Shown piece by piece: positions 1-49,224 of a stretch of 49,224 bases of DNA. The translations under genes and the position numbers were made by a program. The stretch lies in IMG/VR virus record IMGVR_UViG_2563366934_000004; one strand, written 5' to 3'. The notes under the pieces are model-generated. The model had not been told where the DNA came from. It saw only the letters and a list, made by a program, of their open reading frames with translations, and did no database searches. How positions within the stretch are numbered: position 1 is the first letter of the stretch; each line of letters starts with the position of its first letter. Source of the DNA: a virus. Taxonomy: Duplodnaviria; Heunggongvirae; Uroviricota; Caudoviricetes.

Positions 1-1284
1 TTACAGACTTCTGGAAGGTTGCGCAGTTCTTACAACACGCGGTTGATCTTCCGCGGCGTCTTCCAGCGCACTTAAATCACGGTCTTTCACTTCTGGCATT
101 TTCAGCGCAGAGATTAAACCAATCACTGAATATGCCATGATCATAATGGCGATCGGATACCAGGATTCCGTCATGGTGCAGAAAATACCCGCCAGGATAG
201 GACCAAAACCGGAAGCGATAAGACCACCAATTTCTTTAGAAATAGCCATCCGGGTAAAGCGGTTTTTACAGCCGAACATTTCTGCCATGGTAATGTTTTC
301 CAGAGCAAATAATCCCAGCACCGCACAGTTATGAATCACAATCAGTGCAACCATAATGGTGCTCGGGGCATAGCTTTTATCTACAATGATAGAAAGCATT
401 GGCCATGCCAGCACAATCGCGGAGGTATTCATAATAATATACGGGATCCGGCGACCAATTTTATCGGATAACCAACCAAGGAACGGAATGGTCATAAAGC
501 CGAGAATCGAACTAATCATCAATGCATCTGTTGGAATTGCTTTGTTAAACAATAACGTCTGCACTAAATAGCCTGCAAGGAAAGTCTGAATTAACCCGGA
601 GTTACCCGCCTGACCAAAACGCAGCCCTGTTGCCAGCCAGAAGGATTTGCTCTGGAACATGCTACCAGCAGGTGCAGGTTTTGCTGTGGGTTGGTTGCTG
701 TCATTAACCTTCTCAAAGACCGGGCTTTCTTTCAGATTCATACGTAACCAGATAGCAAAGACCATCACGACAACGCTCGCCAGGAACGGTATACGCCATC
801 CCCACGCCAGCAGTTCCTCTTTACTGAGAATGAAGAACATAAAGGCCCAGATTGCCGTTGCGCTCAAGGTTCCGCAGTTAGTTCCCATAGCTACAAATGA
901 GGAGATAATTCCGCGCTTACCTTTTGGTGCATATTCCGCCAGCATCGTACCGGCACCGGAAATTTCCGCACCTGCACCCAACCCCTGAATAATACGCAGC
1001 GTCACCAGCAAGATGGGGGCAAAAACACCAATCTGTGCATAGGTCGGTAACACACCAATTAAGGTGGTACAGATCCCCATCATGGTGATGGTAATAAAGA
1101 GCACTTTTTTACGCCCTATTCTGTCGCCCATTTTGCCGAAAATAAATGCTCCGACAATACGCGCCACATAACCTGCACCGTAGGTTCCCATTGCCAAAAT
1201 TAACGCCATTGCCGTTGATGATTCAGGAAAAAATATTTCATGAAACACTAACGCTGCGCCGAGCGAATATAACTGGAAATCCAT
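1..1284 (-). CDS. ydfJ: MFS transporter (metabolite:H+ symporter type), host gene flanking the prophage
   Basis: 427-aa ORF, ATG start at 1282-1284, TAA stop at window edge; multiple hydrophobic segments and MFS-like GRxGRK motif. Gene symbol by synteny with Qin locus in E. coli K-12 (recalled). Confidence 0.75.
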   Translation of the reverse strand: MDFQLYSLGAALVFHEIFFPESSTAMALILAMGTYGAGYVARIVGAFIFGKMGDRIGRKKVLFITITMMGICTTLIGVLPTYAQIGVFAPILLVTLRIIQGLGAGAEISGAGTMLAEYAPKGKRGIISSFVAMGTNCGTLSATAIWAFMFFILSKEELLAWGWRIPFLASVVVMVFAIWLRMNLKESPVFEKVNDSNQPTAKPAPAGSMFQSKSFWLATGLRFGQAGNSGLIQTFLAGYLVQTLLFNKAIPTDALMISSILGFMTIPFLGWLSDKIGRRIPYIIMNTSAIVLAWPMLSIIVDKSYAPSTIMVALIVIHNCAVLGLFALENITMAEMFGCKNRFTRMAISKEIGGLIASGFGPILAGIFCTMTESWYPIAIMIMAYSVIGLISALKMPEVKDRDLSALEDAAEDQPRVVRTAQPSRSL

Positions 1285-1529
1285 AATTCACAGGTGTTTT
1301 TTCCCATCCTGTGGTTTCCTTGGCGTTTTCTAGGTTTTTTCAGATAGTTGCATTTTTTAAAAAGCATCCTAAGTTCGATCTCAGTGTCTATCTGGGGCCT
1401 ATTTCTGTCCCATATATGCCCCAAAAAAACTCCCCAACAGATAAGTAGTTTTTTCATGGATTTATGCGTAAAATCAAGAACGGCTGGAAATCATTCAATA
1501 CTCACACTATCGAAAAATTTACCAGCCAA

Positions 1530-1568
1530 CCGCAGCACGTTCTTGCATAAGGCGTGTCTGCGGTTTTT
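1530..1568 (+). terminator. Rho-independent terminator-like hairpin (orphan)
   Basis: CCGCAGCACG-13 nt loop-CGTG(T)CTGCGG followed by TTTTT on plus strand; no convincing upstream plus-strand gene. Confidence 0.3.
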
Positions 1569-2069
1569 CAACTATTCAGATACATCACTCCCATCACATT
1601 CATTCCTCCGCATCAAAGGCATATAGGCTATATCACCTTGATATTTTTCTTCTTCAGATAAAAACTGTTATCTATGTATACTTTTAAACCCAATCCGTGT
1701 AGAGTCTCTGCATAAGATAGTTTGCAGTTGCCGCTTCAGCTTGCGCCATAAACCGCCTGATTTTTGCTGCCACCTGTTAGCATTCCTGTATACCTGAAAC
1801 GACAATGTTTATCTACGAACTTTAAGAACACCCAAGATAAAAATTGTCAACTATATCATATATAACACATTACTAATTCGAGGCTATATGAACAGCATAC
1901 TGATAATCACTTCTCTCCTTATCATATTCAGCATTTTTAGTCATGCCCTAATAAAATTAGGGATTGGCATATCCAATAACCCAGACAAAACCGATGTATA
2001 AGTCAACATATCCTGAATCAGACATACAATATCGCAATGAAAATCAATAATATTTTAAGGAATATCTTC

Positions 2070-2303
2070 ATGAAATCAAAAGACACCCTAAAGTGGTTCC
2101 CTGCGCAGCTTCCTGAAGTAAGAATTATCCTAGGGGATGCTGTAGTGGAAGTAGCAAAACAGGGAAGACCTATTAATACCAGAACATTGCTTGATTACAT
2201 TGAAGGAAACATAAAGAAAAAATCATGGCTGGATAACAAAGAATTATTACAAACAGCGATATCAGTTCTTAAAGACAACCAAAATTTAAATGGTAAAATG
2301 TAA
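2070..2303 (+). CDS. ydfK: YdfK/YnaE-family small prophage protein
   Basis: 77-aa ORF from ATG 2070 (MKSKDTLKWFPAQLPEV...), AAGGAA RBS 8 nt upstream; sits next to pin as in Qin/Rac. Confidence 0.6.
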   Translation: MKSKDTLKWFPAQLPEVRIILGDAVVEVAKQGRPINTRTLLDYIEGNIKKKSWLDNKELLQTAISVLKDNQNLNGKM

Positions 2304-2619
2304 TATAATAAACTTACTTTTTTATCATTTTTCCACTTCAACAACATTTTGCTCCACTTTTCCACGTCCAAACAACTTGAAATCTGGTTAAAATAACACG
2401 CAACACTATTCTTCTTCCTTGAGTCCGCCCGGAACTCGAAAAACAAACCGAGTTAAAGCCATTTTTCACAAAATCGATTTTGGGTCTCACCAAAATTACG
2501 GGGTTGCATACGCATTCGTTTATTTTCGAACGTGTACATACAAATATGCACAAAAATAATCATAATTATTTTCTGAGATGCATTATGATATGAACACCAA
2601 TTTCGTATAGAGTCTCACT

Positions 2620-3210
2620 ATGTCTCGAATTTTTGCTTACTGTCGGATATCAACGCTGGATCAGACCACCGAAAATCAACGCCGGGAAATCGAAAGTGCA
2701 GGTTTTAAAATCAAACCTCAGCAAATAATCGAAGAACACATTAGCGGCTCAGCAGCAACCAGTGAGCGTCCTGGTTTTAACCGGTTGCTTGCTCGCCTGA
2801 AATGTGGTGATCAATTGATTGTGACAAAACTGGATCGCCTTGGTTGTAATGCAATGGATATCAGGAAAACAGTGGAACAACTGACCGAAACAGGTATCAG
2901 AGTGCATTGCTTGGCATTGGGTGGCATTGACCTGACCAGTCCAACAGGAAAAATGATGATGCAAGTAATTTCAGCAGTCGCTGAATTTGAACGAGACCTT
3001 TTACTTGAACGCACTCATTCCGGGATAGTAAGAGCCCGCGGCGCAGGGAAACGTTTTGGTCGACCACCTGTGTTAAATGAAGAACAGAAACAGGTGGTAT
3101 TCGAACGAATTAAGTCAGGTGTAAGTATAAGTGCCATTGCCCGGGAATTCAAAACCTCGCGGCAAACCATTTTAAGAGCCAAAGCAAAACTTCAGACACC
3201 TGACATATAA
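2620..3210 (+). CDS. pin: Serine-recombinase DNA invertase (Pin/Gin/Hin family)
   Basis: 196 aa, ATG 2620; N-terminal catalytic region [15 protein letters not shown] with active-site Ser context, C-terminal HTH; classic invertase adjacent to tail-fibre genes. Confidence 0.9.
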
Positions 3211-3307
3211 AAAATAATCTCGGTGTGAGATGCTTTACGTGTTCCAAGCCCCCTTCCTTGCCGTAAATGGAAAGATACATCTAATTATAGAATTTATATG
3301 TTTTACC

Positions 3308-3883
3308 CTACGGCAGTGCTGGCCATTCAATATCCTGTGCAGTTGACGTATCAACACGGTTCAGCAATACCCGATACTTTTTCCATGCTTCCAGCAACGA
3401 GATTTCTTCCTCCGTTGCAATTTCCAGATCTGCAGCATCCTGAAGCGGCGCAATATGCTCACTGGCTACCTGCATCAGGTTGTTTTTTGTTTCTTCCGCC
3501 TCCCGGATCCGGAACAGTTTTTCTGCTTCCGTATCCTTCACCCAAGCTGTGCCGTTCCACTTCTGAAACTCCCCTTCCGGCGATAACCAGGTAACATTTT
3601 CCGGTAACGGACCGAGTTCAGAAATAAATAACGCGTCGCCGGAAGCCACGTCATAGACGGTTTTTCCCCGATGATCTTCAACGAGATGCCACGATGCCTC
3701 ATCACTGTTGAAAACAGCCACGAAGCCTGCCGGAATATCTGGCGGTGCAATATCGGTACTGTTTGCTGGCAGACCTGTATGAGGCGGAATATATGCGTCA
3801 CCTTCACCAATAAATTCATTAGTTCCGGCCAGCAGATTATAAATTTTTATGGTCCGTGCTTGTTCACTCATTCTGAATGCCAT
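3308..3883 (-). CDS. tfa: Tail fibre assembly protein (Tfa chaperone)
   Basis: 191 aa; ATG overlaps stf stop by 1 nt (TAATG); Tfa-like sequence immediately downstream of stf. Confidence 0.85.
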
Positions 3884-6846
3884 TATGCAAGCCTCACAAT
3901 ATAGTTAAATGCGATGTTTTTGACGGTGTTTTCCGCGTTACCAGCAGCGTTAACGGTGATGGTGTGTCCATGTGAACCAATCGCAACGGAGTGCGTATGA
4001 GCACCAATACTGACAGTATGTGCATGTGCGCCTGCGCTTGCAGCAGTGCCGGACAGCGAGTGGGTATGAGCACCATCTGATGATGTCTTCCCTGCATTAC
4101 GAGTCTGGCCACTACCGCTTGTTGTGCTCATAATCCCCGCGCTTAGATTTGAAATCGCGGTATAACCATTAGGGAAAATGCTCGTGTTCGTGCCACCAAA
4201 TGCACCGGAACTCTTGTGTTGGTGCGCACCGGCACTATTTGCAGTCCCGCTAATACTATGGGTATGCGCCCCGGTGTTATTCGTGGATTTGGTTCCGTAA
4301 TCAAACGACGATGTGTTTTTCGTCCCCAAATCCGTACTGGATGCGCTGGCGCTGTGGGTGTGCGATTTAATGCCGTCCTGTTCCTGAGACAATACGGCAC
4401 GACCACTGGCGGGTTTGCCCTTAATCGTCCAGCCACGCATATCAGGGATCACGCCTGACGGATAAGCGGCTGCAAGTTTCGGGTATGCAGATTTGTCAAA
4501 AGTCTGCCCCTGCATCAGGGCATAGCCAGACGGAACGGTATCTGATGGCCACGGGATTGGTGCGCCAGGCGGATAAAACTGCTCTGATGGCGTATAGAGT
4601 GAATAAACTGTACCGTCCGTTAACCCTTCCGGCTTATTAGCAGAATATGCTGGTGACGTATGAATCGTCACGCTGGCATTACTGGTATAATCCCATTGAA
4701 TATTTACACCAGTCGCATAATTTCCGATTGCAACGTAAATATCGTAAGTATCACCAGATGTATTGACCCAGGCAAAATTTGTAAACCCTGTCGATGTGCG
4801 CTGCCATAAAGCACCAGTAATCCCCTTCGGATTACCATTACCTGCACGCAAAACAAGTTCAGATATACCTGCCTGTTGAGGTGACCCCACGTTAAATCCC
4901 GCGCCACCAATCAACGTAATTGAAACAACAGAACTCGCCTGTGGCATGGTTACCGTTGCTAATTTGAACCAACCAGCACCACCGCTGAATGACATTGTTG
5001 TTGAGTTAAGCGTACCAATATCTTTCGGCGTCAGTGTTATATCAGCTGAAAGCGCCTTACCATTCACCTTACGGGCAGAAGGTACCCGACCATTCGCATT
5101 ATCATTAGCTGCTTTCACTGCTTTCGGTGTCGCGGCAAGCGTTTCAGATGCGCTGTTGGTTGCACTACTGAGCTGGACAATTCCTTTTTGTGTTGTCGTA
5201 GCGTCCTGAGCAGTATATTTCCCGTTAGCAAGGTCATAGGCTGCCTTTACCGACTTTGGCGTTGCCGCCAGCATTTCAGATGTGCTGTTGGTCGCGTTGC
5301 TAAGCTGAACTATCCCTTTCTGTGCTGTCGTTGCATCCTGTGCGGTGTATTTCCCGTTAGCCAGCTCATACGCGGCCTTAACGGCTTTTGGCGTTGCCGC
5401 CAGTGACTCGGAAGTGCTGTTAGTCGCACTGCTGAGCTGTACTATCCCCTTTTTCGTCGTGCTCGCATCCTCAAGCGCCACGGCGGATGCAATATCCTCT
5501 GCCCGTTTTGCCGCTGTCTCGGCGCGCGTTGCCGCGGATTCCGCCGTACTTTTGCTCTGAGCTGCCGCCGTCGCACTGCCAGCAGCCTCTGTCGCCTTCG
5601 TGGATGCCGTCGTGGCGCTGCCCCTCGCTGCTGACGCTTGTCTGGTCGCCTCATCTTTTGAAGCAGACGCAGATGATGCCGATGACGCCGCCGAACTGGC
5701 GGACGATGCGGCAGCCGTTTTTGAGGATTCTGCGCTGGTTTCCGACGCTTTCGCGTTCGTTTCGGATGTCTTCGCTGCGGAAGCAGACCTCGCTGCTGCG
5801 CTGGCCTGTTCAGTGGCTTCGCCAGCCTTCGTTGTGGCTGTTGAAGCGGATGATGCAGCACTTTCTGCCGATTTTCCGGCGGCGGAGGCACTGGCTGAGG
5901 CCTGCCCGGCACTTGTTGACGCGGCGCTGGCAGATGATGCAGCCGCTGTTTTTGAGTCTGCTGCTGCGGAGGCACTCTGTTCCGCTGCCGTTTCAGAAGA
6001 CTTAGCGTTCGTCTCGGACGTTTTTGCCGCTTTCGCGGAATTGCCTGCCGCCGTTGCCGAGGAAGCGGAACTACTGGCGCTCGAGGCTGCGCTCGTTTCT
6101 GATGATTTTGCCGCCTCTTTTGAAGCCGACGCATCCCTGGCTGAGGAGGCAGCTTCTGACGCTTTCGTGGTCGCGGTGGATGCAGAAGTGGCGGCTGATT
6201 GTTGTGACGCTGCCGCATTCGTTTCTGACGTTTTCGCCGCACCGGCACTGGTAGCCGCCGCGCTTTTTGAGGACTCTGCAGCGGCAGCACTTTTTGATGC
6301 TTCAGTGGCCTTTGTTGATGCCGTTCCTGCGCTGGAAGACGCTGACTGAGCCGACGACGCGGCCTGTCCGGCTGACGTGCTGGCTGCGCGTGCTGAGTCC
6401 GCAGCATCAGTCGCATGGGTTGCCGCCTCACGGGCTGATGTGCTGGCATCGCTGGCTGACTTCTTCGCGGCTGCCGTGTTCTGTGCCACCGCGGACGCGT
6501 TACGCGCCACCTCTTCCACCATCAGCTCAAAACGGCGCAGTGCCTCCGGACGGACATCATCCTCAGTCATGGCACCAAGAAAATCATTCAGCGTACCGGG
6601 TTGGGAATCTTCATACACGGTGATGGTCCCGGCATGTGACGGCGGGAATCCCTCCACCAACAGAATAACGCTGTACTGCCCGTACTCAACGTCCATGCTG
6701 TAACGCCCGGCTTCATCCGGATTTTCTGAGGCCAGCGTGTTCACCACCACCGTGGTGCTGTTACGTTTTGCTTTCAGCTGGATTGTGCAGTTCTGTACCG
6801 GTTTTCCTGTGCCGTCTTTCAGTACACCTGAAATCTTTACTGCCAT
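3883..6846 (-). CDS. stf: Side tail fibre protein (Stf)
   Basis: Start taken at [12 protein letters not shown] (ATG 6844-6846, GGGGTGA RBS). Conserved N-terminus, long Ala/Ser/Thr-rich central region, three tandem 44-aa repeats, His-rich HxH C-terminal receptor-binding region. Confidence 0.85.
5090..5490 (-). repeat. Three tandem ~132-bp (44-aa) coding repeats inside stf
   Basis: Near-identical 132-bp units (phase markers at 5143, 5275, 5407) encoding ...[44 protein letters not shown]... Confidence 0.8.
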
Positions 6847-6861
6847 ATTCACCCCACAAAA

Positions 6862-6885
6862 AAGCCCGCCTGAACAGGCGGGCTG
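6862..6885 (-). terminator. Rho-independent terminator after lom
   Basis: Minus strand GCCCGCCTG-TTCA-GGCGGGC followed by TTTTTT. Confidence 0.6.
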
Positions 6886-6910
6886 TCATAACACTGTGTT
6901 ACCTGGCTAA

Positions 6911-7510
6911 TCAGAACTTATAACCGACACCCACGATGAAACCGTCAGTGCGCCAGTCGCCACTGCCGGAGCCTTCATAAGCAATATCAATGGCCACGGA
7001 TTCGGTCGGGTTAAACTGCACGCCAGCTCCCCACGCCAGAGACGTGTTGCTGTGGCGACCGTCATCACTTCCGGTCAGCACGTCGTGCGTTTTCCCCTTG
7101 TTGTCAGTTACGCGGAGATAATCCCCGGAGAAAGTCGACACACGGCTGTAAGCCATACCCGCCATCGCATACGCGCTGAACCATTCATTCACGCGCACAG
7201 ACGGCCCCACCATCACGCTGAACCAGCGGTTACGCACGGAATCTTCATGCCAGCGGGTATCGCTGTAACGGGTAAGCTGGCGATTCTTGTCTCCTGCATA
7301 GCTGAATGACGTCACCAGCCCCAGTGTGTCCGTAAACTCATAACGGTATTTCACGTTAATCCCGTTCAGATCATCGCTGCCGGGAACGTTCGTCGAGGCA
7401 TGAAGATACCCCGCGCTCAGCGTGGACTGATGTTCAGATGCCCATGCAGGCGCACCGGATACGGCCAGACAAATGGCTGCGGAAAAAATGGCGGCATAAA
7501 GTTTACGCAT
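6911..7510 (-). CDS. lom: Lom/Ail/PagC-family outer membrane protein
   Basis: 199 aa, signal peptide ([24 protein letters not shown]), beta-barrel-like alternating pattern, C-terminal GYKF; position between J and stf as in lambda. Confidence 0.85.
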
Positions 7511-7533
7511 AATTACCTCTCGCTTTTCTGCAA

Positions 7534-7560
7534 TAAAAAAGGCACCATTTCTGGTGCCCT
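7534..7560 (-). terminator. Rho-independent terminator after J
   Basis: Minus strand GGCACCA-GAAA-TGGTGCC followed by TTTTTT. Confidence 0.55.
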
Positions 7561-7579
7561 TATATGGGTTATAACAATT

Positions 7580-10500
7580 TCAACGAATACTGATGCCGGA
7601 AGCGGCTTTTTTGGTCACAATCACCGTACAGTCGGTGATATTACCTGCCCGCTGATTGCCTTTATGGAAAACCTTAAACTCCAGAGTGACGCTTCCCCTG
7701 CCACTCGGCATATCAATAACCGCACTGTAGCTACCGGGAATGGCCCCTTTAGTTTCTCTGGATGCGATTAATACACCGTTTTTGCGAACTTCAAAACCAT
7801 ACCCCGTGTATCTTGTACCTCCCGGGTTATTACCACTTCCCGGATCGCTATACGCTATTCCGTTAAAGATAATGGGCGGAATAATGATTTGACGGTCAAA
7901 GTTATGATCATCGCTGATGGTGACTGTAACCGTCCCGTTTGGTGTTTCCGTATTACCCCACGTACCAGCCTGTTTCGGGAATGATTTGGATACAGCTTTA
8001 ACGAAGTCACCTCTGACCTGAGTCGCCTCCAGCATGCCCTTAATCGTACAGTTTTCATTTACCGTGACATTGTTGAGCGTCCCGGCGTTCGCATTCACAC
8101 TGCCACTGATATCCGCATTTTTAGCGGTCAGCTTTCCGTCTGATGTCAGGGAAAATACCGGAGGACTGCCACCACTGGTAATGGTGGGGGCCGTCAGGCG
8201 CTTCAGGAACACGTCGTTCATGAATATCTGATTGCCCTGCGCCACAAACATCGGCGTTTCATTCCCGTTTGCCGGGTCAATAAATGCGATACGGTTAGCG
8301 GCAACCAGAAACTGACTCAGTTTGCCTTCCTCCGTGTCCTCCATGCTGAGGCCAATACCCGCGACATAATGTTTGCCGTCTTTGGTCTGCTCAATTTTGA
8401 CAGCCCACATGGCATTCCACTTATCGTTGGCGTCCTTCCACTCTTTCGAAAACTCCTCCAGTCTGCTGGCGTTATCCTCCGTCAGCTCGACTTTTTCCAG
8501 CAGCTCCTTGCCGAGATGGGATTCGGTTATCTTGCCTTTGAAAAAATCCAGGTAACCTTCCGCATCATCGCTCGCCCGACCGACGGCCTCCACGAATGCC
8601 GATTTGCCAACGGTGTTCACACTGCGGATATAAAAGTAATAATCATGGCCCGGTTTGATATTGATACTGGCGGCTATCCAGTACAGCGCCGTACCAAGAT
8701 AGCGGGCTGTGGTTTCAACCTGCCTGATATCGGTAATCCGCTTTTCCGAGAACCAGAACTCAAACTGTACCGTCGGGTCATAAACCGCAAGATGCGGCGT
8801 GGCGGTTATCTGAAAATAGCCCGGCGTCAGCTCAATCCGCGACGGTGCTGCCGGTGCGGCAATCCGGAACGATACCGACGCCGGATCGCCCTGCTGCCCC
8901 CACGCATTTACCGCCCGGACTGTCAGCCTGTAGTTCCCCAGCGCCAGTTGCGTGAAGCGGTATGTGGTTTCCGTCGTCCGGGCCGTGCTGACCAGCCGCT
9001 CACTGCCGTCATCCGCTGTTACGGTCAGACGGAGCAGGAAGCTCACGCCCTTCACCACCTTCGGCGTGTCCCAGCGCGCCAGCACCTGATATTCCCCGCT
9101 GTCTGCGGTGACTTCGGCGGTCAGGTGCTGCACCGCTGGCGGCGTGACACCATTCACCGTGCTGCTCTGGTCGCCGTCAAAGTGCGCCCCGTTATCCACG
9201 ATGGCTTCTTTTTCCGGTACATGCTGCACGGCAGTGATGGCATACGTGCCGTCATCGTTCTCACGGATACTCACACAGCGGAACAGGCGCTGACGCAACG
9301 TCGGCAACTTCAGCCCCCACACACTGTATTCTGCAACGCCATCAGGAACCCGGTTCACTTTCACCTTAAGTCCGTCGGTGACGGACTGAACCTCCACGCT
9401 GACCGGATTACCACTTCCGTCAACCAGGCTTATCAGCGTGGTACCGGAGGATGGCAGCGTGATTTCACGGTCGAGCGTCAGCGTCCGGGTCTGGCTGTTC
9501 ACCGCCAGCACGCGACCACCGGTGCTGATACCGGCATAGTCATCATCGCAGATTTCAATGACATCGCCCGGTACATGGCGAAGCCCTTCAGCACCCACGC
9601 TGAAATCCACGGTCTGCGTCTCCAGCAGTTCAGTTTTAATCAGCCACAGCCCGGCGCGGTGTGCCTGCCCCCGGCTGGTACAGCCAAAGGCATCCATCTT
9701 CGTGACATTACGACCGTAACGGGCAATGGCCTGCGTATCTTCAACAAGCTCTGTCGCCGTCTCCCAGCCGTTGTTCGGGTCAATCCAGTTCACCTCAACG
9801 GCATTATGGCGGTCCTTCAGGGCGCTGAAGCTGTAGCGGAACGGCGCGCCATCATCCGGCATCACCACATTACTGCGGTTATAGGTCCACACCTTATCTG
9901 ATAGTCGGTCCTGCACGAACGTCAGCGTCTGCCCGTTCCATACCGGCATACAGCGCATCGCCGAGCAGAAATCACTGAGCACATCCCACGCCTTACGCTG
10001 CGTGGTCAGCCAGGCATTACAGGTGATGCGCGGCTCCGTGCCGCCAAAACCGTCCGGCACTGACTGGTCGCAGTACTGGCCGATGACATACAGCGCCCAT
10101 TTATCCACATCCGCAGCACCAAGACGTTTCCCCATGCCGTAGCGCGGGTGGGTCAGCATATCCCACAGACACCAGGCCGGGTTGTTGCTGTATGCCGGCT
10201 TAAACGTTCCGTCCCAGATACCGCTGTATTGCCGCGTCTGCGGGTTATAGTTCGACGGCACCTGCAGAATGCGCCCGCGAAGATGATAATTACGGCTCAC
10301 CTGCTGGCTGCCGAACTGCTCCGAATCCACCTGCACGCCGACCAGTGCCGTGTTCGGGTAGCCCTGTTTCACATCGATGATTTCGGTGTATGACGACCAG
10401 AGCGTTTTGTTCTGCAGCTGGTCTGTGGTGCTGTCCGGCGTCATCCTGCGCATCCGGATATTGAACGGGCGCGGCGGCAGGTTACCCACCACCACCGAGG

Positions 10501-10993
10501 CCAGATACTGCGAGGTGGTTTTGCCCTTAATGGTGATGTCTTTTTCCGTCACCCAGCCACCATTACGCTGGATCTGAACCAGCAGGCGGACTTCCGACGG
10601 ATTCCGGTCCCCCTTTGAGGTGGTTTCCACCAGTGCCTGCACGCCGAAGGTAAAACGCAGTCGGTCAATGTTTGCCGACGTGATGGTCCGGGTGATCGGC
10701 GTGTCGTATTTCACTTCCGTACCCAGCACCGTCTCGGAGCCGGAGGATTCAAATCCCTCCGGCGGTGTCTGCTCCTGCTCACCGGCCCGGAACACCACCG
10801 TGACGCCGGAGATATTGGTATTCCCCTCACTGTCCAGCACTGGCGTACTGTTCAGCAGCACGCTTTTTAATCCATCCACCGGACCTTCAACCGGCCCTTC
10901 GCTGATGGCATCGATCACACTCAGCAACTGCGTGGACTTCAGGTTGTCCTTCGCTTCGCGCGGAGTATGCCCCTTACTGCTGCCTTTACCCAT
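7580..10993 (-). CDS. J: Host specificity protein J (central tail fibre / tip attachment)
   Basis: 1137 aa, ATG 10991-10993; size and position (after I, before lom) match lambda J. Confidence 0.9.
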
Positions 10994-11052
10994 TCCTCAC
11001 GCTCCATAAACGACAAAACCGCCCAGAGGCGGTTTCACATAAACGTTTTTCA

Positions 11053-11700
11053 TCAGCGACCAATCACCACAACCTGACCACCATCCCCTTCGTCTGCCGT
11101 GCTGATCTCCTGAGAGACCACCCGCGACCCCACGCGCATTTCACCGTACAGAACCGGCAGAACATTGCCCTGGGCAACCATGTTATCCAGTGAGGAGAAA
11201 TAGGTGTTCTGTTTGCCGTTATCTGTACTTGCTGCCGTGGGCGTCCTGGCTTTCGGTGCCAGCATCTGCGCCACTCCGCCCAGGATCATACTGGCCCCTG
11301 CCGCATACATGCCCGATACAGCCGCGGCACCCAGCCAGCCCACAGGGTTCCACCATGCCACCGCAATCAGCGCCGCCCCCAGCACCACCTGAAACACACC
11401 GCCACTTTTAGCTCCCGCCAGACGCGGCACGATGTGGATCACGGCACCATTTGCCAGCGGCTCATTAAGACGGGCAGACAATTCGGTTTCACCTGCATCA
11501 CGCCCGGCAATGCGTACCTGGTACCAGCCGTCGCTCAGTTTCTGACGAAACGCCGGGTTCTGCATGGCCAGCGCCCGGATGGCTTCGGACCCCGTTTTCA
11601 CTCGAAGGTCGATGCGGCGGCCAAATCGTTGTAAATCCCCGTAAAGGCAGATGCGTGCCATGCCCGGTGACGCCAGAGGGAGTGTGTGCGTCGCTGCCAT
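11053..11700 (-). CDS. I: Tail assembly protein I
   Basis: 215 aa; MAATHTLPLASPGMARICLYGDLQRFG... matches recalled lambda I. Confidence 0.85.
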   Translation of the reverse strand: MAATHTLPLASPGMARICLYGDLQRFGRRIDLRVKTGSEAIRALAMQNPAFRQKLSDGWYQVRIAGRDAGETELSARLNEPLANGAVIHIVPRLAGAKSGGVFQVVLGAALIAVAWWNPVGWLGAAAVSGMYAAGASMILGGVAQMLAPKARTPTAASTDNGKQNTYFSSLDNMVAQGNVLPVLYGEMRVGSRVVSQEISTADEGDGGQVVVIGR

Positions 11701-12341
11701 TTGTCGGTGTACCTCTCTCGTTTGCTCAGTTGTTCAGGAATATGGTGCAGCAGCTCGCTGTCACCACAGTAAATGGCGGCATGATTCGGCACCGATGAAC
11801 CAAAACAGCACAGCAGCACATCGCCCGGCTGCGCCGCTGACAACGGCACCTGATACAGCCCTGTGGCCTCCAGATTATCCAGATAGAGATTCTGACCGTT
11901 ACGCCACCAGTCATCCTCGCGATGAAAATCCGGCATCTCAATCCCCGCCAGATGGTAAGCATCCCGGAACAGCGTGTAACAGTCCGTCACCCCGTGCTCA
12001 AAGCGCCGCCCGGAAAGATGTGGCACACAGCGGAACTTGTGAATCGCCCCCCGGCAAACCAGCCACCACGGCAAATCACTCTGCACCTGCAGCCGCCGGT
12101 CGGCCTCACTCAGCCAGGGCAGACCACCGGGGTGGCTGTGGACCAGCGCCACAATCTCACCCTGCATTTCTGTCTGCAGCCAGTCCTCCGGAGCCATCCG
12201 GAAATAATCCTCCGGCTCACCGGAGATATTCACGCAGGGAAAATATCTTTCCCCCTCCGGCGTTCTCACCACGAAGCCGCACGACTCCGCTGGCGCACAT
12301 CGCCGGGCGTGCGCCAGAATCGCTGATTCTGTCTGTGTCAT
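11598..12341 (-). CDS. K: Tail assembly protein K (NlpC/P60 + MPN-like domains)
   Basis: ATG 12339-12341; MTQTESAILAHARRCAPAESCGF... matches recalled lambda K; 3' end overlaps I. Confidence 0.8.
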   Translation of the reverse strand: MTQTESAILAHARRCAPAESCGFVVRTPEGERYFPCVNISGEPEDYFRMAPEDWLQTEMQGEIVALVHSHPGGLPWLSEADRRLQVQSDLPWWLVCRGAIHKFRCVPHLSGRRFEHGVTDCYTLFRDAYHLAGIEMPDFHREDDWWRNGQNLYLDNLEATGLYQVPLSAAQPGDVLLCCFGSSVPNHAAIYCGDSELLHHIPEQLSKRERYTDKWQRRTHSLWRHRAWHASAFTGIYNDLAAASTFE

Positions 12342-12346
12342 GGGAT

Positions 12347-13045
12347 TTACTGCGAAAGTTTGTTAATGGAAAGGAAGCTGCCAAAGTTGCCGACATTATT
12401 GCGAAACTTACAGCCACTCAGGCATTTGCTGCATTTATCCTTCGTGATATCGGACGTCGGCTGATCATATTCATCCGCGACCGCCGGACCGTGATAACCG
12501 CACTCATCACCGCGATAGGTCCAGGTGCAGGTGTTGGCCAGCATGATACGTCCCGGAAAAACGGCACCGTCCGTTTCCGTCGGCGTGGACAGTACAAAAG
12601 AGGCACTCACCGCGCTCAGTTCGCTGCACTGCTCGATGCGCCAGCGGCTGATCACCTCCTGCTCCGGATCGGCTTCGCTGTTTCCGTTGACGAAGTTCAC
12701 CGCATCCAGAAAGCGGGCGTAAACCTTACGCCGGACCACCGTTCCTCCGACCAGACTCTGCAGGTCTTCCGCCATCCCGGTGACCATGCCGTGCAGGTTA
12801 GAAACCGTCAGTGTCGGACGGGCAGCACTGCCCTTGCCGTTCAGTTCAAATCCCGTCCCCTGAATGGGATACGCCTGATACTGTCGCCCCTGCCAGGTGA
12901 CCGGCTCACCTTTTTCGTTCTGCTCATTACAGAAAAAATAACGTTCTCCACCGACCACTGTCAGATCGATTTCCCAGAGCACCACCTGGGCTGACTGAGT
13001 GAGGCGTGTCGTCTCATGATGTGTTTCCTGTGGAATATCCTGCAT
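12347..13045 (-). CDS. L: Minor tail protein L
   Basis: 232 aa, ATG 13043-13045; lambda L-like with C-terminal Cys cluster. Confidence 0.85.
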   Translation of the reverse strand: MQDIPQETHHETTRLTQSAQVVLWEIDLTVVGGERYFFCNEQNEKGEPVTWQGRQYQAYPIQGTGFELNGKGSAARPTLTVSNLHGMVTGMAEDLQSLVGGTVVRRKVYARFLDAVNFVNGNSEADPEQEVISRWRIEQCSELSAVSASFVLSTPTETDGAVFPGRIMLANTCTWTYRGDECGYHGPAVADEYDQPTSDITKDKCSKCLSGCKFRNNVGNFGSFLSINKLSQ

Positions 13046-13054
13046 CAGAGACTC

Positions 13055-13384
13055 CTATGCCACGACCTGTTCAAAATCTGCCGTTATGGTTACCCACAAC
13101 GCCCCCACGCTTGCCGACCATTTACGACAAACCACCCTGATCGGCTTCCAGTCATAAGGTGGCGTCCACTGAAATGCGCGGACGCCACCGTGCCGTTCCA
13201 GAAAGGCTTTTAAAGATGGGTGTTCACATTTACGAACACGTATCGTCACGCTGTAAGTCGACAACTGGTTATTCAGTCCCGCCGCACGACGCTGTTCATA
13301 ACCATCGCCCAGCTTCACTGTCACCACTTTCGGCTCTGATACCACATTCATATCCGGGCGCACTTTCCAGTGAAACGTCTCCAT
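13055..13384 (-). CDS. M: Minor tail protein M
   Basis: 109 aa; start overlaps H stop; lambda gene order. Confidence 0.8.
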   Translation of the reverse strand: METFHWKVRPDMNVVSEPKVVTVKLGDGYEQRRAAGLNNQLSTYSVTIRVRKCEHPSLKAFLERHGGVRAFQWTPPYDWKPIRVVCRKWSASVGALWVTITADFEQVVA

Positions 13385-16300
13385 TACCGATATGCTCCAC
13401 TTAACCGACCACCATCACGGGCCTGCTGTTGCATAAAGTCCGCTGCCGCTTTTTTCCCAAGGTCATAAACCACCTTCAGGGCAGCCGGACCTATCTGCCC
13501 GTTCGTGCCATCGTTATTGATCTCGATGTTGTACTGCGGGGCAAACATCGCCATACCTGAACCACCAATATCCGCCACAACCCCCAGCTTACCGTCAGCA
13601 CCACGACGCAGTGGCAGAATGGCTTCAGGTCCAGCTTCCCCCATCACACCCGCGCCTTTTGCAAAAGCAAAAAACGTCGGACGGTTAACCACCGTGCCAC
13701 TGTAACGACTCAAATCAGCAGACTGATAAATCCCCCCATTGGCATTCAGGGAAAGGCTGCTGAGATCAAATCCCAGTACACTGCCAATCCCTTTTATCGA
13801 TTTCATCATGGTTGCCTGCGCCAGGATTTTCGCCATATCTGACAGCACCGAAGAGGTGAAGGATTTGAAGTTGAGTTTGCCGGTAGTGACAAAAGTTGCC
13901 AGGCCATTTCCCATGTTGCTGAAGGCTGACGAGAACACCTGTTCTGCTGTTCCTGCCGTATTGTCTGCATCCACGGTAAAATCCTGAAATGCACGCAGGA
14001 CTCCGTTTTTCCAGTTACCCTGCACAACTTCAAGCTGTTGCCAGTAACGGCGATTCTCATTCAGTTGTCGGTTCAGGCTCTCCGTCAGCGCCTGCTCGGC
14101 CTTTCTGTAGTCATCCGTGTTATATGTCCCTTTCTGCTCACTATCCCGCCTCAACTGCTCCAGCTGTTGCTGGTATTTCTGGCGAAGACTCAGTTGTACC
14201 TGATATCGCTGCCGCTGCTGATCACCCATACCCACCGTGGCGATATCCAGGTCATGTTGCTGACGCTGAGCGAGCTCTTCTTCAGCCAGTTGACTGGTCA
14301 GCTGAATTGTTTTTTTCTTCAGCTCGTTGAGTGCCGTCTGTTTCTGAAGCTCCTGCTGTTTTACATCCAGCAGCGTCAGTGCCTGAATCAGTTCATCTTT
14401 ACGGGCCAGCACACTCTTTTCATCTTCCGTCAGTTTTTTCCCGTCCAGGTCGCTGATGCGCTGCTGCAGAGCCAGAAGCTGTTTATGCGCTTCTGTCATC
14501 CTTTCCGTGGCAATGCCTGCTGACTGTCTGGCAGCAGCAATCTGTCCTTCCACCTGTGCCTGTTGCTGACTGTACTGCAGCAATAACCGGGTGGCCTCAT
14601 CATTACGGGTTTCGCGTGTTTTTTTCTTACCGGATGCCAGGGCTTTCTCGTAACGTTCATTTTCACGTTGTATCGCCGCATCCCTGACAGCCTGGTCGGC
14701 GTACTGCATGGCATTAATACGCGCAATTTCACGCTGATGTCGTGCTGCTTCCGTTTCATTCATCCGGTTCAGTGCAGCATTTTCAGCATTACGTCGTTTC
14801 TGTTGCTCCTGATAATTCCGCTCTGCCTGCTCTTTTGCATCCTGCAAATCCTTCTGGCGTTTTTTCTCCTGAAGATCGTTAAGACGCTGCTGATCGTATT
14901 CAACCTGAGAAGATGATGCCGTCCAGGGGAGTCTTTTCGCCCGCGACACTTTCTCCTGTAAAGCGGCAATCTGTTCATCCAGCGAGTCTTCACGACCAAT
15001 ATTCATGGCCGCATCCCAGAAACGACTCCACAAATCAGACAGATACTTCAGCGTACTGCCAAGCGCATTGAGGTTATTATCAATATCCGCAGTACGCCGA
15101 CCGGTTTCCTCTGCCAGTGCAGACATGGCTATCCGTGCAGCATCACTGGACCGTCCCTGATCCCCAAGGACACGTATCTGCTCAAGCTGAGTGGCAGTAA
15201 GAAAATGCAGCTCATTGTCCAGAGCCTTCGCGGCATTTACAGGATCATCCTTCAGCCGCTTAAACTGATTTATGGTATCGCTGACCGACTGGCCAACCGA
15301 TCGCTCCATCTGTGCGGCAGCTCTCGCCACCATACCGATATCGTTTCCACGAAATGCACCACTCCCCACCACCTGAGCCAGCGCACCGGCTGCAGCATGT
15401 TGCGTGATACCATTCCCGGAAATAGCACGACTAAGCGTCCACAGCTGCCCGGCAGTGACTCCGGCATAATGCCCCGTCAGCGACAACTGGCGGTTAAATT
15501 CTTCCCCCTCCTTCTGACCGTCATACCAGGCTTTACCCAGACCATAGACGGCCGCGGCAATACCGCCAATAACCCCGCCCAGCATCATGCCTTTCGGTGA
15601 CATCAGTGTGTCTATCCATCCGGCACGGTTAGCCAGCGTTATCCCGGATCCCCTCAGCGCACCTAAATTGCCGCGAGCCAGTTCACCTATCAGAACGCCT
15701 ATCTCCTGGCGGGCCGCTGCACTTTTCAGCCCCAGCGAATGCGTGGCTTTTCCTGCCTGCTCCATTTTGCGGATATACACTTCTGCAGCACTACTTACCC
15801 CCAGCTGGGCAGCCTTAGCACGAAGCAACTCAGAAGAAGAAAGATTCTGGCGGGTTGCCTGCTCTTTAAGCTGACGGATAAACGCCACTTTCTGTCGGGT
15901 AGCCTCTTCCTCAGCCTGTGTAAGAACACGGGTTTTCGCCGTAACCTCAGAAATCAGCGCCAGATAATCCTGCTGACCAATCCCGCCACTGTTTCTGGCC
16001 TGTCGGATCTGCTGCTGAATACGCTGTAATTCCTGCAGCCCCGCACTGGCCTGTTTCACACTGTCAATCTGACGATAAAACGCAGCAGCCGCTTTATCCT
16101 GAGCCTCCGCCAGAGCCATGGCCTGCGCCTGTTCCTCGCGCATTTTCTGGCTCAGCGCCTCCATGCGCTGGCGGGTTTTCTCCACCTCGCGGGCCATGCG
16201 TTCATGAGCCTGTGCGTTCTTCTCCACCGTCTGCGCATGGACGGATGCGGCTGTTGCAGCCGAAGAAGCCGCCTGCGTTGTCTGCCGGGCGGCCTGAGTC

Positions 16301-16449
16301 TGACGCTCCATAAAACGCTGCATACGGGCAGACGACCGTTCTGCATCGCTGGCGGCACCATTCAGAAGGTTTTTGATACGGGGAATTTCATTTTTAAACT
16401 CTGCCGCATCAATCCCCAAATCAATGACCAGGTTGGCTATCTGGTCCAT
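13384..16449 (-). CDS. H: Tail tape measure protein H
   Basis: About 1020 aa from ATG 16447-16449 (MDQIANLVIDL, GGAGGTG RBS); coiled-coil-rich; C-terminus INNDGTNGQIGPAALK...DGG matches lambda H. Confidence 0.85.
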   Translation of the reverse strand: MDQIANLVIDLGIDAAEFKNEIPRIKNLLNGAASDAERSSARMQRFMERQTQAARQTTQAASSAATAASVHAQTVEKNAQAHERMAREVEKTRQRMEALSQKMREEQAQAMALAEAQDKAAAAFYRQIDSVKQASAGLQELQRIQQQIRQARNSGGIGQQDYLALISEVTAKTRVLTQAEEEATRQKVAFIRQLKEQATRQNLSSSELLRAKAAQLGVSSAAEVYIRKMEQAGKATHSLGLKSAAARQEIGVLIGELARGNLGALRGSGITLANRAGWIDTLMSPKGMMLGGVIGGIAAAVYGLGKAWYDGQKEGEEFNRQLSLTGHYAGVTAGQLWTLSRAISGNGITQHAAAGALAQVVGSGAFRGNDIGMVARAAAQMERSVGQSVSDTINQFKRLKDDPVNAAKALDNELHFLTATQLEQIRVLGDQGRSSDAARIAMSALAEETGRRTADIDNNLNALGSTLKYLSDLWSRFWDAAMNIGREDSLDEQIAALQEKVSRAKRLPWTASSSQVEYDQQRLNDLQEKKRQKDLQDAKEQAERNYQEQQKRRNAENAALNRMNETEAARHQREIARINAMQYADQAVRDAAIQRENERYEKALASGKKKTRETRNDEATRLLLQYSQQQAQVEGQIAAARQSAGIATERMTEAHKQLLALQQRISDLDGKKLTEDEKSVLARKDELIQALTLLDVKQQELQKQTALNELKKKTIQLTSQLAEEELAQRQQHDLDIATVGMGDQQRQRYQVQLSLRQKYQQQLEQLRRDSEQKGTYNTDDYRKAEQALTESLNRQLNENRRYWQQLEVVQGNWKNGVLRAFQDFTVDADNTAGTAEQVFSSAFSNMGNGLATFVTTGKLNFKSFTSSVLSDMAKILAQATMMKSIKGIGSVLGFDLSSLSLNANGGIYQSADLSRYSGTVVNRPTFFAFAKGAGVMGEAGPEAILPLRRGADGKLGVVADIGGSGMAMFAPQYNIEINNDGTNGQIGPAALKVVYDLGKKAAADFMQQQARDGGRLSGAYR

Positions 16450-16750
16450 AACGCACACCTCCGGAAATACCTTCCCCAAGATGCATCAGTTCTTCGTCCG
16501 TTCGCTCCGGTATCCCGTTCTCTTCCGGTAAAAGGCTGAAATCAGCCACCGCAGCATCACTGCTGCCGGACACCATTCTCACGATCAATGCCTTCAGCGA
16601 GGCAAACTGCGCATCCATCCACACATCACTGAAGCTCTGCATCCGGAAATAATCGCCCCACTCACCAAGCTCAGTGGCCGACATTTCCGACAGCATCCGC
16701 CGCCAGTCTGCCCGCCGGAACTCCCGGGCAAGCCGCATGACAAACTGCAT
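16421..16750 (-). CDS. T: T segment of tail assembly chaperone G-T (reached by -1 frameshift from G)
   Basis: Open frame in -1 phase relative to G, overlapping the end of G and the start of H; standard lambdoid G/GT arrangement. Confidence 0.6.
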   Translation of the reverse strand: MQFVMRLAREFRRADWRRMLSEMSATELGEWGDYFRMQSFSDVWMDAQFASLKALIVRMVSGSSDAAVADFSLLPEENGIPERTDEELMHLGEGISGGVRYGPDSQPGH

Positions 16751-16758
16751 TTCCCGCG

Positions 16759-17148
16759 TCAGGACTTTTCCGGCGTCAGCGCCTCATGCTCATCATCCCC
16801 GGCATTATCAATGGCCCCCATACCGCTCAGCGACAGAACCATCTCCGCCCCCGCCCCCAGGGCATCATACGACCATGTTGTAATAACGGATGCGCAAAGC
16901 GTCTCTACATCCTTAGACTGATCCGCATTCCACAGTGAGCGGGAAACCAGCCAGGCATTGATATCCATCCCCATCCGCAGAAAAGCAATCTGTCGTTCAG
17001 CCTCCGGCAGTTCTCCCTCCCCGGCATCAAACTTTGCCGTTCGCTGCTGAACAAACGCCAGATATTCAATTCTCTGCAGCCCGGACAGCTCACTGAGCAC
17101 CACGGACTGTTTTTCATAATTAAACGTGTCCTGTTTCAGAAACATCAT
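16759..17148 (-). CDS. G: Tail assembly chaperone G
   Basis: 129 aa, ATG 17146-17148; acidic C-terminus; position between V and T/H. Confidence 0.8.
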   Translation of the reverse strand: MMFLKQDTFNYEKQSVVLSELSGLQRIEYLAFVQQRTAKFDAGEGELPEAERQIAFLRMGMDINAWLVSRSLWNADQSKDVETLCASVITTWSYDALGAGAEMVLSLSGMGAIDNAGDDEHEALTPEKS

Positions 17149-17164
17149 GTTCTACACCTGCAAA

Positions 17165-17190
17165 AAAGCCCCGGATAACCGGGGCAAATG
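17165..17190 (-). terminator. Terminator/attenuator hairpin after major tail gene V
   Basis: Minus strand GCCCCGG-TTAT-CCGGGGC followed by TTTTTT. Confidence 0.5.
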
Positions 17191-17205
17191 ATGAGTATCG
17201 TCCTG

Positions 17206-17949
17206 TTAACCTGCGGCGCTGACAGTCACCGCAGCCACAGCCACAAAATTCCCGTCAGCGGTCATGCCCACAATGCTGACACTGCCCTGCTTCACGCCTT
17301 TCACCGTGGCCACAAGCCCGTTCAGGGTCACCGTGGCAGTCTGTGGATCTGACGAATGCACACTGATCGCTTTGTCACTGGCTCCGTCAGGTTTTACTGT
17401 AAAGGTCAGCGTGGTGGTTGCTCCCACATTGACACTGGCAGATGCCGGTGCCACCGTCAGCCCGGTAACGCCCACGGTTTCAGTGCCCTCCTCTGCCAGA
17501 TACGGACGCCCCACACCGCTGATTTTCACGGTGCGGGTCATCACGTCTTTTGAGGCAATGGTTTTACCCAGTGAGCTCAGCCAGCCACGGAAAACATCAA
17601 CAGTACCGTTGGGATATTTGATACGAAACGCGCAGACTTCACCGGAGTCGAACAACTGAACCAGTTTTTTCTGTCCGCTGTCACCCGGACGCCAGGCCAG
17701 CGTCGCCGAAGTATCACCGACGGATTTCTGCCCCTGAGTTGTCGTTTTCCAGTCTGCATCTTCATCATCGAGATAAGTGTCATCTTCTGCATCAGCGGTC
17801 ATTTCGCCAGGTTGCAGATCCTTCACCATCGCAAGACGCAGCCAGTCAGTGTCCGATAAAGGGTTCGCAAACGCATCGCCCTTGCCGGTGTACATCCAGA
17901 ACGTCGTTCCCGCACCTTTCGTTTTTGCCAGTGGATTTGGTGTGGTCAT
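17206..17949 (-). CDS. V: Major tail protein V (with C-terminal Ig-like domain)
   Basis: 247 aa from ATG 17949 (MTTPNPLAKTKG) with AAGGAGGTGGTA RBS; the track ORF start at 18024 is an upstream alternative start. Confidence 0.85.
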   Translation of the reverse strand: MTTPNPLAKTKGAGTTFWMYTGKGDAFANPLSDTDWLRLAMVKDLQPGEMTADAEDDTYLDDEDADWKTTTQGQKSVGDTSATLAWRPGDSGQKKLVQLFDSGEVCAFRIKYPNGTVDVFRGWLSSLGKTIASKDVMTRTVKISGVGRPYLAEEGTETVGVTGLTVAPASASVNVGATTTLTFTVKPDGASDKAISVHSSDPQTATVTLNGLVATVKGVKQGSVSIVGMTADGNFVAVAAVTVSAAG

Positions 17950-17959
17950 TACCACCTCC

Positions 17960-18373
17960 TTAATTCGTGTACGTGATCTGGTACGTGATTTCCGCCATCG
18001 CCCAGGTGGCCATCTCATTATCACGTTGATAGTTAAAACCGAGTGGGATCAGGGTGTCGATGAGTCCGGAAAGTGCCGGTACATCATTCAGGGCCGGGAA
18101 AATGGTGCTCTCCATCCACATATCCAGCTCTGAATCCGGTGCCTGTGCCCGGATGAAGACAGCAATATGCAGAACAGCCTGCCAGTCATCTTCATCCGTC
18201 ATTTTTCCGGTGTACTGAGCATCACTCAGCCACACCGCCACGGCAGGCAGTTCCTGCGCATCAACAAATGCCGGAAGTCCGTCAAAAAACGTGGCGCTGT
18301 CTCCACACTGTTCCTGAAGGCGTGCCAGTACGACCTGGCGTATTTGTGTATGTCGGTTCATCGGGTCAGCCAT
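17960..18373 (-). CDS. U: Minor tail protein U (tail terminator)
   Basis: 137 aa, ATG 18371-18373; lambda U-like, position Z-U-V. Confidence 0.85.
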   Translation of the reverse strand: MADPMNRHTQIRQVVLARLQEQCGDSATFFDGLPAFVDAQELPAVAVWLSDAQYTGKMTDEDDWQAVLHIAVFIRAQAPDSELDMWMESTIFPALNDVPALSGLIDTLIPLGFNYQRDNEMATWAMAEITYQITYTN

Positions 18374-18936
18374 AATCTCAGTTGTTGTTTCAGTGCATAC
18401 CCCAGCTGTTTCGGCATTTCCGCAGCAATGATGCGGTCGCGGGCATCTTCAAATGCCTGTGTCAGCGGTCCGGACAGCGGGATTTTCACCACATCAATGG
18501 GGTAACGATTTTTGCCATCAATACGCCGCATCACATGCCAGCGACCATTCGCCAGTTGCTGAATAAACGCATCCCGGAAAAGATATTTACCCACCTTCAG
18601 CACACTGCCACGGTACTGCAGTTTTCCACCACGCCGGGCCAGTCTGACCCGGGCTGTCCCCAGCTTAATGGCGGGCAGATTGCCCCGGTTAACGCGGATC
18701 CTGGCCGTCATTTTTCCTGACGGACTGGCTTTAAACACCCGGACACGCTGACGTACCAGTTTCAGGGGGATCCCTTTCACCTGGTTATCTCCCGCAACGG
18801 TATTCCCGGCAACCTGCCGGGTGGCAACCGAGACCGCTTTCTGTGCCACACGGTTTATCGCCCATGCGCTGGCCTGTGGCACCATATGGGTATCAAGGCT
18901 GTTCAGATTGCGGATGGCATTCTCAAGCCCCTTCAT
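18358..18936 (-). CDS. Z: Tail completion protein Z
   Basis: 192 aa, ATG 18934-18936; gpZ-like; overlaps U start. Confidence 0.75.
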   Translation of the reverse strand: MKGLENAIRNLNSLDTHMVPQASAWAINRVAQKAVSVATRQVAGNTVAGDNQVKGIPLKLVRQRVRVFKASPSGKMTARIRVNRGNLPAIKLGTARVRLARRGGKLQYRGSVLKVGKYLFRDAFIQQLANGRWHVMRRIDGKNRYPIDVVKIPLSGPLTQAFEDARDRIIAAEMPKQLGYALKQQLRLWLTR

Positions 18937-18947
18937 CCCACACCTCT

Positions 18948-19223
18948 TTACTCAATAAAGATCATTGGCTTACCGTTAAAACGTTCATGCCGTGTGACCG
19001 TCCATTGTTGTCCGTCATAAACAACGCGATCCCCGCGCCGTGGGCGGTATCCCGAAGAAAACACCACCAGAGAGACCGCAGGTCCGGACAGAGCATTCAG
19101 CTCTGCCAGTGTTTCTCCCGGGATCACAGTCATATCGACATCATTAATCGAGGCTGTCTTTCCCATCTTTCTGACCGTGATAGCATCCATACGCGCTGCC
19201 AGCCGGGAAAAGGGATCAGACAT
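18948..19223 (-). CDS. Head-tail attachment protein (FII-like)
   Basis: 91 aa; RRGDRVVYDGQQWTV motif resembles lambda FII RRGDTLTI...W.V; position upstream of Z. Confidence 0.65.
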   Translation of the reverse strand: MSDPFSRLAARMDAITVRKMGKTASINDVDMTVIPGETLAELNALSGPAVSLVVFSSGYRPRRGDRVVYDGQQWTVTRHERFNGKPMIFIE

Positions 19224-19539
19224 TGAGTTTTACCGGCACTTCTTCTGCACTGGTTCCGGCATCTGCCCAGACAACCCCGACCAGCGGATCAGAGCCGCTG
19301 TTAGTCAGCTGAACTTTTCCGGACTTCAGATAAACCTTCTTACCCGTTTTCATGTCATCCGTTTTCAGCTTAGGCAGCATAAACACACCTTCGGTCATGC
19401 CGTCGCCTGTTTCACCCTGTGGAATATTGGTCAGCGCCACCGCAAAAACATCACCCACCTGCACCAGATCTCCGCTGCTGATGGCTGCACTGGCAACAAT
19501 CGCCACCGTTTTTCCTTCTTCTACAAAATTCTTTGCCAT
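19216..19539 (-). CDS. Small head-associated protein (DUF2190-like, possible decoration protein)
   Basis: 107 aa from ATG 19537-19539 (MAKNFVEEGK, GGAG RBS); immediately downstream of capsid gene. Confidence 0.5.
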   Translation of the reverse strand: MAKNFVEEGKTVAIVASAAISSGDLVQVGDVFAVALTNIPQGETGDGMTEGVFMLPKLKTDDMKTGKKVYLKSGKVQLTNSGSDPLVGVVWADAGTSAEEVPVKLNV

Positions 19540-19585
19540 AACTGTCTCCGCACAGCCCCGTTCAGGGGCTGATTTCAGGTACAAA

Positions 19586-19612
19586 AAAAGCCCTTACGGG
19601 CCATCAGAGTTG
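19586..19612 (-). terminator. Hairpin with U-tract after capsid gene
   Basis: Minus strand GGCCC-GTAA-GGGC followed by TTTTTTT, between capsid stop and next gene. Confidence 0.5.
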
Positions 19613-19625
19613 TTGTCTGCGACGT

Positions 19626-21587
19626 TTACGCCGTACATTTCACCAGACCGCGGTGATCAACTGGCGCGACACCGGCGTCAATACGCACTTTCGTTGTCAC
19701 GCCATCCACACTGAAGCCCTCCATCTGATCAATATATGGCGTATCCACACCGTTGAGATAAGCCACTTCAATCGTATCGGAGCCTTTTGACGCAGCCAGG
19801 TAGAAGGTGGTCTGGCTGTTATCATCAAGACGAGGCTCTGCAATAACGGTCGCAAAATCTTTCACCGGGTTAATAATACCGGCGTTAATGTCAGCCCCCT
19901 TGACACTTGAGGAGCGAATGACCTGGTTAGCAACAGACTCCATCGCCGTCGGTACCAGTACGAACGCAGGACGAATATTCAGATGACGCTCCCCCTCTTT
20001 CTGAACGCGCATCAACTGGCGGGCTTTATCCAGCGATGCCACGTCCATTGCAGCGCTCTCCAGTACGTTTGCATGTTTCGCTTTATCGAACAGACTTACA
20101 TTATCTGTGGAGATTTTCGGGTTAGACGTCAGAATGGCATAAACCAGATCGGCAATAGTGGATTTCGCCGCACGGCCCAGTTTCATCGGGACATCGGTCA
20201 GCATATTCAGATCATCATTGATAATGGCCTGACGGGTGATACTGAACAGCTCGCCATAGGTCGCCAGTGCAATAGTGGCCTGTTTATCTCCGGTGGTGAC
20301 GTATTTATATTCCGCCCCTTCACGCACCTGACGCAGAGCACTGAAGCCCCCCATACCCACACGATGGGCAATTTTAAAATCAGACAACTGACCTTTCCGC
20401 GTCCACTGTTCATAGGTTTCAGGGGCATCTTCCCAGCCCTGCAGAATGGCTTTGTTCGCAACATCCAGCAGAATATTACCGAAGTCAGACGTACTGTGTG
20501 TGAACGCCGCACCGACCATCTGCATCGGGTTATAACTGGAAACCCCAATACCCCGTTCAGTCAGTGACATACGGGCATATTCACGCAGGGTCATCCCGTT
20601 GTAGACATTATCACGTTCGGTTTTTTCAAATCCGGCACGCGCCATCAGCGCCTGGCGGATCCCGTCCCCCACAAAATTACCGTTACCGGCATAAATATGA
20701 GCCGGGGTATTTTTATTGGATGGCGTGGACTCGTGCCCCATCTCGTTCAACAGCTTTTCGCGGGCCTGCTCCAGCGAACATTCAGGATCGGCAAGACACT
20801 GAGCCTGCAGCGACTGATAACGCCCGCCAAACATGGCAAACAGATCATTAATACCGTTTACACGCGCTTTTTGCTCTGCCAGGACCTGCGCACGGATGCT
20901 GTTTTCATCCACCACGGGTGCTGCTGCTGCCTGCACTGGCGTCCGGGAGGCTGCAGGTTCATCATCCTGTACGCGTGGAGCACTGTTGCGTGGCGGAGTA
21001 ATCATGTTTCGAATGGATTCCGGCATCTTTTTAAATTCCTCTGTACGTTTTGACTGAATACATGCCATTGCCTTAACGGCTGGCGTTACCTGATCAGCAA
21101 ATCCATGTGCCAGACATTCGGCACCGGACATCCAGGTCTCATCCACCAGCATGGCAGCAATTTCATCGGTGGTTTTCCCGGTTTTCTGTGCATAAGCGGG
21201 TAACAGAACCGCCTCAACCTTATCGAGCAGGTCGGCATAGGTGCGCATGTCCTCCGCATCACCGCCCGTAAAGCCAAATGGTTTATGAATCATCATGAAG
21301 GTGTTTTCCGGCATAATGACCGGGTTTCCCACCATCGCAATGACCGACGCCATTGACGCCGCCACACCGTCGACATAAACGGTAATGGACGCACCATGTG
21401 TTTTCAGCGCATTAAAAATGGCGATGCCTTCAAAGACATCGCCACCCGGTGAATTAATATGGAGATTAATGTGGGTGATATCGCCCAGTGCATTCAGATC
21501 ACTGATAAACTGCTTCGCTGTAACACCCCAGAAACCAATCTCGTCATAAATATAAATATCCGCGTCACTCTGGTGACCAGCCTGCAT
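19626..21587 (-). CDS. Prohead protease (ClpP/S49-like) fused to HK97-fold major capsid protein
   Basis: 653 aa from ATG 21585-21587 (MQAGHQSDADIYIYDEIG...). N-terminal ClpP-like region (HINSPGGDVFEGIAIFNAL...MMIHKPFG); C-terminal capsid-like region. The track ORF extends 5' over the portal 3' end. Confidence 0.8.
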   Translation of the reverse strand: MQAGHQSDADIYIYDEIGFWGVTAKQFISDLNALGDITHINLHINSPGGDVFEGIAIFNALKTHGASITVYVDGVAASMASVIAMVGNPVIMPENTFMMIHKPFGFTGGDAEDMRTYADLLDKVEAVLLPAYAQKTGKTTDEIAAMLVDETWMSGAECLAHGFADQVTPAVKAMACIQSKRTEEFKKMPESIRNMITPPRNSAPRVQDDEPAASRTPVQAAAAPVVDENSIRAQVLAEQKARVNGINDLFAMFGGRYQSLQAQCLADPECSLEQAREKLLNEMGHESTPSNKNTPAHIYAGNGNFVGDGIRQALMARAGFEKTERDNVYNGMTLREYARMSLTERGIGVSSYNPMQMVGAAFTHSTSDFGNILLDVANKAILQGWEDAPETYEQWTRKGQLSDFKIAHRVGMGGFSALRQVREGAEYKYVTTGDKQATIALATYGELFSITRQAIINDDLNMLTDVPMKLGRAAKSTIADLVYAILTSNPKISTDNVSLFDKAKHANVLESAAMDVASLDKARQLMRVQKEGERHLNIRPAFVLVPTAMESVANQVIRSSSVKGADINAGIINPVKDFATVIAEPRLDDNSQTTFYLAASKGSDTIEVAYLNGVDTPYIDQMEGFSVDGVTTKVRIDAGVAPVDHRGLVKCTA

Positions 21588-21600
21588 CCTGAACCAGGAA

Positions 21601-23109
21601 TTATTCTTCGGACTGGTCGTCGGTGTGCTGCGGCTCCTGTCGTTTCGTTGCGGCACTGCTGCCTCCTTTATCACTGGCCGGATCGGTATCAAATACCAGA
21701 TCCAGCTTGCGGTTTTCATCAATTTCGGCCTTGCGCCGACGTTTGACATCATCCGGATTACGACCACCAGCACGTACCCAGTCTGATTCTGTCGCCGCTC
21801 CACCACGAATCTGGATTTTCCAGGCCTCAGCCTCCTTAACAGGGTCAATCCACGGCATCACCGGTCCGGAATACACCGCGGTATACAGTGAAGAACGGTC
21901 AAGATCGCGGGGTAGCCTGATAACACCGGATGCCACAGCCTGTTTCAGCCAGGCACGATACATCGGGCGGGTGACGGCACCAATAAACCAGTCCTGCAGG
22001 ATCAGGTAGCCATCAGTAGACTCAACCAGTTCCTGACGCTGGGCGCTGTAAGTGCCGTTATAGTTGCGTGCCGTACTGGAAAAACTCAGACGACTGCCCG
22101 CCGCCACGGCACGCAACTGACCATTACGAAAAGTTTCAAGGTTAGGATTGGGACGATCCGACTTCACCATTCCGATTTCTTCGCCGGGTTTCAGATCGTC
22201 GTAAATAATGCCTGGCTGAATGGTAAGCTCGCGTTCATTCTCCTTGCTGCCATTACCATCCGGTTCATAGCTCTGCCCGTCGCCTTTCCGGATGTACATC
22301 CCCAGAGCAGCGGCGATCCTTGCTGCAGTCAGCTCAGAATCTTCATACTCTTTCAGAGCACTGAGGCGGATCAGCACACCGGACAACAAAGACGTCCCGC
22401 GCATCTGGTGCAGACGGCGAACAAATTTAAGATGCAGCATTCGCTCTGCATCCACTTCTTTGGTTTCCATCTGCCGCCCGGATACGGGACGGCTTTTATA
22501 CACCAGATATTTTTCGGGACGCCCCCAGTCATCAACAAACACGCCCTGATTCAGCCTGTTGCTCTCATCACTGGTCATGGGAATAAAGTCCGGCTCGAGC
22601 GCCTCCAGCCAGAAATGAACACCGGCAGAAGGCGTCAGGCTGTTTATGCGCCCGGAAACCATCTGGGCAAACACCTCACCATCGCGCAGCCAGGTACGCA
22701 GCATCAGACGTTCCAGCATCGGACGGGTAAACTGCCCGGTGACCTCCGGACTGACAGACCATTCACTCCATCGGGTACGTATCTCCGCTGCCAGATCACG
22801 GGCAATGGCCCCATTGCGTAATACCGGATGTGGCTCGACAATAATCCCGTTTTTCCCCACCACCCGTTCTTCCAGCTTGTCAAATACACCAATGACCAGA
22901 TCGTGGTTGTTATCAAGGTAACGAGCCTGCTCACGTAACGACACGGCCCCGTACTGGCTTAACTGGTCGGCAGTTCGGTTCTCCCGTCGGGCTTTGTGTG
23001 TCCGCGTCGTTTTTACGGCCTCATAAGCCTGGATCACCGCACGGGAACGCAGCCTTGCCGCTTTCCATCCTGGTGAAAAAACGCCAATCACATCATCAAG
23101 AAATGCCAT
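21601..23109 (-). CDS. B: Portal protein (lambda B-like)
   Basis: About 502 aa from ATG 23107-23109 (MAFLDDVIGVF...); position between W-like gene and protease/capsid. Confidence 0.85.
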   Translation of the reverse strand: MAFLDDVIGVFSPGWKAARLRSRAVIQAYEAVKTTRTHKARRENRTADQLSQYGAVSLREQARYLDNNHDLVIGVFDKLEERVVGKNGIIVEPHPVLRNGAIARDLAAEIRTRWSEWSVSPEVTGQFTRPMLERLMLRTWLRDGEVFAQMVSGRINSLTPSAGVHFWLEALEPDFIPMTSDESNRLNQGVFVDDWGRPEKYLVYKSRPVSGRQMETKEVDAERMLHLKFVRRLHQMRGTSLLSGVLIRLSALKEYEDSELTAARIAAALGMYIRKGDGQSYEPDGNGSKENERELTIQPGIIYDDLKPGEEIGMVKSDRPNPNLETFRNGQLRAVAAGSRLSFSSTARNYNGTYSAQRQELVESTDGYLILQDWFIGAVTRPMYRAWLKQAVASGVIRLPRDLDRSSLYTAVYSGPVMPWIDPVKEAEAWKIQIRGGAATESDWVRAGGRNPDDVKRRRKAEIDENRKLDLVFDTDPASDKGGSSAATKRQEPQHTDDQSEE

Positions 23110-23321
23110 CAGAACCTCGCCAGCCGGTACCCGGGATGCCCCCGTCGTCGTGTAATCAGAGCCGCAAGGCGGCGCTCCCACTCCTGCCGCCCCTGCCGGA
23201 TCTCAGATAAGTTTTCCATGGTCATCTGCTGACCATTAAAAGTGACGGATTTTCCGTCCAGCACCGCCATTTCAGCTTCCGTATAACGCTGAATCATGGC
23301 TTCAATATCATTCTGATTCAT
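23109..23321 (-). CDS. W: Head-tail joining protein (gpW-like)
   Basis: About 70 aa; start at third codon of track ORF (ATG 23319-23321) with GGAGG RBS; follows terminase large subunit. Confidence 0.65.
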   Translation of the reverse strand: MNQNDIEAMIQRYTEAEMAVLDGKSVTFNGQQMTMENLSEIRQGRQEWERRLAALITRRRGHPGYRLARF

Positions 23322-25420
23322 AACCATCCTCCGGAAGTCAGCCAGGGGTTAACATCGTCAGTTACTGTTTTCTTCCGTTTTTGTTTTTTAACAGGCGTGG
23401 GTACCGGTTCCGGTGAGGGTGACGGTTCGGTACTGTCCGGGACACACTCCAGCCAGGTTTCCCGGCTCGCCCACTCCGGTGCATCCGGCCAGCGGATCTT
23501 TTCGTATCCATGCAGAATGACCAGAGCCTCGGCATACACCATCAGGTCAAAAGCTTCGTTGGCACCGCGACCCGGCTTACTCCATTTCCCGTCACTGCTC
23601 CGCTCTTCATACGTCAGTTCGTCGTAAAACCAGCTCCCCAGCCAGTCAGGGAAATGCACATAGCCGGGACCTGGCGAGTCACGCCATAACGCGTTATTCA
23701 CCCGGTCTTTCAGGGCATCCGTCTGAAGAAGCCAGAGCGGCACATCACCTGCGGCCTGCGCCCGTCGGCCCGTTCGTCCGGTGTTATCAGGGAATGTACG
23801 GGTGATCAGTTTTGCTCGCCGGATGCTGTCGCCCTTAAACAGGTAAATACGTTTACCAAGGCCATCACGACGGCAACGACGCCAGAATTTATAGGCATTA
23901 TCAGTGACCCCGTCTTCACCGCCGGAGTCCACCGCCATTGCCATCAGTCGCATTTGTTGAGAAGGGTCGGAGGCCAGCGGCCAGCTTTTATGAAAAACAT
24001 CCGTCAGCAGGACATCCCAGTCTTCCGGATAGCTGGCCGGATCAATTCGCTGGCTCTCCCCGTCGCTGTCACCGCGCAATGACTGCGTGATGTTGTAACG
24101 ATCAATAATCCAGCGTTCGCCACGGCTGCCATAGCCCGTTACCTGAACCACAAAACGGCGATGACGTCCCGCCTGCACATCCACTGTCGCCACAAGGAAA
24201 TTAACGCCATCCGGCACACTGCGGGAAGGAACTGGCTCTGCCCGCTGCTCAAGCAATTCACTTTTTCGTTGCTCCATGCTGGCGCGGGGAAGATAAGGTA
24301 ATCCCCAGTCGGTATTGATAACCGTCTTGAGTGTCTCTTCACTTCCGGTTGTCTCGTATTCCTGTTCTGCAGTAAGCAGTTTGTAAACGAGTTGCGAGAG
24401 TGTCTGATAAGCAGCTGCCGGACCCTCCATCCAGAATGACGCAATACGTGAACGCCGGGGATCACCATAACGACTGCCATCTGCATTGATGGATTCACCA
24501 TCCCGTAACCAGACCCCACGTCCGTTCAGCTCGCGTTTTTGTTCAGGCAAAATCCGTCCTGAACAGGAAGGACACTGAATATAAGCCGCCTCACTTGCCA
24601 GCACAGGATCGGCAATATCACGGAAACCAGCAACCACATCGCCGCAGGGCTGAAAATACTCACCACAGTGTGGACAGGGCCAGTACCAGCGACGGCGATC
24701 GCCACGGTTATAGAGCGACAGGATCCCCGTGGTTGGTGGAGCCTCATGCGGTGAAGTCCGTCGCCATTTCACATCCTTCACATCCCTGCCGGGGGAACTC
24801 TCCACAAGCGTCATACCACTGGACATAAATGTGGTGGTACGTTTTGAGGCAAGAGAGAAGGCATCCCCCTCACCATCAATATCTTCCGGAAAACGGTCAT
24901 AATCCGTCAGCGCCACGCATTTATAATCTGATGAAGACATGATATTGACTGACGGCCAGCCGATTTTCAGGTAGTTGCCAGCAAGGAATGTTCTGTCATA
25001 AACGTTGTTGTCATTTTTGTTCGGACTCAGGCGACTGACCACTTCCGGGCTGACGCGAAACGTTCTGGCGAGTCGTTTTTTGGAGTGTTCGCGGGCTTTT
25101 TCCTCCGTCATCTGAATGATCAGCATATCAGCAGGATCGCAAATCACGTTGTAAATCACCCAGCCGTCAATCAGGCCGATAGTCTTGCCGGTTCGTGCCG
25201 GGCCAACAAATATCACTGCGTCGTATTCACGCGAGGCCAGGCAGTTCATCGGCTCAATAACATACGGTGCCACCAGCGGATCCCACGGGACTGAGTTCCC
25301 TGCCCCCATGGGCACCCGCATATACTGAGCAACGGCATCAGCAACCCGCATTCGTCTCGGTGCGCGAAGGATATAACCTGAATCGGTTCGTGCTGCCTTT
25401 GCGGTTTCCTGATTCAGCAT
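23318..25420 (-). CDS. A: Terminase large subunit (lambda A-like)
   Basis: 700 aa; ATG 25418-25420 overlaps stop of small subunit; Walker A-like VGPARTGKT near N-terminus. Confidence 0.9.
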   Translation of the reverse strand: MLNQETAKAARTDSGYILRAPRRMRVADAVAQYMRVPMGAGNSVPWDPLVAPYVIEPMNCLASREYDAVIFVGPARTGKTIGLIDGWVIYNVICDPADMLIIQMTEEKAREHSKKRLARTFRVSPEVVSRLSPNKNDNNVYDRTFLAGNYLKIGWPSVNIMSSSDYKCVALTDYDRFPEDIDGEGDAFSLASKRTTTFMSSGMTLVESSPGRDVKDVKWRRTSPHEAPPTTGILSLYNRGDRRRWYWPCPHCGEYFQPCGDVVAGFRDIADPVLASEAAYIQCPSCSGRILPEQKRELNGRGVWLRDGESINADGSRYGDPRRSRIASFWMEGPAAAYQTLSQLVYKLLTAEQEYETTGSEETLKTVINTDWGLPYLPRASMEQRKSELLEQRAEPVPSRSVPDGVNFLVATVDVQAGRHRRFVVQVTGYGSRGERWIIDRYNITQSLRGDSDGESQRIDPASYPEDWDVLLTDVFHKSWPLASDPSQQMRLMAMAVDSGGEDGVTDNAYKFWRRCRRDGLGKRIYLFKGDSIRRAKLITRTFPDNTGRTGRRAQAAGDVPLWLLQTDALKDRVNNALWRDSPGPGYVHFPDWLGSWFYDELTYEERSSDGKWSKPGRGANEAFDLMVYAEALVILHGYEKIRWPDAPEWASRETWLECVPDSTEPSPSPEPVPTPVKKQKRKKTVTDDVNPWLTSGGWL

Positions 25421-25914
25421 TACTCCTCCTGCTGTAATTCCTCCTCATCATCCGCACCTGCTTCAGTCACCCGCAGGGCTATCTGATCGCGCAGATCATC
25501 AATAATGGACTGAACACGGCTCACAGCGGCAGGCTGCAGACCGCAGTCACGTTCCAGAATATCCGGTAATGTCTCCAGCACCTGCACGACCGCTTTTGCC
25601 CAGATGGCAAACTCCCGTCTGACATCACTGGCCGGAATGAGTTGCGCCGTTTCCTGTTCGAACTTAAGACGCTCACGTTCAGACTGATACCAGGCTTTGC
25701 GCTCATGCGCGTCCATTTCGCCTTCTGCAACCGGCGGTGGTAATGCCAGAAATGCCGACACAATATCAACCACCCGATAAAGCTTGAGGTTGCTTTCATG
25801 CCCCCCTGCAACGGGTAGATTTTGCAGCCTTGCCGCAGCAGTCTGGCGATGTACACCTGACAGTGCCGCCAGTTGACTGATATTCAGCGTCAGATTTTTT
25901 AACTCTCGATCCAT
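25420..25914 (-). CDS. nohA: Terminase small subunit (Nu1/NohA-like, N-terminal HTH)
   Basis: 164 aa, ATG 25912-25914; immediately downstream (minus sense) of cos-like sequence. Confidence 0.8.
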   Translation of the reverse strand: MDRELKNLTLNISQLAALSGVHRQTAAARLQNLPVAGGHESNLKLYRVVDIVSAFLALPPPVAEGEMDAHERKAWYQSERERLKFEQETAQLIPASDVRREFAIWAKAVVQVLETLPDILERDCGLQPAAVSRVQSIIDDLRDQIALRVTEAGADDEEELQQEE

Positions 25915-25929
25915 ACCCGCTCCAGAATG

Positions 25930-26110
25930 TTTTAAACATGCATCTTGCGAACGACTTTAGGCAAACGGTGTTAGTGATGAACAAAAAACAATCAAAATCG
26001 ACACCACAAAAATAAAAATACTGTAATATCAATCTATTACAGTAGTGGTGATGACGGATGAAATTTCAAAAACTAGCCTTTTTCCGCGACGCTCCCGCCC
26101 CGTGGTAGGG
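25930..26110 (-). other. cos region (cosN cohesive-end site about 26089..26100 plus cosB)
   Basis: Minus-strand GGGCGGGAGCGTCGCGG... closely resembles recalled lambda left end GGGCGGCGACCTCGCGG...; located just upstream of Nu1-like gene. Confidence 0.5.
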
Positions 26111-26466
26111 ACCCCCACTGGGAGGACCCGACAGCCTGACAACCGTTACGAGCATCTGAAACAGAGCTTTACATAATGGCATGGGGATAATTCAGAAGGA
26201 CATCACAGCATGCCCACACAAATTAGTGTGAGTGTCCTGTTTCTTACTACGCGCAGGACTGACGAGCATGAGGGGAAAATACGCGAACCGAAATGCCTTA
26301 TCTTCAGAAATGCAGCCGGCATCCGAACTGGACGATATTGTAAATTCACCTAAATACGAGGCATTGCTGTAGTTGAATTGCAGTACTGTATTAGCCTTAC
26401 AGTGACAGAATACGATATTGACTCTGTCACTTGTGAAATGGTCAGAATGGTTAGCAGTTATGGTGA

Positions 26467-26673
26467 TCAGTCAACCACCAGGGAATAATCCTTCGTATTC
26501 TTATCGTGCTTTACTAACGCGGCCTCAATTGCCCTGAATGCTTCCAGAGATACTTGATGTTCTATACATGCAATTACAACATCCGGGTAACCCATCGAAA
26601 TGGTGCTATTAAGCATAGTTTTTACACGAACCTGCTCCTGGGAGGGGGCATCAGTGTATTGATCTTTATGCAT
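26467..26673 (-). CDS. Conserved lambdoid small protein of unknown function (near cos)
   Basis: 68 aa, ATG 26671-26673; the surrounding DNA resembles a recalled lambda right-arm segment. Confidence 0.45.
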
Positions 26674-26968
26674 TTTGTCGCTCCATTCGTTTGCTCTTCA
26701 CTTGCGGCTAAAAATATAACGTCAAATCACTCAGCATGAAAGAGTGAAAGTTTCAGCGCGTTTCCCTTACATAATCTGTCGTTTGTATTCTCTTCAGGCA
26801 TACCGGAAAGACTAGGTATTGTCACACAACCAATACCATCGACAATCGAGATTTATATCTATTCGGTAATGTTTAAATATAACAAAACCCCGTAAAAACG
26901 AGGTTTATGGGTAATTTGTATTGTTGAATAGCATCTGATGAGAAATTGATGCTAATACTATAAACATG

Positions 26969-27145
26969 CTAGATTAAATCGATCTTGATATCATAGCTTT
27001 CAAGACCAGTCATTTTTTCCCGTGCAGTAAACTGGATACTGGTAACTTCTTTCCCGGTCTTTTTCTTAAGCTCAATGATTTTTTTTGTTATATATTCAGA
27101 AATATCTGCTTCTGTTTTTGTTTTTAACTCTTCAATGTTCATCAT
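26969..27145 (-). CDS. gnsB: GnsA/GnsB-family protein
   Basis: 58-aa ORF found by hand (below the track size cut-off): MMNIEELKTKTEADISEYITKKIIELKKKTGKEVTSIQFTAREKMTGLESYDIKIDLI, close to recalled GnsA/GnsB. Confidence 0.7.
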   Translation of the reverse strand: MMNIEELKTKTEADISEYITKKIIELKKKTGKEVTSIQFTAREKMTGLESYDIKIDLI

Positions 27146-27314
27146 TTCCTCTTTTAGTCTGTTATGACTGTCCTAGTACACAGTAGTGTCAATTATATGG
27201 AGCAAACGTATAAAAGATAAGATGAAACATCGCAATAATCAACATACGACGGTCTAAATTTCACACAAACAGATAAAGATGATTATCATTTATTATCAAT
27301 GCATTAGAATCAAA

Positions 27315-27545
27315 TCAATTCAAGAGTCTCATTGCTGCTTCCAGAATTTCTTCTGAAGTTACATGTCGATCCGCTGCTACATAAATGACTTTATGATCTC
27401 CGGTCAGAGATGGAAACCCTGCAGCCATTACAGTGAGGTGTGTTGTTTCGCCATTTGGATATTCACGCATGATGGTGTTAACTCCGGTCATCACTGGCAC
27501 TACCATTGCTGGTTCAGAGTTAAAAAAAACTATTATTTTTTTCAT
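27315..27545 (-). CDS. Hypothetical small prophage protein (YnfN-position)
   Basis: ORF from ATG 27543-27545 (MKKIIVFFNSEPAMVV...); no clear RBS; assignment by position only. Confidence 0.4.
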   Translation of the reverse strand: MKKIIVFFNSEPAMVVPVMTGVNTIMREYPNGETTHLTVMAAGFPSLTGDHKVIYVAADRHVTSEEILEAAMRLLN

Positions 27546-27816
27546 AATGTTACCGTAATATGTGAGTATCCATCGACTAGACACTAAGCAAAAAAGCTCC
27601 CGAAGGAGCCTTCATTTTCACTTTCTTAAATCTAACGACAGATGGCTAACATTTAAGTATTGTGAAATATTATCAAATGTAATCATCATTGATTTACAAA
27701 AGATACATTTTGCCCCGAAAGGATTTCTGTCAGAAACATCAAAAGATGATGTTCTATACTGAGAACCATGGCAACACGGGCATCTAAAGTGAATATGGTT
27801 TGTAATATTTTCTACC

Positions 27817-28029
27817 TCAAAGTGCCACTACATGAACAGCTGCAGGGCCTTTAGGTCCGTTCTCAATACCAAATTCGACTTCCTGATTCTCAGTTAACGT
27901 TTTGAAATCGTTGCTCTGAATAGCTGAGAAATGCACAAACACATCTTTGCTACCATCTTTCGGCGTGATGAAACCAAAACCTTTTTCAGGGTTAAACCAT
28001 TTCACTAAACCAGTCATTTTGTTAGACAT
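27817..28029 (-). CDS. cspI: Cold shock protein (CspA family)
   Basis: 70 aa; [21 protein letters not shown]... with RNP1/RNP2 motifs; long upstream leader typical of csp genes. Confidence 0.9.
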
Positions 28030-28392
28030 CATTATTACCTTTTGAAGAAGTTAGCCCTTGGGCAGAATGGTCCGAAAAAAAATATCAGAGAGAAAAACCA
28101 ACAAGGAAATCTCAAGAGGTACAAATAATAAAATTATAACAATGACTGCTTCAGATAATTTTGTAACAAACCAGAACACCATTAACGCATGATTAACCAA
28201 CCATAGCAAGGATTACTTTTGTAAAGAAAAACACACGAATGAAACAATAGCTTTATTTATTAATAAAACGTGTCATTCTGTCTAATGACCTTTTATCTTA
28301 CCCTTAAGATTTCAAGGATTTTGACTCATGGAAGAGTCCTTTTTATTTAAATTTCACATTCAGCGCTAAAAATAATCCGATTTAATATTAAT

Positions 28393-29416
<1,024 letters not shown>

Positions 29417-29420
<4 letters not shown>

Positions 29421-29728
29421 AGATATTTATGATGAGGACGCTCGTGCTTATTGGCAGGATTTTCAATCTTAAAGGAGTACTGATGCTGCAGATAAGACTC
29501 AACTTTTTCTGACAATTTTTCTGCTACTTCCAGGAAGACTTGCCGGACGCTCATTCTGGCTGCTGCCTCATAAAACTCCAGCGCAGCTCCTTCAACACGG
29601 TCCATGGCGACATCCAGGCCAAAAATTTCACCGTCAAAGCGTTCTTTGTCCTGTAAGGCTACAGTTACCGTAACTTTATTCTCAAAATTACGGACTCCTT
29701 TCACAACCAGTTCATAGTCTTGAGTCAT
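29417..29728 (-). CDS. ydfR: YdfR-family protein (DUF1327)
   Basis: 103 aa between holin and endolysin, as in Qin. Confidence 0.65.
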
Positions 29729-29732
29729 TGGA

Positions 29733-29948
29733 TTACTCTCCTCTCGCAGCCTTACGCCTGTCTTCTTTAATCTTGAAATAAAGATTTGTCAGGTACGTCA
29801 GCAGGCCAAATACCAGGCTACCCAGCACACCTATTGCTGCCCACTGTGAGGGCGTGACTTTATCGAGCAGCTGTAAAAACCAGTAGCCAGCACTGCCTGC
29901 GGAGGTGCCGTAGGCAATGCCTGTTGAAATTTTGTCCATGGATTTCAT
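29733..29948 (-). CDS. essQ: Pinholin S21-like (class II holin) with dual-start motif
   Basis: 71 aa from [26 protein letters not shown]... matches recalled phage 21 S; two TMs; MKSM dual start (antiholin/holin). Confidence 0.85.
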
Positions 29949-30199
29949 AGCCTCACCTCCGCACGGAACGGATGGCATAGTTATTATGTGTAGGCTTCCA
30001 GACACATCAATCAGAGCCTTAATTGATATATATGCTGGAGACGATGCAATATAAAAAGCTCGCCGTAGCGAGCTAATAAAATGTATTTCTCTGATATTAT
30101 GTTTATTTGTATTAGCTCAGACTTGACATCACAGGTTTCGTATATAGAACATCATCAAATCTGTCAGTTTGCTATGAATGAGATATAGTAATTGAAGAG

Positions 30200-30595
30200 C
30201 TAACCTCGCATGTCAAAGCCAGATTTCTGAAAATCTCTGTAGACTTCCGGATTGTTGAAGGCCGGAAATTTGGCTTTATGAGCTGCGGACTTTATCGCTT
30301 CGCAATAGGCTTTATCACCGTTACTGGTAGATATTTTTAACGCCGTGCCATCCTGAGAGAATTCCATATGCAACCTGCATTTTTTCCCTTTCCAGTTATG
30401 CGGCTCATCAAGTTTGGCATTAATTGCAGCTCTGATTCCCCGCGCTTGCGCCCCCCATTCATCCTGATCATCCCAGCGTCCTGAACTACAACTACCTGTA
30501 GCAGTAGTTTTGTGGCAATCTGAAGGGTGTAAAGGTGTGCATCCCGCAACAAAACCGACCCAAAAAGTCAACATAACGATTTTCTTTAATCCCAC
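30200..30595 (-). CDS. Lipoprotein with TolA C-terminal (domain III)-like fold
   Basis: 131 aa; GTG start with GAGGAG RBS; signal peptide + lipobox VAGC; C-terminal region aligns with TolA domain III pattern (GKKCRLHMEFSQDGTALKIS..GDKAYCEAIKSAA...NNPEVYRDF). Confidence 0.6.
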   Translation of the reverse strand: MGLKKIVMLTFWVGFVAGCTPLHPSDCHKTTATGSCSSGRWDDQDEWGAQARGIRAAINAKLDEPHNWKGKKCRLHMEFSQDGTALKISTSNGDKAYCEAIKSAAHKAKFPAFNNPEVYRDFQKSGFDMRG

Positions 30596-30745
30596 TTCTT
30601 GCTCCTCAATCCATTAAAATCTCAGCAATAGTAGTTGTTACGTCCGCCACTGGCTCAGAGCTGACTATCCGCTAAATTTAGCTCAGTGCCGTAGTTGTGT
30701 CAGAACAAACCTAAGCCGAAACCGTTTATTACAAAACAATAAATA

Positions 30746-31174
30746 TCAGGGTTTAAAATCCAGCACCCCATTTTGAAATACTTTATATACTTCCGGCGAA
30801 GGGGGGGCAGGTATATCAGCATTCTTTATCGCATTCATCGCTTCACGACATAAATCGAGGTCTCCACTTTCTCTTTTAACCTCCAGTAGAAGGCCATTCG
30901 GGGCCATATGCATTCTCAGTGTACACTCTTTTCCTGAATACTTACTCGCATCCCCGAACTGTTTTTCGATGGCGCTCTTGATTTGATGGGCATACAGACG
31001 GATATCCTCACTAACATCAGAAGTACGTTCAGATGAACTCACATACTGTGTCTCTATTGCTTTATCGGAGTAATATGATGTACGGTCATGATAATTTGTC
31101 GATACAGCATCAGTGCACCCGATAATAATCCCACTAATAATCAACGTAAGAATTGATGCGCTACGAAAACCCAT
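30746..31174 (-). CDS. Lipoprotein with TolA C-terminal (domain III)-like domain
   Basis: 142 aa; ATG with GAGGA RBS; lipobox IIGC; C-terminus YAHQIKSAIEKQFGDASKYSGKECTLRMHMAPNGLLLEVKRESGDLDLCREAMNAIKNADIPAPPSPEVYKVFQNGVLDFKP closely parallels recalled E. coli TolA C-terminus (...GQIKSAIESKF.DAS.YAGKTCTLRIKLAPDGMLLDIKPEGGDPALCQAALAAAKLAKIPKPPSQAVYEVFKNAPLDFKP). Confidence 0.7.
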   Translation of the reverse strand: MGFRSASILTLIISGIIIGCTDAVSTNYHDRTSYYSDKAIETQYVSSSERTSDVSEDIRLYAHQIKSAIEKQFGDASKYSGKECTLRMHMAPNGLLLEVKRESGDLDLCREAMNAIKNADIPAPPSPEVYKVFQNGVLDFKP

Positions 31175-32024
31175 TTTTCCTCACATATGTCATATAGTAA
31201 AGGATTATATATACCGTTGTTTTGGACGCTCAAACAGCGAATCAGATCAAATAAAACGCACATTTGTTAACATTTACACAAAGTCTGCGTGGGATATTCT
31301 GAAAGAATATCCATAATGTGGAGAGAATCTATTAAAGTGCATGGTGCCGGATGCCTCCCGGTGAATTCAGTACCAGCACCTGAATCCGCGATTATCCCAT
31401 ATACCTACTCGCTGATTGCCCCTCCGCACAGGGGGATTCACCATGCCAGTTTCTTTTAACAAACTCCCCGCAAACCAGAGAACAGTCAACCGCCTGAATT
31501 GTGAAGTATTTAAAAATTTCTCCCGCTAACTGATACCCGGCTAACAGTCTGGCGTTTTCTTTTTCAGCAACGGGAAAGCAACAACCACCACACCCGCCAC
31601 CAGCACACCGTCAGCCAGCACTGACATTATCCGGCTGCTGCAATGCCATTCACAAAAACAGTAAGCAATCACTTTTTACCGTAACAGGTGATAATCCAGA
31701 TATGTATCTACCCCAGATGAGTAATCCGAAGTTCATCCATACCACAGGTCCTGGCTATTCTGTTGTACTCCTGAACAAGAGCAAATAATTCTGAATTAGC
31801 AACCATGAACTCATCGCAAACCCTCTGTATAGCATCACTATTCAGAATAATAACGTCTCTTCCCGAAAGACGATCAGGAGCACAGAACAAAACTGTCAAA
31901 CGGCTGAAGGCCTTTGCTCGTGCTGCATTGACTATATCAATACGCTGCCTAAGGATGAATGATCTTACCCAGCAATAGTGGACACGCGGCTAAGTGAGTA
32001 AACTCTCAGTCAGAGGTGACTCAC

Positions 32025-32324
32025 ATGACAAAAACAGTATCAACCAGTAAAAAACCCCGTAAACAGCATTCGCCTGAATTTCGCAGTGAAGCCCTGAAGC
32101 TTGCTGAACGCATCGGTGTTACTGCCGCAGCCCGTGAACTCAGCCTGTATGAATCACAGCTCTACAACTGGCGCAGTAAACAGCAAAATCAGCAGACGTC
32201 TTCTGAACGTGAACTGGAGATGTCTACCGAGATTGCACGTCTCAAACGCCAGCTGGCAGAACGGGATGAAGAGCTGGCTATCCTCCAAAAGGCCGCGACA
32301 TACTTCGCGAAGCGCCTGAAATGA
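32025..32324 (+). CDS. insE: IS3 transposase OrfA (InsE)
   Basis: [32 protein letters not shown]... HTH + leucine zipper; matches recalled IS3 InsE. Confidence 0.9.
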
Positions 32325-33187
32325 AGTATGTCTTTATTGAAAAACATCAGGCTGAGTTCAGCATCAAAGCAATGTGCCGCGTGCTCCGGGTGGCCCGCAG
32401 CGGCTGGTATACGTGGTGTCAGCGGCGGACAAGGATAAGCACGCGTCAGCAGTTCCGCCAACACTGCGACAGCGTTGTCCTCGCGGCTTTTACCCGGTCA
32501 AAACAGCGTTACGGTGCCCCACGCCTGACGGATGAACTGCGTGCTCAGGGTTACCCCTTTAACGTAAAAACCGTGGCGGCAAGCCTGCGCCGTCAGGGAC
32601 TGAGGGCAAAGGCCTCCCGGAAGTTCAGCCCGGTCAGCTACCGCGCACACGGCCTGCCTGTGTCAGAAAATCTGTTGGAGCAGGATTTTTACGCCAGTGG
32701 CCCGAACCAGAAGTGGGCAGGAGACATCACGTACTTACGTACAGATGAAGGCTGGCTGTATCTGGCAGTGGTCATTGACCTGTGGTCACGTGCCGTTATT
32801 GGCTGGTCAATGTCGCCACGCATGACGGCGCAACTGGCCTGCGATGCCCTGCAGATGGCGCTGTGGCGGCGTAAGAGGCCCCGGAACGTTATCGTTCACA
32901 CGGACCGTGGAGGCCAGTACTGTTCAGCAGATTATCAGGCGCAACTGAAGCGGCATAATCTGCGTGGAAGTATGAGCGCAAAAGGTTGCTGCTACGATAA
33001 TGCCTGCGTGGAAAGCTTCTTTCATTCGCTGAAAGTGGAATGTATCCATGGAGAACACTTTATCAGCCGGGAAATAATGCGGGCAACGGTGTTTAATTAT
33101 ATCGAATGTGATTACAATCGGTGGCGGCGGCACAGTTGGTGTGGCGGCCTCAGTCCGGAACAATTTGAAAACAAGAACCTCGCTTAG
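32321..33187 (+). CDS. insF: IS3 transposase OrfB (InsF; DDE integrase-like, expressed as OrfAB by -1 frameshift)
   Basis: 288 aa overlapping the orfA stop; DDE-type catalytic region. Confidence 0.9.
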
Positions 33188-33432
33188 GCCTGTGTCCATA
33201 TTACGTGGGTAGGATCAGAAACACCCCGACGCCTCATCAATATTCACTCTACCCACACCATATGAATGATAAATATTTAATGCTGAAAAAACCATTAGAC
33301 CGTATAACAAACACTCAATCAATACTTAACAGAACTTTTATTTTTGACAAACATATTATGTTTTCAACAATATCCTGAGCCAGGTATATTCCAGTATAAG
33401 GCTCTGCCGGAAGGAATCTGGAAGAATGAATA

Positions 33433-33509
33433 TGGCGCGCTGTACTGGATTCGAACCAGTGACCGATTGCTTAGAAGGCAATTGCTCTGTCCGGCTGAGC
33501 TAACAACGC
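33433..33509 (-). tRNA. argO: tRNA-Arg (anticodon UCU)
   Basis: 77 nt; cloverleaf folded by hand: acceptor GCGTTGT/ACAGCGC, D-arm GCTC/GAGC, anticodon arm ATTGC-CTTCTAA-GCAAT, T-arm CACTG-GTTCGAATCC-AGTA; CCA encoded. Confidence 0.8.
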
Positions 33510-33522
33510 TGAATACCGATAA

Positions 33523-33602
33523 TGGACCGCCATCGGGGACCCGCCCCCGCACCAACAACCCTGTTATCGTGTCGTCTGCTCTTCCTGATAAGCTAATGGC
33601 GG
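33523..33602 (-). pseudogene. tRNA-like element with degenerate anticodon arm (possible argN-type relic)
   Basis: 80 nt; perfect 7-bp acceptor stem (CCGCCAT/ATGGCGG) + discriminator + CCA; canonical U8 and D-arm (GCTT/GAGC, GG in loop); but no pairable anticodon stem and a T-arm with 6-nt loop lacking TTC. Confidence 0.4.
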
Positions 33603-33609
33603 TTTGTGA

Positions 33610-33685
33610 TGGTGGCCCTTGCTGGATTTGAACCAGCGACCTGGCGATTATGAGTCGCTCGCTCTCACCACTGAGCTAAAGGGCC
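33610..33685 (-). tRNA. ileZ: tRNA with CAU anticodon, tRNA-Ile2-like (ileZ-type; could also be read as Met)
   Basis: 76 nt; acceptor GGCCCTT/AAGGGCC, anticodon loop CTCATAA, T-loop GGTTCAAATCC, CCA encoded; body resembles recalled E. coli ileX. Confidence 0.75.
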
Positions 33686-33721
33686 GGGAGCAGAATAATA
33701 ACGGTCCGTAATTAATTCCGC

Positions 33722-33749
33722 AATAAAAAACCCGCTCGGCGGCGGGTTG
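33722..33749 (-). terminator. tR'-like rho-independent terminator downstream of PR'
   Basis: Minus strand CCCGC-CGCCGA-GCGGG followed by TTTTTTATT, about 60 nt downstream of the putative PR'. Confidence 0.6.
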
Positions 33750-33788
33750 TAGAAACTCTTCTAACGTCAGGCATAAAAAGCCCATCAT

Positions 33789-33825
33789 TATGACGAATTT
33801 ACCACAGATTCCGGAAAAATCAACC
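33789..33825 (-). promoter_or_regulatory. Putative late promoter PR' (with qut region)
   Basis: Minus strand TTGATT (-35), 16-nt spacer, TAAATT (-10), directly after Q stop; resembles recalled lambda PR' (TTGACT ... TAAATT). Confidence 0.4.
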
Positions 33826-33828
33826 TTG

Positions 33829-34650
33829 TTACCTAGTTACCTTTTTTAACTGCCGCTCAGCCCATGCTTCTTCAATATCAAACCGGGTCACCAGCGCATC
33901 ATAGAATTTCTTAACTGTTTTTTCCCATGACGCGCGTGTTATCTGGTTTGTCACCTCGCATATAGCATTAAATGCCTCCGTTGATGGTAGTCTTTCATAG
34001 CCACGACCACCACAACGCTGGCAGTCTCTGATAACAGGCATACCACGTTTTACCGACTCTTCACGGTGAATGGCGACACCACGCCCACGGCAATCCTTAC
34101 AGGCGGTGGAAACCTCACCCTTTCCGCCACACTCCGGACAGGCAACTTTTACCACCTCCCTGACTTTTTTCCATTCTTCCCAGTAAGACGGATACACACC
34201 TTTCGTACACTTTGCCCATACCGGCGGCTTACCATCCGGATACTGGACCTTGTTTGTAAAAACTACGCTTTCAATAAATTTTTCCCCATAGCAACAAGGG
34301 CACTGCTTTTTACTCGCTGCGCTGCGGGCATAATCCTCAAAAGCGTACGAAGCCATAATGCGCATCACTACCGGTTTTATTTCTGCCGGAAGTTTTCTCA
34401 ACGCCGCCACACGATCGCACCGACTGAGTGCATAATCTGCCAGTAATTCTGTTGCCCGCGCCCTGTCATTCATACTGATGCCCATTTTCCCCAGGAACGC
34501 AGAAAACCCCATCTCAGCCCGATTCTGTGTCATGCCCTGCGCGGCCATCACATCAGTGATACTCAGCGCATCTTTTGACGTTGAAGCCGATGCATCGGTC
34601 AGGCAAGGGGATTTTGGGGAGTAGTATTTCGGTAAATCTTCCAGTTTCAT
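33829..34650 (-). CDS. quuQ: Late antiterminator Q (Zn-finger type)
   Basis: 273 aa, ATG 34648-34650; several CxxC pairs (CPCC, CPECGGKG, CKDCRGRG, CQRCGGRG); located directly upstream of PR'/tR' and lysis genes. Confidence 0.75.
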   Translation of the reverse strand: MKLEDLPKYYSPKSPCLTDASASTSKDALSITDVMAAQGMTQNRAEMGFSAFLGKMGISMNDRARATELLADYALSRCDRVAALRKLPAEIKPVVMRIMASYAFEDYARSAASKKQCPCCYGEKFIESVVFTNKVQYPDGKPPVWAKCTKGVYPSYWEEWKKVREVVKVACPECGGKGEVSTACKDCRGRGVAIHREESVKRGMPVIRDCQRCGGRGYERLPSTEAFNAICEVTNQITRASWEKTVKKFYDALVTRFDIEEAWAERQLKKVTR

Positions 34651-35021
34651 TTTTTGACCTGCTCTTCATGCATTATGGGGTAAATCTTCACCCCCATACG
34701 TCCACCAGATACTGGCTGACCACGAACGATATTGATTTCATCAAACTGCTCATCGTCCATTAACACTCCCGCATGCGTCAGCGCATCCAGCGGTGCTTTC
34801 AGGATATTGTCCAGGTCGCGACGACGCTTATCCGGTGGCTCTGCAATCACCTTTATCGCCAGCCTTCCGGACAGGCTTAATTTCAGCCGCTGCTGGCGAA
34901 CAATAAGCGCCACAGCCCGGCGATAACGCTTTCCCTCCTCCGAGATAAAATATGTGCTGCCACGGCGTCGCCAGTAAGTGTTCACCGTCGGCGGGTAAGG
35001 TAAAACCAAATCTATGAGCAT
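34647..35021 (-). CDS. rusA: Holliday junction resolvase RusA
   Basis: 124 aa; MLIDLVLPYPPTVNTYWRRRG... typical RusA N-terminus. Confidence 0.85.
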   Translation of the reverse strand: MLIDLVLPYPPTVNTYWRRRGSTYFISEEGKRYRRAVALIVRQQRLKLSLSGRLAIKVIAEPPDKRRRDLDNILKAPLDALTHAGVLMDDEQFDEINIVRGQPVSGGRMGVKIYPIMHEEQVKK

Positions 35022-35033
35022 CAGTCACCTCTT

Positions 35034-36083
35034 TTACCCAAGCACGCCAGTTGCAAAGGCGTGATCAAGAAAACGAAAAATTAAATCAACCTGAGAACCA
35101 TGCTTTTCTTCGAACGCCAGCGGATCCGCATGAAGCTCGTTGTGATGCTCCCGACACAGCGGTAGCGTGAAAATATCGTGAGATTTTGTCCCCATTCCGC
35201 CCTCACCATGACCAATCAGGTGATGGGGATCGTCGGCTGGCTTACCACAACACGCACACGGCTGTGTCTTCACCCAGCGTGTGTATTTCTCGTTAACCCA
35301 GCGGCGACGTTTAGGTCGTTTCATAAAAGATTCCGGAGACTCAGGATCAACGGCAATGCTGACCACCGTCTTTTCCTGTGGTGGGTTCTGTTGCTGGTGG
35401 GCGTGAGGCAGCGGCGCAAGATTTTTTGTGCGCTGTTTCAGTATGCTGGTGGCGGTCTGCTCTCCCGGTACGATGTCGCTTTCACGGTACATTGAGCGGA
35501 TTTTTTCCGCACGCAACCCCAGCGAACGACGTAATACCGCTTCCGGTAGCGCGTCCGCCACCTGATTGCGGACCGCCCACCAGGATAATTCAGCCAGAGA
35601 TAATTCACGCTCCTGCGTACCGCTTATTGCGTGACGGATGACGTCAATCACCCATGCTGTCAGATTTTGTTGAGCAAGCAGCTCCAGTGATTCCGATGTC
35701 TGGTCACGCAGTTGGTTGTCACAGTGCCAGCACAACACCATTGCGCCGGTACCATAACGGTGAATGACTGTTTCAGTGTGATGGTAATCGCCATTAGGCC
35801 ACTGGCAGGATGTAACATGACGTAATAGCCAGTCGGACAATGCGCCAACGCCGCCAGCAGCACGAATCACCCGTTCGTTACTAAAAAACGGCAGCAATGT
35901 TTTGTCTTCCGCCAGCGGCTGGCGAACGGCAGGAACGACTCCGGATGGCAGATTACGCATGCTTTTTGGTTCCGGTTCCACCAGCACTCGAGGATTATGA
36001 AATATCTGTATGGATTCACGGCCCGGCTTAAGGACCACCAGCCCAAGCTCAGGCACCAGAACAGGTCTAAGTAATACCCGCAC
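35034..36083 (-). CDS. ydfU: DUF968-family prophage protein (YdfU-like)
   Basis: 349 aa if started at GTG 36081-36083, adjacent to the upstream ORF stop; C-terminal HNH-like CxxC...H motifs. Confidence 0.7.
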   Translation of the reverse strand: MRVLLRPVLVPELGLVVLKPGRESIQIFHNPRVLVEPEPKSMRNLPSGVVPAVRQPLAEDKTLLPFFSNERVIRAAGGVGALSDWLLRHVTSCQWPNGDYHHTETVIHRYGTGAMVLCWHCDNQLRDQTSESLELLAQQNLTAWVIDVIRHAISGTQERELSLAELSWWAVRNQVADALPEAVLRRSLGLRAEKIRSMYRESDIVPGEQTATSILKQRTKNLAPLPHAHQQQNPPQEKTVVSIAVDPESPESFMKRPKRRRWVNEKYTRWVKTQPCACCGKPADDPHHLIGHGEGGMGTKSHDIFTLPLCREHHNELHADPLAFEEKHGSQVDLIFRFLDHAFATGVLG

Positions 36084-36084
36084 G

Positions 36085-36363
36085 TTACCTCCAGATGCGT
36101 TGCTGGAAAGTGCGGGACGCACGTGGTGGGCGGTCGGAATAAGGCAGCCTGACAGAGATTATCCAGTGCCGATAGTCGAGACTGAGAGCTTTCTTAACCT
36201 CGAACCCGCGCCTGCGGTAAGAATGAATCAGCCATTCGGCCTGTTCTGCAGTGCATGGAGGGTGCTGGAACCATTCAGACTTGAATGCGTGAGAATACCG
36301 CCCGTGCGTGCAGGCAAGAACGGGCGAATTATCAGAATTGTAATATTTTGCGTTGCGTGCCAT
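36085..36363 (-). CDS. Hypothetical small prophage protein
   Basis: 92 aa, ATG 36361-36363; stop sits 1 nt from the GTG start of ydfU (translational coupling). Confidence 0.45.
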   Translation of the reverse strand: MARNAKYYNSDNSPVLACTHGRYSHAFKSEWFQHPPCTAEQAEWLIHSYRRRGFEVKKALSLDYRHWIISVRLPYSDRPPRASRTFQQRIWR

Positions 36364-36429
36364 CGGTTTTCTCCGGTGGCACGGTGTTACTCAGCGGGAG
36401 TTCAGCCCCGCGCAAGATTGTAGATGAGT

Positions 36430-36681
36430 TTATTCTCCTGAAAAAGCAGAAAAGCCAGCTTTTATTCCGATCTCTTTCAATGCCTGTAATGAAGTGACAA
36501 ACTCACCTTCGCGCAAGATAAATCCGTCCGTGACCCGAGCATCCACAAAATTAATTAACGCAGCCCCATTCTTTCGCAAACACATAATGCGGTAATGACT
36601 AACAAGATTTCCATTTTCAACGCACACAGCATAGAGGCCATCTTCACAAAAAATTTTACGCAGTTCTTCGATGTTCATCAT
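36430..36681 (-). CDS. Hypothetical small prophage protein (Rem-position)
   Basis: 83-aa ORF; assignment by position relative to hok/ydfU only. Confidence 0.4.
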   Translation of the reverse strand: MMNIEELRKIFCEDGLYAVCVENGNLVSHYRIMCLRKNGAALINFVDARVTDGFILREGEFVTSLQALKEIGIKAGFSAFSGE

Positions 36682-36802
36682 CAGAATCCTTCCGGATAAT
36701 TAGCTCTCCCCTTTAAGGGACCATCCCTCTTATCCCTGCGCGCTACTTAAGTATTTTTGATTCTATTCCGGCACCGTCCAGAACTTCAAACGCGTTGAAA
36801 AT

Positions 36803-36833
36803 AAAAACAAAAACCCGCCGAAGCGGGTTAAGT
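36803..36833 (-). terminator. Rho-independent terminator after hok
   Basis: Minus strand CCCGC-TTCG-GCGGG followed by TTTTTGTTTTT. Confidence 0.6.
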
Positions 36834-36897
36834 GCGGGTGCGTTGAGGATGCCTGCCACATCAGAGGTGGCGAGGGATTTCTCCCTCGCCGGGTCTC

Positions 36898-37053
36898 TTA
36901 CTCCTCAGGTTCGTAAGCTGTGAAGACAGCGACCTCCGTCTGGCCGGTTCGGATTCGTACCTCGCAGAGGTCTTTCCTCGTTACCAGTGCCGTCACTATG
37001 ACGGTTAAACAGATGACGATCAGGGCGATTAACATCGCCTTTTGCTGCTTCAT
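36898..37053 (-). CDS. hokD: Hok-family type I toxin (HokD/Gef-like)
   Basis: 51 aa MKQQKAMLIALIVICLTVIVTALVTRKDLCEVRIRTGQTEVAVFTAYEPEE; in-frame upstream extension corresponds to the mok-type overlapping frame. Confidence 0.85.
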   Translation of the reverse strand: MKQQKAMLIALIVICLTVIVTALVTRKDLCEVRIRTGQTEVAVFTAYEPEE

Positions 37054-37795
37054 AGCCTGCTTCTCCTTGCCTTTCGGCACGTAAGAGGCTAACCTACATG
37101 TGTCTAGCATAGATATGGCCTCAGATTAATGTTAAGCGTCTTGCCGGACGCGTAATGTTAACTGGGGCTTTTCTCTATCTGCCTTTGGTGTTGATGCCCG
37201 AGGCAGATAGCCTCAAGCACCCGCAGCAATTCTACTTAACTACCGTTACCTCGCCAATATGAAATCAATCAGAAAGGTGATCCATAAGAACAACAGCAAG
37301 ACAATAAATTGCCATTACAGCAGCAATAGCCAGCGCACATTTGAGAACCAGCACCACAACCTCCTGTATTGGACGTACACCAGTCCTGATAAATATGAGG
37401 CTGTCTCGTCAGTGATTCAATACAACTACTGGGTATAGTTTCTATGATTTTGTTCTGTGGAAATGGAAAACAGCAACCAGTCACGACCAGCACTTCTTTA
37501 AACATGCCAAGTCACACGCAAGCCAACATTATAGTTCCCTTTGAGCGAGCAGATGAAGCTAGCAAAAATATTGATCACTTAGGATGCATTACTAACGTTG
37601 CTATGTGTTAACGAACAGGGAGTGGGTCATCAGCATAAATATTTATGCAGTAGGTTTCTTTTAGGACTAGATTAATCAAAAACATTTAGATAAAATTATA
37701 AAATCAAGAAATTGGTGGCAATTAATCTTTAATTGTGCCAGCTGAATTTCGTTATTATAGAAGATTAGCTTTTTTTTGAATATTTGGAGAGTAAA

Positions 37796-38491
37796 ATGTT
37801 AGAACCACCAAAGAGTTATAATGAAATGTTGCCTATGCTCCATAAGGCGACTTTTATTACTACATTTATATTTTACCTATCATTAGTCATTTATGGCTAC
37901 ATGCCATTGGTTGGCATTAATGCCAAGTATATCCCCCCCGTTAAAGACTACGAGGAATTTATTAAATGGATATTAACCTTTGGCATATTACCAATTGCAT
38001 CTTCAGTTTTTTGGTCAGTAATTAGTGGAGCTTTAGATCTACATAATAATGTAGCAAAAATTATTGGAATAAGGAAGATGTGGGATAGTCATTTAATTAT
38101 TAAACCATTAGCAAAAATTGCAGGCGTTACGAGAAAATTAACTACTGATGAATCTCACAAGGTAATGAGTAAACTGTATTACCCAGAAGTTAAAGAGTTA
38201 AAAGACAAACATTACGTTGAACTTTTCTGGAACAAAGTTTATTACTTTTGGGTTTTCTTTGAACATACAGTAATCGCATTTGTTACTATTTTAATAATAA
38301 GTATCGCCAAATTAACAAATATATTCTCTGTTACTGGCTCTTTAATTAATCTTTGGTTGTGGATTATTTCTCTTGTCGCATTTGACTTCCTTATTTTCAT
38401 AGCATCAGTTAAACCAAGAACAGAAAGCCAAGTAAGACAAATACCTGATAGCAAAATAAAAGAATTCTTTAACAATAACAATATTTTTTAA
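37796..38491 (+). CDS. Integral membrane protein (about 4 TM), unknown function; AT-rich cargo
   Basis: 231 aa from ATG 37796 (GGAG RBS 6 nt upstream); four strongly hydrophobic segments; AT-rich codon usage. Confidence 0.6.
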   Translation: MLEPPKSYNEMLPMLHKATFITTFIFYLSLVIYGYMPLVGINAKYIPPVKDYEEFIKWILTFGILPIASSVFWSVISGALDLHNNVAKIIGIRKMWDSHLIIKPLAKIAGVTRKLTTDESHKVMSKLYYPEVKELKDKHYVELFWNKVYYFWVFFEHTVIAFVTILIISIAKLTNIFSVTGSLINLWLWIISLVAFDFLIFIASVKPRTESQVRQIPDSKIKEFFNNNNIF

Positions 38492-38497
38492 ACGAGG

Positions 38498-39157
38498 TTG
38501 ATTTTGAATTATAAAATAAATGGAATAAACATACGTTCAGAAAATGCAGCGAAACCGCACACTATGCCATCTAACTATCTCTGTAAACAGATTGAAAGCA
38601 CTAATAAAAATGGCAATGCCCTTGATTTTGGATGTGGAAAACTTAGATATTCAGAACAATTAGTAAATAAATTTGAAACTGTGACATTTTTAGATTCCAG
38701 AAGACAACTAGAAAGAGTGCAAATTATCAGAGGTGTACAAACCACGATTCCAGATTACGTGATAAATAACTATAAGAATGCTAATATTGTTTCTTATGAA
38801 AATATAGATAAAATAACAAATCATTATGATTTCATACTTTGCGCAAACGTGCTTTCCGCAATTCCATGTGAATCCACAATTCACAAAGTCCTCAGTGCGA
38901 TTAGAGAATTATTAAAGAGTGATGGTGAAGCACTGATTGTCAATCAATACAAAAGTTCTTATTTCAAGAGGTACGAGAGCGGTATTAAACATTTGCATGG
39001 GTATATATACCAAAACTCTCGTAATGCTTTCTACTATGGTTTATTAGATGTGGATACTGTAAGTAAAATATGCTCAGATAATAATTTAGAAATAATAAAA
39101 TCATGGAGCAAAGCAGGTAGTTCATATGTGGTTGTTGGTAAACATATACATATTTAG
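38498..39157 (+). CDS. Class I SAM-dependent methyltransferase (small, Rossmann-type)
   Basis: Motif I LDFGCGKL and downstream FILCANVL motif; starts 7 nt after the membrane-protein stop (exact start uncertain: TTG 38498/38504 or ATG 38564). Confidence 0.6.
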   Translation: MILNYKINGINIRSENAAKPHTMPSNYLCKQIESTNKNGNALDFGCGKLRYSEQLVNKFETVTFLDSRRQLERVQIIRGVQTTIPDYVINNYKNANIVSYENIDKITNHYDFILCANVLSAIPCESTIHKVLSAIRELLKSDGEALIVNQYKSSYFKRYESGIKHLHGYIYQNSRNAFYYGLLDVDTVSKICSDNNLEIIKSWSKAGSSYVVVGKHIHI

Positions 39158-39471
39158 TTTATTTCAACAAATTATTAGAAAGAGTGATTTGCTTGTTAAT
39201 CATTAGCTCGGCAGTGCCGGATCAACATGACCCTGCCACTTAGGCCATTGCCGGTTTACCTACTTTTGTAAGGTTCAGCATGAAGTTTTTATATACTCTT
39301 CCTAATATCAATAGTGATGCTCGCTTATGTTAGCTGCTTCTTGTACATAGTAGCCTTCTCCGACAGTACTGCAATGAGCGGAGAGTAAAAGTCGATAAAC
39401 AATAAGGAGGTTCACAATAAATATTTCTCGGTGAAACTTTCAAAGCATTCTCTGTTTTGCTAAATCGACAA

Positions 39472-40371
39472 TTATAAATCAACAACATTTAGTGTTATAT
39501 CAATATTATTTAGCCTTGCAATCTCTGATGAATCACTTGCTATTTTAGCTTTTAATTTATCAATATTAATCATATCTTCATGGCTTATATAAACCATATC
39601 ACCTTGGTTAACTTTAGATTTGTTCACTATGGCTTGAATAACAGACAAATCATCCATTACACCTCTCATAAATTTCACCATGCTTTGATCTTTGAAGTCA
39701 GATATCGATTTTGAACGTTGCTTACGTTGAATTGTTCCTTTTGTAATTACTTCATTAATTTCTTTTAAACCAGTGAGCATATCAGACAGACTGCCTTCGC
39801 AACTCATCCGATGTTTTATTGCATTGCGATTAATAATATTGAGTATAATTTCGAGTGAATCTTTATCACTCCATGGATGTAATGATGTATAATCATGATG
39901 GCGTCGAATGGCGTCAATCATATCCTGGACCATATCTTCATCTGCTTTATCGCAAAGTTCATTCACGAAATAGCTGGGGTCGATTATTTTACAATAACTT
40001 GGAGTTAGGTATCTTGAGGCTTTACAAAAACCAAAAATATATAAAGTAGAGTATTTATCTTTCAGACTCTCTCCTATTTCATTTGTTTCCTCAAAAGATT
40101 CGATAGTTTTTTTAATTTTTGCTGGACTTGCATTCGTAGTAACTTGAACTGCTATCATGTTTTTATTATCAGCTAAATCAATGGCGGGAAAATTAACTTT
40201 AATCTGATTCATGTTTACCAGTTCACCCATTTTCAGCGCGCGAAACATAAAGATGGTCAATGACTCAATTATTCTTTCCATGTCATGAAAGCCTGCCTGT
40301 TTGCGTTGCGCGATATAAAGCTGGAGTAGTGCAATATCACTCTGTAAGTTTCTAATAAGTGGATCAATCAT
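39472..40371 (-). CDS. Hypothetical 299-aa protein, N-terminal region possibly SMEK-like
   Basis: ATG 40369-40371; AT-rich; N-terminal motif NFPAIDLADNKNMIAVQVTTN recalled (unverified) as characteristic of SMEK-type N-terminal domains; convergent with the membrane/MTase pair. Confidence 0.55.
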   Translation of the reverse strand: MIDPLIRNLQSDIALLQLYIAQRKQAGFHDMERIIESLTIFMFRALKMGELVNMNQIKVNFPAIDLADNKNMIAVQVTTNASPAKIKKTIESFEETNEIGESLKDKYSTLYIFGFCKASRYLTPSYCKIIDPSYFVNELCDKADEDMVQDMIDAIRRHHDYTSLHPWSDKDSLEIILNIINRNAIKHRMSCEGSLSDMLTGLKEINEVITKGTIQRKQRSKSISDFKDQSMVKFMRGVMDDLSVIQAIVNKSKVNQGDMVYISHEDMINIDKLKAKIASDSSEIARLNNIDITLNVVDL

Positions 40372-40623
40372 AGCTAATAATCCTTTTCAATGAAGCTGGA
40401 GGTGTGTTTAACTATTAGTTAAATTTCTATTTTTATAGAAACAAGCTTTACAACTTCATCAAAGTTTCTCAAATCCTAATCCACTTTGCAAATCCACTAA
40501 CCATGCTGAATGCTTTCTGTTGTTAAACATATCCGCTGCTGGCACCAAGCAGACAAACACACTAACTCTACCCTACTCCACAAAAGAGCCAATCAATATC
40601 TGAACTAATAAACTTTAATCTCA

Positions 40624-41046
40624 TCACTTCAATAAATATCGAGCATTTCCCTGATAGAATGCTAGTATGCGCTGCATAACTTCACTCTTCCGGCACTCGC
40701 GACAGATTATGTTCTGACGCCTGTCGTAGCGACGTATTTCTCCGTCAGGTAATGACCAGATAAGGTCCGGATCAACCGCAGATGGTTCCTTCAGCTTTGC
40801 CCTTGAGAGCTTTTTACGGGCATTTTGCCAGTCCTTACGCGCCTGTTCAGACGGGAATAACCCGTAACCAGAGTTGTATACATCGCCGCTGGCAACCAGC
40901 TCTCTTGCGAGAACGCTCATCAGATATCTTGTCGCACCTGTCTTGACTTCCAGTTGCCGTAACGTCTCACGACCGCTCTGGCGCACGAGTTCCACCACCT
41001 GCCCTTTAATTTTTTCCCGCTCTTCTTGTGTAAAAACTTTTGCCAC
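40624..41046 (-). CDS. Hypothetical protein downstream of replication initiator
   Basis: 140-aa ORF, probable GTG start; contains CRECRK; function unknown. Confidence 0.45.
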   Translation of the reverse strand: MAKVFTQEEREKIKGQVVELVRQSGRETLRQLEVKTGATRYLMSVLARELVASGDVYNSGYGLFPSEQARKDWQNARKKLSRAKLKEPSAVDPDLIWSLPDGEIRRYDRRQNIICRECRKSEVMQRILAFYQGNARYLLK

Positions 41047-41086
41047 AAGTCCCCCTTAAAATTACCTCATGACCTGAAATCAAAAC

Positions 41087-42052
41087 TTATCCTCTGAAAC
41101 CAGGCGGAATTTCTGTATCCGGTTCAGAAATATGATTAACACAACGCTGTACAGGTGAACGCCCCAGGCGGATGACCAGTTCGTCCCATTTTTCGCGGAG
41201 CTTTGACGGGCTCATGATGTTTTTTACCCAGAACGGATCCCGCTGTACCCGACCAAACATTTCACAAATTTGTCTGTGGCTTCTGCCATCCAGCATCCGC
41301 ATTGTGCGCACATCATTGGCCCAGACAGTCCAGTTAGGCTCTTTTGGTCGCATGATCTCGCCATCATCACTGGCGGCCTGTTCGTAGAGACCCACGATCC
41401 GCCCCCATATCCACTGCGCACACGCCAGATCCTCCTGGCTACCCCACTGGCGTTTTTTCGCACTAAACACAACTGCGCCAGGGTGCCGGATTAAAAAATC
41501 CTGTTCAGCCGTCTGCGGGTCCGGTTGCGAAGCTTCCGGACGAAAAGTGTTTTTATTCTCTGTAGTAATCTCTGTTGTATTCTCTGTAGGATCATCGGGC
41601 CATTTTGACCCGATGACATTGGGTCGTTTTGAACCAATGGAGCGTTTCATTTTGACCTCTTCCATCGTGTCATTTTGACCTGATGGAGCGGCGCATTTTG
41701 AACCGATGGATTCGCTCAATTTGCCATCATCTAAAAGCTCGCTCCCATAGTTAATCGTGTAGAAATTGGTCATATCGCGCTTTGATTTATTGAGCTTTTC
41801 ACAACGCAAGAGCCCCAGCGTTTTCAGACTTGCAAACGCGCGCTTTAACGTTGACTCTGACCAGAATGGGAACTGTTCCAGCCATTGTTCCGTTGTGTTG
41901 TAAATCCAGCGAACACCATCACATTCCATGCCGGAATTGGTATCTCTCAACCAGTAATGCAACTGCTGCAACACAATGGCTTCATTTAAGCCAATCTTCA
42001 TCGCAAGCTGTGTGTTTATAACCAGTGGGCGTTCAGCAAAAAGAAGGCTCAT
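41087..42052 (-). CDS. Replication initiator (lambda O-like architecture, iterons inside gene)
   Basis: About 321 aa from ATG 42050-42052 (MSLLFAERPLV...); internal SIGSK repeats encoded by the DNA iterons; position downstream of cro-like dicC. Confidence 0.6.
   Translation of the reverse strand: MSLLFAERPLVINTQLAMKIGLNEAIVLQQLHYWLRDTNSGMECDGVRWIYNTTEQWLEQFPFWSESTLKRAFASLKTLGLLRCEKLNKSKRDMTNFYTINYGSELLDDGKLSESIGSKCAAPSGQNDTMEEVKMKRSIGSKRPNVIGSKWPDDPTENTTEITTENKNTFRPEASQPDPQTAEQDFLIRHPGAVVFSAKKRQWGSQEDLACAQWIWGRIVGLYEQAASDDGEIMRPKEPNWTVWANDVRTMRMLDGRSHRQICEMFGRVQRDPFWVKNIMSPSKLREKWDELVIRLGRSPVQRCVNHISEPDTEIPPGFRG
41592..41712. repeat. Origin-like iteron array (5 copies, 23-24 bp period)
   Basis: CATTTTGACCCGATG (41601), CGTTTTGAACCAATGG (41625), CATTTTGACCTC (41648), CATTTTGACCTGATGG (41671), CATTTTGAACCGATGG (41694); followed by a more AT-rich stretch. 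Confidence 0.65.
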
Positions 42053-42554
42053 AATTCCATCCAGCTTTTTGTTGGTATTGCTGTCGATACGCAAGTTTGA
42101 AAGCAATTGCTTTTTCTATAAGTTCGTCAGTTTCACGATCCACTACGGCAGGATCAGCAAAAAGCAGTCCGGACTCCACCACATCGCCATATTCTTTGTT
42201 TAACCCGGCGATCATGTACGTGATGCTTTTTCCGTCACTAATTTCACGATACAACCTGAAATCATTAATCCGGATAGCCTCCATAATTGCAGGCACTAGC
42301 GCCGTGAACTTTTCACGCTTATCCCTGGTGTCGATAGCCTTCCAGCGTTCGAATATCTTCACTCGATTAACGCCAAGCGCTCGCTGATCAACCGCGCCAC
42401 CTTCATCTGTGACACGCTGAACATCGATGTTCGGGCGCTCTTTCAAAGCCCAGAATGCTTCAGTGATTAATATCGTCGCCTGCTCCTGTGTCATTCCTGG
42501 TCGACATATCCAGGCATCCAGAGCCTCACGAGCCTGTTCAGGAGTGATTTTCAT
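42033..42554 (-). CDS. Hypothetical early-region protein (between cro-like and replication genes)
   Basis: 173 aa, ATG 42552-42554; overlaps start of the O-like gene by about 20 nt. Confidence 0.5.
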   Translation of the reverse strand: MKITPEQAREALDAWICRPGMTQEQATILITEAFWALKERPNIDVQRVTDEGGAVDQRALGVNRVKIFERWKAIDTRDKREKFTALVPAIMEAIRINDFRLYREISDGKSITYMIAGLNKEYGDVVESGLLFADPAVVDRETDELIEKAIAFKLAYRQQYQQKAGWNYEPSFC

Positions 42555-42765
42555 TGTTCAACCGCCCCGCCCGCTTCGTCTTACGATATTCGTCATAAAC
42601 CTTGGGATCATACAGAAGCTCGCCGCCAGATGCCTCCTGTAGACGCATCGCGCGACCTTCAGGAACTAGCTCTTGCCATTGAGAAACAGCAGATGGGTCA
42701 ACGCCAGCAGCTTTCGCTACTTTGGCTTTCGTACCGTAAAAATTAATTACGTCTGATTTAAACAT
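42538..42765 (-). CDS. dicC: Cro-like regulator DicC
   Basis: 75 aa from ATG 42763-42765 with GGAGG RBS; ...LVPEGRAMRLQEASGGELLYDPKVYDEYRKTKRAGRLNNENHS; divergent from dicA. Confidence 0.8.
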   Translation of the reverse strand: MFKSDVINFYGTKAKVAKAAGVDPSAVSQWQELVPEGRAMRLQEASGGELLYDPKVYDEYRKTKRAGRLNNENHS

Positions 42766-42842
42766 CGCACCTCCAATATTGAGTTTTCTCAATGCTAATC
42801 ACTCAAGGAATCTCAAGTCAAGGGTTATTAAGATATCTAAAT
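42766..42842. promoter_or_regulatory. dicA-dicC divergent promoter/operator region
   Basis: 77-bp intergenic between divergent repressor genes; contains palindrome AGATATCT within TTAAGATATCTAAAT. Confidence 0.4.
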
Positions 42843-43250
42843 ATGAACGAGAAAACTTTAGGTCAACGCATTAGAGAAAGACGTAAGCAGGTAGGCTTAA
42901 GTCAAAACGGTTTAAGCAAAGCTGCTGGCGTATCTGGCTCATCAATTTCATTATGGGAAAGTGACCATACAGCCCCGCGCGGGCAAAATTTGCATCGCCT
43001 CGCCGAGGTATTGCAATGTTCACCAACCTGGATACTGTTTGGCGACGAGGACAAAACACCAGCTCCCCCTGTTTCACTCGATAGTACCCTAGACTTATCG
43101 GAAGATGAGTTAGAGATGCTGCGTTTGTATCGCGCACTTCCTAAATCAGAGCAACAAGCACAACTCAGCGAACTCCGCGCCCGCGTTGAGAATTTTAATC
43201 GCCTGTTCACCGAGCTATTAGAGGCTCGCAAACGCAACAAGCATCAATAA
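42843..43250 (+). CDS. dicA: Repressor DicA (XRE-family HTH)
   Basis: 135 aa from ATG 42843; HTH region and VLQCSPTWILFGDEDK...LSELRARVENFNRLF match recalled DicA. Confidence 0.9.
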   Translation: MNEKTLGQRIRERRKQVGLSQNGLSKAAGVSGSSISLWESDHTAPRGQNLHRLAEVLQCSPTWILFGDEDKTPAPPVSLDSTLDLSEDELEMLRLYRALPKSEQQAQLSELRARVENFNRLFTELLEARKRNKHQ

Positions 43251-43442
43251 TCATCCCTTCACAAAATTTTAAAGCCTTACATTTCAATGTATTGGCTTTA
43301 TCTTGCGCCAATACTTGAGTTTTCTCATCAAAAAACCTTGACGAAAAATAATGAGAAAACTAAATTACCTCCATCAACACACCGCACGGTGTTCTCCGCA
43401 AACAGTTCCGCTACCCCGGCGTTAAGGGGAAATGAGGTCAGC

Positions 43443-43595
43443 ATGGATACTATCGATCTTGGCAACAGCGAATCTCTGGTATGTGGCGTGTTCCCCAACC
43501 ATGACGGTACGTTCACCGCGATGACATATACCAAAAGCAAAACGTTTAAAACCGAATCTGGCGCGCGTTGCTGGTTAGCCAGAAACACTGACTGA
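43443..43595 (+). CDS. ydfA: YdfA-family small protein
   Basis: 50 aa MDTIDLGNSESLVCGVFPNHDGTFTAMTYTKSKTFKTESGARCWLARNTD; GAGG RBS. Confidence 0.8.
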   Translation: MDTIDLGNSESLVCGVFPNHDGTFTAMTYTKSKTFKTESGARCWLARNTD

Positions 43596-43972
43596 TGAGG
43601 CTGACGATGGAATTTAAAGATTTACCGTCTGATGTACAGAAAACAGCAGCTCATACATTGCATTCTGTGCTGCGAGAAATCGGGAAAGATATTGCAAGCG
43701 AGCCAGCAAAAGATCTGGCCCGGAAAATCAAGACCGCTTTCGTTGAGCTTTATAATGTTGGCACTGACTCTGAAACTGTCGAGACCAAGACCGTAAGTTC
43801 ACCAATATTCTCACTTGAGCCAGGCGTATTATCAGGTGAAATATGCACCGAGATTTCCAGCGAACTGCTTCCGGTAATACGAGAAGCAATTTGCCGTCGC
43901 GGTTTGGATGGAAGTTACGATCATGACGTCCTGCAAGTTCTCAGGACAATGGTGACTTCACTGGGGATTTGA
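43595..43972 (+). CDS. YdfB/YdfC-region protein (single 125-aa ORF here)
   Basis: ORF starting at ydfA stop; assigned by position in the dicA-ydfA-ydfB-ydfC-dicF-dicB block. Confidence 0.55.
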   Translation: MRLTMEFKDLPSDVQKTAAHTLHSVLREIGKDIASEPAKDLARKIKTAFVELYNVGTDSETVETKTVSSPIFSLEPGVLSGEICTEISSELLPVIREAICRRGLDGSYDHDVLQVLRTMVTSLGI

Positions 43973-44141
43973 TCCCTGCGTCCTCTAACCTTTTGATATA
44001 GCGGTCCTCCAAGAAGCGGTAAATTTTGTCGAAATCATCTTTCCCCTCTGGTTTATTCAGAGGATTACAGGACCCGTAAGTAGCGGCATACATTTCAACC
44101 GTTTTATCAAAAATATAAGAGACAAATTCTTCTTTAGTCAT
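43941..44141 (-). CDS. Hypothetical small protein (66 aa)
   Basis: ATG 44139-44141 with AGGAAA RBS; convergent with and slightly overlapping the preceding gene. Confidence 0.45.
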   Translation of the reverse strand: MTKEEFVSYIFDKTVEMYAATYGSCNPLNKPEGKDDFDKIYRFLEDRYIKRLEDAGIKSPVKSPLS

Positions 44142-44416
44142 ATAGATTTCCTTCTTGGTTATTCGGAATAAGAAGGATACCACCTCGCCTGACGTGGTTA
44201 AAAGCAGGCACACAACACGAAAGCGCACGGCGAAGTTCGTCTCACTGTACGGTGTCGTTAAATTTAATTCGACCGTGCGCTTCCGGTTGTGGCAACCCGC
44301 GAAATGGCGCGGCGGTAAGTATGGCGGGGTTATTCCTTCCCCGTTGAGGACACCGAGTTGTCAGGTTGACCATACGCTTAAGTGACAACCCCGCTGCAAC
44401 GCCCTCTGTTATCAAT

Positions 44417-44474
44417 TTTCTGGTGACGTTTGGCGGTATCAGTTTTACTCCGTGACTGCTCTGCCGCCGTTTTT
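44417..44474 (+). ncRNA. dicF: DicF small RNA (ftsZ-targeting) with intrinsic terminator
   Basis: TTTCTGGTGACGTTTGGCGGTATCAGTTTTACTCCGTGACTGCTCTGCCGCC + TTTTT matches recalled DicF; GGCGG...CCGCC terminator stem. Confidence 0.8.
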
Positions 44475-44643
44475 AAAGTGAATTTTGTGATGCGGTGAAT
44501 GCGGCTAAGCGCACGCGGAACAGTTAAAACCAAAAACAGTGTTATGGGTGGATTCTCTGTATCCGGCGTTAATTGTTAACTGGTTAACGTCACCTGGAGG
44601 CACCAGGCACTGCATCACAAAATTCATTGTTGAGGACGCGATA

Positions 44644-44832
44644 ATGAAAACGTTATTACCAAACGTTAATACGTCTGAAGGTTGTTTTGAAATTGGTGTC
44701 ACTATCAGTAACCCTGTATTTACTGAAGATGCCATTAACAAGAGAAAACAAGAACGGGAGCTATTAAATAAAATATGCATTGTTTCAATGCTGGCTCGTT
44801 TACGTCTGATGCCAAAAGGATGTGCACAATGA
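44644..44832 (+). CDS. dicB: Cell division inhibitor DicB
   Basis: 62 aa MKTLLPNVNTSEGCFEIGVTISNPVFTEDAINKRKQERELLNKICIVSMLARLRLMPKGCAQ. Confidence 0.9.
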   Translation: MKTLLPNVNTSEGCFEIGVTISNPVFTEDAINKRKQERELLNKICIVSMLARLRLMPKGCAQ

Positions 44833-45020
44833 ATTCAGCATTTGCGCTTGTTCTGACAGTTTTTCTTGTTTCCGGAGAGCCAGTTGATATTGCAGTCAGT
44901 GTTCACAGGACAATGCAGGAGTGTATGACTGCAGCAACCGAACAGAAAATTCCCGGTAACTGTTACCCGGTCGATAAAGTTATTCACCAGGATAATATCG
45001 AAATCCCGGCAGGTCTTTAA
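44829..45020 (+). CDS. ydfD: YdfD lysis/toxic small membrane protein
   Basis: 63 aa MNSAFALVLTVFLVSGEPVDIAVSVHRTMQECMTAATEQKIPGNCYPVDKVIHQDNIEIPAGL; start overlaps dicB stop (ATGA). Confidence 0.85.
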   Translation: MNSAFALVLTVFLVSGEPVDIAVSVHRTMQECMTAATEQKIPGNCYPVDKVIHQDNIEIPAGL

Positions 45021-45113
45021 AACAGTTCCGTAATAAATATCCGGTTTCATTCTTATATGCCAGCAATGGCAGGGATTTGTTCATCCTTAAATCTGTCATG
45101 AGGTTAAAACAAA

Positions 45114-47585
45114 ATGAGTAAAGTCTTTATTTGCGCCGCTATTCCTGACGAACTGGCAACAAGGGAAGAAGGCGCTGTGGCTGTAGCCACAGCCATTGAA
45201 GCTGGCGACGAACGCCGTGCTCGAGCAAAATTTCACTGGCAGTTCCTGGAACATTATCCGGCTGCTCAGGACTGCGCTTATAAATTTATTGTCTGCGAGG
45301 ATAAACCTGGCATACCCCGCCCTGCCCTCGATTCATGGGATGCTGAATATATGCAGGAAAACCGCTGGGATGAGGAGTCTGCTTCTTTTGTCCCGGTTGA
45401 GACTGAATCCGATCCGATGAACGTCACTTTTGACAAGCTGGCCCCTGAAGTACAGAACGCTGTCATGGTTAAGTTCGACACATGTGAAAACATCACCGTT
45501 GATATGGTTATTAGCGCACAGGAATTGTTGCAGGAAGACATGGCAACATTCGACGGACATATCGTTGAAGCGTTGATGAAAATGCCAGAAGTTAACGCCA
45601 TGTATCCGGAGCTTAAGTTGCACGCCATTGGGTGGGTTAAGCATAAATGTATTCCTGGTGCTAAATGGCCCGAAATTCAGGCAGAGATGCGCATCTGGAA
45701 AAAACGTCGCGAAGGTGAACGCAAGGAAACCGGAAAATACACGTCTGTTGTTGATCTCGCCCGCGCCAGAGCCAATCAACAGTACACTGAAAATTCAACA
45801 GGAAAAATCAGCCCGGTCATTGCTGCCATTCATCGCGAATACAAGCAGACATGGAAAACACTGGATGACGAACTGGCCTACGCTCTCTGGCCTGGTGATG
45901 TGGATGCCGGAAACATTGACGGCAGCATCCATCGCTGGGCAAAAAAAGAAGTTATCGACAACGACCGCGAAGACTGGAAGCGTATCTCGGCATCAATGCG
46001 CAAACAGCCTGATGCCCTTCGCTACGACCGCCAGACTATTTTTGGCCTTGTCCGTGAGCGTCCGATCGACATTCACAAAGATCCCATAGCACTGAACAAA
46101 TATATCTGCGAATACCTGACGACAAAGGGCGTGTTTGAGAATGAAGAAACAGACCTGGGCACTGTTGATGTTCTCCAGTCATCAGAAACACAAACTGATG
46201 CAGTGGAAACTGAGGTATCTGATATCCCAAAAAATGAAACCGCGCCGGAAGCTGAACCATCTGTAGAGCGTGAGGGGCCGTTCTATTTCCTCTTCGCAGA
46301 TAAGGACGGAGAAAAATACGGTCGCGCAAACAAACTTTCTGGTCTGGATAAGGCACTGGCTGCTGGCGCCACTGAAATCACAAAAGAAGAATATTTTGCC
46401 CGAAAAAATGGCACATACACGGGCTTACCGCAAAATGTAGATACCGCTGAAGATTCAGAACAACCAGAGCCGATAAAAGTTACCGCTGACGAAGTAAACA
46501 AAATTATGCAGGCAGCCAATATCAGCCAGCCTGACGCCGATAAGTTGCTTGCTGCATCACGTGGTGAATTTGTTGAAGGGATTAGTGACCCGAATGATCC
46601 GAAATGGGTTAAGGGGATCCAGACCCGCGATTCTGTGAACCAGAACCAGCATGAATCGGAACGGAACTACCAAAAAGCGGAACAAAACAGCACAAATGCG
46701 TTACAAAACGAGCCAGAAACGAAACAGCCTGAACCAGTGGCGCAACAGGAAGTGGAAAAAGTCTGCACCGCCTGCGGTCAGACCGGCGGCGGCAACTGCC
46801 CTGATTGTGGCGCGGTGATGGGCGACGCAACATACCAAGAAACATTCGATGAAGAGTATCAGGTTGAAGTTCAGGAAGATGATCCGGAGGAAATGGAAGG
46901 CGCTGAACATCCACACAAGGAGAACACTGGCGGCAATCAGCATCACAATAGCGATAATGAAACTGGCGAGACGGCAGATCACTCAATTAAGGTGAACGGT
47001 CATCACGAAATCACATCCACCAGCAGGACGTGTGACCATCTAATGATCGACCTTGAAACCATGGGAAAAAATCCTGATGCCCCGATCATCTCAATAGGTG
47101 CAATATTTTTCGATCCGCAAACCGGAGATATGGGACCGGAATTTAGTAAGACTATCGATCTGGAAACTGCTGGCGGAGTCATTGATCGGGACACCATTAA
47201 ATGGTGGCTTAAGCAATCACGCGAAGCGCAATCTGCCATTATGACCGATGAAATCCCGTTAGATGATGCACTGTTACAATTACGGGAATTTATCGACGAA
47301 AACTCCGGTGAATTTTTTGTTCAGGTTTGGGGAAATGGAGCCAACTTCGACAACACAATTTTGCGCCGTTCATACGAACGGCAGGGGATCCCCTGCCCGT
47401 GGCGTTACTACAACGATCGCGATGTACGCACAATCGTTGAGCTGGGGAAAGCCATAGACTTCGATGCCAGAACGGCTATTCCATTCGAAGGTGAGCGCCA
47501 TAATGCACTTGATGACGCCCGTTACCAGGCAAAATACGTTTCAGTTATCTGGCAAAAACTGATCCCGAGTCAGGCTGATTCTTAA
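45114..47585 (+). CDS. ydfE: Large multidomain protein: RecE-like N-terminal/central region + Zn-ribbon + C-terminal DEDDh 3'-5' exonuclease domain
   Basis: 823 aa, ATG 45114 with GAGG RBS; central motif DADKLLAASRGEFVEGISDPNDPKWVKGIQTRD recalled from RecE; CTACGQTGGGNCPDCG; C-terminal MIDLETMG ... WGNGANFDNTIL ... HNALDDARYQ exonuclease motifs. Confidence 0.75.
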   Translation: MSKVFICAAIPDELATREEGAVAVATAIEAGDERRARAKFHWQFLEHYPAAQDCAYKFIVCEDKPGIPRPALDSWDAEYMQENRWDEESASFVPVETESDPMNVTFDKLAPEVQNAVMVKFDTCENITVDMVISAQELLQEDMATFDGHIVEALMKMPEVNAMYPELKLHAIGWVKHKCIPGAKWPEIQAEMRIWKKRREGERKETGKYTSVVDLARARANQQYTENSTGKISPVIAAIHREYKQTWKTLDDELAYALWPGDVDAGNIDGSIHRWAKKEVIDNDREDWKRISASMRKQPDALRYDRQTIFGLVRERPIDIHKDPIALNKYICEYLTTKGVFENEETDLGTVDVLQSSETQTDAVETEVSDIPKNETAPEAEPSVEREGPFYFLFADKDGEKYGRANKLSGLDKALAAGATEITKEEYFARKNGTYTGLPQNVDTAEDSEQPEPIKVTADEVNKIMQAANISQPDADKLLAASRGEFVEGISDPNDPKWVKGIQTRDSVNQNQHESERNYQKAEQNSTNALQNEPETKQPEPVAQQEVEKVCTACGQTGGGNCPDCGAVMGDATYQETFDEEYQVEVQEDDPEEMEGAEHPHKENTGGNQHHNSDNETGETADHSIKVNGHHEITSTSRTCDHLMIDLETMGKNPDAPIISIGAIFFDPQTGDMGPEFSKTIDLETAGGVIDRDTIKWWLKQSREAQSAIMTDEIPLDDALLQLREFIDENSGEFFVQVWGNGANFDNTILRRSYERQGIPCPWRYYNDRDVRTIVELGKAIDFDARTAIPFEGERHNALDDARYQAKYVSVIWQKLIPSQADS

Positions 47586-47657
47586 TGTTCAACTGTCGCC
47601 GGTTGTGACTGGTATTCTGCAACCGGCGCTCGTCTGATGTAAGAGATAAAGAAATCG

Positions 47658-47909
47658 ATGAGCGAAGTAATCATGATTGTCTCTCCCGGCAAATGGGTAT
47701 CCGAAGAGCAGTTAATTGCGCTGAAAGGAATAAAAAAAGGTACGTTAAAAAAGGCCCGGGAAAAATCGTTTATGGAAGGAAGGGAATATAAGCATGTCGC
47801 TCATGACGGTATGCCATGGGATAACAGTCCATGCTTTTACAACCTGGAAGAAATTGATCGCTGGATTGAGCGCCAGGCATCAGCGAGACCAAGACGTCAT
47901 CTTACTTGA
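47658..47909 (+). CDS. xis: Excisionase-like DNA-binding protein
   Basis: 83 aa just upstream of integrase; GREY-containing winged-helix-like segment. Confidence 0.55.
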   Translation: MSEVIMIVSPGKWVSEEQLIALKGIKKGTLKKAREKSFMEGREYKHVAHDGMPWDNSPCFYNLEEIDRWIERQASARPRRHLT

Positions 47910-47928
47910 CTAAAAGCCACACTAACTA

Positions 47929-49224
47929 ATGAGAGAAGTTGAAATGAAATATCCGACAGGCGTGGAAAACCATGGAGGGAAATTACGTATCTGGTTTGTT
48001 TATAAAGGCGTAAGAGTCAGGGAAAATCTGGGGGTTCCTGACACAGCAAAAAACAGGCGCGTTGCAGGTGAACTACGCTCCTCTGTTTGTTACGCAATAA
48101 AAACTGGTGTTTTCGACTATGCAAAACAGTTTCCCTCCTCACGCAATCTGGAAAAATTTGGTGAGGCCCGACAAGATTTAACCATAAAAGAACTGGCTGA
48201 AAAATTTCTGGCACTGAAAGAAACTGAAGTCGCCAAAACATCACTCAACACATACCGTGCCGTCATCAAAAATATCCTGAGCATAATCGGTGAAAAAAAT
48301 CTTGCCTCATCGATTAATAAAGAAAAATTACTGGAGGTTCGTAAAGAGCTACTGACTGGATACCAGATCCCCAAAAGTAACTATATTGTTACACAACCAG
48401 GGAGATCGGCTGTAACTGTAAATAATTACATGACAAATCTTAACGCCGTGTTCCAGTTTGGTGTTGATAACGGTTACCTGCCAGATAATCCGTTTAAGGG
48501 GATCTCGCCATTAAAGGAATCAAGAACCATTCCAGATCCTCTTTCGCGGGAGGAATTTATCCGTCTTATCGATGCGTGCAGAAATCAGCAAGCAAAAAAT
48601 TTATGGTGTGTTTCTGTTTATACTGGCGTTCGCCCTGGTGAGCTGTGTGCACTTGGATGGGAGGACATAGATCTGAAAAATGGAACAATGATGATCAGGA
48701 GAAATTTAGCAAAAGACCGTTTCACGGTACCAAAAACACAGGCGGGAACCAATCGGGTCATTCATCTTATTAAGCCAGCAATCGACGCTCTCCGGAGTCA
48801 GATGACATTAACGAGACTGAGCAAAGAGCATATCATTGATGTTCACCTCAGAGAGTATGGCAGAACAGAAAAACAAAAATGCACCTTTGTTTTTCAACCT
48901 GAAGTGTCAGCGAGAGTAAAAAATTATGGTGACCATTTTACCGTTGACTCAATAAGGCAGATGTGGGACGCAGCGATAAAACGTGCCGGACTCCGCCATC
49001 GAAAATCATATCAGTCGAGACATACTTATGCCTGCTGGTCGCTGACAGCTGGTGCTAACCCGGCATTTATAGCAAACCAGATGGGCCATGCAGATGCGCA
49101 AATGGTATTTCAGGTATACGGAAAATGGATGTCTGAAAACAATAATGCACAGGTAGCTTTGTTAAATACACAGTTAAGCGAGTTTGCCCCAACCATGCCC
49201 CATAACGAAGCAATGAAATATTAA
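47929..49224 (+). CDS. int: Tyrosine integrase (lambda Int family)
   Basis: 431 aa ending TAA at window end; C-terminal catalytic residues in R...HxxR...Y context (RHTYACW...VFQVYGKW). Confidence 0.9.
   Translation: MREVEMKYPTGVENHGGKLRIWFVYKGVRVRENLGVPDTAKNRRVAGELRSSVCYAIKTGVFDYAKQFPSSRNLEKFGEARQDLTIKELAEKFLALKETEVAKTSLNTYRAVIKNILSIIGEKNLASSINKEKLLEVRKELLTGYQIPKSNYIVTQPGRSAVTVNNYMTNLNAVFQFGVDNGYLPDNPFKGISPLKESRTIPDPLSREEFIRLIDACRNQQAKNLWCVSVYTGVRPGELCALGWEDIDLKNGTMMIRRNLAKDRFTVPKTQAGTNRVIHLIKPAIDALRSQMTLTRLSKEHIIDVHLREYGRTEKQKCTFVFQPEVSARVKNYGDHFTVDSIRQMWDAAIKRAGLRHRKSYQSRHTYACWSLTAGANPAFIANQMGHADAQMVFQVYGKWMSENNNAQVALLNTQLSEFAPTMPHNEAMKY

Follow-up and report, generated by a model that had tools for sequence, protein, structure and literature searches.

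Two lipoproteins with TolA domain III in the Q–holin interval of a Qin-type Escherichia coli prophage: candidate decoys for Tol-dependent bacteriocins and filamentous phages

Organization of the locus

The window, a stretch of 49,224 nucleotides, comprises a Qin-type Escherichia coli prophage integrated between ydfJ and rspB. On the minus strand, its late region presents the Q antiterminator gene (34650..33829; ORF list and RefSeq annotation), a tR'-like terminator found by pattern scan (33748..33729), tRNA-Met/Ile2(cat) (33685..33610; tRNA-Ile in RefSeq), tRNA-Arg(tct) (33509..33433), an IS3 copy, a DUF3927 gene, two lipoprotein genes here called L1 (31174..30746) and L2 (30595..30200), a putative terminator, and the holin gene. 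A preliminary description had placed the lipoprotein genes between Q with its tRNAs and the holin; this placement holds, with the IS3 copy and the DUF3927 gene as additions. The IS3 copy, on the plus strand (31960..33210), separates the tRNAs from the cassette and is missing from the prophage of strain JE86-ST05, which is otherwise 99.86% identical. Immediately 5' of the cassette, the DUF3927 gene (31541..31672, minus strand; PF13064, E = 1.7e-27) encodes a small membrane protein.

Downstream, and also on the minus strand, an EssD/S-type holin gene (29733..29948; ORF list and RefSeq annotation of a 99.8%-identical locus) opens the lysis cassette, followed by the YdfR gene (29728..29417), the lysozyme gene (29420..28887), and Rz (28890..28393), which has a lipoprotein ORF embedded at 28443..28739. 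A reading of L1 and L2 as Rz1-type spanins was rejected, given that a separate Rz/Rz1 pair is present and that both proteins are globular and encoded upstream of the holin.

The cassette is bracketed by candidate regulatory sites. A sigma-70-like promoter (TTGAGC-18-TATAAT; 31204..31233, minus strand) lies about 30 nt 5' of the L1 start codon and matches 10 of 12 consensus positions, in a scan that returned 13 such sites against 7.5 expected; it is retained at locus L181, where the L1 variant is 91% identical. Past the stop codon of L2 and ahead of the holin gene, a site resembling an intrinsic terminator (AGCTCGCTACGGCGAGCT, then a T run; 30047..30074, minus strand) has its hairpin at 30074..30057, with a 7-bp stem of which five pairs are G-C; terminator-like sites occurred at chance level in the pattern scan. 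The GC content of the cassette (42–45%) is slightly lower than that of its neighbors, which is not diagnostic. With its putative promoter and terminator, the L1-L2 cassette is consistent with the layout of a moron.

Comparison with other phages points in the same direction. In mEp460, other genes occupy the interval between Q and the holin, and mEp460_ev081 carries the L1-L2 cassette there. Variants of L1 are found in this slot behind varying Q types and with varying co-cargo; at locus L180, one that is 66% identical lies directly 5' of a NanS-p-type esterase gene. In Stx phages, a NanS-p-type gene follows stx, so that the L180 variant holds the stx position, in agreement with the late-operon moron slot originally proposed. 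Other occupants of the Q–holin slot include stx, the lc/nmpC porins, and cspB/cspF of K-12 Qin.

Two lipoproteins with a complete TolA C-terminal domain

L1 is an intact ORF of 142 codons whose product begins with MGFRSASILTLIISGIIIGC followed by TDAV and ends in PPSPEVYKVFQNGVLDFKP. A signal peptide with the lipobox IIGC (aa 1–20) precedes a disordered linker rich in Ser, Thr, and Tyr (aa 21–50) and a TolA domain III (aa 51–142; coding part 30749..31024, minus strand), recognized from both sequence and the AlphaFold model. L2, also intact, encodes 131 residues from a GTG start, which is supported by the conserved KKIV residues and by a conserved leader containing the Shine-Dalgarno sequence GAGGAG (30596..30630, minus strand); alignment of upstream regions indicates that this leader accompanies L2 onto plasmids and chromosomes of other genera. 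Its product begins with MGLKKIVMLTFWVGFVAGC followed by TPLH and consists of a signal peptide with the lipobox VAGC (aa 1–19), a conserved segment with a Cys-loop and acidic and Trp residues (aa 20–47), and a TolA domain III (aa 41–131). The two minus-strand ORFs, their lipoboxes, and the C-terminus quoted initially are correct, and the TolA tail given for comparison agrees with the actual E. coli sequence.

The TolA domain III-like character of both C-termini, as first suggested, is borne out by profile and sequence searches at levels that chance does not explain. Against Pfam PF06519 (gathering threshold, 25 bits), L1 scores 82.6 bits (E = 2.4e-23, profile positions 4–96 of 96) and L2 54.6 bits (E = 1.3e-14, positions 10–92). 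Against TolA chains in the PDB, phmmer returned E = 5e-28 for L1, with 58% identity to E. coli TolA 334–421, and E = 5e-9 for L2, with 33% identity to TolAIII. Structure prediction, proposed earlier as a check, gave the same result: both AlphaFold models (pLDDT >90 at residues 51–142 of L1 and across the TolA domain of L2) adopt the TolAIII fold of a helix, two strands, a helix, a short helix, and a terminal strand. Their best PDB matches in Foldseek are all TolAIII (target TM-score 0.84–0.96, rmsd 0.6–1.1 Å), with L1 superposing on 2x9a_B at 0.6 Å over 88 columns and L2 on 3qdp at 1.1 Å over 83 columns. The cysteines that form the TolA disulfide (C363–C388) align with C84 and C109 of L1 and with C73 and C98 of L2, a pair invariant across 22 aligned family members.

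Each protein thus joins a complete TolA C-terminal domain, through a linker, to a lipoprotein signal peptide. The inner-membrane helix of TolA, which couples it to TolQ-TolR, is absent, and a lipoprotein signal peptide stands in its place; a linker of 20–30 residues, modeled at low confidence, is found instead of the long helical domain II; and the genes reside in a prophage late region rather than in the tol-pal operon. Both signal peptides have a basic n-region, a hydrophobic core, and the pattern [LVI][ASTVI][GAS]C within the first 15–35 residues (R4 and IIIGC20 in L1; K4, K5, and FVAGC19 in L2), and no member of the family alignment lacks the lipobox cysteine. The +2 residue is Thr in both, and Asp occupies this position in none of 54 related lipoproteins; the lack of Asp at +2 predicts sorting of L1, L2, and these relatives to the outer membrane, from which an outer-membrane location is inferred.

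The two domains differ in how much of the TolA interaction surface they keep. When L1 residues were mapped onto TolA sites using PMC4339652 and PMC3365938, two of the three lysines of the colicin A site were retained, together with LDFKP, and the terminal β3 strand reads GVLDFKP against APLDFKP in TolA. In L2, none of the three lysines is left and β3 has diverged to SGFDMRG. The N-terminal segment of L2 is unstructured in the AlphaFold model, and a PDB sequence search with it yielded a chance match only. A resemblance of its SSGRWDDQDEWG to the TolB box of colicin E9, DGSGWSSENNPWG, found no support.

Existing annotation already acknowledges the domain: RefSeq labels L1 and L2 as TolA or as TolA C-terminal domain proteins. 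For L1, the name "tolA" is probably explained by a score above the cut-off of the TIGR02794 equivalog (75.6 vs. 59.45), as its score for NF007065 is below the cut-off (107.8 vs. 213); L2 falls under both, and all matches to these models are confined to positions ~265–387. The full-text literature searched yielded no functional studies of either protein, and PADLOC-DB 2.0 models gave no match at E ≤ 1 to L1, L2, or the DUF3927 protein.

Origin, distribution, and selection

The genes had been regarded as tandem diverged paralogs. Their homology stands (29% identity), while local duplication does not: L1 is closer to E. coli TolA (58%) than to L2, and the distributions of the two differ. L1 and L2 thus come from separate lineages and were acquired separately. 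Recent capture of host tolA as L1 was likewise rejected, as no bona fide TolA among the best matches exceeds ~57% identity; with only ~58% identity to any real TolA, L1 represents an old, maintained lineage.

The cassette is present at ≥99% identity in 782 complete genomes. Among 5426 complete E. coli genomes, 1269 have L2-type genes, including O157:H7 via pO157, and 898 have L1-type genes, which occur almost exclusively in the Q–holin slot of lambdoid prophages. Either gene was found in only one of 50,697 deposited phage genomes, and viral contigs scanned with the single proteins gave near-identical copies only, with no new context. The family is not phage-specific. L2, known from at least 14 genera, also occurs on ~600 plasmids and alone on Enterobacterales chromosomes, among them those of Enterobacter, Klebsiella, and Citrobacter. 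A common neighborhood was shared by 16 of the 24 Enterobacter contigs examined. Besides pO157-type plasmids, the plasmid carriers include the I-pilus-type (MPF_I) IncK family, in which L2 lies behind the relaxase gene and before the trbABC transfer genes. L2 orthologs show dN/dS of 0.07–0.15, indicating strong purifying selection, also in settings that lack lysis genes; across the L1 and L2 domains, values range from 0.07 to 0.35.

These selection and conservation data effectively refute the view that L1 and L2 are functionless, decaying fragments of a captured tolA, a scarcely credible reading despite the RefSeq name and the frameshifted L1 alleles in public assemblies, because the ORFs are intact, have new N-terminal lipoprotein signals and ribosome-binding sites, and, in L1, belong to an old lineage. 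The frameshifted alleles (variants P0009–P0017), which end in PAP(P)LRRKYIKYF without the last helix and β3, may be assembly errors. Within L1, a G7 run (C7 on the coding strand; 30801..30807) lies just upstream of the end that encodes β3.

The same architecture of lipobox and TolAIII recurs in more than 50 further families, most of which end in the TolA β3 strand, typically as FKNxxLDFK[PL]. One family forms an operon with a gene for a secreted (periplasmic) TonB C-terminal domain, and at least 238 ColE1-type plasmids carry this pair next to a cloacin-like bacteriocin operon, from which the lipoprotein gene is transcribed divergently. Elsewhere the slot of this pair is filled by the exclusion genes exc1/exc2, and in one IncF plasmid a TolAIII-lipoprotein gene follows exc1/exc2.

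A candidate decoy function

The reading we favor, with the chances evenly balanced in our judgment, is that L1 and L2 serve as decoys, tethered to the outer membrane, that intercept Tol-dependent bacteriocins and filamentous phages. Each would display a free, non-energized TolA domain III on the inner face of the outer membrane, on a tether of 20–30 residues. Group A bacteriocins that bind TolA (colicins A, E1, N, and K; cloacin-type toxins) would expose their translocation domains at this face, and filamentous phages their g3p N1 domain, in each case seeking TolA. By β-strand augmentation, these domains would bind the decoy instead; as it would not be coupled to TolQR, import would stall and the lysogen would become tolerant. 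Transcription could come from the cassette's own promoter in the lysogen and from read-through of the Q-dependent late promoter after induction, and two distinct copies probably broaden the range of ligands. The analysis establishes the architecture, fold, genomic setting, distribution, and purifying selection of the two genes; expression in the lysogen, binding of invaders, and protection are what we infer.

Several lines of evidence favor this decoy function, beginning with the homology and fold of TolAIII with its disulfide cysteines retained, and the lipobox signal peptides with Thr at +2. As a precedent, Levengood-Freyermuth et al. (1993, J Bacteriol 175:222) reportedly found wild-type cells with periplasmic TolAIII to be tolerant to colicins E1, E2, E3, and A but not to colicin D, which depends on TonB. 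The envelope is likewise perturbed when TolAIII is exported to the periplasm (Wan & Baneyx, as applied in PMC6195910). In TolA, g3p N1, colicin N, and TolB all form backbone hydrogen bonds with β3 (A415–K420; PMC4339652, PMC7391070), so retention of this edge strand lends indirect support; L1 preserves the β3 site nearly exactly and the colicin A site in part, and L2 preserves the fold and a β3-like edge only. TolA binds colicin N at ~1 µM and TolB at ~40 µM (PMC4339652), and modest amounts of decoy could therefore catch invaders without starving Tol-Pal.

The genomic setting adds to this support. Promoter-like and terminator-like sites surround the genes, and different cargo occupies the slot in mEp460; L2 is conserved where lysis genes are absent. 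Since IF1, a filamentous phage specific for the I pilus, uses TolAIII (PDB 2x9a), the presence of L2 on I-pilus-type plasmids also argues for a decoy, as do the relatives that have a periplasmic TonB C-terminal domain for a partner and bacteriocin operons for neighbors.

Other observations weigh against the decoy or would limit it. Colicins E2–E9 bind TolB rather than TolA, and protection might therefore be narrow. With the colicin A-site lysines lost and β3 diverged, the ligand of L2 may not be a known colicin, and the conserved N-terminal segment of L2, with its Cys-loop and Trp-acidic residues, has no role in the model. Ciprofloxacin raised 32-fold a CP-933O gene described as TolA-type (EDL933_2012), the identity of which is ambiguous; this suggests late rather than lysogenic expression. 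Furthermore, a decoy could be costly, because free periplasmic TolAIII also makes cells leaky.

The prophage cassette may also be one member of something larger. Somewhat below an even chance, we place the view that Enterobacterales harbor a large, mobile, and hitherto unrecognized layer of outer-membrane-tethered TolAIII "import-hub decoys," some of them teamed with a secreted TonB C-terminal domain. Prophages, chromosomal islands, and both conjugative and Col plasmids would spread them. If this is true, such decoys would make their hosts broadly tolerant, whatever the toxin, to bacteriocins that depend on Tol or Ton, and also to filamentous phages specific for pili.

Alternative roles

The location directly 5' of the holin, in a Q-dependent late operon, raises the prospect that the proteins assist lysis or release. 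Bulk late copies of TolAIII would titrate the TolB N-terminus, switch off Tol-Pal, and loosen the outer membrane, which would aid lysis by spanins, the shedding of vesicles or, in the case of Col plasmids, the release of bacteriocin. The conserved β3 site is the one used by TolB, bacteriocin-lysis operons adjoin relatives of the cassette, and the ambiguous CP-933O TolA-type gene responds to ciprofloxacin induction with its 32-fold rise. Periplasmic TolAIII reportedly caused leakage of periplasmic proteins (Levengood-Freyermuth 1993), and PMC6195910 describes such leakage as well. Nevertheless, this role appears unlikely, though it deserves real weight: the cassette is bracketed by promoter-like and terminator-like sites of its own, a complete set of lysis genes exists in the related phage mEp460 without L1 or L2, and lone chromosomal and plasmid L2 orthologs are conserved (dN/dS ~0.1) with no lysis or release genes nearby. 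On Col plasmids, the relative is divergent from the bacteriocin operon and is partnered by a TonB C-terminal domain, which is not known to permeabilize the outer membrane. The TolA-TolB affinity is also weak, at ~40 µM (PMC4339652).

Exclusion might instead be directed at non-classical targets. Tailed phages attempting superinfection, toxins (contact-dependent or other), and DNA arriving by conjugation are candidates, and the TolA-like fold would serve as a generic module for β-strand capture. The surface of L2 is unlike TolA at the colicin A site, and the gene lies between relaxase and trbABC on IncK-type plasmids and follows exc1/exc2 in one IncF plasmid. We nonetheless consider this rather improbable, since TolA domain III is not known to be required by any tailed coliphage or by any step of conjugation. 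β-strand augmentation by TolAIII is promiscuous (PMC4339652), but the exact TolA β3 motif is kept across the family, which points to TolA's own ligands.

Improbable to a closely similar, slightly greater degree is an accessory role in the host envelope, in which an outer-membrane TolAIII paralog would bind a host partner (the TolB N-terminus, CpoB, or another β-strand ligand), tune Pal mobilization or envelope stability, and have been acquired by the phage as a host-fitness gene. The stable, conserved L2 locus on Enterobacter chromosomes (16 of 24 contigs) and the spread over at least 14 genera are in its favor, and the conserved N-terminal segment suggests a specific partner. However, the family is patchy and mobile among prophages, plasmids, and variable islands, Tol-Pal of the E. 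coli K-12 type functions without it, and genes for bacteriocins and exclusion recur in the vicinity of relatives.

Implications

If the decoy function is true, a hidden tolerance to group A colicins and filamentous phages would be present in roughly a quarter of complete E. coli genomes, with consequences for strain competition in the gut and for colicin- and phage-based therapeutics. It would also bear on the presence of such genes in conjugative plasmids, which expose their hosts to pilus-specific phages, and would add periplasmic co-receptor mimicry to the exclusion mechanisms of prophages and plasmids. A family labeled "TolA C-terminal domain-containing protein," or mislabeled "TolA," would thereby gain a function.

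Comparison with known systems

The closest structural counterpart is TolA domain III itself (E. coli ~325–421; 1TOL, 1S62, 3QDP/3QDR, 2X9A), with which L1 and L2 have the Pfam family, the fold, the disulfide, and termination of the protein directly after β3 in common. Unlike TolA, they lack a transmembrane helix, domain II, and the link to the TolQR motor, are encoded by a prophage, and are predicted to be lipid-anchored from the opposite membrane. Recombinant periplasmic TolAIII (Levengood-Freyermuth et al. 1993; Wan & Baneyx 1998) is an experimental model of how they could work, in that a free domain exists beside normal TolA, as proposed for L1 and L2. That construct was soluble, over-produced, and artificial, whereas L1 and L2 are natural, diverged, predicted to be lipid-tethered, and presumably present at a low level.

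Among phage exclusion systems, g3p-mediated exclusion by filamentous phages targets the same contact, between g3p N1 and TolAIII β3. There, a phage ligand saturates TolA; with L1 and L2 the inverse would apply, a copy of TolA saturating the ligand. Cor (phi80, N15, HK022) and Llp (T5), small outer-membrane lipoproteins of phages, protect the host by closing an entry route from within the periplasm. Their target is the receptor FhuA, which they bind and block, and they have neither sequence nor fold in common with TolA; rather than plugging a receptor, L1 and L2 would imitate a periplasmic co-receptor.

As cargo, the cassette resembles other lambdoid Q–holin morons in its slot downstream of Q and the tRNAs and in its promoter-gene-terminator layout, the sites being putative; a TolA-domain mimic as moron or conversion cargo is not described in the literature searched. 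The TolAIII lipoprotein of the ColE1-type cloacin plasmids in Klebsiella resembles L1 in its lipobox, in a TolAIII ending in FKNAPLDFRP, in its carriage by a mobile element, and in 39% identity over the domain. It differs from L1 in belonging to another family, in having a TonB-domain partner, and in lying beside a bacteriocin operon instead of a lysis cassette.

Genomic Context and Expression Signals

The window comprises a complete lambdoid prophage at the Qin site, with ydfJ on one side and rspB on the other, and over bases 1-31959 it shares 99.86% identity with the reference prophage, that of E. coli JE86-ST05. Its late region, read along the minus strand, begins with the Q antiterminator (34650..33829), followed by a tR'-like terminator (33748..33729) and genes for tRNA-Met/Ile2(cat) and tRNA-Arg(tct). 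After an IS3 copy (31960-33210; orfA 32016-32324 and orfB 32321-33187, plus strand), which is missing from the JE86-ST05 prophage, come a DUF3927 gene (31672..31541), L1 (31174..30746, 142 aa) and, downstream, L2 (30595..30200, 131 aa), the last two forming the cassette studied here. A terminator-like hairpin (30074..30057) then precedes holin, YdfR, lysozyme and Rz/Rz1, in that order. Lying between pR'/tRNAs and the cassette, the IS3 copy may weaken or cut off the read-through of the late operon into its lysis genes; the cassette's own candidate promoter would be unaffected.

This promoter-like site (TTGAGC-18-TATAAT, matching 10 of 12 consensus positions) lies on the minus strand some 30 nt before the L1 ATG and is also conserved at the locus of a 91%-identical L1 variant; the hairpin between L2 and holin is G+C-rich and followed by a T run. 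Such bracketing by a putative promoter and a putative terminator is the classic moron layout. Independent transcription of the cassette is plausible at most, because both signals are consensus matches and terminator-like sites occur in the region at chance rate. In the related phage mEp460 other genes occupy the slot, and in K-12 Qin it is held by cspB/cspF.

Downstream of Rz lies another cargo cluster, of a kind typical for Qin-type prophages, which contains the cold-shock gene cspI (27817-28032) and its neighbours, including, by homology to JE86-ST05, ynfQ (cold-shock), gnsB and ynfN. Elsewhere, a 3.1-kb island (37466-40600) unlike the reference prophage encodes a predicted membrane protein (37784-38491), a class I methyltransferase (38498-39157) and a SMEK-domain protein (39472-40371, minus strand) matching PADLOC Aga REase-PNTD (E 1e-20), and is possibly a defence module.

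Sequence and Structure of L1 and L2

All sequences quoted in the preliminary description are present: L1 starts with MGFRSASILTLIISGIIIGC followed by TDAV and ends with PPSPEVYKVFQNGVLDFKP, and L2 starts with MGLKKIVMLTFWVGFVAGC followed by TPLH. The proposal that both C-termini resemble TolA domain III (TolAIII) is borne out by Pfam PF06519 (TolA C-terminal), which scores well over threshold for L1 (82.6 bits, E 2.4e-23) and L2 (54.6 bits, E 1.3e-14). In a comparison with PDB sequences, E. coli TolA 334-421 gives an ungapped alignment with L1 (E 5e-28) and TolA 341-419 aligns with L2 (E 5e-9, ~33% identity), and both TolAIII disulfide cysteines are present in each protein. The structural similarity on which the proposal depended was found as well: AlphaFold pLDDT exceeds 90 for residues 51-142 of L1 and 41-131 of L2, with low confidence in the N-terminal 40-50 residues, and the top Foldseek matches of both models are TolAIII structures only. 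L1, 56-60% identical to TolAIII chains in Foldseek, superposes on 2x9a_B of the IF1 g3p-TolA complex (PDB 2x9a) with an rmsd of 0.6 Å over 88 columns and a target TM-score of 0.96, and L2 on 3qdp with 1.1 Å over 83 columns.

The feature is real. Every feature tested places the proteins in the TolA C-terminal domain family, but not in TolA proper, as they are without membrane helix, domain II or tol-pal context. L1 nevertheless scores above the TIGR02794 cut-off, which is probably why RefSeq names it 'tolA'. For the L2 homologue, RefSeq starts at an internal ATG, yielding 124 aa and losing the basic n-region of the signal peptide (window 30574-30595). The GTG at 30595 is better supported because of a GAGGAG Shine-Dalgarno, the restored basic n-region (KK), and the conservation of start position and leader in plasmid and chromosomal homologues.

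L1 contains a G7 run (30801-30807; C7 when read on the coding strand) immediately ahead of the segment that encodes its last helix and beta3. Frameshifted alleles with the tail ...PAP(P)LRRKYIKYF... are present in several public assemblies and would lack the strand predicted to bind; slippage or sequencing error could explain them.

The mature N-terminus of L2 (residues 20-47, window 30455-30538), CTPLHPSDCHKTTATGSCSSGRWDDQDEWG, follows the pattern CxPLHPSxCHKTTAxGSCSSGRWDDQDEWG and is near-invariant across at least 14 genera, even at dS ~1. Besides two additional cysteines it has an acidic/Trp motif; AlphaFold leaves it unstructured, and a PDB sequence search gave no match. Neither a decoy function nor any of the alternatives considered below accounts for this conservation.

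Separate Origins and Distribution

The preliminary description took the two genes for tandem diverged paralogs. They are not tandem duplicates, as L1 and L2 share only 29% identity and L1 is far nearer to TolA than to L2. L1-type genes are almost restricted to E. coli and Shigella, occurring in 898 of 5426 complete E. coli genomes and, in 959 of 962 places, on the chromosome. Variants of 91% and 66% identity occur without L2, invariably between the Q gene and holin, with differing Q types upstream and differing cargo as neighbours. At locus L180, one variant stands directly upstream of a NanS-p-type esterase gene. Such a gene follows stx in Stx phages, and the earlier remark that the cassette sits where stx is carried gains support from this arrangement.

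The L2 family is distinct and much wider, with 368 clusters at ≥78% identity in at least 14 Enterobacterales genera; 1269 of the 5426 complete E. coli genomes carry it (826 chromosomal and 536 plasmid places). Outside this prophage, L2 homologues stand alone. In Enterobacter the gene occupies a single chromosomal locus between glutathione peroxidase and RidA genes, and its chromosomal surroundings in Klebsiella oxytoca and Citrobacter are ordinary. In a genome labelled Serratia marcescens (L165/L166, 6957-8736), a lone L2 gene follows nrdDG and adjoins a GmrSD_N (DUF262) and HEPN pair, a defence-island-like neighbourhood. About 600 plasmids carry homologues of 88% identity, directly downstream of nikA/nikB-type relaxase genes on IncK-family MPF_I plasmids (L173, L175); on the pO157-type plasmids of O157:H7 (L174), they have the psiB/psiA/hok leading region on one side and toxB on the other. 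The L1+L2 cassette is found at ≥99% identity in 782 complete genomes; among 50,697 deposited phage genomes, only mEp460_ev081 has L1 or L2.

Pairwise dN/dS is 0.07-0.15 for L2 (prophage, plasmid and chromosomal copies; dS 0.5-1.2) and 0.12-0.35 for the L1 domain, the L1 linker being less constrained. These low ratios argue that both are maintained genes, not debris, and exclude decaying tolA fragments, an account with next to no likelihood.

A Wider Class of TolAIII Lipoproteins

A profile was searched exhaustively against 1.84 billion representative proteins and returned 582 clusters at 50% identity. Among the best 150 of these, 81 are 100-190 aa long, and in 59 of the 81 a lipobox-like motif falls within the N-terminal 50 residues. 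Stricter lipoprotein rules leave 54, with Asp at +2 in none and Glu in one, and most end exactly in ...FKNxxLDFK[PL], the terminal beta3 strand of TolA. Erwinia, Klebsiella, Enterobacter and Serratia are the sources of the named members, which carry no label beyond TolA or TolA C-terminal domain protein.

One family resides on ColE1-type Klebsiella pneumoniae plasmids of 10,060, 11,970 and 12,747 bp. It is a 123-aa lipoprotein (LLLTAC followed by K; C-terminal IFKNAPLDFRP) whose gene overlaps, in the same operon, that of a 121-aa protein with a Sec signal, made up of a TonB C-terminal domain (PF03544, E 9e-11). The pair is divergent from an adjoining cloacin-like bacteriocin-immunity-lysis operon (L215, 5641-9406, ColRNAI plasmid CP043367.1), and the whole linked 3.8-kb module occurs on at least 238 plasmids. 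Related Col plasmids have the exclusion genes exc1/exc2 (annotated protein K/L) in the TolAIII/TonB slot, and one IncF plasmid shows the order bacteriocin, group II intron reverse transcriptase/maturase (ltrA), exc1, exc2, TolA-like. A 144-aa family on Klebsiella IncR/IncF plasmids (L176, L217, L219) is always preceded by a thioredoxin/DsbA-like gene; on one megaplasmid this pair follows an HlyD and C39-peptidase ABC exporter of microcin type.

Ligand Sites and Possible Functions

TolAIII serves several ligands as a hub in the periplasm. Its beta3 edge (A415-K420) is bound by g3p N1 of filamentous phages, colicin N and host TolB through backbone hydrogen bonds, and a single proline substitution at D418 or K420 abolishes this binding (PMC4339652; PMC7391070). 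Colicin A docks on beta2 (L375-P380), at the opposite edge, and makes cation-pi contacts with K368, K379 and K396 (PMC3365938). With TolA numbering equal to L1 + 279 and L2 + 290, beta3 reads GVLDFKP in L1 and SGFDMRG in L2 against APLDFKP in TolA. The colicin A site reads H89, LLEVKR and K117 in L1, which keeps two of three lysines, whereas L2 keeps none.

Both proteins have predicted outer-membrane-type lipoboxes and a flexible tether. A TolAIII copy would hang just beneath the outer membrane, at the site where ligands first come in, and, without TolA domains I and II, could not pass on TolQR force, so that a docked ligand would be stranded. We infer the location, expression and binding of L1 and L2 in this mechanism alike. 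The arrangement has an artificial precedent: Levengood-Freyermuth et al. reportedly found in 1993 that exported periplasmic TolAIII renders wild-type cells tolerant to colicins E1, E2, E3 and A, and not to the TonB-dependent colicin D. Decoying at low cost is plausible, since TolA binds colicin N at ~1 µM and TolB at ~40 µM (PMC4339652). The plasmid copies would have a rationale too, because carrying an I-pilus-type or F-type plasmid exposes a host to filamentous phages that require TolAIII. The decoy hypothesis is attractive, and we give it an even chance.

L1 and L2 might instead help lysis or release by poisoning Tol-Pal, which fits their gene position and the outer-membrane leakiness upon periplasmic export of TolAIII (Wan & Baneyx, as used in PMC6195910). 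This is unlikely, as it leaves the conserved stand-alone copies, the TonB partner and the cassette's own signals unexplained. The decoy reading ranks above it mainly because of the TolAIII/TonB pairing on bacteriocin plasmids, which is easiest to understand as a block of both import routes. Exclusion of some other invader is improbable, and a physiological envelope accessory, which would fit the stable Enterobacter locus, slightly more so. L1 and L2 are not spanins, a role for which the prophage has a separate Rz/Rz1 pair.

Comparison with Known Systems

The TolA C-terminal domain call is already public annotation. In architecture the proteins form a distinct variant, widespread and uncharacterised: a lone lipid-tethered TolAIII mobile among prophages, plasmids and chromosomes; full-text literature searches found no paper studying these proteins, and PADLOC has no entry for them. 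Their nearest natural functional analogues are the exclusion lipoproteins Cor and Llp, which plug the receptor FhuA. Those proteins are receptor plugs without sequence relation to L1 and L2, whereas L1 and L2 would imitate a co-receptor.

Follow-up and report, generated by a model that had tools for sequence, protein, structure and literature searches.

IS3 insertion in a conserved accessory gene of the late region of an mEp460/Qin-type lambdoid prophage

The late region of an mEp460/Qin-type prophage of Escherichia coli carries one complete copy of IS3, bounded by a perfect 3-bp repeat (GAA), within a conserved gene of 92 codons that begins with GTG. One intact element transposed once, into codon 10 of this accessory gene, with duplication of GAA. 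We consider it probable that the locus as a whole represents a simple IS3 insertion that inactivates an accessory gene, is read through on induction and leaves the prophage viable. Insertions of this kind are routine in E. coli prophages, and the finding matters little on its own; its mild novelty lies in the gene that IS3 marks, which is conserved, selected and largely unannotated.

The window, i.e., the whole stretch of DNA analyzed (49,224 nucleotides; IMG/VR record IMGVR_UViG_2563366934_000004), consists of a single lambdoid prophage. Its left flank (positions 1..1284) is ydfJ, the gene in which the cryptic prophage Qin of K-12 is integrated. The window is collinear with the 45.9-kb genome of mEp460_ev081 (LR597641.1), with 96 to 100% identity over ~43 kb, and mEp460_ev081 has been described as a functional temperate phage related to Qin (PMC10448788; PMC6969025). 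The annotated mEp460_ev081 proteins all have full-length counterparts in the window, with three exceptions: the side tail fibre, whose middle is mosaic but whose 989-aa ORF remains open; a hypothetical gene, which has been swapped for a different cargo block of 3.1 kb (37466-40600); and the integrase, which is cut by the window end. Apart from IS3, this gene-by-gene comparison revealed no visible lesion. Judged by gene content and collinearity, the prophage that hosts IS3, a lambdoid element of the mEp460/Qin type located in E. coli ydfJ, is otherwise intact. IS3 and the larger cargo block make it ~2.1 kb (~4.6%) longer than mEp460_ev081, and the extra length could be of consequence if the capsid has little packaging room to spare.

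The IS3 element and its target site

The element occupies positions 31960..33217 (1258 bp) on the plus strand, with TGATCTTACC as its first letters and GGTAGGATCA as its last; in longer form, the 5' end reads TGATCTTACCCAGC and the 3' end GGGTAGGATCA. Its tips are TGATC...GATCA, i.e., 5'-TG...CA-3', and form the outer ends of imperfect terminal inverted repeats of ~39 bp, IRL (31960..31998, plus strand) and IRR (33179..33217, plus strand), which are complementary at 28 of 39 positions when compared end to end. The upstream gene, orfA (32022..32324, plus strand), encodes an InsE-like HTH protein of ~100 aa that is matched by Pfam HTH_Tnp_1 (E = 5e-10) and also by the N-terminal part of NCBIfam transpos_IS3. 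The downstream gene, orfB (32321..33187, plus strand), encodes 288 aa with a DDE/rve catalytic domain (Pfam rve, E = 5e-28, and rve_2, E = 5e-22; NCBIfam NF033516, E = 3e-101). A -1 shift at the A-AAA-G slippery site (32287..32291, plus strand) joins orfA and orfB in an unbroken fusion of ~387 aa, the reading expected of an OrfAB transposase made by programmed frameshifting. The element is 99.84% identical to the IS3 copy of strain K99B, from which it differs at 2 of 1258 positions and which PGAP labels [quoted passage not shown]; copies at least 99% identical occur in 4144 E. coli records. At the sequence level, the element has all of the defining features of IS3, namely, its length and near-identity to other copies, TG...CA inverted repeats, a 3-bp duplication, and overlapping orfA and orfB with the A-AAA-G motif.

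The two copies of GAA lie at 31957..31959 and 33218..33220, at positions where the empty site has a single GAA. A 3-bp match arises by chance alone in 1 of 64 cases, and the predicted empty site was therefore tested, by means of a 1000-bp construct made of the 500 bp of left flank ending in GAA and the 500 bp after the right GAA. This construct was identical over 1000 of 1000 positions, without gaps, in each of the best 30 E. coli chromosomes listed, and at least 80% of it was covered in 1183 E. coli genomes. Phage mEp460_ev081 matches it at 100%. Since the empty site is base-for-base identical in IS-free genomes, the event was a simple transposition that duplicated 3 bp and has stayed unrearranged, and the preliminary description, which had proposed exactly this for a complete 1258-bp IS3 with a perfect GAA repeat, is confirmed on this point.

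The occupied site has so far been seen in this prophage alone among the sequences searched. A megablast search found no covering match in any of 5426 complete E. coli genomes, exact scans of GTDB species genomes, IMG/VR and JGI metagenomes with a 40-nt probe for the left junction gave no hit, and a look-up of the ORF that spans the junction returned no match. One draft contig matching the 3' fragment of the gene was considered as a second occupied site and rejected: it stops 61 bp short of the junction and differs at 6 of 3191 bases, and for these reasons it is regarded as separate from the event in the window. The restriction of the junction to the window, together with the multi-copy nature of IS3 in E. 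coli, is what might be seen if a misassembled repeat had been placed at this site artificially. We regard such an artefact as scarcely credible, as misassembly would not yield flanks that agree with the empty site base for base and, in addition, a perfect duplication of 3 bp. Absence of the junction from every other sequence searched and the pristine state of the duplication point instead to a real insertion that looks recent and strain-private.

A hot spot for IS elements was also considered and rejected. The K99B copy of IS3 lies near tRNA-Arg, flanked by a CAT duplication at an unrelated site, and strain 154 carries a different element at a different site, an IS2-like element whose 5-bp ATAAA duplication overlaps the stop codon of the homologue and leaves the gene intact. 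Furthermore, of the 1314 complete E. coli genomes with the 92-codon gene, 1311 have it as one contiguous copy (a single place covering at least 80%).

The disrupted gene

When IS3 and one GAA are removed, the minus-strand frame is open across the insertion point for 117 codons from a TTG, 108 from an ATG and 92 from a conserved GTG. The protein read from this frame aligns with phrog_2873 from end to end, at profile positions 1-108 of 108 (E = 2e-69). Three diverged loci in other E. coli prophages (L004, L005 and L006, with L005 grouped with L006), at 67 to 72% nucleotide identity and 59 to 62% protein identity, keep an identical frame of 92 codons with a GTG start (M/V-N-I-D) and the same stop. 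Because this GTG-to-stop frame is the part conserved in diverged homologues, the gene proper is taken to have 92 codons; the preliminary description was correct that the frame is open, and its estimate of about 100 codons gives way to this figure. Comparison with IS-free relatives, which had been put forward as the way to identify the disrupted gene, thus leads to a 92-codon phrog_2873 gene with its frame kept in diverged homologues.

The substitution pattern agrees with a protein-coding role. Pairwise dN/dS in the 92-codon frame is 0.26 to 0.28, compared with ~0.9 to 1.7 in four of five control frames. The fifth control frame, the antisense frame, also has a low dN/dS because its wobble positions are shared with the gene frame. 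An ORF on that antisense frame was rejected as the true gene, as it is open for 95 aa only in L004, for 67 aa in the reconstructed window and for <40 aa in L005 and L006. In addition, an exhaustive profile search recovered further full-length remote homologues of 91 to 106 aa. By these measures, the disrupted ORF is a genuine gene under purifying selection, and the earlier claim that a gene open across the insertion point had been disrupted is upheld by the full-length phrog_2873 match, the conserved frame and a dN/dS of ~0.27. The gene has largely escaped automatic annotation: PGAP has no annotation at its site in any of the IS-free genomes inspected, and RAST made no call for it in the mEp460_ev081 phage record.

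IS3 entered at codon 10, a Phe codon (TTC, the complement of GAA). The 5' fragment (33218..33247, minus strand), read directly, consists of the GTG start, which is conserved in homologues, and codons 1 to 10. The 3' fragment (31708..31959, minus strand), read in the reconstructed frame, comprises the duplicated Phe codon, codons 11 to 92 and the stop. A ribosome starting at the GTG would now add only 10 residues before it meets a TGA that the end of the IS creates, and the 82-codon remainder is without a start. The insertion would therefore act as a null mutation of an accessory gene, which we presume to be dispensable. Located in the variable accessory region that separates Q from the lysis genes, it is found in only 1 of 50,697 sequenced phage records (E ≤ 0.001) and is therefore not a core lytic function.

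A cut at codon 10 is as clean a null as might be expected if inactivation had been favored, i.e., if the 92-aa gene, alone or together with its downstream neighbor, were costly or toxic to the host and the insertion were adaptive rather than neutral. The neighbor is a DUF3927/TciB-like gene of 43 aa (31541..31672, minus strand; Pfam PF13064, E = 2e-27; phrog_1470), which starts 36 bp past the stop of the disrupted gene and whose phrog_1470 label, “inhibition of cell division or resistance to colicin,” would suit such a cost. The distribution of the gene runs against selection for its loss. It is present in 1314 complete E. coli genomes (~24%), is at least 99% identical in 1130 of them and is contiguous in all but three; this contiguity and the purifying selection on its sequence imply that loss is rare and not generally favored. 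Moreover, a single private event cannot demonstrate selection, and an adaptive knock-out is accordingly given little credence relative to a neutral insertion in a dispensable gene.

The 92-aa protein belongs to no named family in Pfam, PADLOC or protein searches, and the PADLOC anti-phage defence models gave no family at E ≤ 0.01. Its AlphaFold model is a confident two-helix hairpin (pLDDT 85), and an attempt to derive function from structure was abandoned, as BFVD and PDB searches returned generic helical hairpins only (best E, 0.05 to 0.12). The protein carries an invariant loop motif, FSxLTV..PDR.SG. In another prophage, a remote homologue (P0030) is followed by a gene with weak similarity to TerB, then by a DUF3927 gene and a different lysis cassette, and the gene is thus found just upstream of a DUF3927/TciB-like gene and lysis cassette in two separate prophage lineages. 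The P0030 locus hints at a recurrent association of the disrupted gene with DUF3927; the L004, L005 and L006 loci are without a DUF3927 neighbor. It is conceivable, if rather doubtful, that the 92-aa gene belongs to an uncharacterized pre-lysis module, acting for example on lysis timing, exclusion or the host envelope, of which this strain would carry a natural null allele. The gene may contribute to lysis timing or burst size.

Late operon layout and the question of polarity

The transposase genes lie on the plus strand, and Q, both tRNAs and the lysis genes lie on the minus strand; IS3 is consequently antisense to late transcription. Gene strands and coordinates agree with its earlier placement between the tRNAs and the lysis genes, and the “tRNA cluster” then named upstream of it is present as two tRNAs only. 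On the minus strand, the region begins with the late antiterminator gene Q (33829..34650; Pfam PF03589, E = 6e-55; phrog_127), the product of which is 98.9% identical to Q of mEp460_ev081. It is followed by a putative late promoter, pR' (33796..33823), with TTGATT, a 16-nt spacer and TGgTAAATT, which was recognized by eye and scores below the threshold of a consensus scanner. A tR'-like intrinsic terminator (33720..33748; a T run after a 7-bp stem that includes 5 GC pairs) occupies the interval between Q and the tRNAs. The first tRNA has anticodon CAT (33610..33685) and is called Met by ARAGORN and Ile by PGAP in an identical gene; the second is tRNA-Arg (TCT) (33433..33509). Next come the IS3-split gene, the DUF3927 gene, the sRNA STnc100 (31285..31475), two genes for lipoproteins with a TolA-C domain, a second terminator-like site (30057..30074) and the holin gene (29736..29948), which is the first gene of the lysis cassette, is 100% identical to that of mEp460_ev081 and is named essD by PGAP in L001. 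The genes for DUF1327, lysozyme, Rz and the head and tail proteins follow. Holin, lysozyme, Rz, terminase and tail genes are all on the minus strand and collinear with mEp460_ev081. The order of Q, putative promoter, terminator, and then lysis and morphogenesis genes on one strand is that of a lambdoid Q-dependent late operon. Past the putative pR', the tR'-like terminator and the two tRNAs, the disrupted gene is the first in this operon to encode a protein. IS3 itself lies ~580 bp downstream of the putative promoter and past the tR'-like terminator.

The preliminary description suggested that such an insertion may be polar on the lysis and morphogenesis genes. In its strongest form, the antisense element would stop or attenuate late transcription, by way of Rho acting along an untranslated RNA of 1.26 kb or by collision with transcription of the IS, and the prophage would be effectively defective or heading to domestication. 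The position of IS3 between the putative pR' and all late protein-coding genes is compatible with this possibility. So is the composition of the antisense transcript, the first ~500 nt of which are biased toward C over G (GC skew of the plus strand, +0.1 to +0.19 at 32700-33200); an untranslated RNA rich in C relative to G could load Rho, and Q does not protect completely. The example of Qin, which occupies this site in K-12, shows in addition that decay is possible in this type of prophage (PMC10448788).

Several features nevertheless make polarity on the late genes unlikely. The putative pR', the tR'-like terminator and the tRNAs all precede IS3 on the late strand, and on induction the element would therefore be met by Q-modified polymerase. 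In PMC12360218, which cites Forbes and Herskowitz 1982, Q is described as a proven polarity suppressor that makes RNA polymerase processive, resistant to pausing and termination, and likely Rho resistant. The late transcript of IS-free relatives already passes the tR'-like terminator, two tRNAs, STnc100, a terminator-like site and long noncoding stretches before it reaches the holin gene, and a search of the minus strand of IS3 (31960-33217) revealed no terminator-like site. There is also no visible secondary decay; the other genes are full length, in keeping with an insertion that looks recent, and the sequence gives no sign that the IS is polar on the lysis or morphogenesis genes or has left the prophage defective or domesticated. 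No direct experiment on an IS within a Q-dependent operon was found in the literature for this prophage type.

A simple insertion with read-through would have different consequences in the two states of the prophage. In the lysogen, where no Q is made, IS3 may lower expression of DUF3927 if that gene is cotranscribed with the disrupted gene, and DUF3927 is the gene most exposed to polarity under these circumstances. On induction, Q-modified RNA polymerase most likely crosses the 1.26-kb antisense IS, such that expression of the lysis and morphogenesis genes would persist and the prophage would probably still be viable. The locus offers a clean natural test of the ability of Q antitermination to take late transcription through an antisense IS.

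Comparison with known elements and prophages

The element shares with IS3 of E. coli (IS3 family, IS3 group) its length, ends, 3-bp duplication, orfA/orfB frameshift and DDE (rve) domain. Two bases aside, nothing separates it from the K99B copy, and its novelty is confined to the insertion site. In the case of the disrupted gene, all 108 positions of the phrog_2873 profile are covered by the reconstructed protein, and the conserved core of that profile corresponds to the C-terminal 92 residues from the GTG, whereas the 16 N-terminal profile residues are not conserved in diverged homologues. The prophage shares with mEp460_ev081 and Qin its gene order, dicB/DicF, rem, hok/sok, Q, tRNA, DUF3927, TolA-like and lysis genes; it differs from mEp460_ev081 in the presence of IS3 in the 92-aa gene, the 3.1-kb cargo block and the mosaic center of the side tail fibre. 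The strain is a natural knock-out for the 92-codon gene, and the prophage in question, a relative of cryptic Qin, is otherwise intact.

Insertion sequences are familiar in lambdoid prophages. IS5 interrupts nmpC between Q and the lysis genes of the K-12 prophage DLP12, IS629/IS1203v occurs in Stx phages, and DLP12, Stx and similar IS-carrying prophages usually bear several other lesions. An IS has been reported in the nu1 gene of Sakai Sp4 (PMC2669165), as have transposases close to stx accessory genes in Stx phages (PMC8136144). The insertion described here is a new site of a well-known IS in a well-known type of prophage, and it is an ordinary, strain-specific event of an already known kind. 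As in other lambdoid prophages with IS insertions, a common host IS has split a gene; unlike in those prophages, IS3 is the sole visible lesion.

Distribution and annotation of the 92-codon gene

The 92-codon gene of phrog_2873 lies on the minus strand and is split by IS3, its two parts occupying 33218-33247 and 31708-31959. Its sequence is carried by 1,314 of 5,426 complete E. coli genomes. No PGAP feature was found under the match in the rows for highly similar copies, and the sole annotated version is the diverged homologue in E. coli prophage locus L004, which is listed as hypothetical protein WP_001017777.1.

Contig end and IS insertion at related loci

An IS2-like element of the IS3 family is inserted at 2811-4160 of prophage locus L005 (E. 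coli O22:H8 strain 154), where it is flanked by a 5-bp ATAAA duplication. The position of the element is such that this duplication overlaps the homologue's stop codon (the homologue of the 92-amino-acid gene remains intact), and near-identical locus L006 lacks the element. In addition, a close relative of the window's prophage is represented by a draft-assembly contig (L007; GCA_053120595.1, contig ACBBRF010000043.1) that ends within the gene at the equivalent of window position 31898, 61 bp from the IS3 junction of the window. The strain in question may carry a further repeat or IS at this point, or the break may simply be a gap in the assembly.

The STnc100 sRNA is encoded on the minus strand at 31285-31475 (Rfam, 109 bits versus a threshold of 47), immediately 3' of DUF3927. 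Four to five more matches to this element of ~180 bp, with 70 to 84% identity, are located 3' of the gene homologue in L005 and L006.

Accessory regions and comparison with related prophages

The 3.1-kb cargo block at 37466-40600, which lies between hok/sok and the replication genes, is absent from the functional temperate phage mEp460_ev081. It contains three ORFs, encoding a membrane protein of 235 amino acids (37784-38491, plus strand), a SAM-methyltransferase-like protein (38498-39157, plus strand), and a SMEK_N-domain protein (39472-40371, minus strand; PADLOC model Aga_REase-PNTD1-PNTD2, E value of 1e-20). The block is possibly an anti-phage defence island.

The serine recombinase gene (2620-3207, plus strand) is 100% identical to the mEp460_ev081 copy and adjoins the tail-fibre-assembly (tfa) and side-tail-fibre genes (3308-6852, minus strand), with an Rfam “IS009” RNA (3342-3540) within tfa. 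The tail-fibre centre is mosaic relative to mEp460_ev081, and the recombinase and tail-fibre region together may constitute an invertible host-range segment.

Further Rfam matches are the sok antisense RNA (37048-37222, minus strand), accompanied by hok/mok (36901-37053), DicF (44418-44469, plus strand), and a cspA-type 5' untranslated region thermoregulator (27771-28187, minus strand). The same accessory RNA set (sok, DicF, and the thermoregulator) is found in Qin, the cryptic prophage of K-12.

Follow-up and report, generated by a model that had tools for sequence, protein, structure and literature searches.

A known rare-codon tRNA cassette in its two-tRNA form, with a decayed argN and a candidate promoter of its own, in a Qin/mEp460-like prophage

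The two tRNA genes that follow the late antiterminator gene Q in the DNA analysed here (hereafter the window, i.e. the whole stretch of 49,224 nt) form the standard rare-codon tRNA cassette of Escherichia coli and Shigella lambdoid prophages in its two-tRNA form, consisting of ileZ, a decayed argN and argO. The analysis confirms the cassette and its position; the element as such is already known, very common and ordinary, and the prophage that hosts it is full length and Qin/mEp460-like. Taken as a whole, the locus is quite probably best explained as a standard lambdoid cassette that has a sigma-70 promoter of its own and serves general codon supply. This explanation draws on gene calls, homologies, the conservation of a promoter motif and codon statistics, and from these we infer promoter activity at the locus, the processing and modification of the tRNAs and an effect on fitness.

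The tRNA genes and the argN remnant between them

ARAGORN called exactly two tRNA genes in the window, both on the minus strand, i.e. a tRNA-Arg with anticodon UCU (tct), which is an argO allele (33433..33509), and a tRNA-Ile2-like gene with anticodon CAU (cat; given by ARAGORN as Met/Ile2), which is an ileZ allele (33610..33685). The Rfam tRNA model (RF00005, gathering score 29) matched them with 68.0 and 72.5 bits, respectively, and both end in a genomically encoded CCA (...GCGCGCCA and ...GGGCCACCA). Because ARAGORN, Rfam and the encoded CCA ends agree, the coordinates given in the initial annotation and its description of two well-formed tRNAs with encoded CCA are correct, and the check that it had proposed, a run of a tRNA predictor, returned both genes. 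Minimum-energy folds of single true tRNA sequences gave no cloverleaves, a known limit of single-sequence folding, and were not used as evidence. The argO gene follows downstream of ileZ on the same strand, as it does in the cluster of Stx phages.

The CAU tRNA is identical at 76/76 positions to ileZ2 of strain Sakai (Stx2a prophage Sp5) and, across the alignment, to ileZ of Stx2a_WGPS8, and it is closer to K-12 ileX (68/76) than to the K-12 elongator metT (54/78). Its acceptor strands (GGCCCUU...AAGGGCC) and those of ileX (GGCCCCU...AGGGGCC) have the pairs C4-G69 and C5-G68 in common, while metT has U4-A69 and A5-U68; these two pairs reportedly separate tRNA-Ile2 from tRNA-Met, according to work on TilS from the Suzuki laboratory. 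Identical copies of the gene are labelled tRNA-Ile by the NCBI PGAP annotation. The evidence thus supports an Ile2-like tRNA with a body resembling ileX, not a tRNA-Met, and the gene should be labelled tRNA-Ile2 in annotations. Judging from the similarity to ileX, the CAU tRNA would also receive lysidine and be aminoacylated as tRNA-Ile2. The Arg tRNA matches Sakai argO2 at 75/77 and K-12 argU at 57/77 positions. Therefore, the identities first assigned to the pair, Ile2-like CAU and Arg UCU, hold. The host genes ileX/ileY and argU of E. coli K-12 agree with this pair in their anticodons and presumably in the codons they read (AUA; AGA/AGG), but they are single genes in core-genome positions, whereas the genes of the window are clustered, prophage-borne and often multicopy per genome.

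The 100 nt between the two tRNAs are not plain spacer. Alignments with the ileZ-argN-argO cluster of a Stx2a phage and with the Stx2e phage phiP27 (accession number AJ298298), together with the fold, revealed the remnant of an argN gene (tRNA-Arg UCG) at 33523..33602 on the minus strand, which keeps the acceptor stem, the D arm, the T stem and the CCA. Its anticodon arm is swapped for an unrelated 27-nt segment and its T loop is cut to 6 nt (GCGGGT). In the fold, the 27-nt segment forms a hairpin of 7 bp with a loop of 3 nt, so that an anticodon loop is impossible. No third tRNA was called in the spacer by ARAGORN, run on the window, or by Rfam at E<=10, run on positions 33380-33860; the remnant is visible by alignment only. 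The stretch hitherto read as spacer should be labelled an argN pseudogene.

The same lesion is present in about 26/110 related loci, and phiP27 has the same scrambled argN arm, whose record annotates ileZ and argO only. Since argN is not intact here, as it is in the three-tRNA form of phage 933W, the locus represents the two-tRNA phiP27-type form. The initial annotation had likened the locus to the ileZ-argN-argO arrangement of Stx phages; the homology stands, but the decayed third tRNA had been missed, so that the closest match is the two-tRNA phiP27/Stx2e form and not the three-tRNA 933W form. In phiP27, ileZ, around 100 nt and argO follow one another in the same order and with the same spacing as in the window, the module is 92 % identical over 306 nt and it lies on the late strand downstream of Q in both. 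The surroundings differ, i.e. in phiP27 there are 41 nt between the end of a DNA methylase gene and ileZ, and argO is followed by stx2e, whereas in the window a tR'-like terminator adjoins the cassette, which is followed by an IS3 and TolA-like genes.

The comparison with phage 933W and Sakai Sp5 gives a similar picture at the level of the tRNAs, with ileZ and argO matching as closely as stated above, a homologous leader of around 40 nt (TTGCAG-N17-TATTAT) and the cassette located between Q/PR'/tR' and the first late cargo gene. However, argN (UCG) is intact there and dead in the window, the Q is of another type with a 258-nt PR'-tR' RNA (StxS) versus around 65 nt predicted for the window, the distance from tR' to ileZ is around 300 nt versus 38 nt, and stx2AB lies downstream.

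How the parts of the module have diverged bears on whether the tRNAs are still in use. Between the window and phiP27, ileZ differs at 1/76 and argO at 2/77 positions, while the pseudo-argN differs at around 6/81 positions, which all fall in the D stem and T arm, and differences in the short spacers amount to 2/7 and 5/13 positions; moreover, the pseudo-argN of phiP27 still has a canonical T loop and that of the window has decayed further. This pattern fits a decaying pseudogene between two constrained genes. One could nevertheless regard the tRNAs as hitchhiking relics, left from the capture of host DNA or from recombination, that have lost their usefulness and share the decay of argN, which is clearly degenerate here and in about a quarter of the related loci. 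Variants of the cassette with truncations and deletions do exist, and it has been speculated that the tRNAs are traces of DNA picked up in an ancestral excision (PMC7366253). Against this stand the divergence pattern itself, the full cloverleaf scores, the identity positions that both tRNAs still share with ileX and argU, and the persistence of the cassette in over half of the complete E. coli genomes, often in several copies, which together make the relic explanation very improbable.

An equally slight chance is given to the idea that the argN-derived element is a processed tRNA-like RNA with a new role, e.g. as a decoy or substrate for a tRNA-targeting enzyme or as a processing signal. The cassette would then be more than a codon-supply device, and the variation of its middle slot may stem from an arms race with toxins or defence systems that cleave tRNAs.

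Host prophage, downstream genes and distribution

The whole window represents a lambdoid prophage of full length, inserted between ydfJ and rspB, where K-12 carries Qin. Its early side contains int, xis, exo, dicB, DicF, cI/cro-like genes, hokD/sok, rem, ydfU, rusA and Q; after Q follow the tRNAs, two genes for lipoproteins with a TolA C-terminal domain, essD-ydfR-rrrQ-rzpQ, cspI, gnsB, terminase, and the head and tail genes. The cryptic prophage Qin of K-12 has the same integration site and shares pinQ, tfaQ, gnsB, cspI, rzpQ, rrrQ, ydfR, ydfU, rem, hokD/sok, DicF, dicB and ydfD with the window. In contrast to Qin, the prophage of the window is of full length, with the tRNA cassette and the genes for head, tail and terminase; K-12 Qin is not known to carry the structural genes or these tRNAs. 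A 783-nt region around the tRNAs is 100 % identical in phage mEp460_ev081.

According to the initial annotation, an IS3 and TolA-like lipoproteins occupy the place of a toxin downstream of the tRNAs, and this is what we found. The IS3 (31960..33217, 1258 bp) is complete and shows all hallmarks of the element, i.e. its size, imperfect terminal inverted repeats of 39 nt, orfA/orfB on the plus strand with HTH_Tnp_1 and DDE (rve) transposase domains, and a 3-bp target duplication (GAA at 31957-31959 and 33218-33220). It starts 215 bp past the 3' end of argO in the direction of the late transcript, with the transposase on the opposite strand. Among the matches listed, it is 99.3-99.8 % identical to annotated IS3. 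None of the complete E. coli genomes in the collection carries an IS3 at this site, and it is likewise absent from the close relatives L002, L003 and L005; the insertion is strain-specific. In these three relatives, the two TolA-C genes directly follow the tRNAs in the same order. In the window, the genes lie at 30746..31174 and 30200..30595 on the minus strand, their products match Pfam PF06519 (E=2e-23 and 1e-14 for the two genes), and lipobox-like motifs (IIGC and VAGC) are located near the N termini.

The cassette is widespread within a narrow group of hosts. An 801-nt query matched 3078/5426 complete E. coli genomes, with a median of two and up to 13 places per genome, and at least 80 % of the query was found at one place in 777 genomes. 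Among the matches listed, an antitermination protein gene lay under the same match in every E. coli match. Additionally, 289 phage records, mostly of Stx phages, matched the query. The exact ileZ core, searched in 185,579 species representatives, occurred only in Escherichia and Shigella and in two metagenome-assembled genomes of doubtful assignment. The layout was ileZ-argN-argO in 53/110 loci, ileZ-gap-argO in 31/110 and ileZ-Lys-Thr-Gly in 12/110, with the rest falling into smaller classes.

In Stx phages, the cassette has been described since the late 1990s. In all Stx2 phages, q and stx are separated by tRNA genes, of which Stx2e phages have two (Met, Arg) (PMC7366253), and tRNA genes downstream of Q are also known from SfI, Sf6, ST64T, PS3 and phage 21 (PMC3636060). 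Part of the Stx-phage literature is silent on tRNA genes downstream of Q, and a full-text literature search on the names ileZ, argN and argO gave no match.

The diversity of layouts raises a further possibility, namely that the cassette mainly counters tRNA-cleaving toxins or defence nucleases (e.g. colicin D acting on tRNA-Arg, or anticodon nucleases on tRNA-Lys) by supplying replacement or resistant tRNAs. Phage tRNAs can act against tRNA-cleaving defences elsewhere. Circumstantially, a common scaffold holds Arg(UCG), Arg(UCU), Lys(UUU) or a dead form in the middle slot, and Sakai argO2 and the argO of the window differ inside the anticodon loop. However, the anticodon loop of the tRNA-Arg of the window (CUUCUAA) is the same as that of K-12 argU, so no resistance change is evident. 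In addition, the anticodons are those classically associated with rare codons, and the corresponding codons are strongly over-represented in the prophage genes. We therefore consider a role as counter-measure highly unlikely here.

Late switch and candidate promoter of the cassette

The initial annotation placed the tRNAs on the late strand, directly downstream of Q, PR' and tR'. At the sequence level this placement holds, with Q recognized by Pfam, PR' by alignment with lambda and the terminator by scanning; the strand, which had been left unstated, is the minus strand. The late antiterminator gene Q (33829..34650, minus strand) encodes a protein of 273 aa of the Q-lambda family (Pfam PF03589 Antiterm, E=6e-55), of which residues 1-113 and 182-273 align with Q-lambda of PDB entry 7UBM by phmmer (E=1.5e-40), leaving around 68 extra residues (114-181) relative to Q-lambda. 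Relatives are annotated as antitermination protein.

Just after the Q stop codon begins a lambda-type late promoter PR' (33781..33823, minus strand), found by alignment with lambda positions 44489-44659. It has a -35 element TTGATT (33823..33818), a 16-nt spacer ending in TGg and a -10 element TAAATT (33801..33796), followed by a predicted +1 at 33789 and a -10-like pause element AATGAT (33789..33784) and then GGG. The two sequences run in register, i.e. TTGATT-16-TGgTAAATT, CGTCAT, AATGAT, GGG in the window versus TTGACT-17-TAAATT, TGACTC, AACGAT, GGG in lambda, where Q loading requires a sigma-dependent pause that the -10-like AACGAT induces. Based on this similarity, the element would function as a PR'. 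Downstream lies a tR'-like intrinsic terminator (33724..33748, minus strand), consisting of a G+C-rich hairpin (AACCCGCCGCCGAGCGGGTT, 33748..33729) followed by TTTTTTA; the terminator scan gave seven pairs, five of them G-C, and the hairpin is also the terminal one in the fold. A PR' transcript that stops here would be around 65 nt long (33789..~33724). Weak Rfam matches in the gap between Q and the tRNAs, i.e. Trp leader (25.6 bits), isrK (18.1 bits) and a Plastid-ycf2 match opposite the tRNA strand, were rejected because they are driven by the terminator hairpin (Trp leader, isrK) or by the antisense strand of the tRNA.

The arrangement resembles the Q/PR'/tR' switch of lambda (6S RNA) in the homologous Q, the same -10 TAAATT, the pause element followed by GGG and the terminator downstream. 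It differs in that lambda has no tRNA genes there and that its terminated PR' RNA measures around 194 nt versus around 65 nt here; in addition, the -35/-10 spacer with the Q-binding element is unrelated in sequence, that of the window being 1 nt shorter, and the Q of the window has the 68-aa insertion.

Between the T tract of tR' and ileZ lie 38 nt, which are filled by what looks like a second promoter (33695..33723, minus strand), i.e. a -35 TTGCGG (33723..33718), a 17-nt spacer, a -10 TATTAT (33700..33695) and a 9-nt G+C-rich stretch (TCTGCTCCC) between the TATTAT and tRNA position 1. The motif TTGnnn-N16/17-TAT(T/C)AT was found 8-10 nt before ileZ in 40/40 distinct leaders, while the spacer and flanks vary. 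These leaders derive from 110 loci with full flanks (IMG/VR loci with the ileZ core, the window and other loci), and since almost all of the 110 belong to Escherichia and Shigella they are not independent; shared descent or constraints on 5' processing might in part account for the conservation. The upstream contexts are of at least four kinds: one is the terminator that goes with this type of Q, another the methylase-like end known from Stx phages, and there are two further ones. Stable-RNA promoters typically have a G+C-rich stretch ahead of the start site, and the leader is thus a candidate for a functional sigma-70 promoter. According to a dRNA-seq study of uninduced Sakai, the homologous Sp5 tRNAs appear to be driven from a primary start site (PMC7547250).

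The candidate promoter matches 8/12 consensus positions, with 3/6 in the -35. Both this promoter and PR' were missed by a consensus scan, because each has 8/12 positions and the threshold was 9. Promoter-like scan calls on the plus strand at 33344-33390 were dismissed as chance level (three found versus 1.5 expected).

These results bear on the expectation in the initial annotation that synthesis of the tRNAs requires Q antitermination. Without a promoter of their own, the tRNAs would be part of the PR' late transcript, appear only with Q readthrough and serve the late and cargo genes. Their position on the late strand, 38 nt after the T tract of tR' and with Q and a lambda-like PR' directly upstream, speaks for such an arrangement, and Q-dependent readthrough would certainly transcribe them. 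However, the -35 and -10 elements at fixed spacing in all 40 leaders, across at least four contexts, and the primary start site published for the homologous tRNAs of uninduced Sakai both argue against it. Therefore, constitutive transcription from an own promoter, raised by Q readthrough, is the best-supported reading, and expression only with Q is probably wrong; we consider it unlikely that the cassette depends on the late transcript alone, also in view of the codon usage described below.

Codon demand and proposed role of the cassette

Codon usage, the second check that had been suggested for these tRNAs, was compared with a reference of 42 K-12 core genes (14,790 codons), for which the values per 1000 codons are ATA 2.4, AGA 1.2, AGG 0.7, CGA 2.6 and CGG 3.5. 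The lysis and cargo genes after the tRNAs are clearly enriched (ATA 13.9, AGA 12.8, AGG 3.2, CGA 2.1, CGG 5.3; odds ratios of 5.8 for ATA and 8.6 for AGA/AGG), which speaks for tRNAs confined to the late transcript. In the late structural genes, however, the enrichment for ATA is mild (ATA 4.3, AGA 3.4, AGG 3.4, CGA 6.4, CGG 15.2; odds ratios of 1.8 for ATA and 3.6 for AGA+AGG), and the strongest demand comes from an early-region cargo block outside the late operon (37796-40371; ATA 44.2, AGA 17.4, AGG 4.0, CGA 1.3, CGG 1.3), with odds ratios of 19 for ATA and 11.5 for AGA+AGG. The demand for AUA and AGA/AGG thus peaks in the early-region cargo and is not late-specific, and the link of the tRNAs to the codon needs of late genes is weak. 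Instead, the tRNAs fit AT-rich acquired genes in general, not late genes specially.

On our preferred reading, i.e. a cassette with its own sigma-70 promoter and a general role in codon supply, the cassette at the head of the late operon would most likely be a self-contained unit, with the promoter in the 38 nt before ileZ. In the lysogen, PR' transcripts would stop at tR' and yield the short RNA, while the tRNA promoter would give rise to a precursor that RNase P and 3' trimming may convert into the two mature tRNAs. The tRNA-Ile2 would read AUA once TilS has turned C34 into lysidine, and the tRNA-Arg(UCU) would read AGA and, less well, AGG. Upon induction, Q-modified polymerase would pass tR' and add to the tRNA output. 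The benefit would presumably lie in a better translation of AT-rich horizontally acquired genes generally, not of the late genes in particular.

Should the conserved promoter be active, hosts of a Qin-like prophage would have a permanently larger supply of tRNAs decoding AUA and AGA/AGG, which, if true, could ease the expression of AT-rich acquired genes, including the cargo that the prophage itself expresses in the lysogen. The tRNAs should therefore not be assumed to be silent in the lysogen.

A tuning of the two tRNAs to the late structural genes was considered and rejected, as ATA is near the host level there and the enrichment concerns mainly CGG and CGA, the codons of the dead argN. CGG is the most enriched rare codon in these genes (odds ratio of 4.4), and it would be read by argN, which is dead here.

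Variation of the ileZ cassette

Comparison of L018, L022, L032, L098, L105 and other ileZ-core loci from IMG/VR shows that the middle slot of the cassette, which in the window lies between ileZ and argO and holds the argN relic (33523-33602, minus strand), varies on one scaffold, i.e. it is found as Arg(UCG), Arg(UCU), Lys(UUU), 80-nt deletion relics or a scrambled form as in the window. The acceptor stem, CCGCCA(T/C)...(A/G)TGGCGG, is constant across these forms, and the Arg(UCU) form is a single anticodon change. A four-tRNA form of the cassette, ileZ-Lys-Thr-Gly, is also present.

Two metagenome-assembled genomes classified in unrelated taxa, a Proteobacteria genome (L133) and a contig assigned to 'uncultured Collinsella sp.' (L138), also contain an exact copy of the ileZ core of E. 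coli prophages, which likely reflects contamination with, or mis-binning of, Escherichia prophage DNA.

Codon use of possible tRNA consumers

Among the consumers of the two prophage tRNAs, the largest is a three-gene, AT-rich block of the early region (window 37796-40371). The two plus-strand genes encode a hypothetical protein and a SAM-dependent methyltransferase, the minus-strand gene a SMEK-domain protein. Rare-codon use in the block is extreme, with ATA at 44 and AGA at 17 per 1000 vs 2.4 and 1.2, respectively, in the sample of 42 K-12 core genes. The block looks like lysogen-expressed cargo, and possibly represents a defence island.

The late structural genes (window 3308-25914) are enriched in CGG, at 15.2 vs 3.5 per 1000 in the K-12 core sample (odds ratio 4.4), and likewise in CGA (odds ratio 2.4). 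Of note, these are the codons that argN (UCG) would read if it were intact, but it is a pseudogene in this prophage.

Q, the PR'-to-tR' RNA and the IS3 insertion

The late antiterminator Q (33829-34650, minus strand) aligns with Q-lambda at both ends and carries around 68 extra residues (positions 114-181), which separate its N-terminal part from the zinc-ribbon part. The predicted transcript from PR' to tR' (33724-33789, minus strand) is only around 65 nt long. Judging from StxS and lambda 6S RNA, its synthesis would be constitutive in the lysogen, and it could act as a small regulatory RNA. Its identification as isrK was rejected, the Rfam match being weak (18 bits) and resting on the terminator only.

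Between PR' with the tRNAs and all late genes stands an IS3 element (31960-33217). Both of its ends are intact, a GAA duplication accompanies it, and its transposase gene runs antisense to late transcription. The insertion is private to the window's genome: across 5426 complete E. coli genomes, IS3 was never found at the same site. Just past the insertion point sits a weak terminator-like hairpin (31854-31872, minus strand; CGTCTTTCGGGAAGAGACG followed by TTATTATT), a possible end point of tRNA-promoter transcripts in relatives without IS3.

Other Rfam matches in the window

The STnc100 sRNA family matched at 31285-31475 on the minus strand (108.9 bits vs a gathering score of 47). The first TolA-C lipoprotein gene (30746-31174) follows directly downstream, and the matched stretch may be the 5' leader of this gene rather than a free sRNA. 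Further matches were IS009 inside tfaQ (3342-3540), the cspA-type thermoregulator leader of cspI (27771-28187) and the sok antitoxin of hokD (37048-37222), all on the minus strand, and DicF (44418-44469) on the plus strand; these four are typical of Qin-like prophages.

Follow-up and report, generated by a model that had tools for sequence, protein, structure and literature searches.

The stretch of DNA under analysis (hereafter the window; 49,224 nucleotides, IMG/VR record IMGVR_UViG_2563366934_000004) harbors a RusA gene and the gene for a 273-aa antiterminator Q, both located on the same strand and upstream of a compact tRNA cluster (Table 1). The cluster is arranged in the order tRNA(CAT), an 80-nt element, and tRNA-Arg(UCU); the spacer measures 7 nt on the CAT side of the element and 13 nt on the Arg(UCU) side, and both flanking tRNAs are functional. 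When the complete 49-kb window was scanned with ARAGORN, these two tRNAs were the only ones called, and none was detected in between. The annotation of a RefSeq genome identical to the window in this region runs from an antitermination protein through tRNA-Ile directly to tRNA-Arg, DUF3927, IraM, an esterase, and a holin, with nothing annotated in the position of the element. The window is also 100% identical over the cluster to phage mEp460_ev081, to which it aligned with 66% coverage and 97.7% identity over 25 kb. From the tR'-like terminator located between Q and the tRNAs, whose role is read here from lambdoid late-operon architecture, we infer that expression of the tRNA cluster would depend on Q. 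Approximately 250 nt past tRNA-Arg(UCU), on the opposite strand, lie orfA and orfB of an IS3-family transposase (window 32016-33187, plus strand; Pfam rve, rve_2, and HTH_21). Additionally, Rfam matches at the gathering level were detected at window positions 3342-3540, 27771-28187, 31285-31475, 37048-37222, and 44418-44469; the five matches listed, namely IS009, a cspA-type thermoregulator, STnc100, sok (the hok/sok antitoxin RNA), and DicF, are typical cargo of Qin/mEp460-like lambdoid prophages.

Table 1. Features of the tRNA cluster, of the element and its arms, and of the chromosomal relative (window positions unless a locus is given)
Feature	Position	Strand	Evidence
Antiterminator Q gene, 273-aa ORF	33829..34650	-	Pfam Antiterm PF03589, E=6e-55; RefSeq annotation of identical locus
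tR'-like intrinsic terminator, hairpin AACCCGCCGCCGAGCGGGTT + T run, between Q and the tRNAs	33729..33748	-	Terminator scan
tRNA with anticodon CAT, ileZ-type tRNA-Ile2	33610..33685	-	ARAGORN (as Met); Rfam 72.5 bits; PGAP tRNA-Ile at identical locus
Element (degenerate tRNA, argN slot, type A, 80 nt)	33523..33602	-	Fold, argN alignment, rejection by Rfam and ARAGORN
Acceptor stem, 5' strand CCGCCAU, pairing with 33533..33527 (AUGGCGG)	33596..33602	-	Fold; same as in argN
D arm GCUU-AUCAGGAA-GAGC, with A14, G18, G19, A20, and A21	33578..33593	-	Sequence and fold
Aberrant anticodon arm, stem GACGA/UUGUU, 13-nt loop CACGAUAACAGGG	33554..33576	-	Rfam alignment of the identical arm of type B; RNAfold
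Degenerate T arm CGGGG-GCGGGU-CCCCG, without U54-U55-C56	33534..33549	-	Sequence and fold
Acceptor 3' strand AUGGCGG, discriminator U, encoded CCA	33523..33533	-	Sequence and fold
tRNA-Arg(UCU), argO-type	33433..33509	-	ARAGORN; Rfam 68 bits
Type C, stand-alone tRNA-like element, E. coli K-12, between yahL and yahN, start of the yahM annotation	L004:2508-2588

On the minus strand, from 33602 to 33523, the element reads CCGCCAU-UA-GCUU-AUCAGGAA-GAGC-A-GACGA-CACGAUAACAGGG-UUGUU-GGUG-CGGGG-GCGGGU-CCCCG-AUGGCGG-U-CCA. Its minimum-energy structure in RNAfold is a cloverleaf in which the acceptor stem has 7 bp, the D stem has 4 bp and closes 8 nt that include GG, the middle arm is aberrant, and the T stem has 5 bp and closes 6 nt; the fold energy is unexceptional (z = -1.29). 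In comparison with a canonical tRNA, the element retains the 7-bp acceptor stem with a discriminator U and a 3' CCA, as well as U8 and a D arm whose 4-bp stem closes a loop containing G18 and G19, and departs from it in the two other arms: where a 5-bp anticodon stem, a 7-nt loop, U33, and a purine at position 37 are expected, the loop comprises 13 nt, and where a 7-nt T loop with U54-U55-C56-R-A is expected, the loop comprises the 6 nt GCGGGU. The original prediction had described the perfect acceptor stem, discriminator, CCA, U8, and canonical D arm, together with a T arm having a 6-nt loop and no TTC, and all of these were borne out by the sequence and by RNAfold. Its further statement that no normal anticodon stem could be folded held for the loop; the stem GACGA/UUGUU, however, is present, with 5 bp (two of them G.U) in the canonical register. 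This register was taken from the alignment to the Rfam tRNA model of a sister form with an identical arm (type B, below), and the minimum-energy alternative found by RNAfold for the same arm is a 7-bp pairing, CGAUAAC/GUUGUUG, with an AGG triloop.

The tRNA detectors rejected the element consistently. No tRNA was called within it by ARAGORN at a relaxed threshold (-ps), and the Rfam tRNA model (RF00005) produced no match at E<=10 in a 111-nt search; the covariance model thus gave no canonical tRNA, and therefore the manual fold of the original prediction stands. The presence of a canonical-register anticodon stem with an intact acceptor stem and CCA would fit a decoding tRNA with an expanded anticodon loop, such as a frameshift or unusual-codon reader, to which we nonetheless give next to no credence: its 13-nt loop lacks the frame of U33 and purine 37, its T loop is non-functional, both ARAGORN and Rfam reject it, and its loop sequence is polymorphic. 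The identity elements of ArgRS are A20 and C35 (anticodon UCG or UCU), and the element conserves A20 in its D loop but has neither an anticodon frame nor C35. Assignment to another RNA family was discarded, as Rfam at E<=10 returned a lone and meaningless lncRNA match, and so was a coding role, the overlapping ORFs all being short and none of them credible. One 95-aa ORF lies antisense over tRNA-Arg, the element, and part of tRNA-Ile (window 33344-33631, plus strand), and it is almost certainly spurious, though a gene caller could take it up.

The location of the element between tRNA(CAT) and tRNA-Arg(UCU), downstream of Q and the tR'-like terminator, corresponds to the slot of argN, the tRNA-Arg(UCG) of the ileZ-argN-argO cluster found upstream of stx in Shiga-toxin phages, phage 933W among them. 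The Shiga-toxin phage Stx2a_1447 (AP012536), annotated with ileZ, argN, and argO just before stx, exhibits the same arrangement as the window, and the alignment of the element with its argN extended through both spacers, the acceptor, positions 8-16 and the D stem, the T stem, and the 3' end, leaving the middle as the region of difference. The acceptor strands CCGCCAU/AUGGCGG, the discriminator U, the CCA, the T stem, and the 3' spacer are identical between the two, and the 5' spacer and the D arm are similar. In contrast, argN carries the arm CCAGC-CUUCGAA-GCUGG and the T loop UUCGAGC and is called as a tRNA by ARAGORN, whereas the element, which remains uncalled, has a T loop of 6 nt and an arm of unrelated sequence that closes 13 nt. 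Identity to annotated tRNA-Arg in BLAST amounted to 76-78%. At the level of sequence, the full-length argN alignment including both spacers, in combination with best matches of at least 90% identity in approximately 1,790 E. coli RefSeq records, excludes a chance resemblance to tRNA; by position and sequence, the element is a member of the argN-slot gene family. As judged from the same comparison, its anticodon arm is not a point-mutated argN arm and instead represents a different arm, common to an older lineage; a second copy of CAGACGACACGATAACAGGGTTGTTGG, as the source of the inserted arm, was absent from the window at up to three mismatches. The element descends from a functional tRNA gene family and misses essential parts, and it behaves as a tRNA pseudogene that falls outside what Rfam or ARAGORN define as the tRNA family. 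A literature search for ileZ, argN, and argO together found no publication.

Two groups of known tRNA-derived elements offer a comparison. The species 1 and 2 RNAs of phage T4 are conserved and stable tRNA-like products co-transcribed with the phage tRNA cluster. They resemble the element as non-decoding RNAs within a phage tRNA transcription unit, processed, as predicted for the element, along with the tRNAs; however, the T4 RNAs are conserved and stable, whereas the population data on the element point to decay. The pseudo-tRNAs ptwF, pawZ, and pauD of E. coli K-12 are located at prophage ends and comprise partial 3'-end duplicates resulting from integration at a host tRNA gene. Like these, the element is tRNA-derived, probably non-functional, and located in prophage DNA, but it is of full length and lies inside a tRNA cluster carried by the phage.

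We distinguish, with names coined here, the form found in the window (type A), the form found in phiP27 and E. coli 06-00048 (type B), and a chromosomal form (type C), all of which share a lineage signature consisting of the D loop AUCAGGAA, then GAGC, then A-GACGAC. The 18-mer TCAGGAAGAGCAGACGAC, which spans this signature, was found in at least 120 IMG/VR contigs. Across 185,579 species genomes, its matches with tRNA-like context were all in Escherichia/Shigella, save for one metagenome bin labelled only Proteobacteria, which bears a type C sequence, and the 14 other matches were due to chance. Among E. coli RefSeq genomes, 5,206 of 5,426 matched the element, at roughly 9,000 places in total, with a best identity of at least 99% in 1,025 records, 95-99% in 570, and 90-95% in 196.

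The variation of the element was compared with that of its neighbors across 112 prophage loci with full flanks, which were picked by the exact 18-mer within the element and are therefore biased against seeing variation in it. Even so, indels or other changes were observed in the element at 38 of the 112 loci (34%), as against one locus for ileZ and six for argO, and the number of haplotypes reached 24 for the element, 8 for ileZ, and 14 for argO; in the main argO variant, the T stem carries a compensatory change affecting both of its sides. Where the T stem of the element meets its loop (window 33544-33548, minus strand), the G-run varied from 4 to 16 G, with 5 G in 71 of 105 copies, probably through slippage in unconstrained DNA; alleles with a long G-run (e.g., L041, L064, and L033) also carry U8 -> G, a change found in 12 of the 105 parsed type A copies. 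One acceptor pair was broken in 13 of the 105 (e.g., CCGUCAU, CCGGCAU, GAUGACGG, GAUAGCGG, and GGCGAUCCA), none of them compensated, although such breaks are only about two to three times as frequent as in the flanking tRNAs. Four further copies (L024, L037, L063, and L113) end inside the element, the terminal CCA is missing in L011, and length variants also occur in finished genomes, as in a 104-nt match to the 100-nt query. Speaking against decay, the commonest type A haplotype, which is that of the window itself, has a perfect acceptor stem, D arm, and CCA and is widespread (the 1,025 RefSeq records at 99% identity or more), and across type A copies the D stem was intact in 105 of 105, the CCA in 104 of 105, and the acceptor stem in 92 of 105. 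The element exhibits the relaxed constraint of a tRNA pseudogene, yet its D stem and CCA are almost always kept. The frequent substitution of G35 by C was considered as a stem-breaking change and discarded, as it breaks the minimum-energy 7-bp pairing and falls in the loop under the canonical-register stem; two common arm substitutions are uninformative because they are located in the loop under the canonical-register fold.

An independent view of the slot was obtained by anchoring on the 3' end of ileZ in 120 IMG/VR loci, a sample that is independent of the element. Type A or B occupied the slot in approximately 28 of these 120, and the other 92 (L150-L241) exhibited approximately 47 different middle sequences. 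Many of the alleles are Arg(UCG), some of them with mismatched acceptor or T stems or with T loops that drift from UUCGAGU via UUCGGGU and CUCGGGU to GUCGAGU; there are also one Arg(UCU) allele, several Lys(UUU)-like alleles, and internally deleted alleles of 66 nt. A single acceptor/D/T chassis underlies all of these, as well as the chimeric and aberrant-arm versions. In locus L164, the middle gene is lacking and tRNA-Arg directly follows ileZ, and in L165 and L187, argN and argO are fused as a chimeric gene. Judging from these alleles, the middle gene is evidently the one of the three that is dispensable and changes fast. In this widespread cluster, which lies upstream of stx in Shiga-toxin phages, the middle slot is hypervariable, and some of its alleles are broken.

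The same loci bear on two further readings of the element. The tight packing of the cluster, with its spacers of 7 and 13 nt, and the fact that most copies preserve the acceptor helix, the T stem, and the CCA would be compatible with a cis-acting processing spacer, whose acceptor/T-stem minihelix and CCA would be retained because its cleavage by RNase P and RNase E helps to free ileZ and argO from the polycistronic late transcript. However, the loci without a middle gene or with fused argN/argO indicate that the middle element is not required, and we therefore regard this reading as quite improbable. A DNA-level target of recombination or integration, either an att-like site or a hotspot at which prophages exchange DNA, would account for the breakpoints inside the element in four loci and the lost CCA in L011, as well as for mosaic-looking alleles. 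One of the latter, L216, combines an intact Arg(UCG) anticodon arm with the degenerate T arm of the window (GGGGGGCGGGUCCCC); the lesions of the T loop and of the arm can therefore occur apart and have been reshuffled by recombination. Still, no integrase, repeat, or att-like duplication adjoins the element, breakpoints are rare (approximately 5 of 120 loci), and the mosaics need no dedicated site, being explained by homologous exchange among tRNA clusters of similar sequence, all of which renders such a target highly improbable.

Type B occupies the same slot as type A, with an identical arm (AGACGACACGAUAACAGGGUUGUUGGUG) and approximately 93% identity to the element, and differs from it by a canonical 7-nt T loop, UUCGAGU, and by the D stem GCUC. 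Its score on the Rfam tRNA model, 33.3 bits, lies above the gathering score of 29, and this better-preserved sister is already known to annotation, as PGAP flags it as 'tRNA-OTHER' in E. coli 06-00048 (NZ_CP015229, L003:1506-1586). In phiP27 (AJ298298), where only ileZ and argO are annotated, type B lies in the 100-nt gap between them (L002:1610-1710) with one T-stem mismatch (CCUGG), a version common to four loci. The literature search on tRNA-OTHER in combination with prophages found nothing.

The chromosomal type C bears the same acceptor stem, D arm (AUCAGGAA), A-GACGA...UUGUU stem, and T stem as the element, with 80% identity over 87 nt; unlike the element, it stands alone, with its own predicted promoter, a 9-nt loop, an 8-nt variable region, and the T loop UUCGAGG, and its aberrant arm is separated from that of type A by several indels (9-nt vs. 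13-nt loop). An intact T loop of the form UUCGAGN is thus common to types B and C and lost in the type A of the window. The cloverleaf of type C can be drawn in two ways, one in which a 7-bp stem closes 6 nt and one in which the GACGA/UUGUU stem closes 9 nt. ARAGORN labels it 'tRNA-Ser(gga)', a forced call, and the Rfam search on type C gave no credible match. In E. ruysiae, E. whittamii, E. sp. E1V33, and E. albertii, type C is identical at 81 of 81 positions, whereas in the same species the 82-nt leader is identical at 66-72 of 82 and the 82 nt downstream at approximately 50 of 82. Within E. coli, 4,822 of 5,171 records were identical in type C vs. 2,964 of 5,169 in the equally long leader. 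In the variant examined, which came from an O157:H7 genome, G-C replaces G.U in the T stem and the pair is so kept; the other type C records at 98.8% identity in the spread listing came from O157:H7 or from unserotyped strains whose genomes are of comparable size. A predicted sigma-70 promoter, TTGACA-16-CATAAT, agreeing with the consensus at 11 of 12 positions and largely conserved, is located 82 nt upstream (L004:2392-2419). Such conservation, as read from these alignments, argues for strong purifying selection on the chromosomal type C, and it would follow that the loss of a normal anticodon loop alone did not make the RNA useless. The idea that the 82-nt leader represents a decayed ileZ, and the whole a fossil cluster, was abandoned, as the local alignments of the four species' leaders to ileZ plus spacer were no better than those of shuffles; the leader shares with ileZ-plus-spacer only CATATCA, directly 5' of type C.

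These relatives raised the possibility that the element is itself a working, non-decoding tRNA-like RNA, in which a function of the A/B/C lineage exerted through the acceptor and D body, for instance as a decoy or substrate of a tRNA-binding enzyme or toxin, is kept in the phage copy. The perfect conservation of type C across species while its flanks diverge, its near-consensus predicted promoter, and its pair-keeping T-stem variant all speak for this possibility, as do the canonical T loop and tRNA-model score of type B and the retention of acceptor stem, D arm, and CCA in most type A copies. On the other hand, type A lacks the T loop of types B and C and has a length-variable G-run in its place, its arm differs from that of type C by several indels, truncated or broken-stem copies exist, and the literature search found no function or partner. 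Because of the lost T loop and the indels that separate the arm from that of type C, we consider retained function in the phage copy unlikely. The fuller version, in which types A, B, and C constitute an undescribed family of non-decoding tRNA-like RNAs, with type C selected and self-transcribed and the window copy still partly active through its acceptor/D body, appears to us slightly less likely again. The aberrant-arm lineage may nevertheless once have had, or elsewhere still have, a function.

We thus favor, with good though not full confidence, the reading of the element as a pseudogenised allele of the middle tRNA (the argN slot) in the lambdoid cluster ileZ-argN-argO, non-decoding and carried along in the late operon. 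Of the two possibilities raised by the original prediction, a decaying third tRNA equivalent to argN is the one supported, by the slot, the common spacers and stems, the failed detectors, and the indel-rich copies; for a tRNA-derived element with another role, nothing supporting was found in the T-loop-less window copy, and such a role may pertain to the wider aberrant-arm lineage (types A/B/C). As a pseudogenised argN-slot allele, the element would be transcribed passively as part of the late transcript that Q antiterminates. General tRNA biology suggests that, thanks to the intact acceptor helix, T stem, and CCA, RNase P and the 3' trimming enzymes or exonucleases may still excise it, leaving the maturation of its neighbors unblocked. 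The product would be non-decoding, would be unlikely to be charged by ArgRS because C35 is missing (A20 being present), and would probably be turned over as a defective tRNA. Its persistence could reflect its shortness, its position wedged between two selected tRNAs, and the swapping of segments with other slot alleles. For the window itself, the result chiefly concerns annotation: the gap between the two tRNAs is neither empty nor occupied by a third working tRNA, and most likely holds an argN-slot relic; as such a relic implies, the prophage would therefore supply tRNA-Ile2 and tRNA-Arg(UCU) but not tRNA-Arg(UCG).

Type C, located in the core genome under the poorly conserved yahM annotation, emerges in E. 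coli K-12 as a candidate small RNA, new and tRNA-like, that can be put to the test, and this by-product may outweigh the result on the window in importance. The literature search on yahM or yahL in combination with tRNA or tRNA-like RNA found no report. A small-RNA-seq preprint lists yahM among antibiotic-responsive small transcripts (10.1101/2019.12.16.878389), which provides only indirect evidence of expression. Conservation of the yahM ORF does not extend beyond E. coli, and the ORF may be a mis-annotation. Its region is absent in two of the four species in which type C is identical, and the annotated yahM ATG falls within the 3' acceptor strand of type C.

Follow-up and report, generated by a model that had tools for sequence, protein, structure and literature searches.

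An AT-rich lambdoid prophage island carrying a YmfE–YmfD-like gene pair and a SMEK-domain gene, probably two separate accessory modules

In the 49,224-nt DNA stretch of the tailed-phage record IMGVR_UViG_2563366934_000004 (the window), an AT-rich island of three genes lies between hok and the replication module of a lambdoid prophage. Do these genes form one anti-phage system? The initial annotation had proposed a candidate novel anti-phage or exclusion module, composed of a membrane protein, a small methyltransferase and a convergent protein viewed as a possible sensor. To address this question, we compared the composition, gene content and gene neighbourhoods of the island with those of related loci.

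The compositional contrast described initially is real. GC content was 0.29–0.34 in 500-nt windows over about 37,400–40,500 versus 0.45–0.55 in the flanks, and 0.323 for the block 37,575–40,531 versus a mean of 0.505 (sd 0.051, minimum 0.390) for all other segments of that length (2,957 nt) across the 49 kb. The cargo boundaries, 37,574/37,575 and 40,531/40,532, were set by comparison with a prophage whose corresponding slot is occupied by a HEPN gene, to which homology breaks off at 37574 and restarts at 40532. A hokD CDS is annotated to the left of the cargo in the matching genome; to the right, the DUF977 gene is followed by replication and immunity genes. The AT-rich island is prophage cargo in a variable slot, with hok/sok on one side and the DUF977/replication genes on the other, as the accessory-cargo position suggested earlier would imply: other E. 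coli prophages carry varied defence-like genes there, for example HEPN, NACHT and DUF4209. This hokD–DUF977 interval of Qin/Rac-like lambdoid prophages is useful for mining diverse defence-like genes. A nearly identical copy of the block occurs in 146 of 5,426 complete E. coli genomes, and its three ORFs lie as first called.

37048–37222, minus strand: Sok antisense RNA of the hokD locus, left flank, outside the cargo (Rfam RF01794, sok; 114.3 bits, E = 2.4e-26)
37575–40531, no strand: AT-rich cargo block, GC 0.323, in the hokD–DUF977 slot of the lambdoid prophage (composition and homology breakpoints)
37796–38491, plus strand: ymfE/Kunado-like inner-membrane protein, 231 aa, four predicted transmembrane segments (homology to K-12 YmfE, AF2 model, hydropathy)
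38504–39157, plus strand: ymfD-like class I SAM-dependent methyltransferase, 217 aa (K-12 YmfD homology, Pfam, RefSeq start with GAGG; an alternative TTG start at 38498 gives 219 aa)
39472–40371, minus strand: SMEK-domain protein, 299 aa (ORF, full-length homologues, AF2 model)
40624–41046, minus strand: DUF977 gene, right flank, outside the cargo, the first replication-side backbone gene (ORF and RefSeq annotation of a 97.6%-identical locus)

The membrane protein aligns with YmfE of the E. coli K-12 cryptic prophage e14 over its full length without gaps (230 aa, 60% identity, E = 2e-108), and an HMM built from the YmfE family scored it at 385 bits. The four-transmembrane assignment was borne out by four hydrophobic segments and by a 4-TM AF2 model (pLDDT 87, pTM 0.80). 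A conserved three-helix insert at about residues 80–135 is predicted to be cytoplasmic by the model, hydropathy and the positive-inside rule, and H83, N84, K88, R93, W96, Y129, H139, Y140, W145, W152 and E156 are invariant in the YmfE-like family. GGAG lies 7 nt upstream of the ATG. No Pfam, NCBIfam or PADLOC family matched the protein, and no copy was found among deposited phage genomes. A September 2026 preprint named K-12 YmfE "Kunado", an anti-T5 membrane defence protein: the Keio ymfE deletion restored T5-like infection in a Δhns strain, and ymfE cloned alone protected against T5-like phages while adsorption was not blocked, for which the preprint proposes a block of DNA entry. The earlier view that the island fits no named defence system therefore has to be given up. 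By homology to Kunado, the 4-TM protein most likely excludes superinfecting phages after adsorption; the phage specificity of this 60%-identical variant may differ from that of K-12 Kunado. The preprint further reports that the e14 ymfE locus is bound and silenced by H-NS, and proposes H-NS co-regulation of neighbouring defence genes. The GC content of our block is close to the 0.346 at e14 ymfD–ymfE–lit, and because this content is low, H-NS silencing of the whole block, as reported for e14, is likely.

The methyltransferase is 68% identical to K-12 YmfD over its full length (E = 2e-113). It is tightly linked to the membrane protein gene, as noticed initially; the gap is 6 nt with TTG 38498 or 12 nt with the RefSeq TTG 38504, for which GAGG is better placed. 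Pfam matches above cut-off were Methyltransf_12 (35 bits, cut-off 30), Methyltransf_23 (34.2, 27) and TehB (24.4, 20.4). Motif I, LDFGCGKLRYS, and D66-S67 are invariant in a 17-sequence family alignment, from which the (D/N/S)PP(Y/F) motif is absent, and no DNA-methyltransferase family was found among the Pfam and NCBIfam matches. Judged by these motifs and profiles, and in agreement with the first reading of LDFGCGKL, the protein is a class I enzyme of the non-DNA type. Its family profile gave only weak matches in the PDB, to PKMT2, a protein lysine methyltransferase (4e-4), and to TehB (2e-3), and PADLOC returned a weak match to mad2 (E = 9.7e-5). Identity with the TehB tellurite-resistance equivalog was rejected, as the NCBIfam TehB models scored 28–29 bits against cut-offs of 218–303 and only the generic Pfam TehB passed.

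Homology and gene order indicate that the two genes are homologues of e14 YmfE–YmfD in a deeply conserved two-gene operon. A YmfE-like 4-TM ORF lies directly upstream of the methyltransferase in 20 of 22 loci at methyltransferase identities of at least 95%, in 15/15 at 70–95%, in 5/5 at 45–70% and in 25 of 39 below 45%, and the stop codon of the first gene often overlaps the start codon of the second; this tally includes two copies carrying insertions. The pair is intact in 40 of the 42 loci at identities of at least 45%, and the two exceptions, both at 95% or above, are a frameshifted copy and a truncated one. The methyltransferase is best explained as an evolutionarily obligate partner of the membrane protein. 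The pair also occurs without the SMEK gene: in P2-like prophages after ogr, in Enterobacter lambdoid and Cronobacter prophages, in e14 adjoining lit, in a Vibrio cholerae cassette array and in a Pseudomonas Hachiman neighbourhood. One such allele, from an Enterobacter lambdoid prophage (L051), aligns exactly to 37632–39240 at 82% and no further, and divides the island in two.

37632–39240, plus strand: Module 1, the ymfE–ymfD-like operon block, comprising promoter region, two genes and about 80 nt of 3' flank (pair-only Enterobacter allele L051)
39241–40531, minus strand: Module 2, the SMEK gene plus its own flanks (missing from pair-only alleles, present in the diverged trio allele L062)

Module 1 shares with e14 YmfE/YmfD the two-gene order (60%/68% identity), the 4-TM layout and all invariant polar residues, and both are AT-rich prophage cargo adjoining a second defence-type gene. 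Unlike the e14 pair, it sits in the lambdoid hokD–DUF977 slot rather than at the int-proximal end of e14, and its neighbour is a convergent SMEK gene rather than a divergent lit. The membrane proteins differ by 40% in sequence, so that phage range may differ, and the anti-phage phenotype is that of the K-12 protein only. T4 Imm and Sp, P22 SieA and HK97 gp15 are small phage or prophage inner-membrane proteins that block incoming DNA after adsorption. The mechanism proposed for Kunado is likewise a post-adsorption block of phage DNA. The Kunado (YmfE) family spans Gammaproteobacteria and environmental bacteria, almost always together with a SAM methyltransferase; the methyltransferase was not considered in the first report, and the preprint does not address the role of YmfD. 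The conserved polar insert is predicted to face the cytoplasm, the compartment in which the co-transcribed enzyme would reside; the enzyme may therefore have the membrane protein as its target or partner, or else act on a component of the envelope or of the phage. Its contribution is probably to tune or extend the activity, and the T5 phenotype would not require it.

The similarity of the third protein to SMEK domains, suggested initially, was confirmed by Pfam SMEK_N (PF21941; 80.3 bits, cut-off 27, E = 1.6e-22) and NCBIfam SMEK_N (NF033859; 106.4 bits, cut-off 30, E = 4.9e-31). The literature classes the SMEK domain among the Mrr-like PD-(D/E)xK nucleases and describes it as active when complexed with pAgo. 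Consistently, the PADLOC model of a pAgo-associated REase matched the N-domain only (E = 1e-20), and the family profile found 26bh_D in the PDB, the "Mrr domain from Kordia jejudonensis Mrr-APAZ pAgo" (E = 4.2e-12, residues 20–138); the PADLOC and PDB matches are confined to residues about 8–146. The family and the Kordia domain have NFPAID...Q-x-T...K in common, and the family-invariant E36, D65, Q76, T78 and K85 are also found in the solved domain.

39952–40371, minus strand: N-terminal SMEK domain, a putative Mrr-like PD-(D/E)xK nuclease domain, residues about 1–140 (Pfam PF21941, NCBIfam NF033859, PADLOC, PDB profile)
39475–39939, minus strand: C-terminal helical domain of the SMEK protein, residues 145–299, family-specific

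In the AF2 model (pLDDT 83.9), the order of secondary structures fits the alpha-beta-beta-beta-alpha-beta nuclease core. The N-domain motif is Q-x-T, not (D/E)-x-K, and fold searches with the protein gave no nuclease match. Pfam matched neither APAZ nor any other family in the C-terminal half, for which fold searches recognised no DNA-binding or modification-reading fold; this domain is found only in the SMEK-plus-helical-domain architecture. The 299-aa protein is better described as a putative nuclease-domain protein than as the possible sensor suggested at first. It would be a nuclease effector encoded by a single gene, with the C-domain responsible for sensing or for gating its activity, and may thereby provide abortive-infection or restriction-type defence.

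Full-length SMEK homologues of about 300 aa extend from Gammaproteobacteria to Bacteroidota. Among 23 other SMEK loci, none had ymfE/D within 6 kb, and when the 528 neighbouring ORFs from 24 SMEK loci were all compared with one another by BLAST, there was no cross-locus family and no recurring neighbour. The neighbours include Lamassu-like/AAA_15, SMODS+S_4TM, Abi_alpha, SLATT_5, reverse transcriptase, integrase and TA genes. Deposited phage genomes yielded no more than a partial match to SMEK_N, from a prophage-derived Klebsiella record. Literature searches found no paper testing a stand-alone SMEK protein, the name "Kunado" in one preprint only, and nothing relevant on the origin of the PADLOC name "PNTD1/PNTD2".

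The N-terminal domain is homologous to the SMEK/Mrr effector of short pAgo systems (Kordia jejudonensis Mrr/SMEK-APAZ with a short pAgo, clade S2B). In contrast to those SPARDA-like systems, the protein here has no APAZ domain and no nearby pAgo gene, its neighbours being the methyltransferase and the DUF977 gene; here a family-specific helical domain is joined to the nuclease domain, in a stand-alone protein of constant size (~300 aa) that has no conserved partner, and its activation therefore cannot be guide-dependent. Mrr-type/Type IV modification-dependent restriction enzymes need no cognate methyltransferase. The SPARDA preprint gives one of them, AspBHI, as the closest nuclease homologue of SMEK, and our protein appears to resemble such enzymes in combining an Mrr-like catalytic core with a second domain in one polypeptide and, like them, would require no methyltransferase of its own. 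It differs from them in its reversed domain order, with the nuclease N-terminal, and in a second domain without a recognisable DNA-binding or modification-reading fold. Compact and stand-alone, the family is related to the SMEK nuclease of short-Argonaute systems and occurs across many phyla, in defence regions and mobile regions.

We consider it probable that the island consists of two independently mobile accessory modules in one lambdoid cargo slot, a Kunado-like pair and a SMEK nuclease-domain gene, both most likely anti-phage. A role in defence or exclusion, as first suggested, is the best reading by homology to Kunado and by the context of the slot. The idea of a single three-gene module did not survive the neighbourhood survey, in which the pair and the SMEK gene were each widespread without the other: a single obligate system was rejected with ymfE/D at 0/23 SMEK loci and SMEK at 0/31 pair loci below 70% methyltransferase identity. 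Across the 5,426 E. coli genomes, the pair occurs in 434 and the SMEK gene in 152. An apparent orphan three-gene system is resolved into two testable units, which extends known kinds and overturns no current ideas.

Could the modules nevertheless cooperate? The pair would then provide first-line membrane exclusion and the SMEK nuclease an effector in the second line, through abortive infection or degradation of DNA, biochemically independent yet selected to stay together, mirroring ymfED and the Lit protease in e14. The trio, a composite confined to a shallow enterobacterial clade, has been passed on there as a single 2.9-kb block, with three alleles that co-diverge, and this cohesion speaks for such layering. 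The diverged allele L062, which sits in another lambdoid backbone, aligns with the cassette as one continuous stretch of 2,938 nt (83.1% identity); SMEK is present at 22/22 loci at methyltransferase identities of at least 95% and at 8/14 at 70–95%, always convergent with a gap of 314–397 nt; and the three proteins co-diverge (about 100/100/100, 91/85/89 and 85/82/83% identity). The joining of ymfED to another defence gene in e14 and the H-NS co-regulation proposed in the preprint point the same way. Yet adjacency in one block accounts for co-inheritance without any function, and just three trio alleles were sampled. Moreover, pair-only and SMEK-only variants both exist at 79–85% identity: pair-only alleles at trio-like divergence (L051, L053; 6/14 loci at 70–95%) and SMEK variants of 79–83% identity without the pair, including L023; below 70%, SMEK is missing from all 31 loci. 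We regard functional layering as unlikely. A bolder proposal, in our view similarly doubtful, is that Kunado is a two-component system whose strictly linked YmfD methyltransferase modifies either the membrane protein itself, a lipid or protein of the envelope, or a component that the phage injects, while the ~300-aa SMEK family is independently a new single-gene nuclease defence, here a back-up layer to Kunado; if true, this would be methylation-dependent superinfection exclusion, a mechanism without precedent.

The adjacent, convergent nuclease-domain and methyltransferase genes recall many R-M systems, and the weak mad2 match fits a cassette in which DNA is the target of the SMEK nuclease and the host is spared because the methyltransferase methylates either DNA or the nuclease itself. 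This R-M-like or toxin–immunity arrangement is highly improbable: the enzyme lacks (D/N/S)PP(Y/F) and matches small-molecule or protein methyltransferase families only, its conserved partner is the membrane protein and not SMEK, SMEK does without such a methyltransferase at all 23 other loci, and the methyltransferase does without SMEK in e14, P2-like prophages, Vibrio and Pseudomonas. That the island has no anti-phage role at all is somewhat easier to defend, though still improbable. Here the pair would be a moron serving lysogenic conversion or metabolism, such as a detoxifying methyltransferase of the TehB kind together with its membrane partner, and SMEK an unrelated selfish or regulatory gene; the Pfam TehB score above cut-off, the "regulator" label of SMEK homologues in some sources, a ymfD knock-out without growth phenotype and a membrane protein covered by no PADLOC model agree with it. 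Against it stand the phage protection conferred by the K-12 homologue cloned alone (preprint), the far sub-threshold TehB equivalog scores, and the placement of both modules at prophage hotspots and among defence genes (P2 ogr-side end, Hachiman, Lamassu-like, CBASS-like, TA arrays). Two separate, probably anti-phage modules thus remain our preferred reading.

Promoter-like sites were not above shuffled expectation, no terminator was found between the convergent genes, and RNA structure of the seam region gave no significant signal (z = −0.98). The repeat scan returned short AT-rich two-copy matches only; a direct repeat of 15 nt flanks the SMEK module on both sides, an arrangement that may be due to chance.

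The block at window positions 37,575-40,531 has a GC content of 0.323, compared with a mean of 0.505 (sd 0.051, minimum 0.390) for all other windows of equal length across the 49 kb. The sliding-window profile runs at 0.29-0.34 from ~37,400 to ~40,500, against 0.45-0.55 on both sides, confirming the AT-rich contrast with the flanks described in the initial annotation. The three ORFs reported in this block were likewise recovered at the same positions:

37796-38491, plus strand: membrane protein ORF, 231 aa
38498 or 38504-39157, plus strand: methyltransferase ORF, 219 or 217 aa
39472-40371, minus strand: SMEK ORF, 299 aa

In the operon structure of the plus-strand pair, GGAG precedes the ATG at 37796 and GAGG precedes the TTG at 38504.

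An annotated E. coli chromosome contains a locus 97.6% identical to window 33,723-43,574, with, in order, an antiterminator, RusA, DUF968, rem, hokD, the cargo trio, DUF977, the replication genes, ydaT, cro and cI. The host element is a Qin/Rac-like lambdoid prophage, integrated beside ompW. Because Rfam places the hok antisense RNA, Sok, at 37048-37222 (114 bits), the cargo proper starts to the right of Sok. When a related prophage with a HEPN gene in the same slot was aligned, homology to the window ended at 37,574 and returned at 40,532. Among complete E. coli genomes, alternative cargo between hokD and DUF977 comprises HEPN, NACHT, DUF4209, DUF5677, QueH, alpha/beta-hydrolase or KilA-N/DUF7167 genes, and the interval is deleted in C41(DE3); the variants are comparison loci L059, L060 and L061 and hits H81-H102, all from related E. 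coli lambdoid prophages. Since the slot contents vary in this way, the earlier proposal that the position is a cargo hotspot was upheld, and the slot is one of three useful new points to emerge here. No convincing insertion repeats were found around the block.

Several smaller features were seen in and around the slot. On the left flank, window 36898-37222 holds a complete hokD/Sok type I toxin-antitoxin locus, and a weak isrK-like match (36808-36889, E 0.014, below gathering) adjoins a terminator-like hairpin at 36829-36812. The ~340 nt between Sok and the cargo (37230-37574) contain just short unannotated ORFs and are 93-96% conserved in phages Tritos, Evi and mEp460_ev081, that is, backbone rather than cargo. 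A 15-nt direct repeat, TGTTG(G/T)TAAACATAT, at 39133-39147 and 40518-40532 brackets the SMEK module, and its right copy falls on the cargo boundary; such a repeat may have been left by recombination or have arisen by chance, the DNA being AT-rich. A related prophage in strain MFDS1016424 encodes a 'beta family protein' and a 'sce7726 family protein' next to its lysis genes (L001 1-1102); this part has no match to the window and is possibly another cargo module.

Searches of Pfam, NCBIfam and PADLOC assigned the membrane protein to no family. One database homologue bore the name ymfD, through which the e14 cryptic prophage of K-12 was recognised. In e14, ymfE (234 aa) is directly followed by ymfD (221 aa), the same order as in the window, and the pair adjoins lit. 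Over their full lengths, the membrane protein is 60% identical to K-12 YmfE (E 2e-108) and the methyltransferase 68% identical to K-12 YmfD (E 2e-113). According to a September 2026 preprint (bioRxiv 10.64898/2026.09.05.749240), hns deletion in K-12 uncovers a resistance to T5-like phages that requires ymfE, and a clone of ymfE alone under its native promoter confers protection from T5-like phages using different receptors. [quoted passage not shown] In a separate paper, ymfD knock-out caused no growth defect, and ymfD was not solely responsible for mRNA m6A. The initial view that the cassette fits no named defence system therefore does not hold, as the pair is homologous to e14 YmfE-YmfD and YmfE is the reported anti-T5 Kunado. 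Judged by homology, module 1 (the plus-strand pair, 37632..39240) adds a new member to the recently described Kunado/YmfE family, accompanied by YmfD, the partner already known from K-12.

The residues invariant across the membrane protein family (H83, N84, K88, R93, W96, Y129, H139, Y140, W145, W152 and E156) group in an insert of three helices separating TM2 from TM3 and at the TM3 start. The insert carries 12 K+R and is predicted by the positive-inside rule to be cytoplasmic, which puts it on the side of the membrane where the soluble methyltransferase lies. The latter is a generic class I SAM type, with Methyltransf_12, Methyltransf_23 and TehB above Pfam cut-offs; its family retains an intact SAM site (LDFGCGKLRYS, D66) and has invariant blocks of its own (NAAKP, NVLSAIPC and NQ--SSYFK). 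The (D/N)PP(Y/F) DNA-methyltransferase motif was absent from the family alignment, in agreement with the earlier assignment as a non-DNA-type enzyme. The nearest solved relatives, both weak, are a protein lysine methyltransferase (4e-4) and TehB (2e-3).

Linkage of the pair was scanned in 107 further loci from metagenomes and IMG/VR (total sample ~130 loci), retrieved with the methyltransferase and binned by identity to it.

Neighbours of the methyltransferase gene, by methyltransferase identity to the window
At least 95%: YmfE-like 4-TM ORF directly upstream in 20/22, SMEK downstream in 22/22
70-95%: YmfE-like 4-TM ORF directly upstream in 15/15, SMEK downstream in 8/14
45-70%: YmfE-like 4-TM ORF directly upstream in 5/5, SMEK downstream in 0/6
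Below 45%: YmfE-like 4-TM ORF directly upstream in 25/39, SMEK downstream in 0/25

Of the two exceptions in the highest bin, the ymfE-like gene is frameshifted by 1 nt in one, and the other lacks homology upstream of the methyltransferase; two further copies, still counted as linked, carry ~1.2-1.3-kb insertions. Among distant pairs, the ymfE-like stop and methyltransferase start codons often overlap, and the upstream membrane proteins are 42% (Vibrio) and 39% (Pseudomonas) identical to that of the window. The pair occurs without SMEK directly after ogr/delta at the P2-like prophage end in Enterobacter and Providencia, following replication genes O and P in a lambdoid prophage of Enterobacter, at one end of a Cronobacter prophage, among the TA genes of a Vibrio cholerae cassette array, and adjoining Hachiman in Pseudomonas. 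As a module of two genes, the ymfE-ymfD pair is deeply conserved and does not depend on SMEK, and its near-obligate linkage is a new point, overlooked in the first Kunado report. The Vibrio array (L018 1-10651) is integron-like, with ParDE and Phd-type TA genes, and the Pseudomonas pair (L021 386-5334) directly follows the Hachiman genes (HamA and helicase).

The earlier reading of the minus-strand protein as SMEK-domain-like proved correct (SMEK_N, E 1.6e-22 in Pfam and 4.9e-31 in NCBIfam). A profile of 24 family members matched one solved structure, 'the Mrr domain from Kordia jejudonensis Mrr-APAZ pAgo' (E 4.2e-12, residues 20-138), with NFPAID, Q-x-T and a downstream K in common, and the PADLOC pAgo-associated REase model matched the N-domain only. 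In the literature, SMEK is the Mrr-like PD-(D/E)xK effector nuclease of one clade of short Argonaute systems, and the Kordia SMEK-APAZ/pAgo complex is cited as an active guided nuclease. Unlike these systems, the window protein has neither an APAZ domain nor an Argonaute neighbour. Its C-terminal half (residues ~145-299) is predicted to be helical, with invariant residues such as P166, D169, R182, E192, G193, K221, D271 and K274, and fold searches returned generic helical-bundle matches only. An exhaustive search of 1.84 billion representatives with the C-terminal domain gave 50 matches, all in 287-320-aa proteins of the same architecture; the definition of this fixed stand-alone form is a further new point. 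By its profile matches, module 2 (39241..40531) encodes a member of the NCBI-named SMEK-domain family, of putative function.

Full-length homologues extend from Enterobacterales to Pseudomonas, Vibrio, Xanthomonas, Burkholderiales and Bacteroidota. Outside the window, none of 23 SMEK loci had a ymfE- or ymfD-like gene within 6 kb, and an all-against-all comparison of 528 neighbouring ORFs identified no recurring partner. The neighbours include a Lamassu-like cluster and AAA_15/AAA_21 genes, SMODS with S_4TM, Abi_alpha, SLATT_5, reverse transcriptase, Fic, HNH, SMC-like ATPase, integrase/resolvase islands and TA genes, and some neighbourhoods are plain housekeeping genes. Viewing these neighbourhoods, which is no statistical proof, suggests a small mobile defence-type gene. 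The ~300-aa gene often lies directly upstream of, and co-oriented with, differing defence-type modules: SMODS+S_4TM, Abi_alpha, a 219-aa ORF with SLATT_5, or AAA_15/AAA_21 genes (L055 6001-8981, L023 6001-8045, L014 6001-7755, L010 6001-8700 and L048 6001-9498). An enterobacterial-type SMEK gene (87% identity) on a 3-kb contig (L022) of an assembly labelled Streptomyces sp. NPDC088196 is probably contamination.

Among 5,426 complete E. coli genomes, 434 carry the ymfED-like pair and 152 the SMEK gene; a near-identical cassette is present in 146 and the e14-type pair alone in 283. In the larger set of loci, a SMEK gene lies downstream of the pair solely at the two highest levels of methyltransferase identity, always convergent and 314-397 nt away, and the three proteins co-diverge. 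Strain YZMc3-1 has a diverged trio of the same layout in a different lambdoid backbone, which aligns to window 37,639-40,543 over a single stretch of 2,938 nt, intergenic regions as well, at 83.1% identity (proteins 85%, 80% and 83% identical). The pair-only Enterobacter allele (L051) aligns to 37,632-39,240 and no further, so that its end marks the seam between the modules. The most economical reading is a single joining of SMEK to a ymfED cassette, within a prophage lineage of enterobacteria, after which the composite moved and diverged as a block. The trio may be kept by selection, as a layered defence comparable to ymfED with lit in e14, or may persist through adjacency alone. A restriction-modification-like arrangement, with the methyltransferase guarding the host against the SMEK nuclease, was rejected from the motif and co-occurrence data.

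The cassette had been put forward as a candidate novel anti-phage or exclusion module. It is real defence-type cargo but not of a new kind, combining a Kunado/YmfE-family pair with a SMEK-domain family member. The 60%-identical YmfE variant would also exclude phages at the membrane after adsorption, and the methyltransferase may act on the membrane protein or together with it, or else on a component of the envelope or of the phage. For the SMEK protein, a nuclease activity controlled by the C-terminal domain and a role in defence would be expected, and the block may be silenced by H-NS. That the cassette combines a methylation-dependent exclusion mechanism with a new single-gene nuclease defence is, in our estimate, unlikely.

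The ymfE-like gene is disrupted repeatedly in cassettes that are otherwise ~100% identical, by a 1-nt frameshift, ~1.2-1.3-kb insertions, IS5, IS1A or ISApl1 (loci L142, L145 with an insertion at window-equivalent ~38108, L156 at ~37935, and L146; hits H2, H138, H142 and H143), and SMEK is frameshifted in one such copy. This repeated breakage hints at a fitness cost upon expression of the cassette genes.

Follow-up and report, generated by a model that had tools for sequence, protein, structure and literature searches.

Probable lambda-type replication origin inside a chimeric initiator gene of a loader-less lambdoid prophage module

Replication modules related to the locus

Origins in which the initiator gene itself houses the iterons and an AT-rich block are known from lambda O and from SPP1 G38P. 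Both ori-lambda and the locus described here, which lies in a 49,224-base stretch of viral DNA analyzed as a whole (hereafter the window), have four to six dyad iterons spaced 20 to 24 bp apart inside the initiator gene and at the same relative position. The lambda iterons occupy nt 349 to 433 of O with spacings of 20, 24, and 23 bp, while in the window the cores occupy nt 352 to 450 of the gene with spacings of 24, 23, 23, and 23 bp. Both arrays share a TCAAAA(C/T)G center between inverted arms, are followed by an AT-rich block in the gene direction, and lie in DNA that codes for the linker joining the DNA-binding N-terminal domain to the C-terminal domain. The C-terminal domains are homologous (34% identity and E = 3e-27 in a BLASTP of aa 147 to 294 against lambda O), and the gene order is the common cro-cII-initiator-(P)-ren. 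The window differs from lambda in that it has neither the Phage_rep_O N-terminal domain nor a P gene, the W-rich acidic tail of O (..NTDWIYGVDL) is replaced by a tail of the DnaT type, and the AT-rich block is built of conserved 12-mers.

Other described systems share different parts of this arrangement. Phages LLS (PMC12315714, Genome Res 2025) and SfII also have a lone initiator gene that contains iterons and encode neither a helicase nor a loader, and their initiators (gp44 and gp41, respectively) end in IP(E/A)GFRG, the tail type of the window, but they have another N-terminal domain and 15-bp iterons, GC(A/G)TCAAAATCTGA, that code for SDASK repeats. In that 2025 study, 34 of 314 lambdoid phages, about a tenth of the enterobacterial ones, have only an O homologue and no loader, and their replication is described as not understood; the study does not mention a DnaT tail in these O-only modules, with 0 occurrences of the word "DnaT". 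The DnaT protein of Escherichia coli (protein i) has the last 20 to 21 residues in common with the window, (R/Q)(D/C)VN.(I/V)S.PD..IP.GFRG, and this shared tail is the reason why such phage genes receive the RAST-type annotation "Primosomal protein I." The initiator contains none of the DnaT N-terminal domain (the PriB-binding region), the acidic linker, or the three-helix ssDNA-binding domain (PF17948, no match in Pfam scans), and from its sequence it is an origin-binding initiator and not a restart factor.

The Rac YdaU-YdaV, Gifsy-1 O-DnaC, and Stx 75/02 gp15-gp16 modules have the DnaT tail and the same early-operon layout, but each codes directly downstream for its own DnaC paralogue, which the window does not have, and the N-terminal domains of YdaU (DUF1376) and of the Gifsy-1 protein (Phage_rep_O) are different. 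Among the DnaD-like or replisome-organizer initiators of Gram-positive phages, those of the Staphylococcus phage P954 gp20 type share the N-terminal domain (44 to 46% identity by tblastn of aa 3 to 127) and an origin inside the initiator gene, in which three CATCGGGACAAAATGGCCCGACG iterons and repeats of the ACAGAGA type occupy the corresponding place. P954, however, is served by a small G39P-like loader and a phage DnaB-type helicase, Pseudomonas phage AF by a primase-helicase, and the initiators of both lack the lambda-type C-terminal domain as well as the DnaT tail. Last, DopC (Brezellec et al. 2017, PMC5509034) carries the DnaT C-terminal motif behind an O-type HTH N terminus; it is a domesticated bacterial gene without iterons that is paired with the P-like DopE, whereas the window has iterons and no P. 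The pairing of DopC with DopE counts against reading the tail as a replacement for P.

Initiator gene and early operon

The initiator belongs to PHROG 391 ("replication initiation O-like," E = 3.5e-92). Its mechanical ORF extends up to a TTG at 42106, and we took the ATG listed in Table 1 as the likely start because a CDS of identical length is so annotated in phages mEp460_ev081 and HannyBb, whose modules are near-identical. A search of viral contigs returned only copies of the locus with 96 to 100% identity. No Pfam family matched the protein even at E = 10, and the NCBIfam scan found nothing but the tail.

Table 1. Features of the putative origin, its initiator gene, and the neighboring early genes
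Feature	Position	Strand	Description
140-aa ORF, DUF977/Ren-like	40624-41046	-	Holds the position of lambda ren
Replication initiator gene	41087-42052	-	321 aa, 966 nt; likely start ATG at 42052
DnaT-like C-terminal tail	41090-41152	-	VQRCVNHISEPDTEIPPGFRG; aa 301-321; unstructured in the AlphaFold2 (AF2) model
Lambda-O-type C-terminal domain	41168-41497	-	aa 186-295; helical in the AF2 model
AT-rich putative DNA unwinding element	41540-41591		GC 0.30; encodes TENTTEITTENK
Iteron 6 (gene order)	41593-41615		Perfect dyad CATCGGG-TCAAAATGG-CCCGATG; adjoins the AT-rich block
Iteron 5	41617-41639		Sense strand CATTGGTTCAAAACGACCCAATG; arm symmetry 6/7
Iteron 4	41640-41662		Sense strand GAAGAGGTCAAAATGAAACGCTC; core intact, arms degenerate
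Iteron 3	41663-41685		Sense strand CCATCAGGTCAAAATGACACGATGG; arm symmetry 5/7
Iteron 2	41686-41708		Sense strand CCATCGGTTCAAAATGCGCCGCT
Iteron 1, degenerate	41709-41731		Core GGCAAATTGAGC at 41714-41725; in 23-bp register with the others
N-terminal winged-helix DNA-binding domain, DnaD-like/RepA_N-like	41717-42052	-	aa 1-112
cII/YdaT-like gene	42033-42554	-	Pfam YdaT_toxin; upstream of the initiator gene, same operon; PHROG 409/163 for the Cro-like and cII/YdaT-like pair
Cro-like gene	42538-42792	-	Pfam P22_Cro; PHROG as for the cII/YdaT-like gene
CI-type repressor gene, divergent	42792-43250	+	Pfam HTH_3, Phage_CI_repr (weak)

An earlier note on this DNA, made from the letters alone, had called the initiator O-like, which is accurate only for the C-terminal domain; the corresponding region of lambda O binds P. 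The N-terminal domain, on the other hand, is not Phage_rep_O: PF04492 finds no match in the initiator, while lambda O itself matches at 5.7e-36, and a profile comparison with the lambda O N terminus in hhalign revealed no similarity (probability 0.2). The AF2 model, which is poor overall (mean pLDDT of 56), gives this domain an H-H-E-E-H-H-E-E order of elements with pLDDT values of 60 to 81. [quoted passage not shown] At the sequence level, the N-terminal domain shares 44 to 52% identity with the initiators of phages from Staphylococcus, Geobacillus, and Pseudomonas, and PHROG 6493 ("DnaD-like helicase loader") matches aa 19 to 186 (E = 1e-36). These comparisons indicate that the initiator is a chimera, with a DnaD/RepA_N-like winged helix, a lambda-O-type C-terminal domain, and a DnaT tail. 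The top phmmer match in the PDB, the YteR glycosyl hydrolase (E = 3e-3), was put down to chance local similarity within the C-terminal domain and discarded.

Iteron array and AT-rich block

Five iterons at 23- to 24-bp spacing, about two helical turns, inside the initiator gene had been reported in the earlier note, and we recovered them at the same place. The motif CRTTTTGAMC matches the plus strand at 41601, 41625, 41648, 41671, and 41694 (cores spanning 41601 to 41703), and these are its only five matches in the whole window, while 100 shuffles gave a mean of 0.75 matches and a maximum of 3, so that none equaled the real count. The 23-nt repeat family also emerged from the repeat-finder check that the note had suggested, both in a general repeat search and with TRF. 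Its consensus is CCATCnGGTCA-AAA-TGACCnGATGG. The iterons occupy nt 322 to 460 of the gene, within its linker-coding part, and together with the 12-mers described below they code for aa ~108 to 171.

The inverted repeat CATCGGG...CCCGATG is real (41592 to 41616, with 11-nt arms that are 91% complementary), but it had been taken for a flank of the first copy and is instead the iteron's own dyad around TCAAAATGG. Counting arm symmetry by hand from the sequences, we found strong dyad symmetry in only two of the six sites. The degenerate sixth copy (iteron 1 in gene order) had been overlooked; relatives have a good iteron, GAGGTCAAA(G/T)TGACC, at its position.

An AT-rich stretch does lie near the array, although the one described after position 41712 is merely mild and the clearest is found at lower coordinates, directly next to the last iteron. 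This block is downstream in the gene direction, on the same side as in lambda, and contains the least stable 40-mer of the initiator gene (41550 to 41589). Three 12-mers of the TACAGAGAATAC type are found on the sense strand at 41554 to 41589, and the motif is enriched in the window. In distant relatives, DNA conservation within the initiator gene is highest in the 12-mer block, at 73 to 81% identity versus 52 to 55% for the N-terminal domain and 27 to 36% for the C-terminal domain, and the 12-mers are kept in register in Proteus, Edwardsiella, and Rahnella relatives.

The lambda-type architecture that had been proposed for this region is thus supported by every sequence-level test that we ran (position, spacing, dyads, AT-rich block, linker, and conservation), and the array is very probably a replication origin. 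Overall, the locus is probably best explained as the lambda-plan origin of an E. coli lambdoid prophage of the Rac/mEp460 type, located inside its own initiator gene, and our reading of the sequence is that of a lambda-type origin in a loader-less variant. Early transcription of the rightward type would traverse it.

DnaT-like tail and absence of a helicase loader

No P-, DnaC-, or helicase-like gene was detected downstream of the initiator in the ORF list or with Pfam and PHROG, in agreement with the earlier observation that no loader gene follows and only a 140-aa ORF (DUF977/Ren-like, see below) is found there. HannyBb, with a module 97% identical, has no helicase, loader, or primase annotated anywhere in its genome. 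The extreme C terminus of the initiator reads SEPDTEIPPGFRG, without the lambda-type acidic end, and contains the conserved DnaT tail pattern ..VN.VSEPD..IPPGFRG. Its last 20 to 21 residues match the C terminus of E. coli DnaT in a phmmer search of the PDB (2ru8, 6aep, and 9zbt_D), and the match to the NCBIfam DnaT model is limited to positions 160 to 179 (16 bits against a cutoff of 201). This tail, which the first reading of the sequence had missed, is also present on Rac YdaU, Gifsy-1 O, Stx 75/02 gp15, SPN1S gp46, SfII gp41, and LLS gp44.

We surveyed tails and P genes in 80 species genomes, scanned by alignment to the C-terminal domain. An adjacent P-like gene accompanied 41 of the 45 lambda-tailed initiators (tails of the ..DW..G..L type) versus 0 of the 20 DnaT-tailed ones (Fisher p = 4e-13, a value that ignores shared ancestry); four lambda-tailed loci were without P. 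A third class, in Proteus and Edwardsiella, combines the same N-terminal domain and iterons with long '...WNSIWKQ...' C termini and has neither P nor the DnaT tail, which means that the tail is not the sole loader-less solution. The sister module L004 has a lambda-like tail, DWNSADGWEDVL, and a P gene that separates the initiator gene from the DUF977 gene, so the cro-cII-initiator-ren module shows a natural swap, with either a lambda-like tail and P or a DnaT tail and no P. Among DnaT-tailed initiators of other architectures, DnaC-like proteins (motif GTGKN), detected by jackhmmer seeded with the L091 protein, are coded directly after the initiator in Rac (YdaU-YdaV), Gifsy-1, Stx 75/02, and L091, while SPN1S, SfII, Tritos, and LLS have DnaT-tailed initiators with no loader next to them. 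From this gene content, the missing loader correlates with the DnaT-like tail and is not a local oddity.

We propose that dimers of the N-terminal winged helix would bind the six 23-bp dyad sites (five good and one decayed) on the sense strand, and that the nucleoprotein complex, together with early transcription from the cro side, would open the AT-rich block at 41540 to 41591 with its TACAGAGAATAC 12-mers; both the binding and the unwinding are inferred, the binding with indirect support from the covariation of iteron type and N-terminal domain type. Host DnaB would then be loaded without a phage P protein. In this scheme the lambda-O-type C-terminal domain would have been retained and its extreme C terminus exchanged for the last ~20 residues of host DnaT, an unstructured tail that would recruit host DnaB-DnaC, directly through DnaC or via the DnaT/PriA restart machinery, and so make a phage loader unnecessary. 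We give even chances to the tail being what replaces P. We would suggest only tentatively that the tail contacts DnaC or DnaB-DnaC directly.

The main alternative is that the tail replaces P by recruiting the PriA/PriB/DnaT restart primosome and not DnaB-DnaC directly. It would then be the segment by which DnaT docks on PriA or enters a DnaT filament, and loading would depend on PriA, as for pBR322 or phage Mu. A 2026 cryo-EM study (PMC13377028) agrees with this in that the DnaT C-terminal domain docks on PriA via a conserved hydrophobic surface, and the N-terminal domain, not the tail, is proposed as the recruiter of DnaB/DnaC; SPN1S gp46, in addition, has the entire DnaT DNA-binding domain plus the tail. 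However, residues 160 to 179 are not named as the PriA interface in the text of that study, which shows the interface residues only in figures, and a phage DnaC paralogue comes right after four unrelated tail-bearing initiators, which a DnaC-type partner fits more simply. We therefore regard the PriA route as rather unlikely. How DnaT recruits DnaB/DnaC is given as an unknown mechanism in PMC4132743 and in PMC13377028, and removal of DnaT residues 154 to 179 alters ssDNA binding only modestly (PMC4132743). Literature searches, including those on YdaU/YdaV replication, found no paper with a function for the tail motif PPGFRG.

The origin is ordinary in kind, and the interest of the locus lies in the tail, which may explain how some phages manage without their own helicase loader. 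If recruitment of DnaB-DnaC by the tail is true, a phage bearing it would need a DnaC paralogue alone or no loader, which would explain the O-only lambdoid phages, and the tail would also be a pointer to the part of E. coli DnaT that passes DnaB-DnaC on to the restart primosome. A 20-residue peptide common to DnaT and phage initiators links the questions of O-only replication and of DnaB-DnaC recruitment and makes both testable. The tail may have been captured by at least five unrelated initiator architectures: the lambda-O-type C terminus with a DnaD-like N terminus described here, Phage_rep_O (Gifsy-1), DUF1376 (Rac YdaU), a DnaT-domain protein (SPN1S), and the LLS/SfII type. It is conceivable, at somewhat less than even confidence, that the tail is a portable recruitment peptide of the DnaC pathway and that the N-terminal domain, iterons, and 12-mers form a mobile cassette.

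Activity and role of the array

Rac-type prophages are often defective, and the array could be an origin by descent that is inactive or cryptic in this prophage copy. Alleles with a single iterated site do exist: a clean 93-bp deletion removes four iterons and leaves the reading frame intact, and the persistence of such alleles indicates that the full array is dispensable for survival of the gene in prophages. The copy studied here, however, has lost none of the five good iterons or the 12-mers, its initiator gene is intact, its module is 96 to 97% identical to those of the isolated phages HannyBb and mEp460_ev081, and the 49-kb window contains ORFs whose lengths fit head, tail, lysis, and integrase genes, all of which make a cryptic origin improbable. 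The prophages that carry the 93-bp deletion may themselves be cryptic.

Plasmid iterons serve both in replication and in control, so the repeats might be genuine initiator sites for autoregulation or copy control only, with replication starting elsewhere in the phage. We consider this quite improbable: the array directly adjoins the gene's least stable stretch, a block that is strongly conserved at the DNA level, and it copies ori-lambda in position and order. Repeat searches found no second comparable array elsewhere in the 49-kb window, and DnaA boxes were absent from the vicinity of the array and showed no enrichment across the window (16 versus 12 expected).

Downstream 140-aa ORF

The 140-aa ORF is the sole gene directly following the initiator gene, in the operon place of P, and it could be suspected of being the missing helicase loader. 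The HMM search that the earlier note had recommended assigned it to Pfam DUF977 (E = 1.7e-30, 106 bits against a cutoff of 22) and to PHROG 142 ("Ren-like exclusion protein," E = 1.5e-46), and jackhmmer reached lambda Ren (E = 2e-20). A hidden loader is thus very unlikely, and we rejected it: this Ren homologue coexists with P or DnaC-like loaders, being coded after P in L004 and after the DnaC-like genes in Rac and Stx 75/02, and it is absent from L005, L006, LLS, and SfII, which are loader-less and have the same tail.

Conservation of the repeat as DNA

The array DNA had been described as encoding SIGSK/VIGSK repeats of the initiator. This is true of three of the five copies (SIGSK, SIGSK, and VIGSK); the other two read SGQND and EVKMK, because the 23-bp period shifts the reading frame. 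Selection for a SIGSK linker peptide with the DNA periodicity as a secondary effect, for which the three IGSK occurrences could be cited, is next to impossible, being contradicted already by a period that is no multiple of three and by DNA cores that are conserved in relatives despite different peptides, in a region (aa 109 to 175) that is unstructured in the AF2 model.

In relatives from Rahnella, Edwardsiella, Proteus, and Scandinavium, the spacers drift but the cores stay in register, and the majority fraction across relatives is 0.84 for cores versus 0.68 for spacers (p = 1e-5). The iteron type tracks the type of N-terminal domain and not the C-terminal domain or the tail. The suggestion that origin and linker peptide coevolve is not sustained by this pattern, in which the iterons covary with the N-terminal domain; by its sequence, the repeat is a DNA feature and the linker peptide a by-product.

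The same pairing of domain and site extends beyond the enterobacteria. The gp20 gene of Staphylococcus phage P954 has its three near-identical sites 22 to 23 bp apart at the same gene position (0.01 expected by chance), and they are nearly identical to iteron 6. Iterons that are nearly identical in a prophage of E. coli and a phage of Staphylococcus illustrate, with unusual clarity, the joint spread of an initiator domain and the matching DNA site across phyla. The cassette may be common to phages of Enterobacteria, Pseudomonas, and Staphylococcus and combined with four different solutions for helicase recruitment; Pseudomonas phage AF carries the 12-mers as well.

Iteron array and AT-rich block

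The five iterons at 23- to 24-bp spacing described in the earlier note are borne out by motif count, shuffles, repeat search, and TRF. CRTTTTGAMC has five matches and none beyond them in the whole 49,224-base window, dinucleotide-preserving shuffles gave a mean of 0.75 and never attained five, and the repeat search and TRF found a family of 23-nt repeats spaced 24/23/23/23. The same repeat search recovered the inverted repeat reported on the first copy. On the sense strand, the five good sites read CCATCGGTTCAAAATGCGCC, CCATCAGGTCAAAATGACACGATGG, GAAGAGGTCAAAATGAAACGC, CATTGGTTCAAAACGACCCAATG, and CATCGGGTCAAAATGGCCCGATG, and a sixth, decayed copy (GGCAAATTGAGC) lies one 23-bp step upstream of the array, so five is the number of good copies only. 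An AT-rich element does adjoin the array, though not on the side first described: it lies directly downstream of the sites in gene direction, contains three 12-mers of TACAGAGAATAC type in tandem, and includes the 40-mer with the lowest stability anywhere in the gene.

The array had also been described as encoding SIGSK/VIGSK peptide repeats. IGSK is encoded by three copies, while the remaining two read SGQND and EVKMK, because a period of 23 bp puts successive copies in different reading frames. A peptide repeat cannot account for this change of frame.

Features of the window (positions in nucleotides)
Feature	Position	Strand	Remark
ORF enclosing array	41087-42106	minus	Mechanical listing, TTG start at 42106
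Initiator gene	41087-42052	minus	ATG at 42052, 321 aa
Overlap with cII/YdaT-like gene	42033-42052		20 nt
CRTTTTGAMC matches	41601, 41625, 41648, 41671, 41694	plus
Inverted repeat	41592-41616
Decayed sixth copy	41714-41725
AT-rich block	41540-41591		GC content 0.30
Least stable 40-mer	41550-41589
DUF977 ORF	40624-41046	minus	140 aa
SMEK-domain protein	39472-40371	minus	299 aa; PF21941, E 1.6e-22
SAM-methyltransferase-like protein	38498-39157	plus	219 aa
235-aa ORF	37784-38491	plus	No family
Low-GC island	37784-40371
132-bp tandem repeat	5138-5448		2.4 copies, 79% matches
989-aa ORF	3883-6852	minus

Initiator gene and protein

The array-bearing ORF is on the minus strand, which corrects the gene strand described earlier. 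Two near-identical phages have the start annotated at the ATG, and the longer TTG-initiated ORF is probably not in use. With this likely start, the initiator gene and the end of the cII/YdaT-like gene overlap, which suggests that the two genes may be translationally coupled.

An AlphaFold2 model built from 15 homologues, poor overall (mean pLDDT, 56), has an N-terminal winged-helix domain (aa 10 to 100; pLDDT, 60 to 81), a helical C-terminal domain (aa 183 to 295), and an unstructured tail. Residues 109 to 175 are also unstructured (pLDDT about 30) and nearly coincide with aa ~108 to 171, coded by the iterons and 12-mers, so that, in the model, the putative origin would sit in a part of the protein that can accept nearly any sequence. 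The N-terminal domain had no match in Pfam even at E = 10, and profile comparison showed no similarity to the N terminus of lambda O; its top structural matches, all weak, were N-terminal domains of staphylococcal RepA_N plasmid initiators in DNA-bound form. PHROG labels the whole initiator "replication initiation O-like" and its N terminus "DnaD-like." The earlier term "O-like" holds only for the C-terminal domain, which is homologous to lambda O (34% identity, E 3e-27).

Comparison with lambda

The lambda record has four iterons at nt 349 to 433 of gene O (spacing 20/24/23), followed by an AT-rich region; in the window, the cores are at gene nt 352 to 450 and the six iterons at nt 322 to 460, with the AT-rich block next. 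Both sets of iterons have the center TCAAAA(C/T)G between inverted arms. Phage_rep_O matches lambda O strongly, whereas it gives no match to the N-terminal domain of the window initiator. The genes run in the order Cro-like, cII/YdaT-like, initiator, and DUF977. An HMM search of the 140-aa protein identified DUF977 (YdaW/LygF family), linked to lambda Ren by three rounds of jackhmmer (E 2e-20; comparison locus L003:2381-2671), so DUF977 and the Ren family appear to be one family with two names. Given this link and the gene order, the 140-aa ORF occupies the ren position and P, the lambda-type helicase loader, is simply missing. The original observation is confirmed, and gene position, spacing, center, and order of the AT-rich block support its interpretation as a putative lambda-type origin, which is a well-known kind. 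Five points of the earlier reading are corrected: gene strand, side of the AT-rich element, site number, peptide repeat, and sense of "O-like."

Conservation of the iterons across relatives

Homologues of the initiator number more than 4,000; none of them is named or has a Pfam domain. In 80 diverse loci, obtained by scanning one genome per species with the C-terminal domain alignment, TCAAAA occurs at gene nt ~352/375/398/421/445 in every locus with a matching N-terminal domain, regardless of C-terminal domain or tail type; the pattern was not found in the loci with other N-terminal domains, some of which bear a 15-bp array instead. When relatives from Escherichia, Citrobacter, Rahnella, Edwardsiella, Proteus, and Scandinavium were aligned, the cores stayed in register while the spacers and encoded peptides drifted (majority fraction, 0.84 for cores versus 0.68 for spacers; Mann-Whitney p = 1e-5), and the family consensus was the palindrome CCATCnGGTCA-AAA-TGACCnGATGG. 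Among the most distant relatives, no other DNA of the gene is conserved as well as the 12-mer block (73 to 81% identity, versus 52 to 55% for the N-terminal and 27 to 36% for the C-terminal domain DNA).

Initiators from Staphylococcus, Geobacillus, Listeria, and Pseudomonas phages share 44 to 52% identity with the N-terminal domain, and two of them have matching DNA elements in the corresponding part of the gene. Staphylococcus phage P954 gp20 (L175:2812-2950) contains three sites, CATCGGGACAAAATGGCCCGACG and variants, at 22- to 23-bp spacing (chance expectation, 0.01), followed by ACAGAGA-type repeats, and Pseudomonas phage AF gene 051 (L177:2815-2925) contains 12-mers TACAGAGATTACTACAGAGACTAC. 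The partners differ: P954 has a small loader and a DnaB-type helicase, and AF has a primase-helicase. The DNA-binding domain and its predicted sites evidently move as a single cassette.

A natural allele (proteins P0018-P0023; L173:3293-3470 in E. coli GCA_054853035.1) has a clean in-frame 93-bp (31-aa) deletion that fuses the second and sixth sites in gene order, which are the outermost of the good iterons. A single good site is left beside the decayed copy in an otherwise intact Cro-YdaT-initiator-DUF977 module, and such a deletion shows that the iteron repeats recombine.

Missing loader and DnaT-like tail

As first noted, no helicase-loader gene follows: the ORF list, Pfam, and PHROG revealed no P-, DnaC-, or helicase-like gene after the initiator. 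The isolated phage HannyBb has the same module at 97% identity, and the annotation of its entire genome is without helicase, loader, or primase. The last 21 initiator residues, VQRCVNHISEPDTEIPPGFRG, match the extreme C terminus of E. coli DnaT, hence the label "Primosomal protein I" in phage mEp460_ev081. In the sister module L004, which shares the Cro-YdaT-initiator-DUF977 layout, the initiator C terminus (DWNSADGWEDVL) aligns with DWIYGVDL of lambda O, and the initiator gene is followed by an inserted Phage_lambda_P gene.

Across the species-genome scan and reference loci, an overlapping P-like gene was present in 41 of 45 loci with a lambda-like tail and in 0 of 20 with a DnaT-like tail (Fisher p = 4e-13, ignoring the shared phylogeny of the loci). 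The four lambda-tailed exceptions (L124, L126, L134, and L158) have tail type FNNTDWINGVFDENLR, and no P-like gene could be detected within 2.5 kb of them; DnaT-tailed locus L091 encodes a DnaC-like protein next. A third C-terminal class has a lambda-O-type domain plus a ~60- to 80-aa extension, ending "...WNSIW(K/T)Q..." and matching no Pfam family. These loci (L110-L113, L115-L120, L122, and L159, from Proteus, Edwardsiella, Sodalis, Morganella, and Providencia) lack both P gene and DnaT tail, and several share the N-terminal domain and iterons of the window. This class, the four P-less lambda-tailed loci, and bacterial DopC, which has a DnaT C-terminal motif yet a P-like partner (PMC5509034), count against too simple a tail/P rule.

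The DnaT-like tail also terminates initiators of quite different build. The next gene encodes DnaC-like YdaV after Rac YdaU (DUF1376), a DnaC homologue after Gifsy-1 O (Phage_rep_O), and a DnaC-like loader after gp15 of Stx phage 75/02 (no Pfam family); no loader follows SPN1S gp46 (DnaT DNA-binding domain), a Klebsiella phage protein and Tritos gp36 (neither with a Pfam family), and SfII gp41. Phage LLS has been described as an "O-only" lambdoid, one of 34 such phages among 314, whose replication "is not yet understood" (Genome Research 2025, PMC12315714), in a paper with no mention of DnaT. Its O protein ends in ...PVDTKIPEGFRG, and the gene has its own internal iterons. LLS gene 44 (L174:10516-10589) and SfII gene 41 (L176, gene nt ~318-360) encode an O-type N-terminal domain unlike that of the window, and their internal array, GC(A/G)TCAAAATCTGA, has a 15-bp period, which keeps frame and so yields a regular SDASK peptide repeat. 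Both proteins end in the DnaT-like tail, with no loader gene.

Proposed mechanism

From sequence and gene context, we infer binding, unwinding, and tail partner alike: the N-terminal winged helix would bind the six sites as dimers, the initiator-iteron complex would open the 12-mer block, and the tail would recruit a DnaC-type loading pathway, using a phage DnaC paralogue where encoded and otherwise host DnaB-DnaC. The main rival is that the tail could act through PriA or DnaT instead, as the DnaT C-terminal domain docks on PriA and its N-terminal domain has been suggested as the DnaB-DnaC recruiter (PMC13377028). The route by which DnaT brings in DnaB-DnaC is given as unknown (PMC4132743, PMC13377028), and the loader-less, DnaT-tailed variant on a cross-phylum initiator-plus-iteron cassette bears on this open question.

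Other features of the window

A low-GC island separates the replication module from the Q region and could be a moron or defense cassette; other genes occupy its position in mEp460_ev081 and HannyBb. The 132-bp tandem repeat lies inside the 989-aa ORF, presumably a tail fiber or side tail fiber gene.
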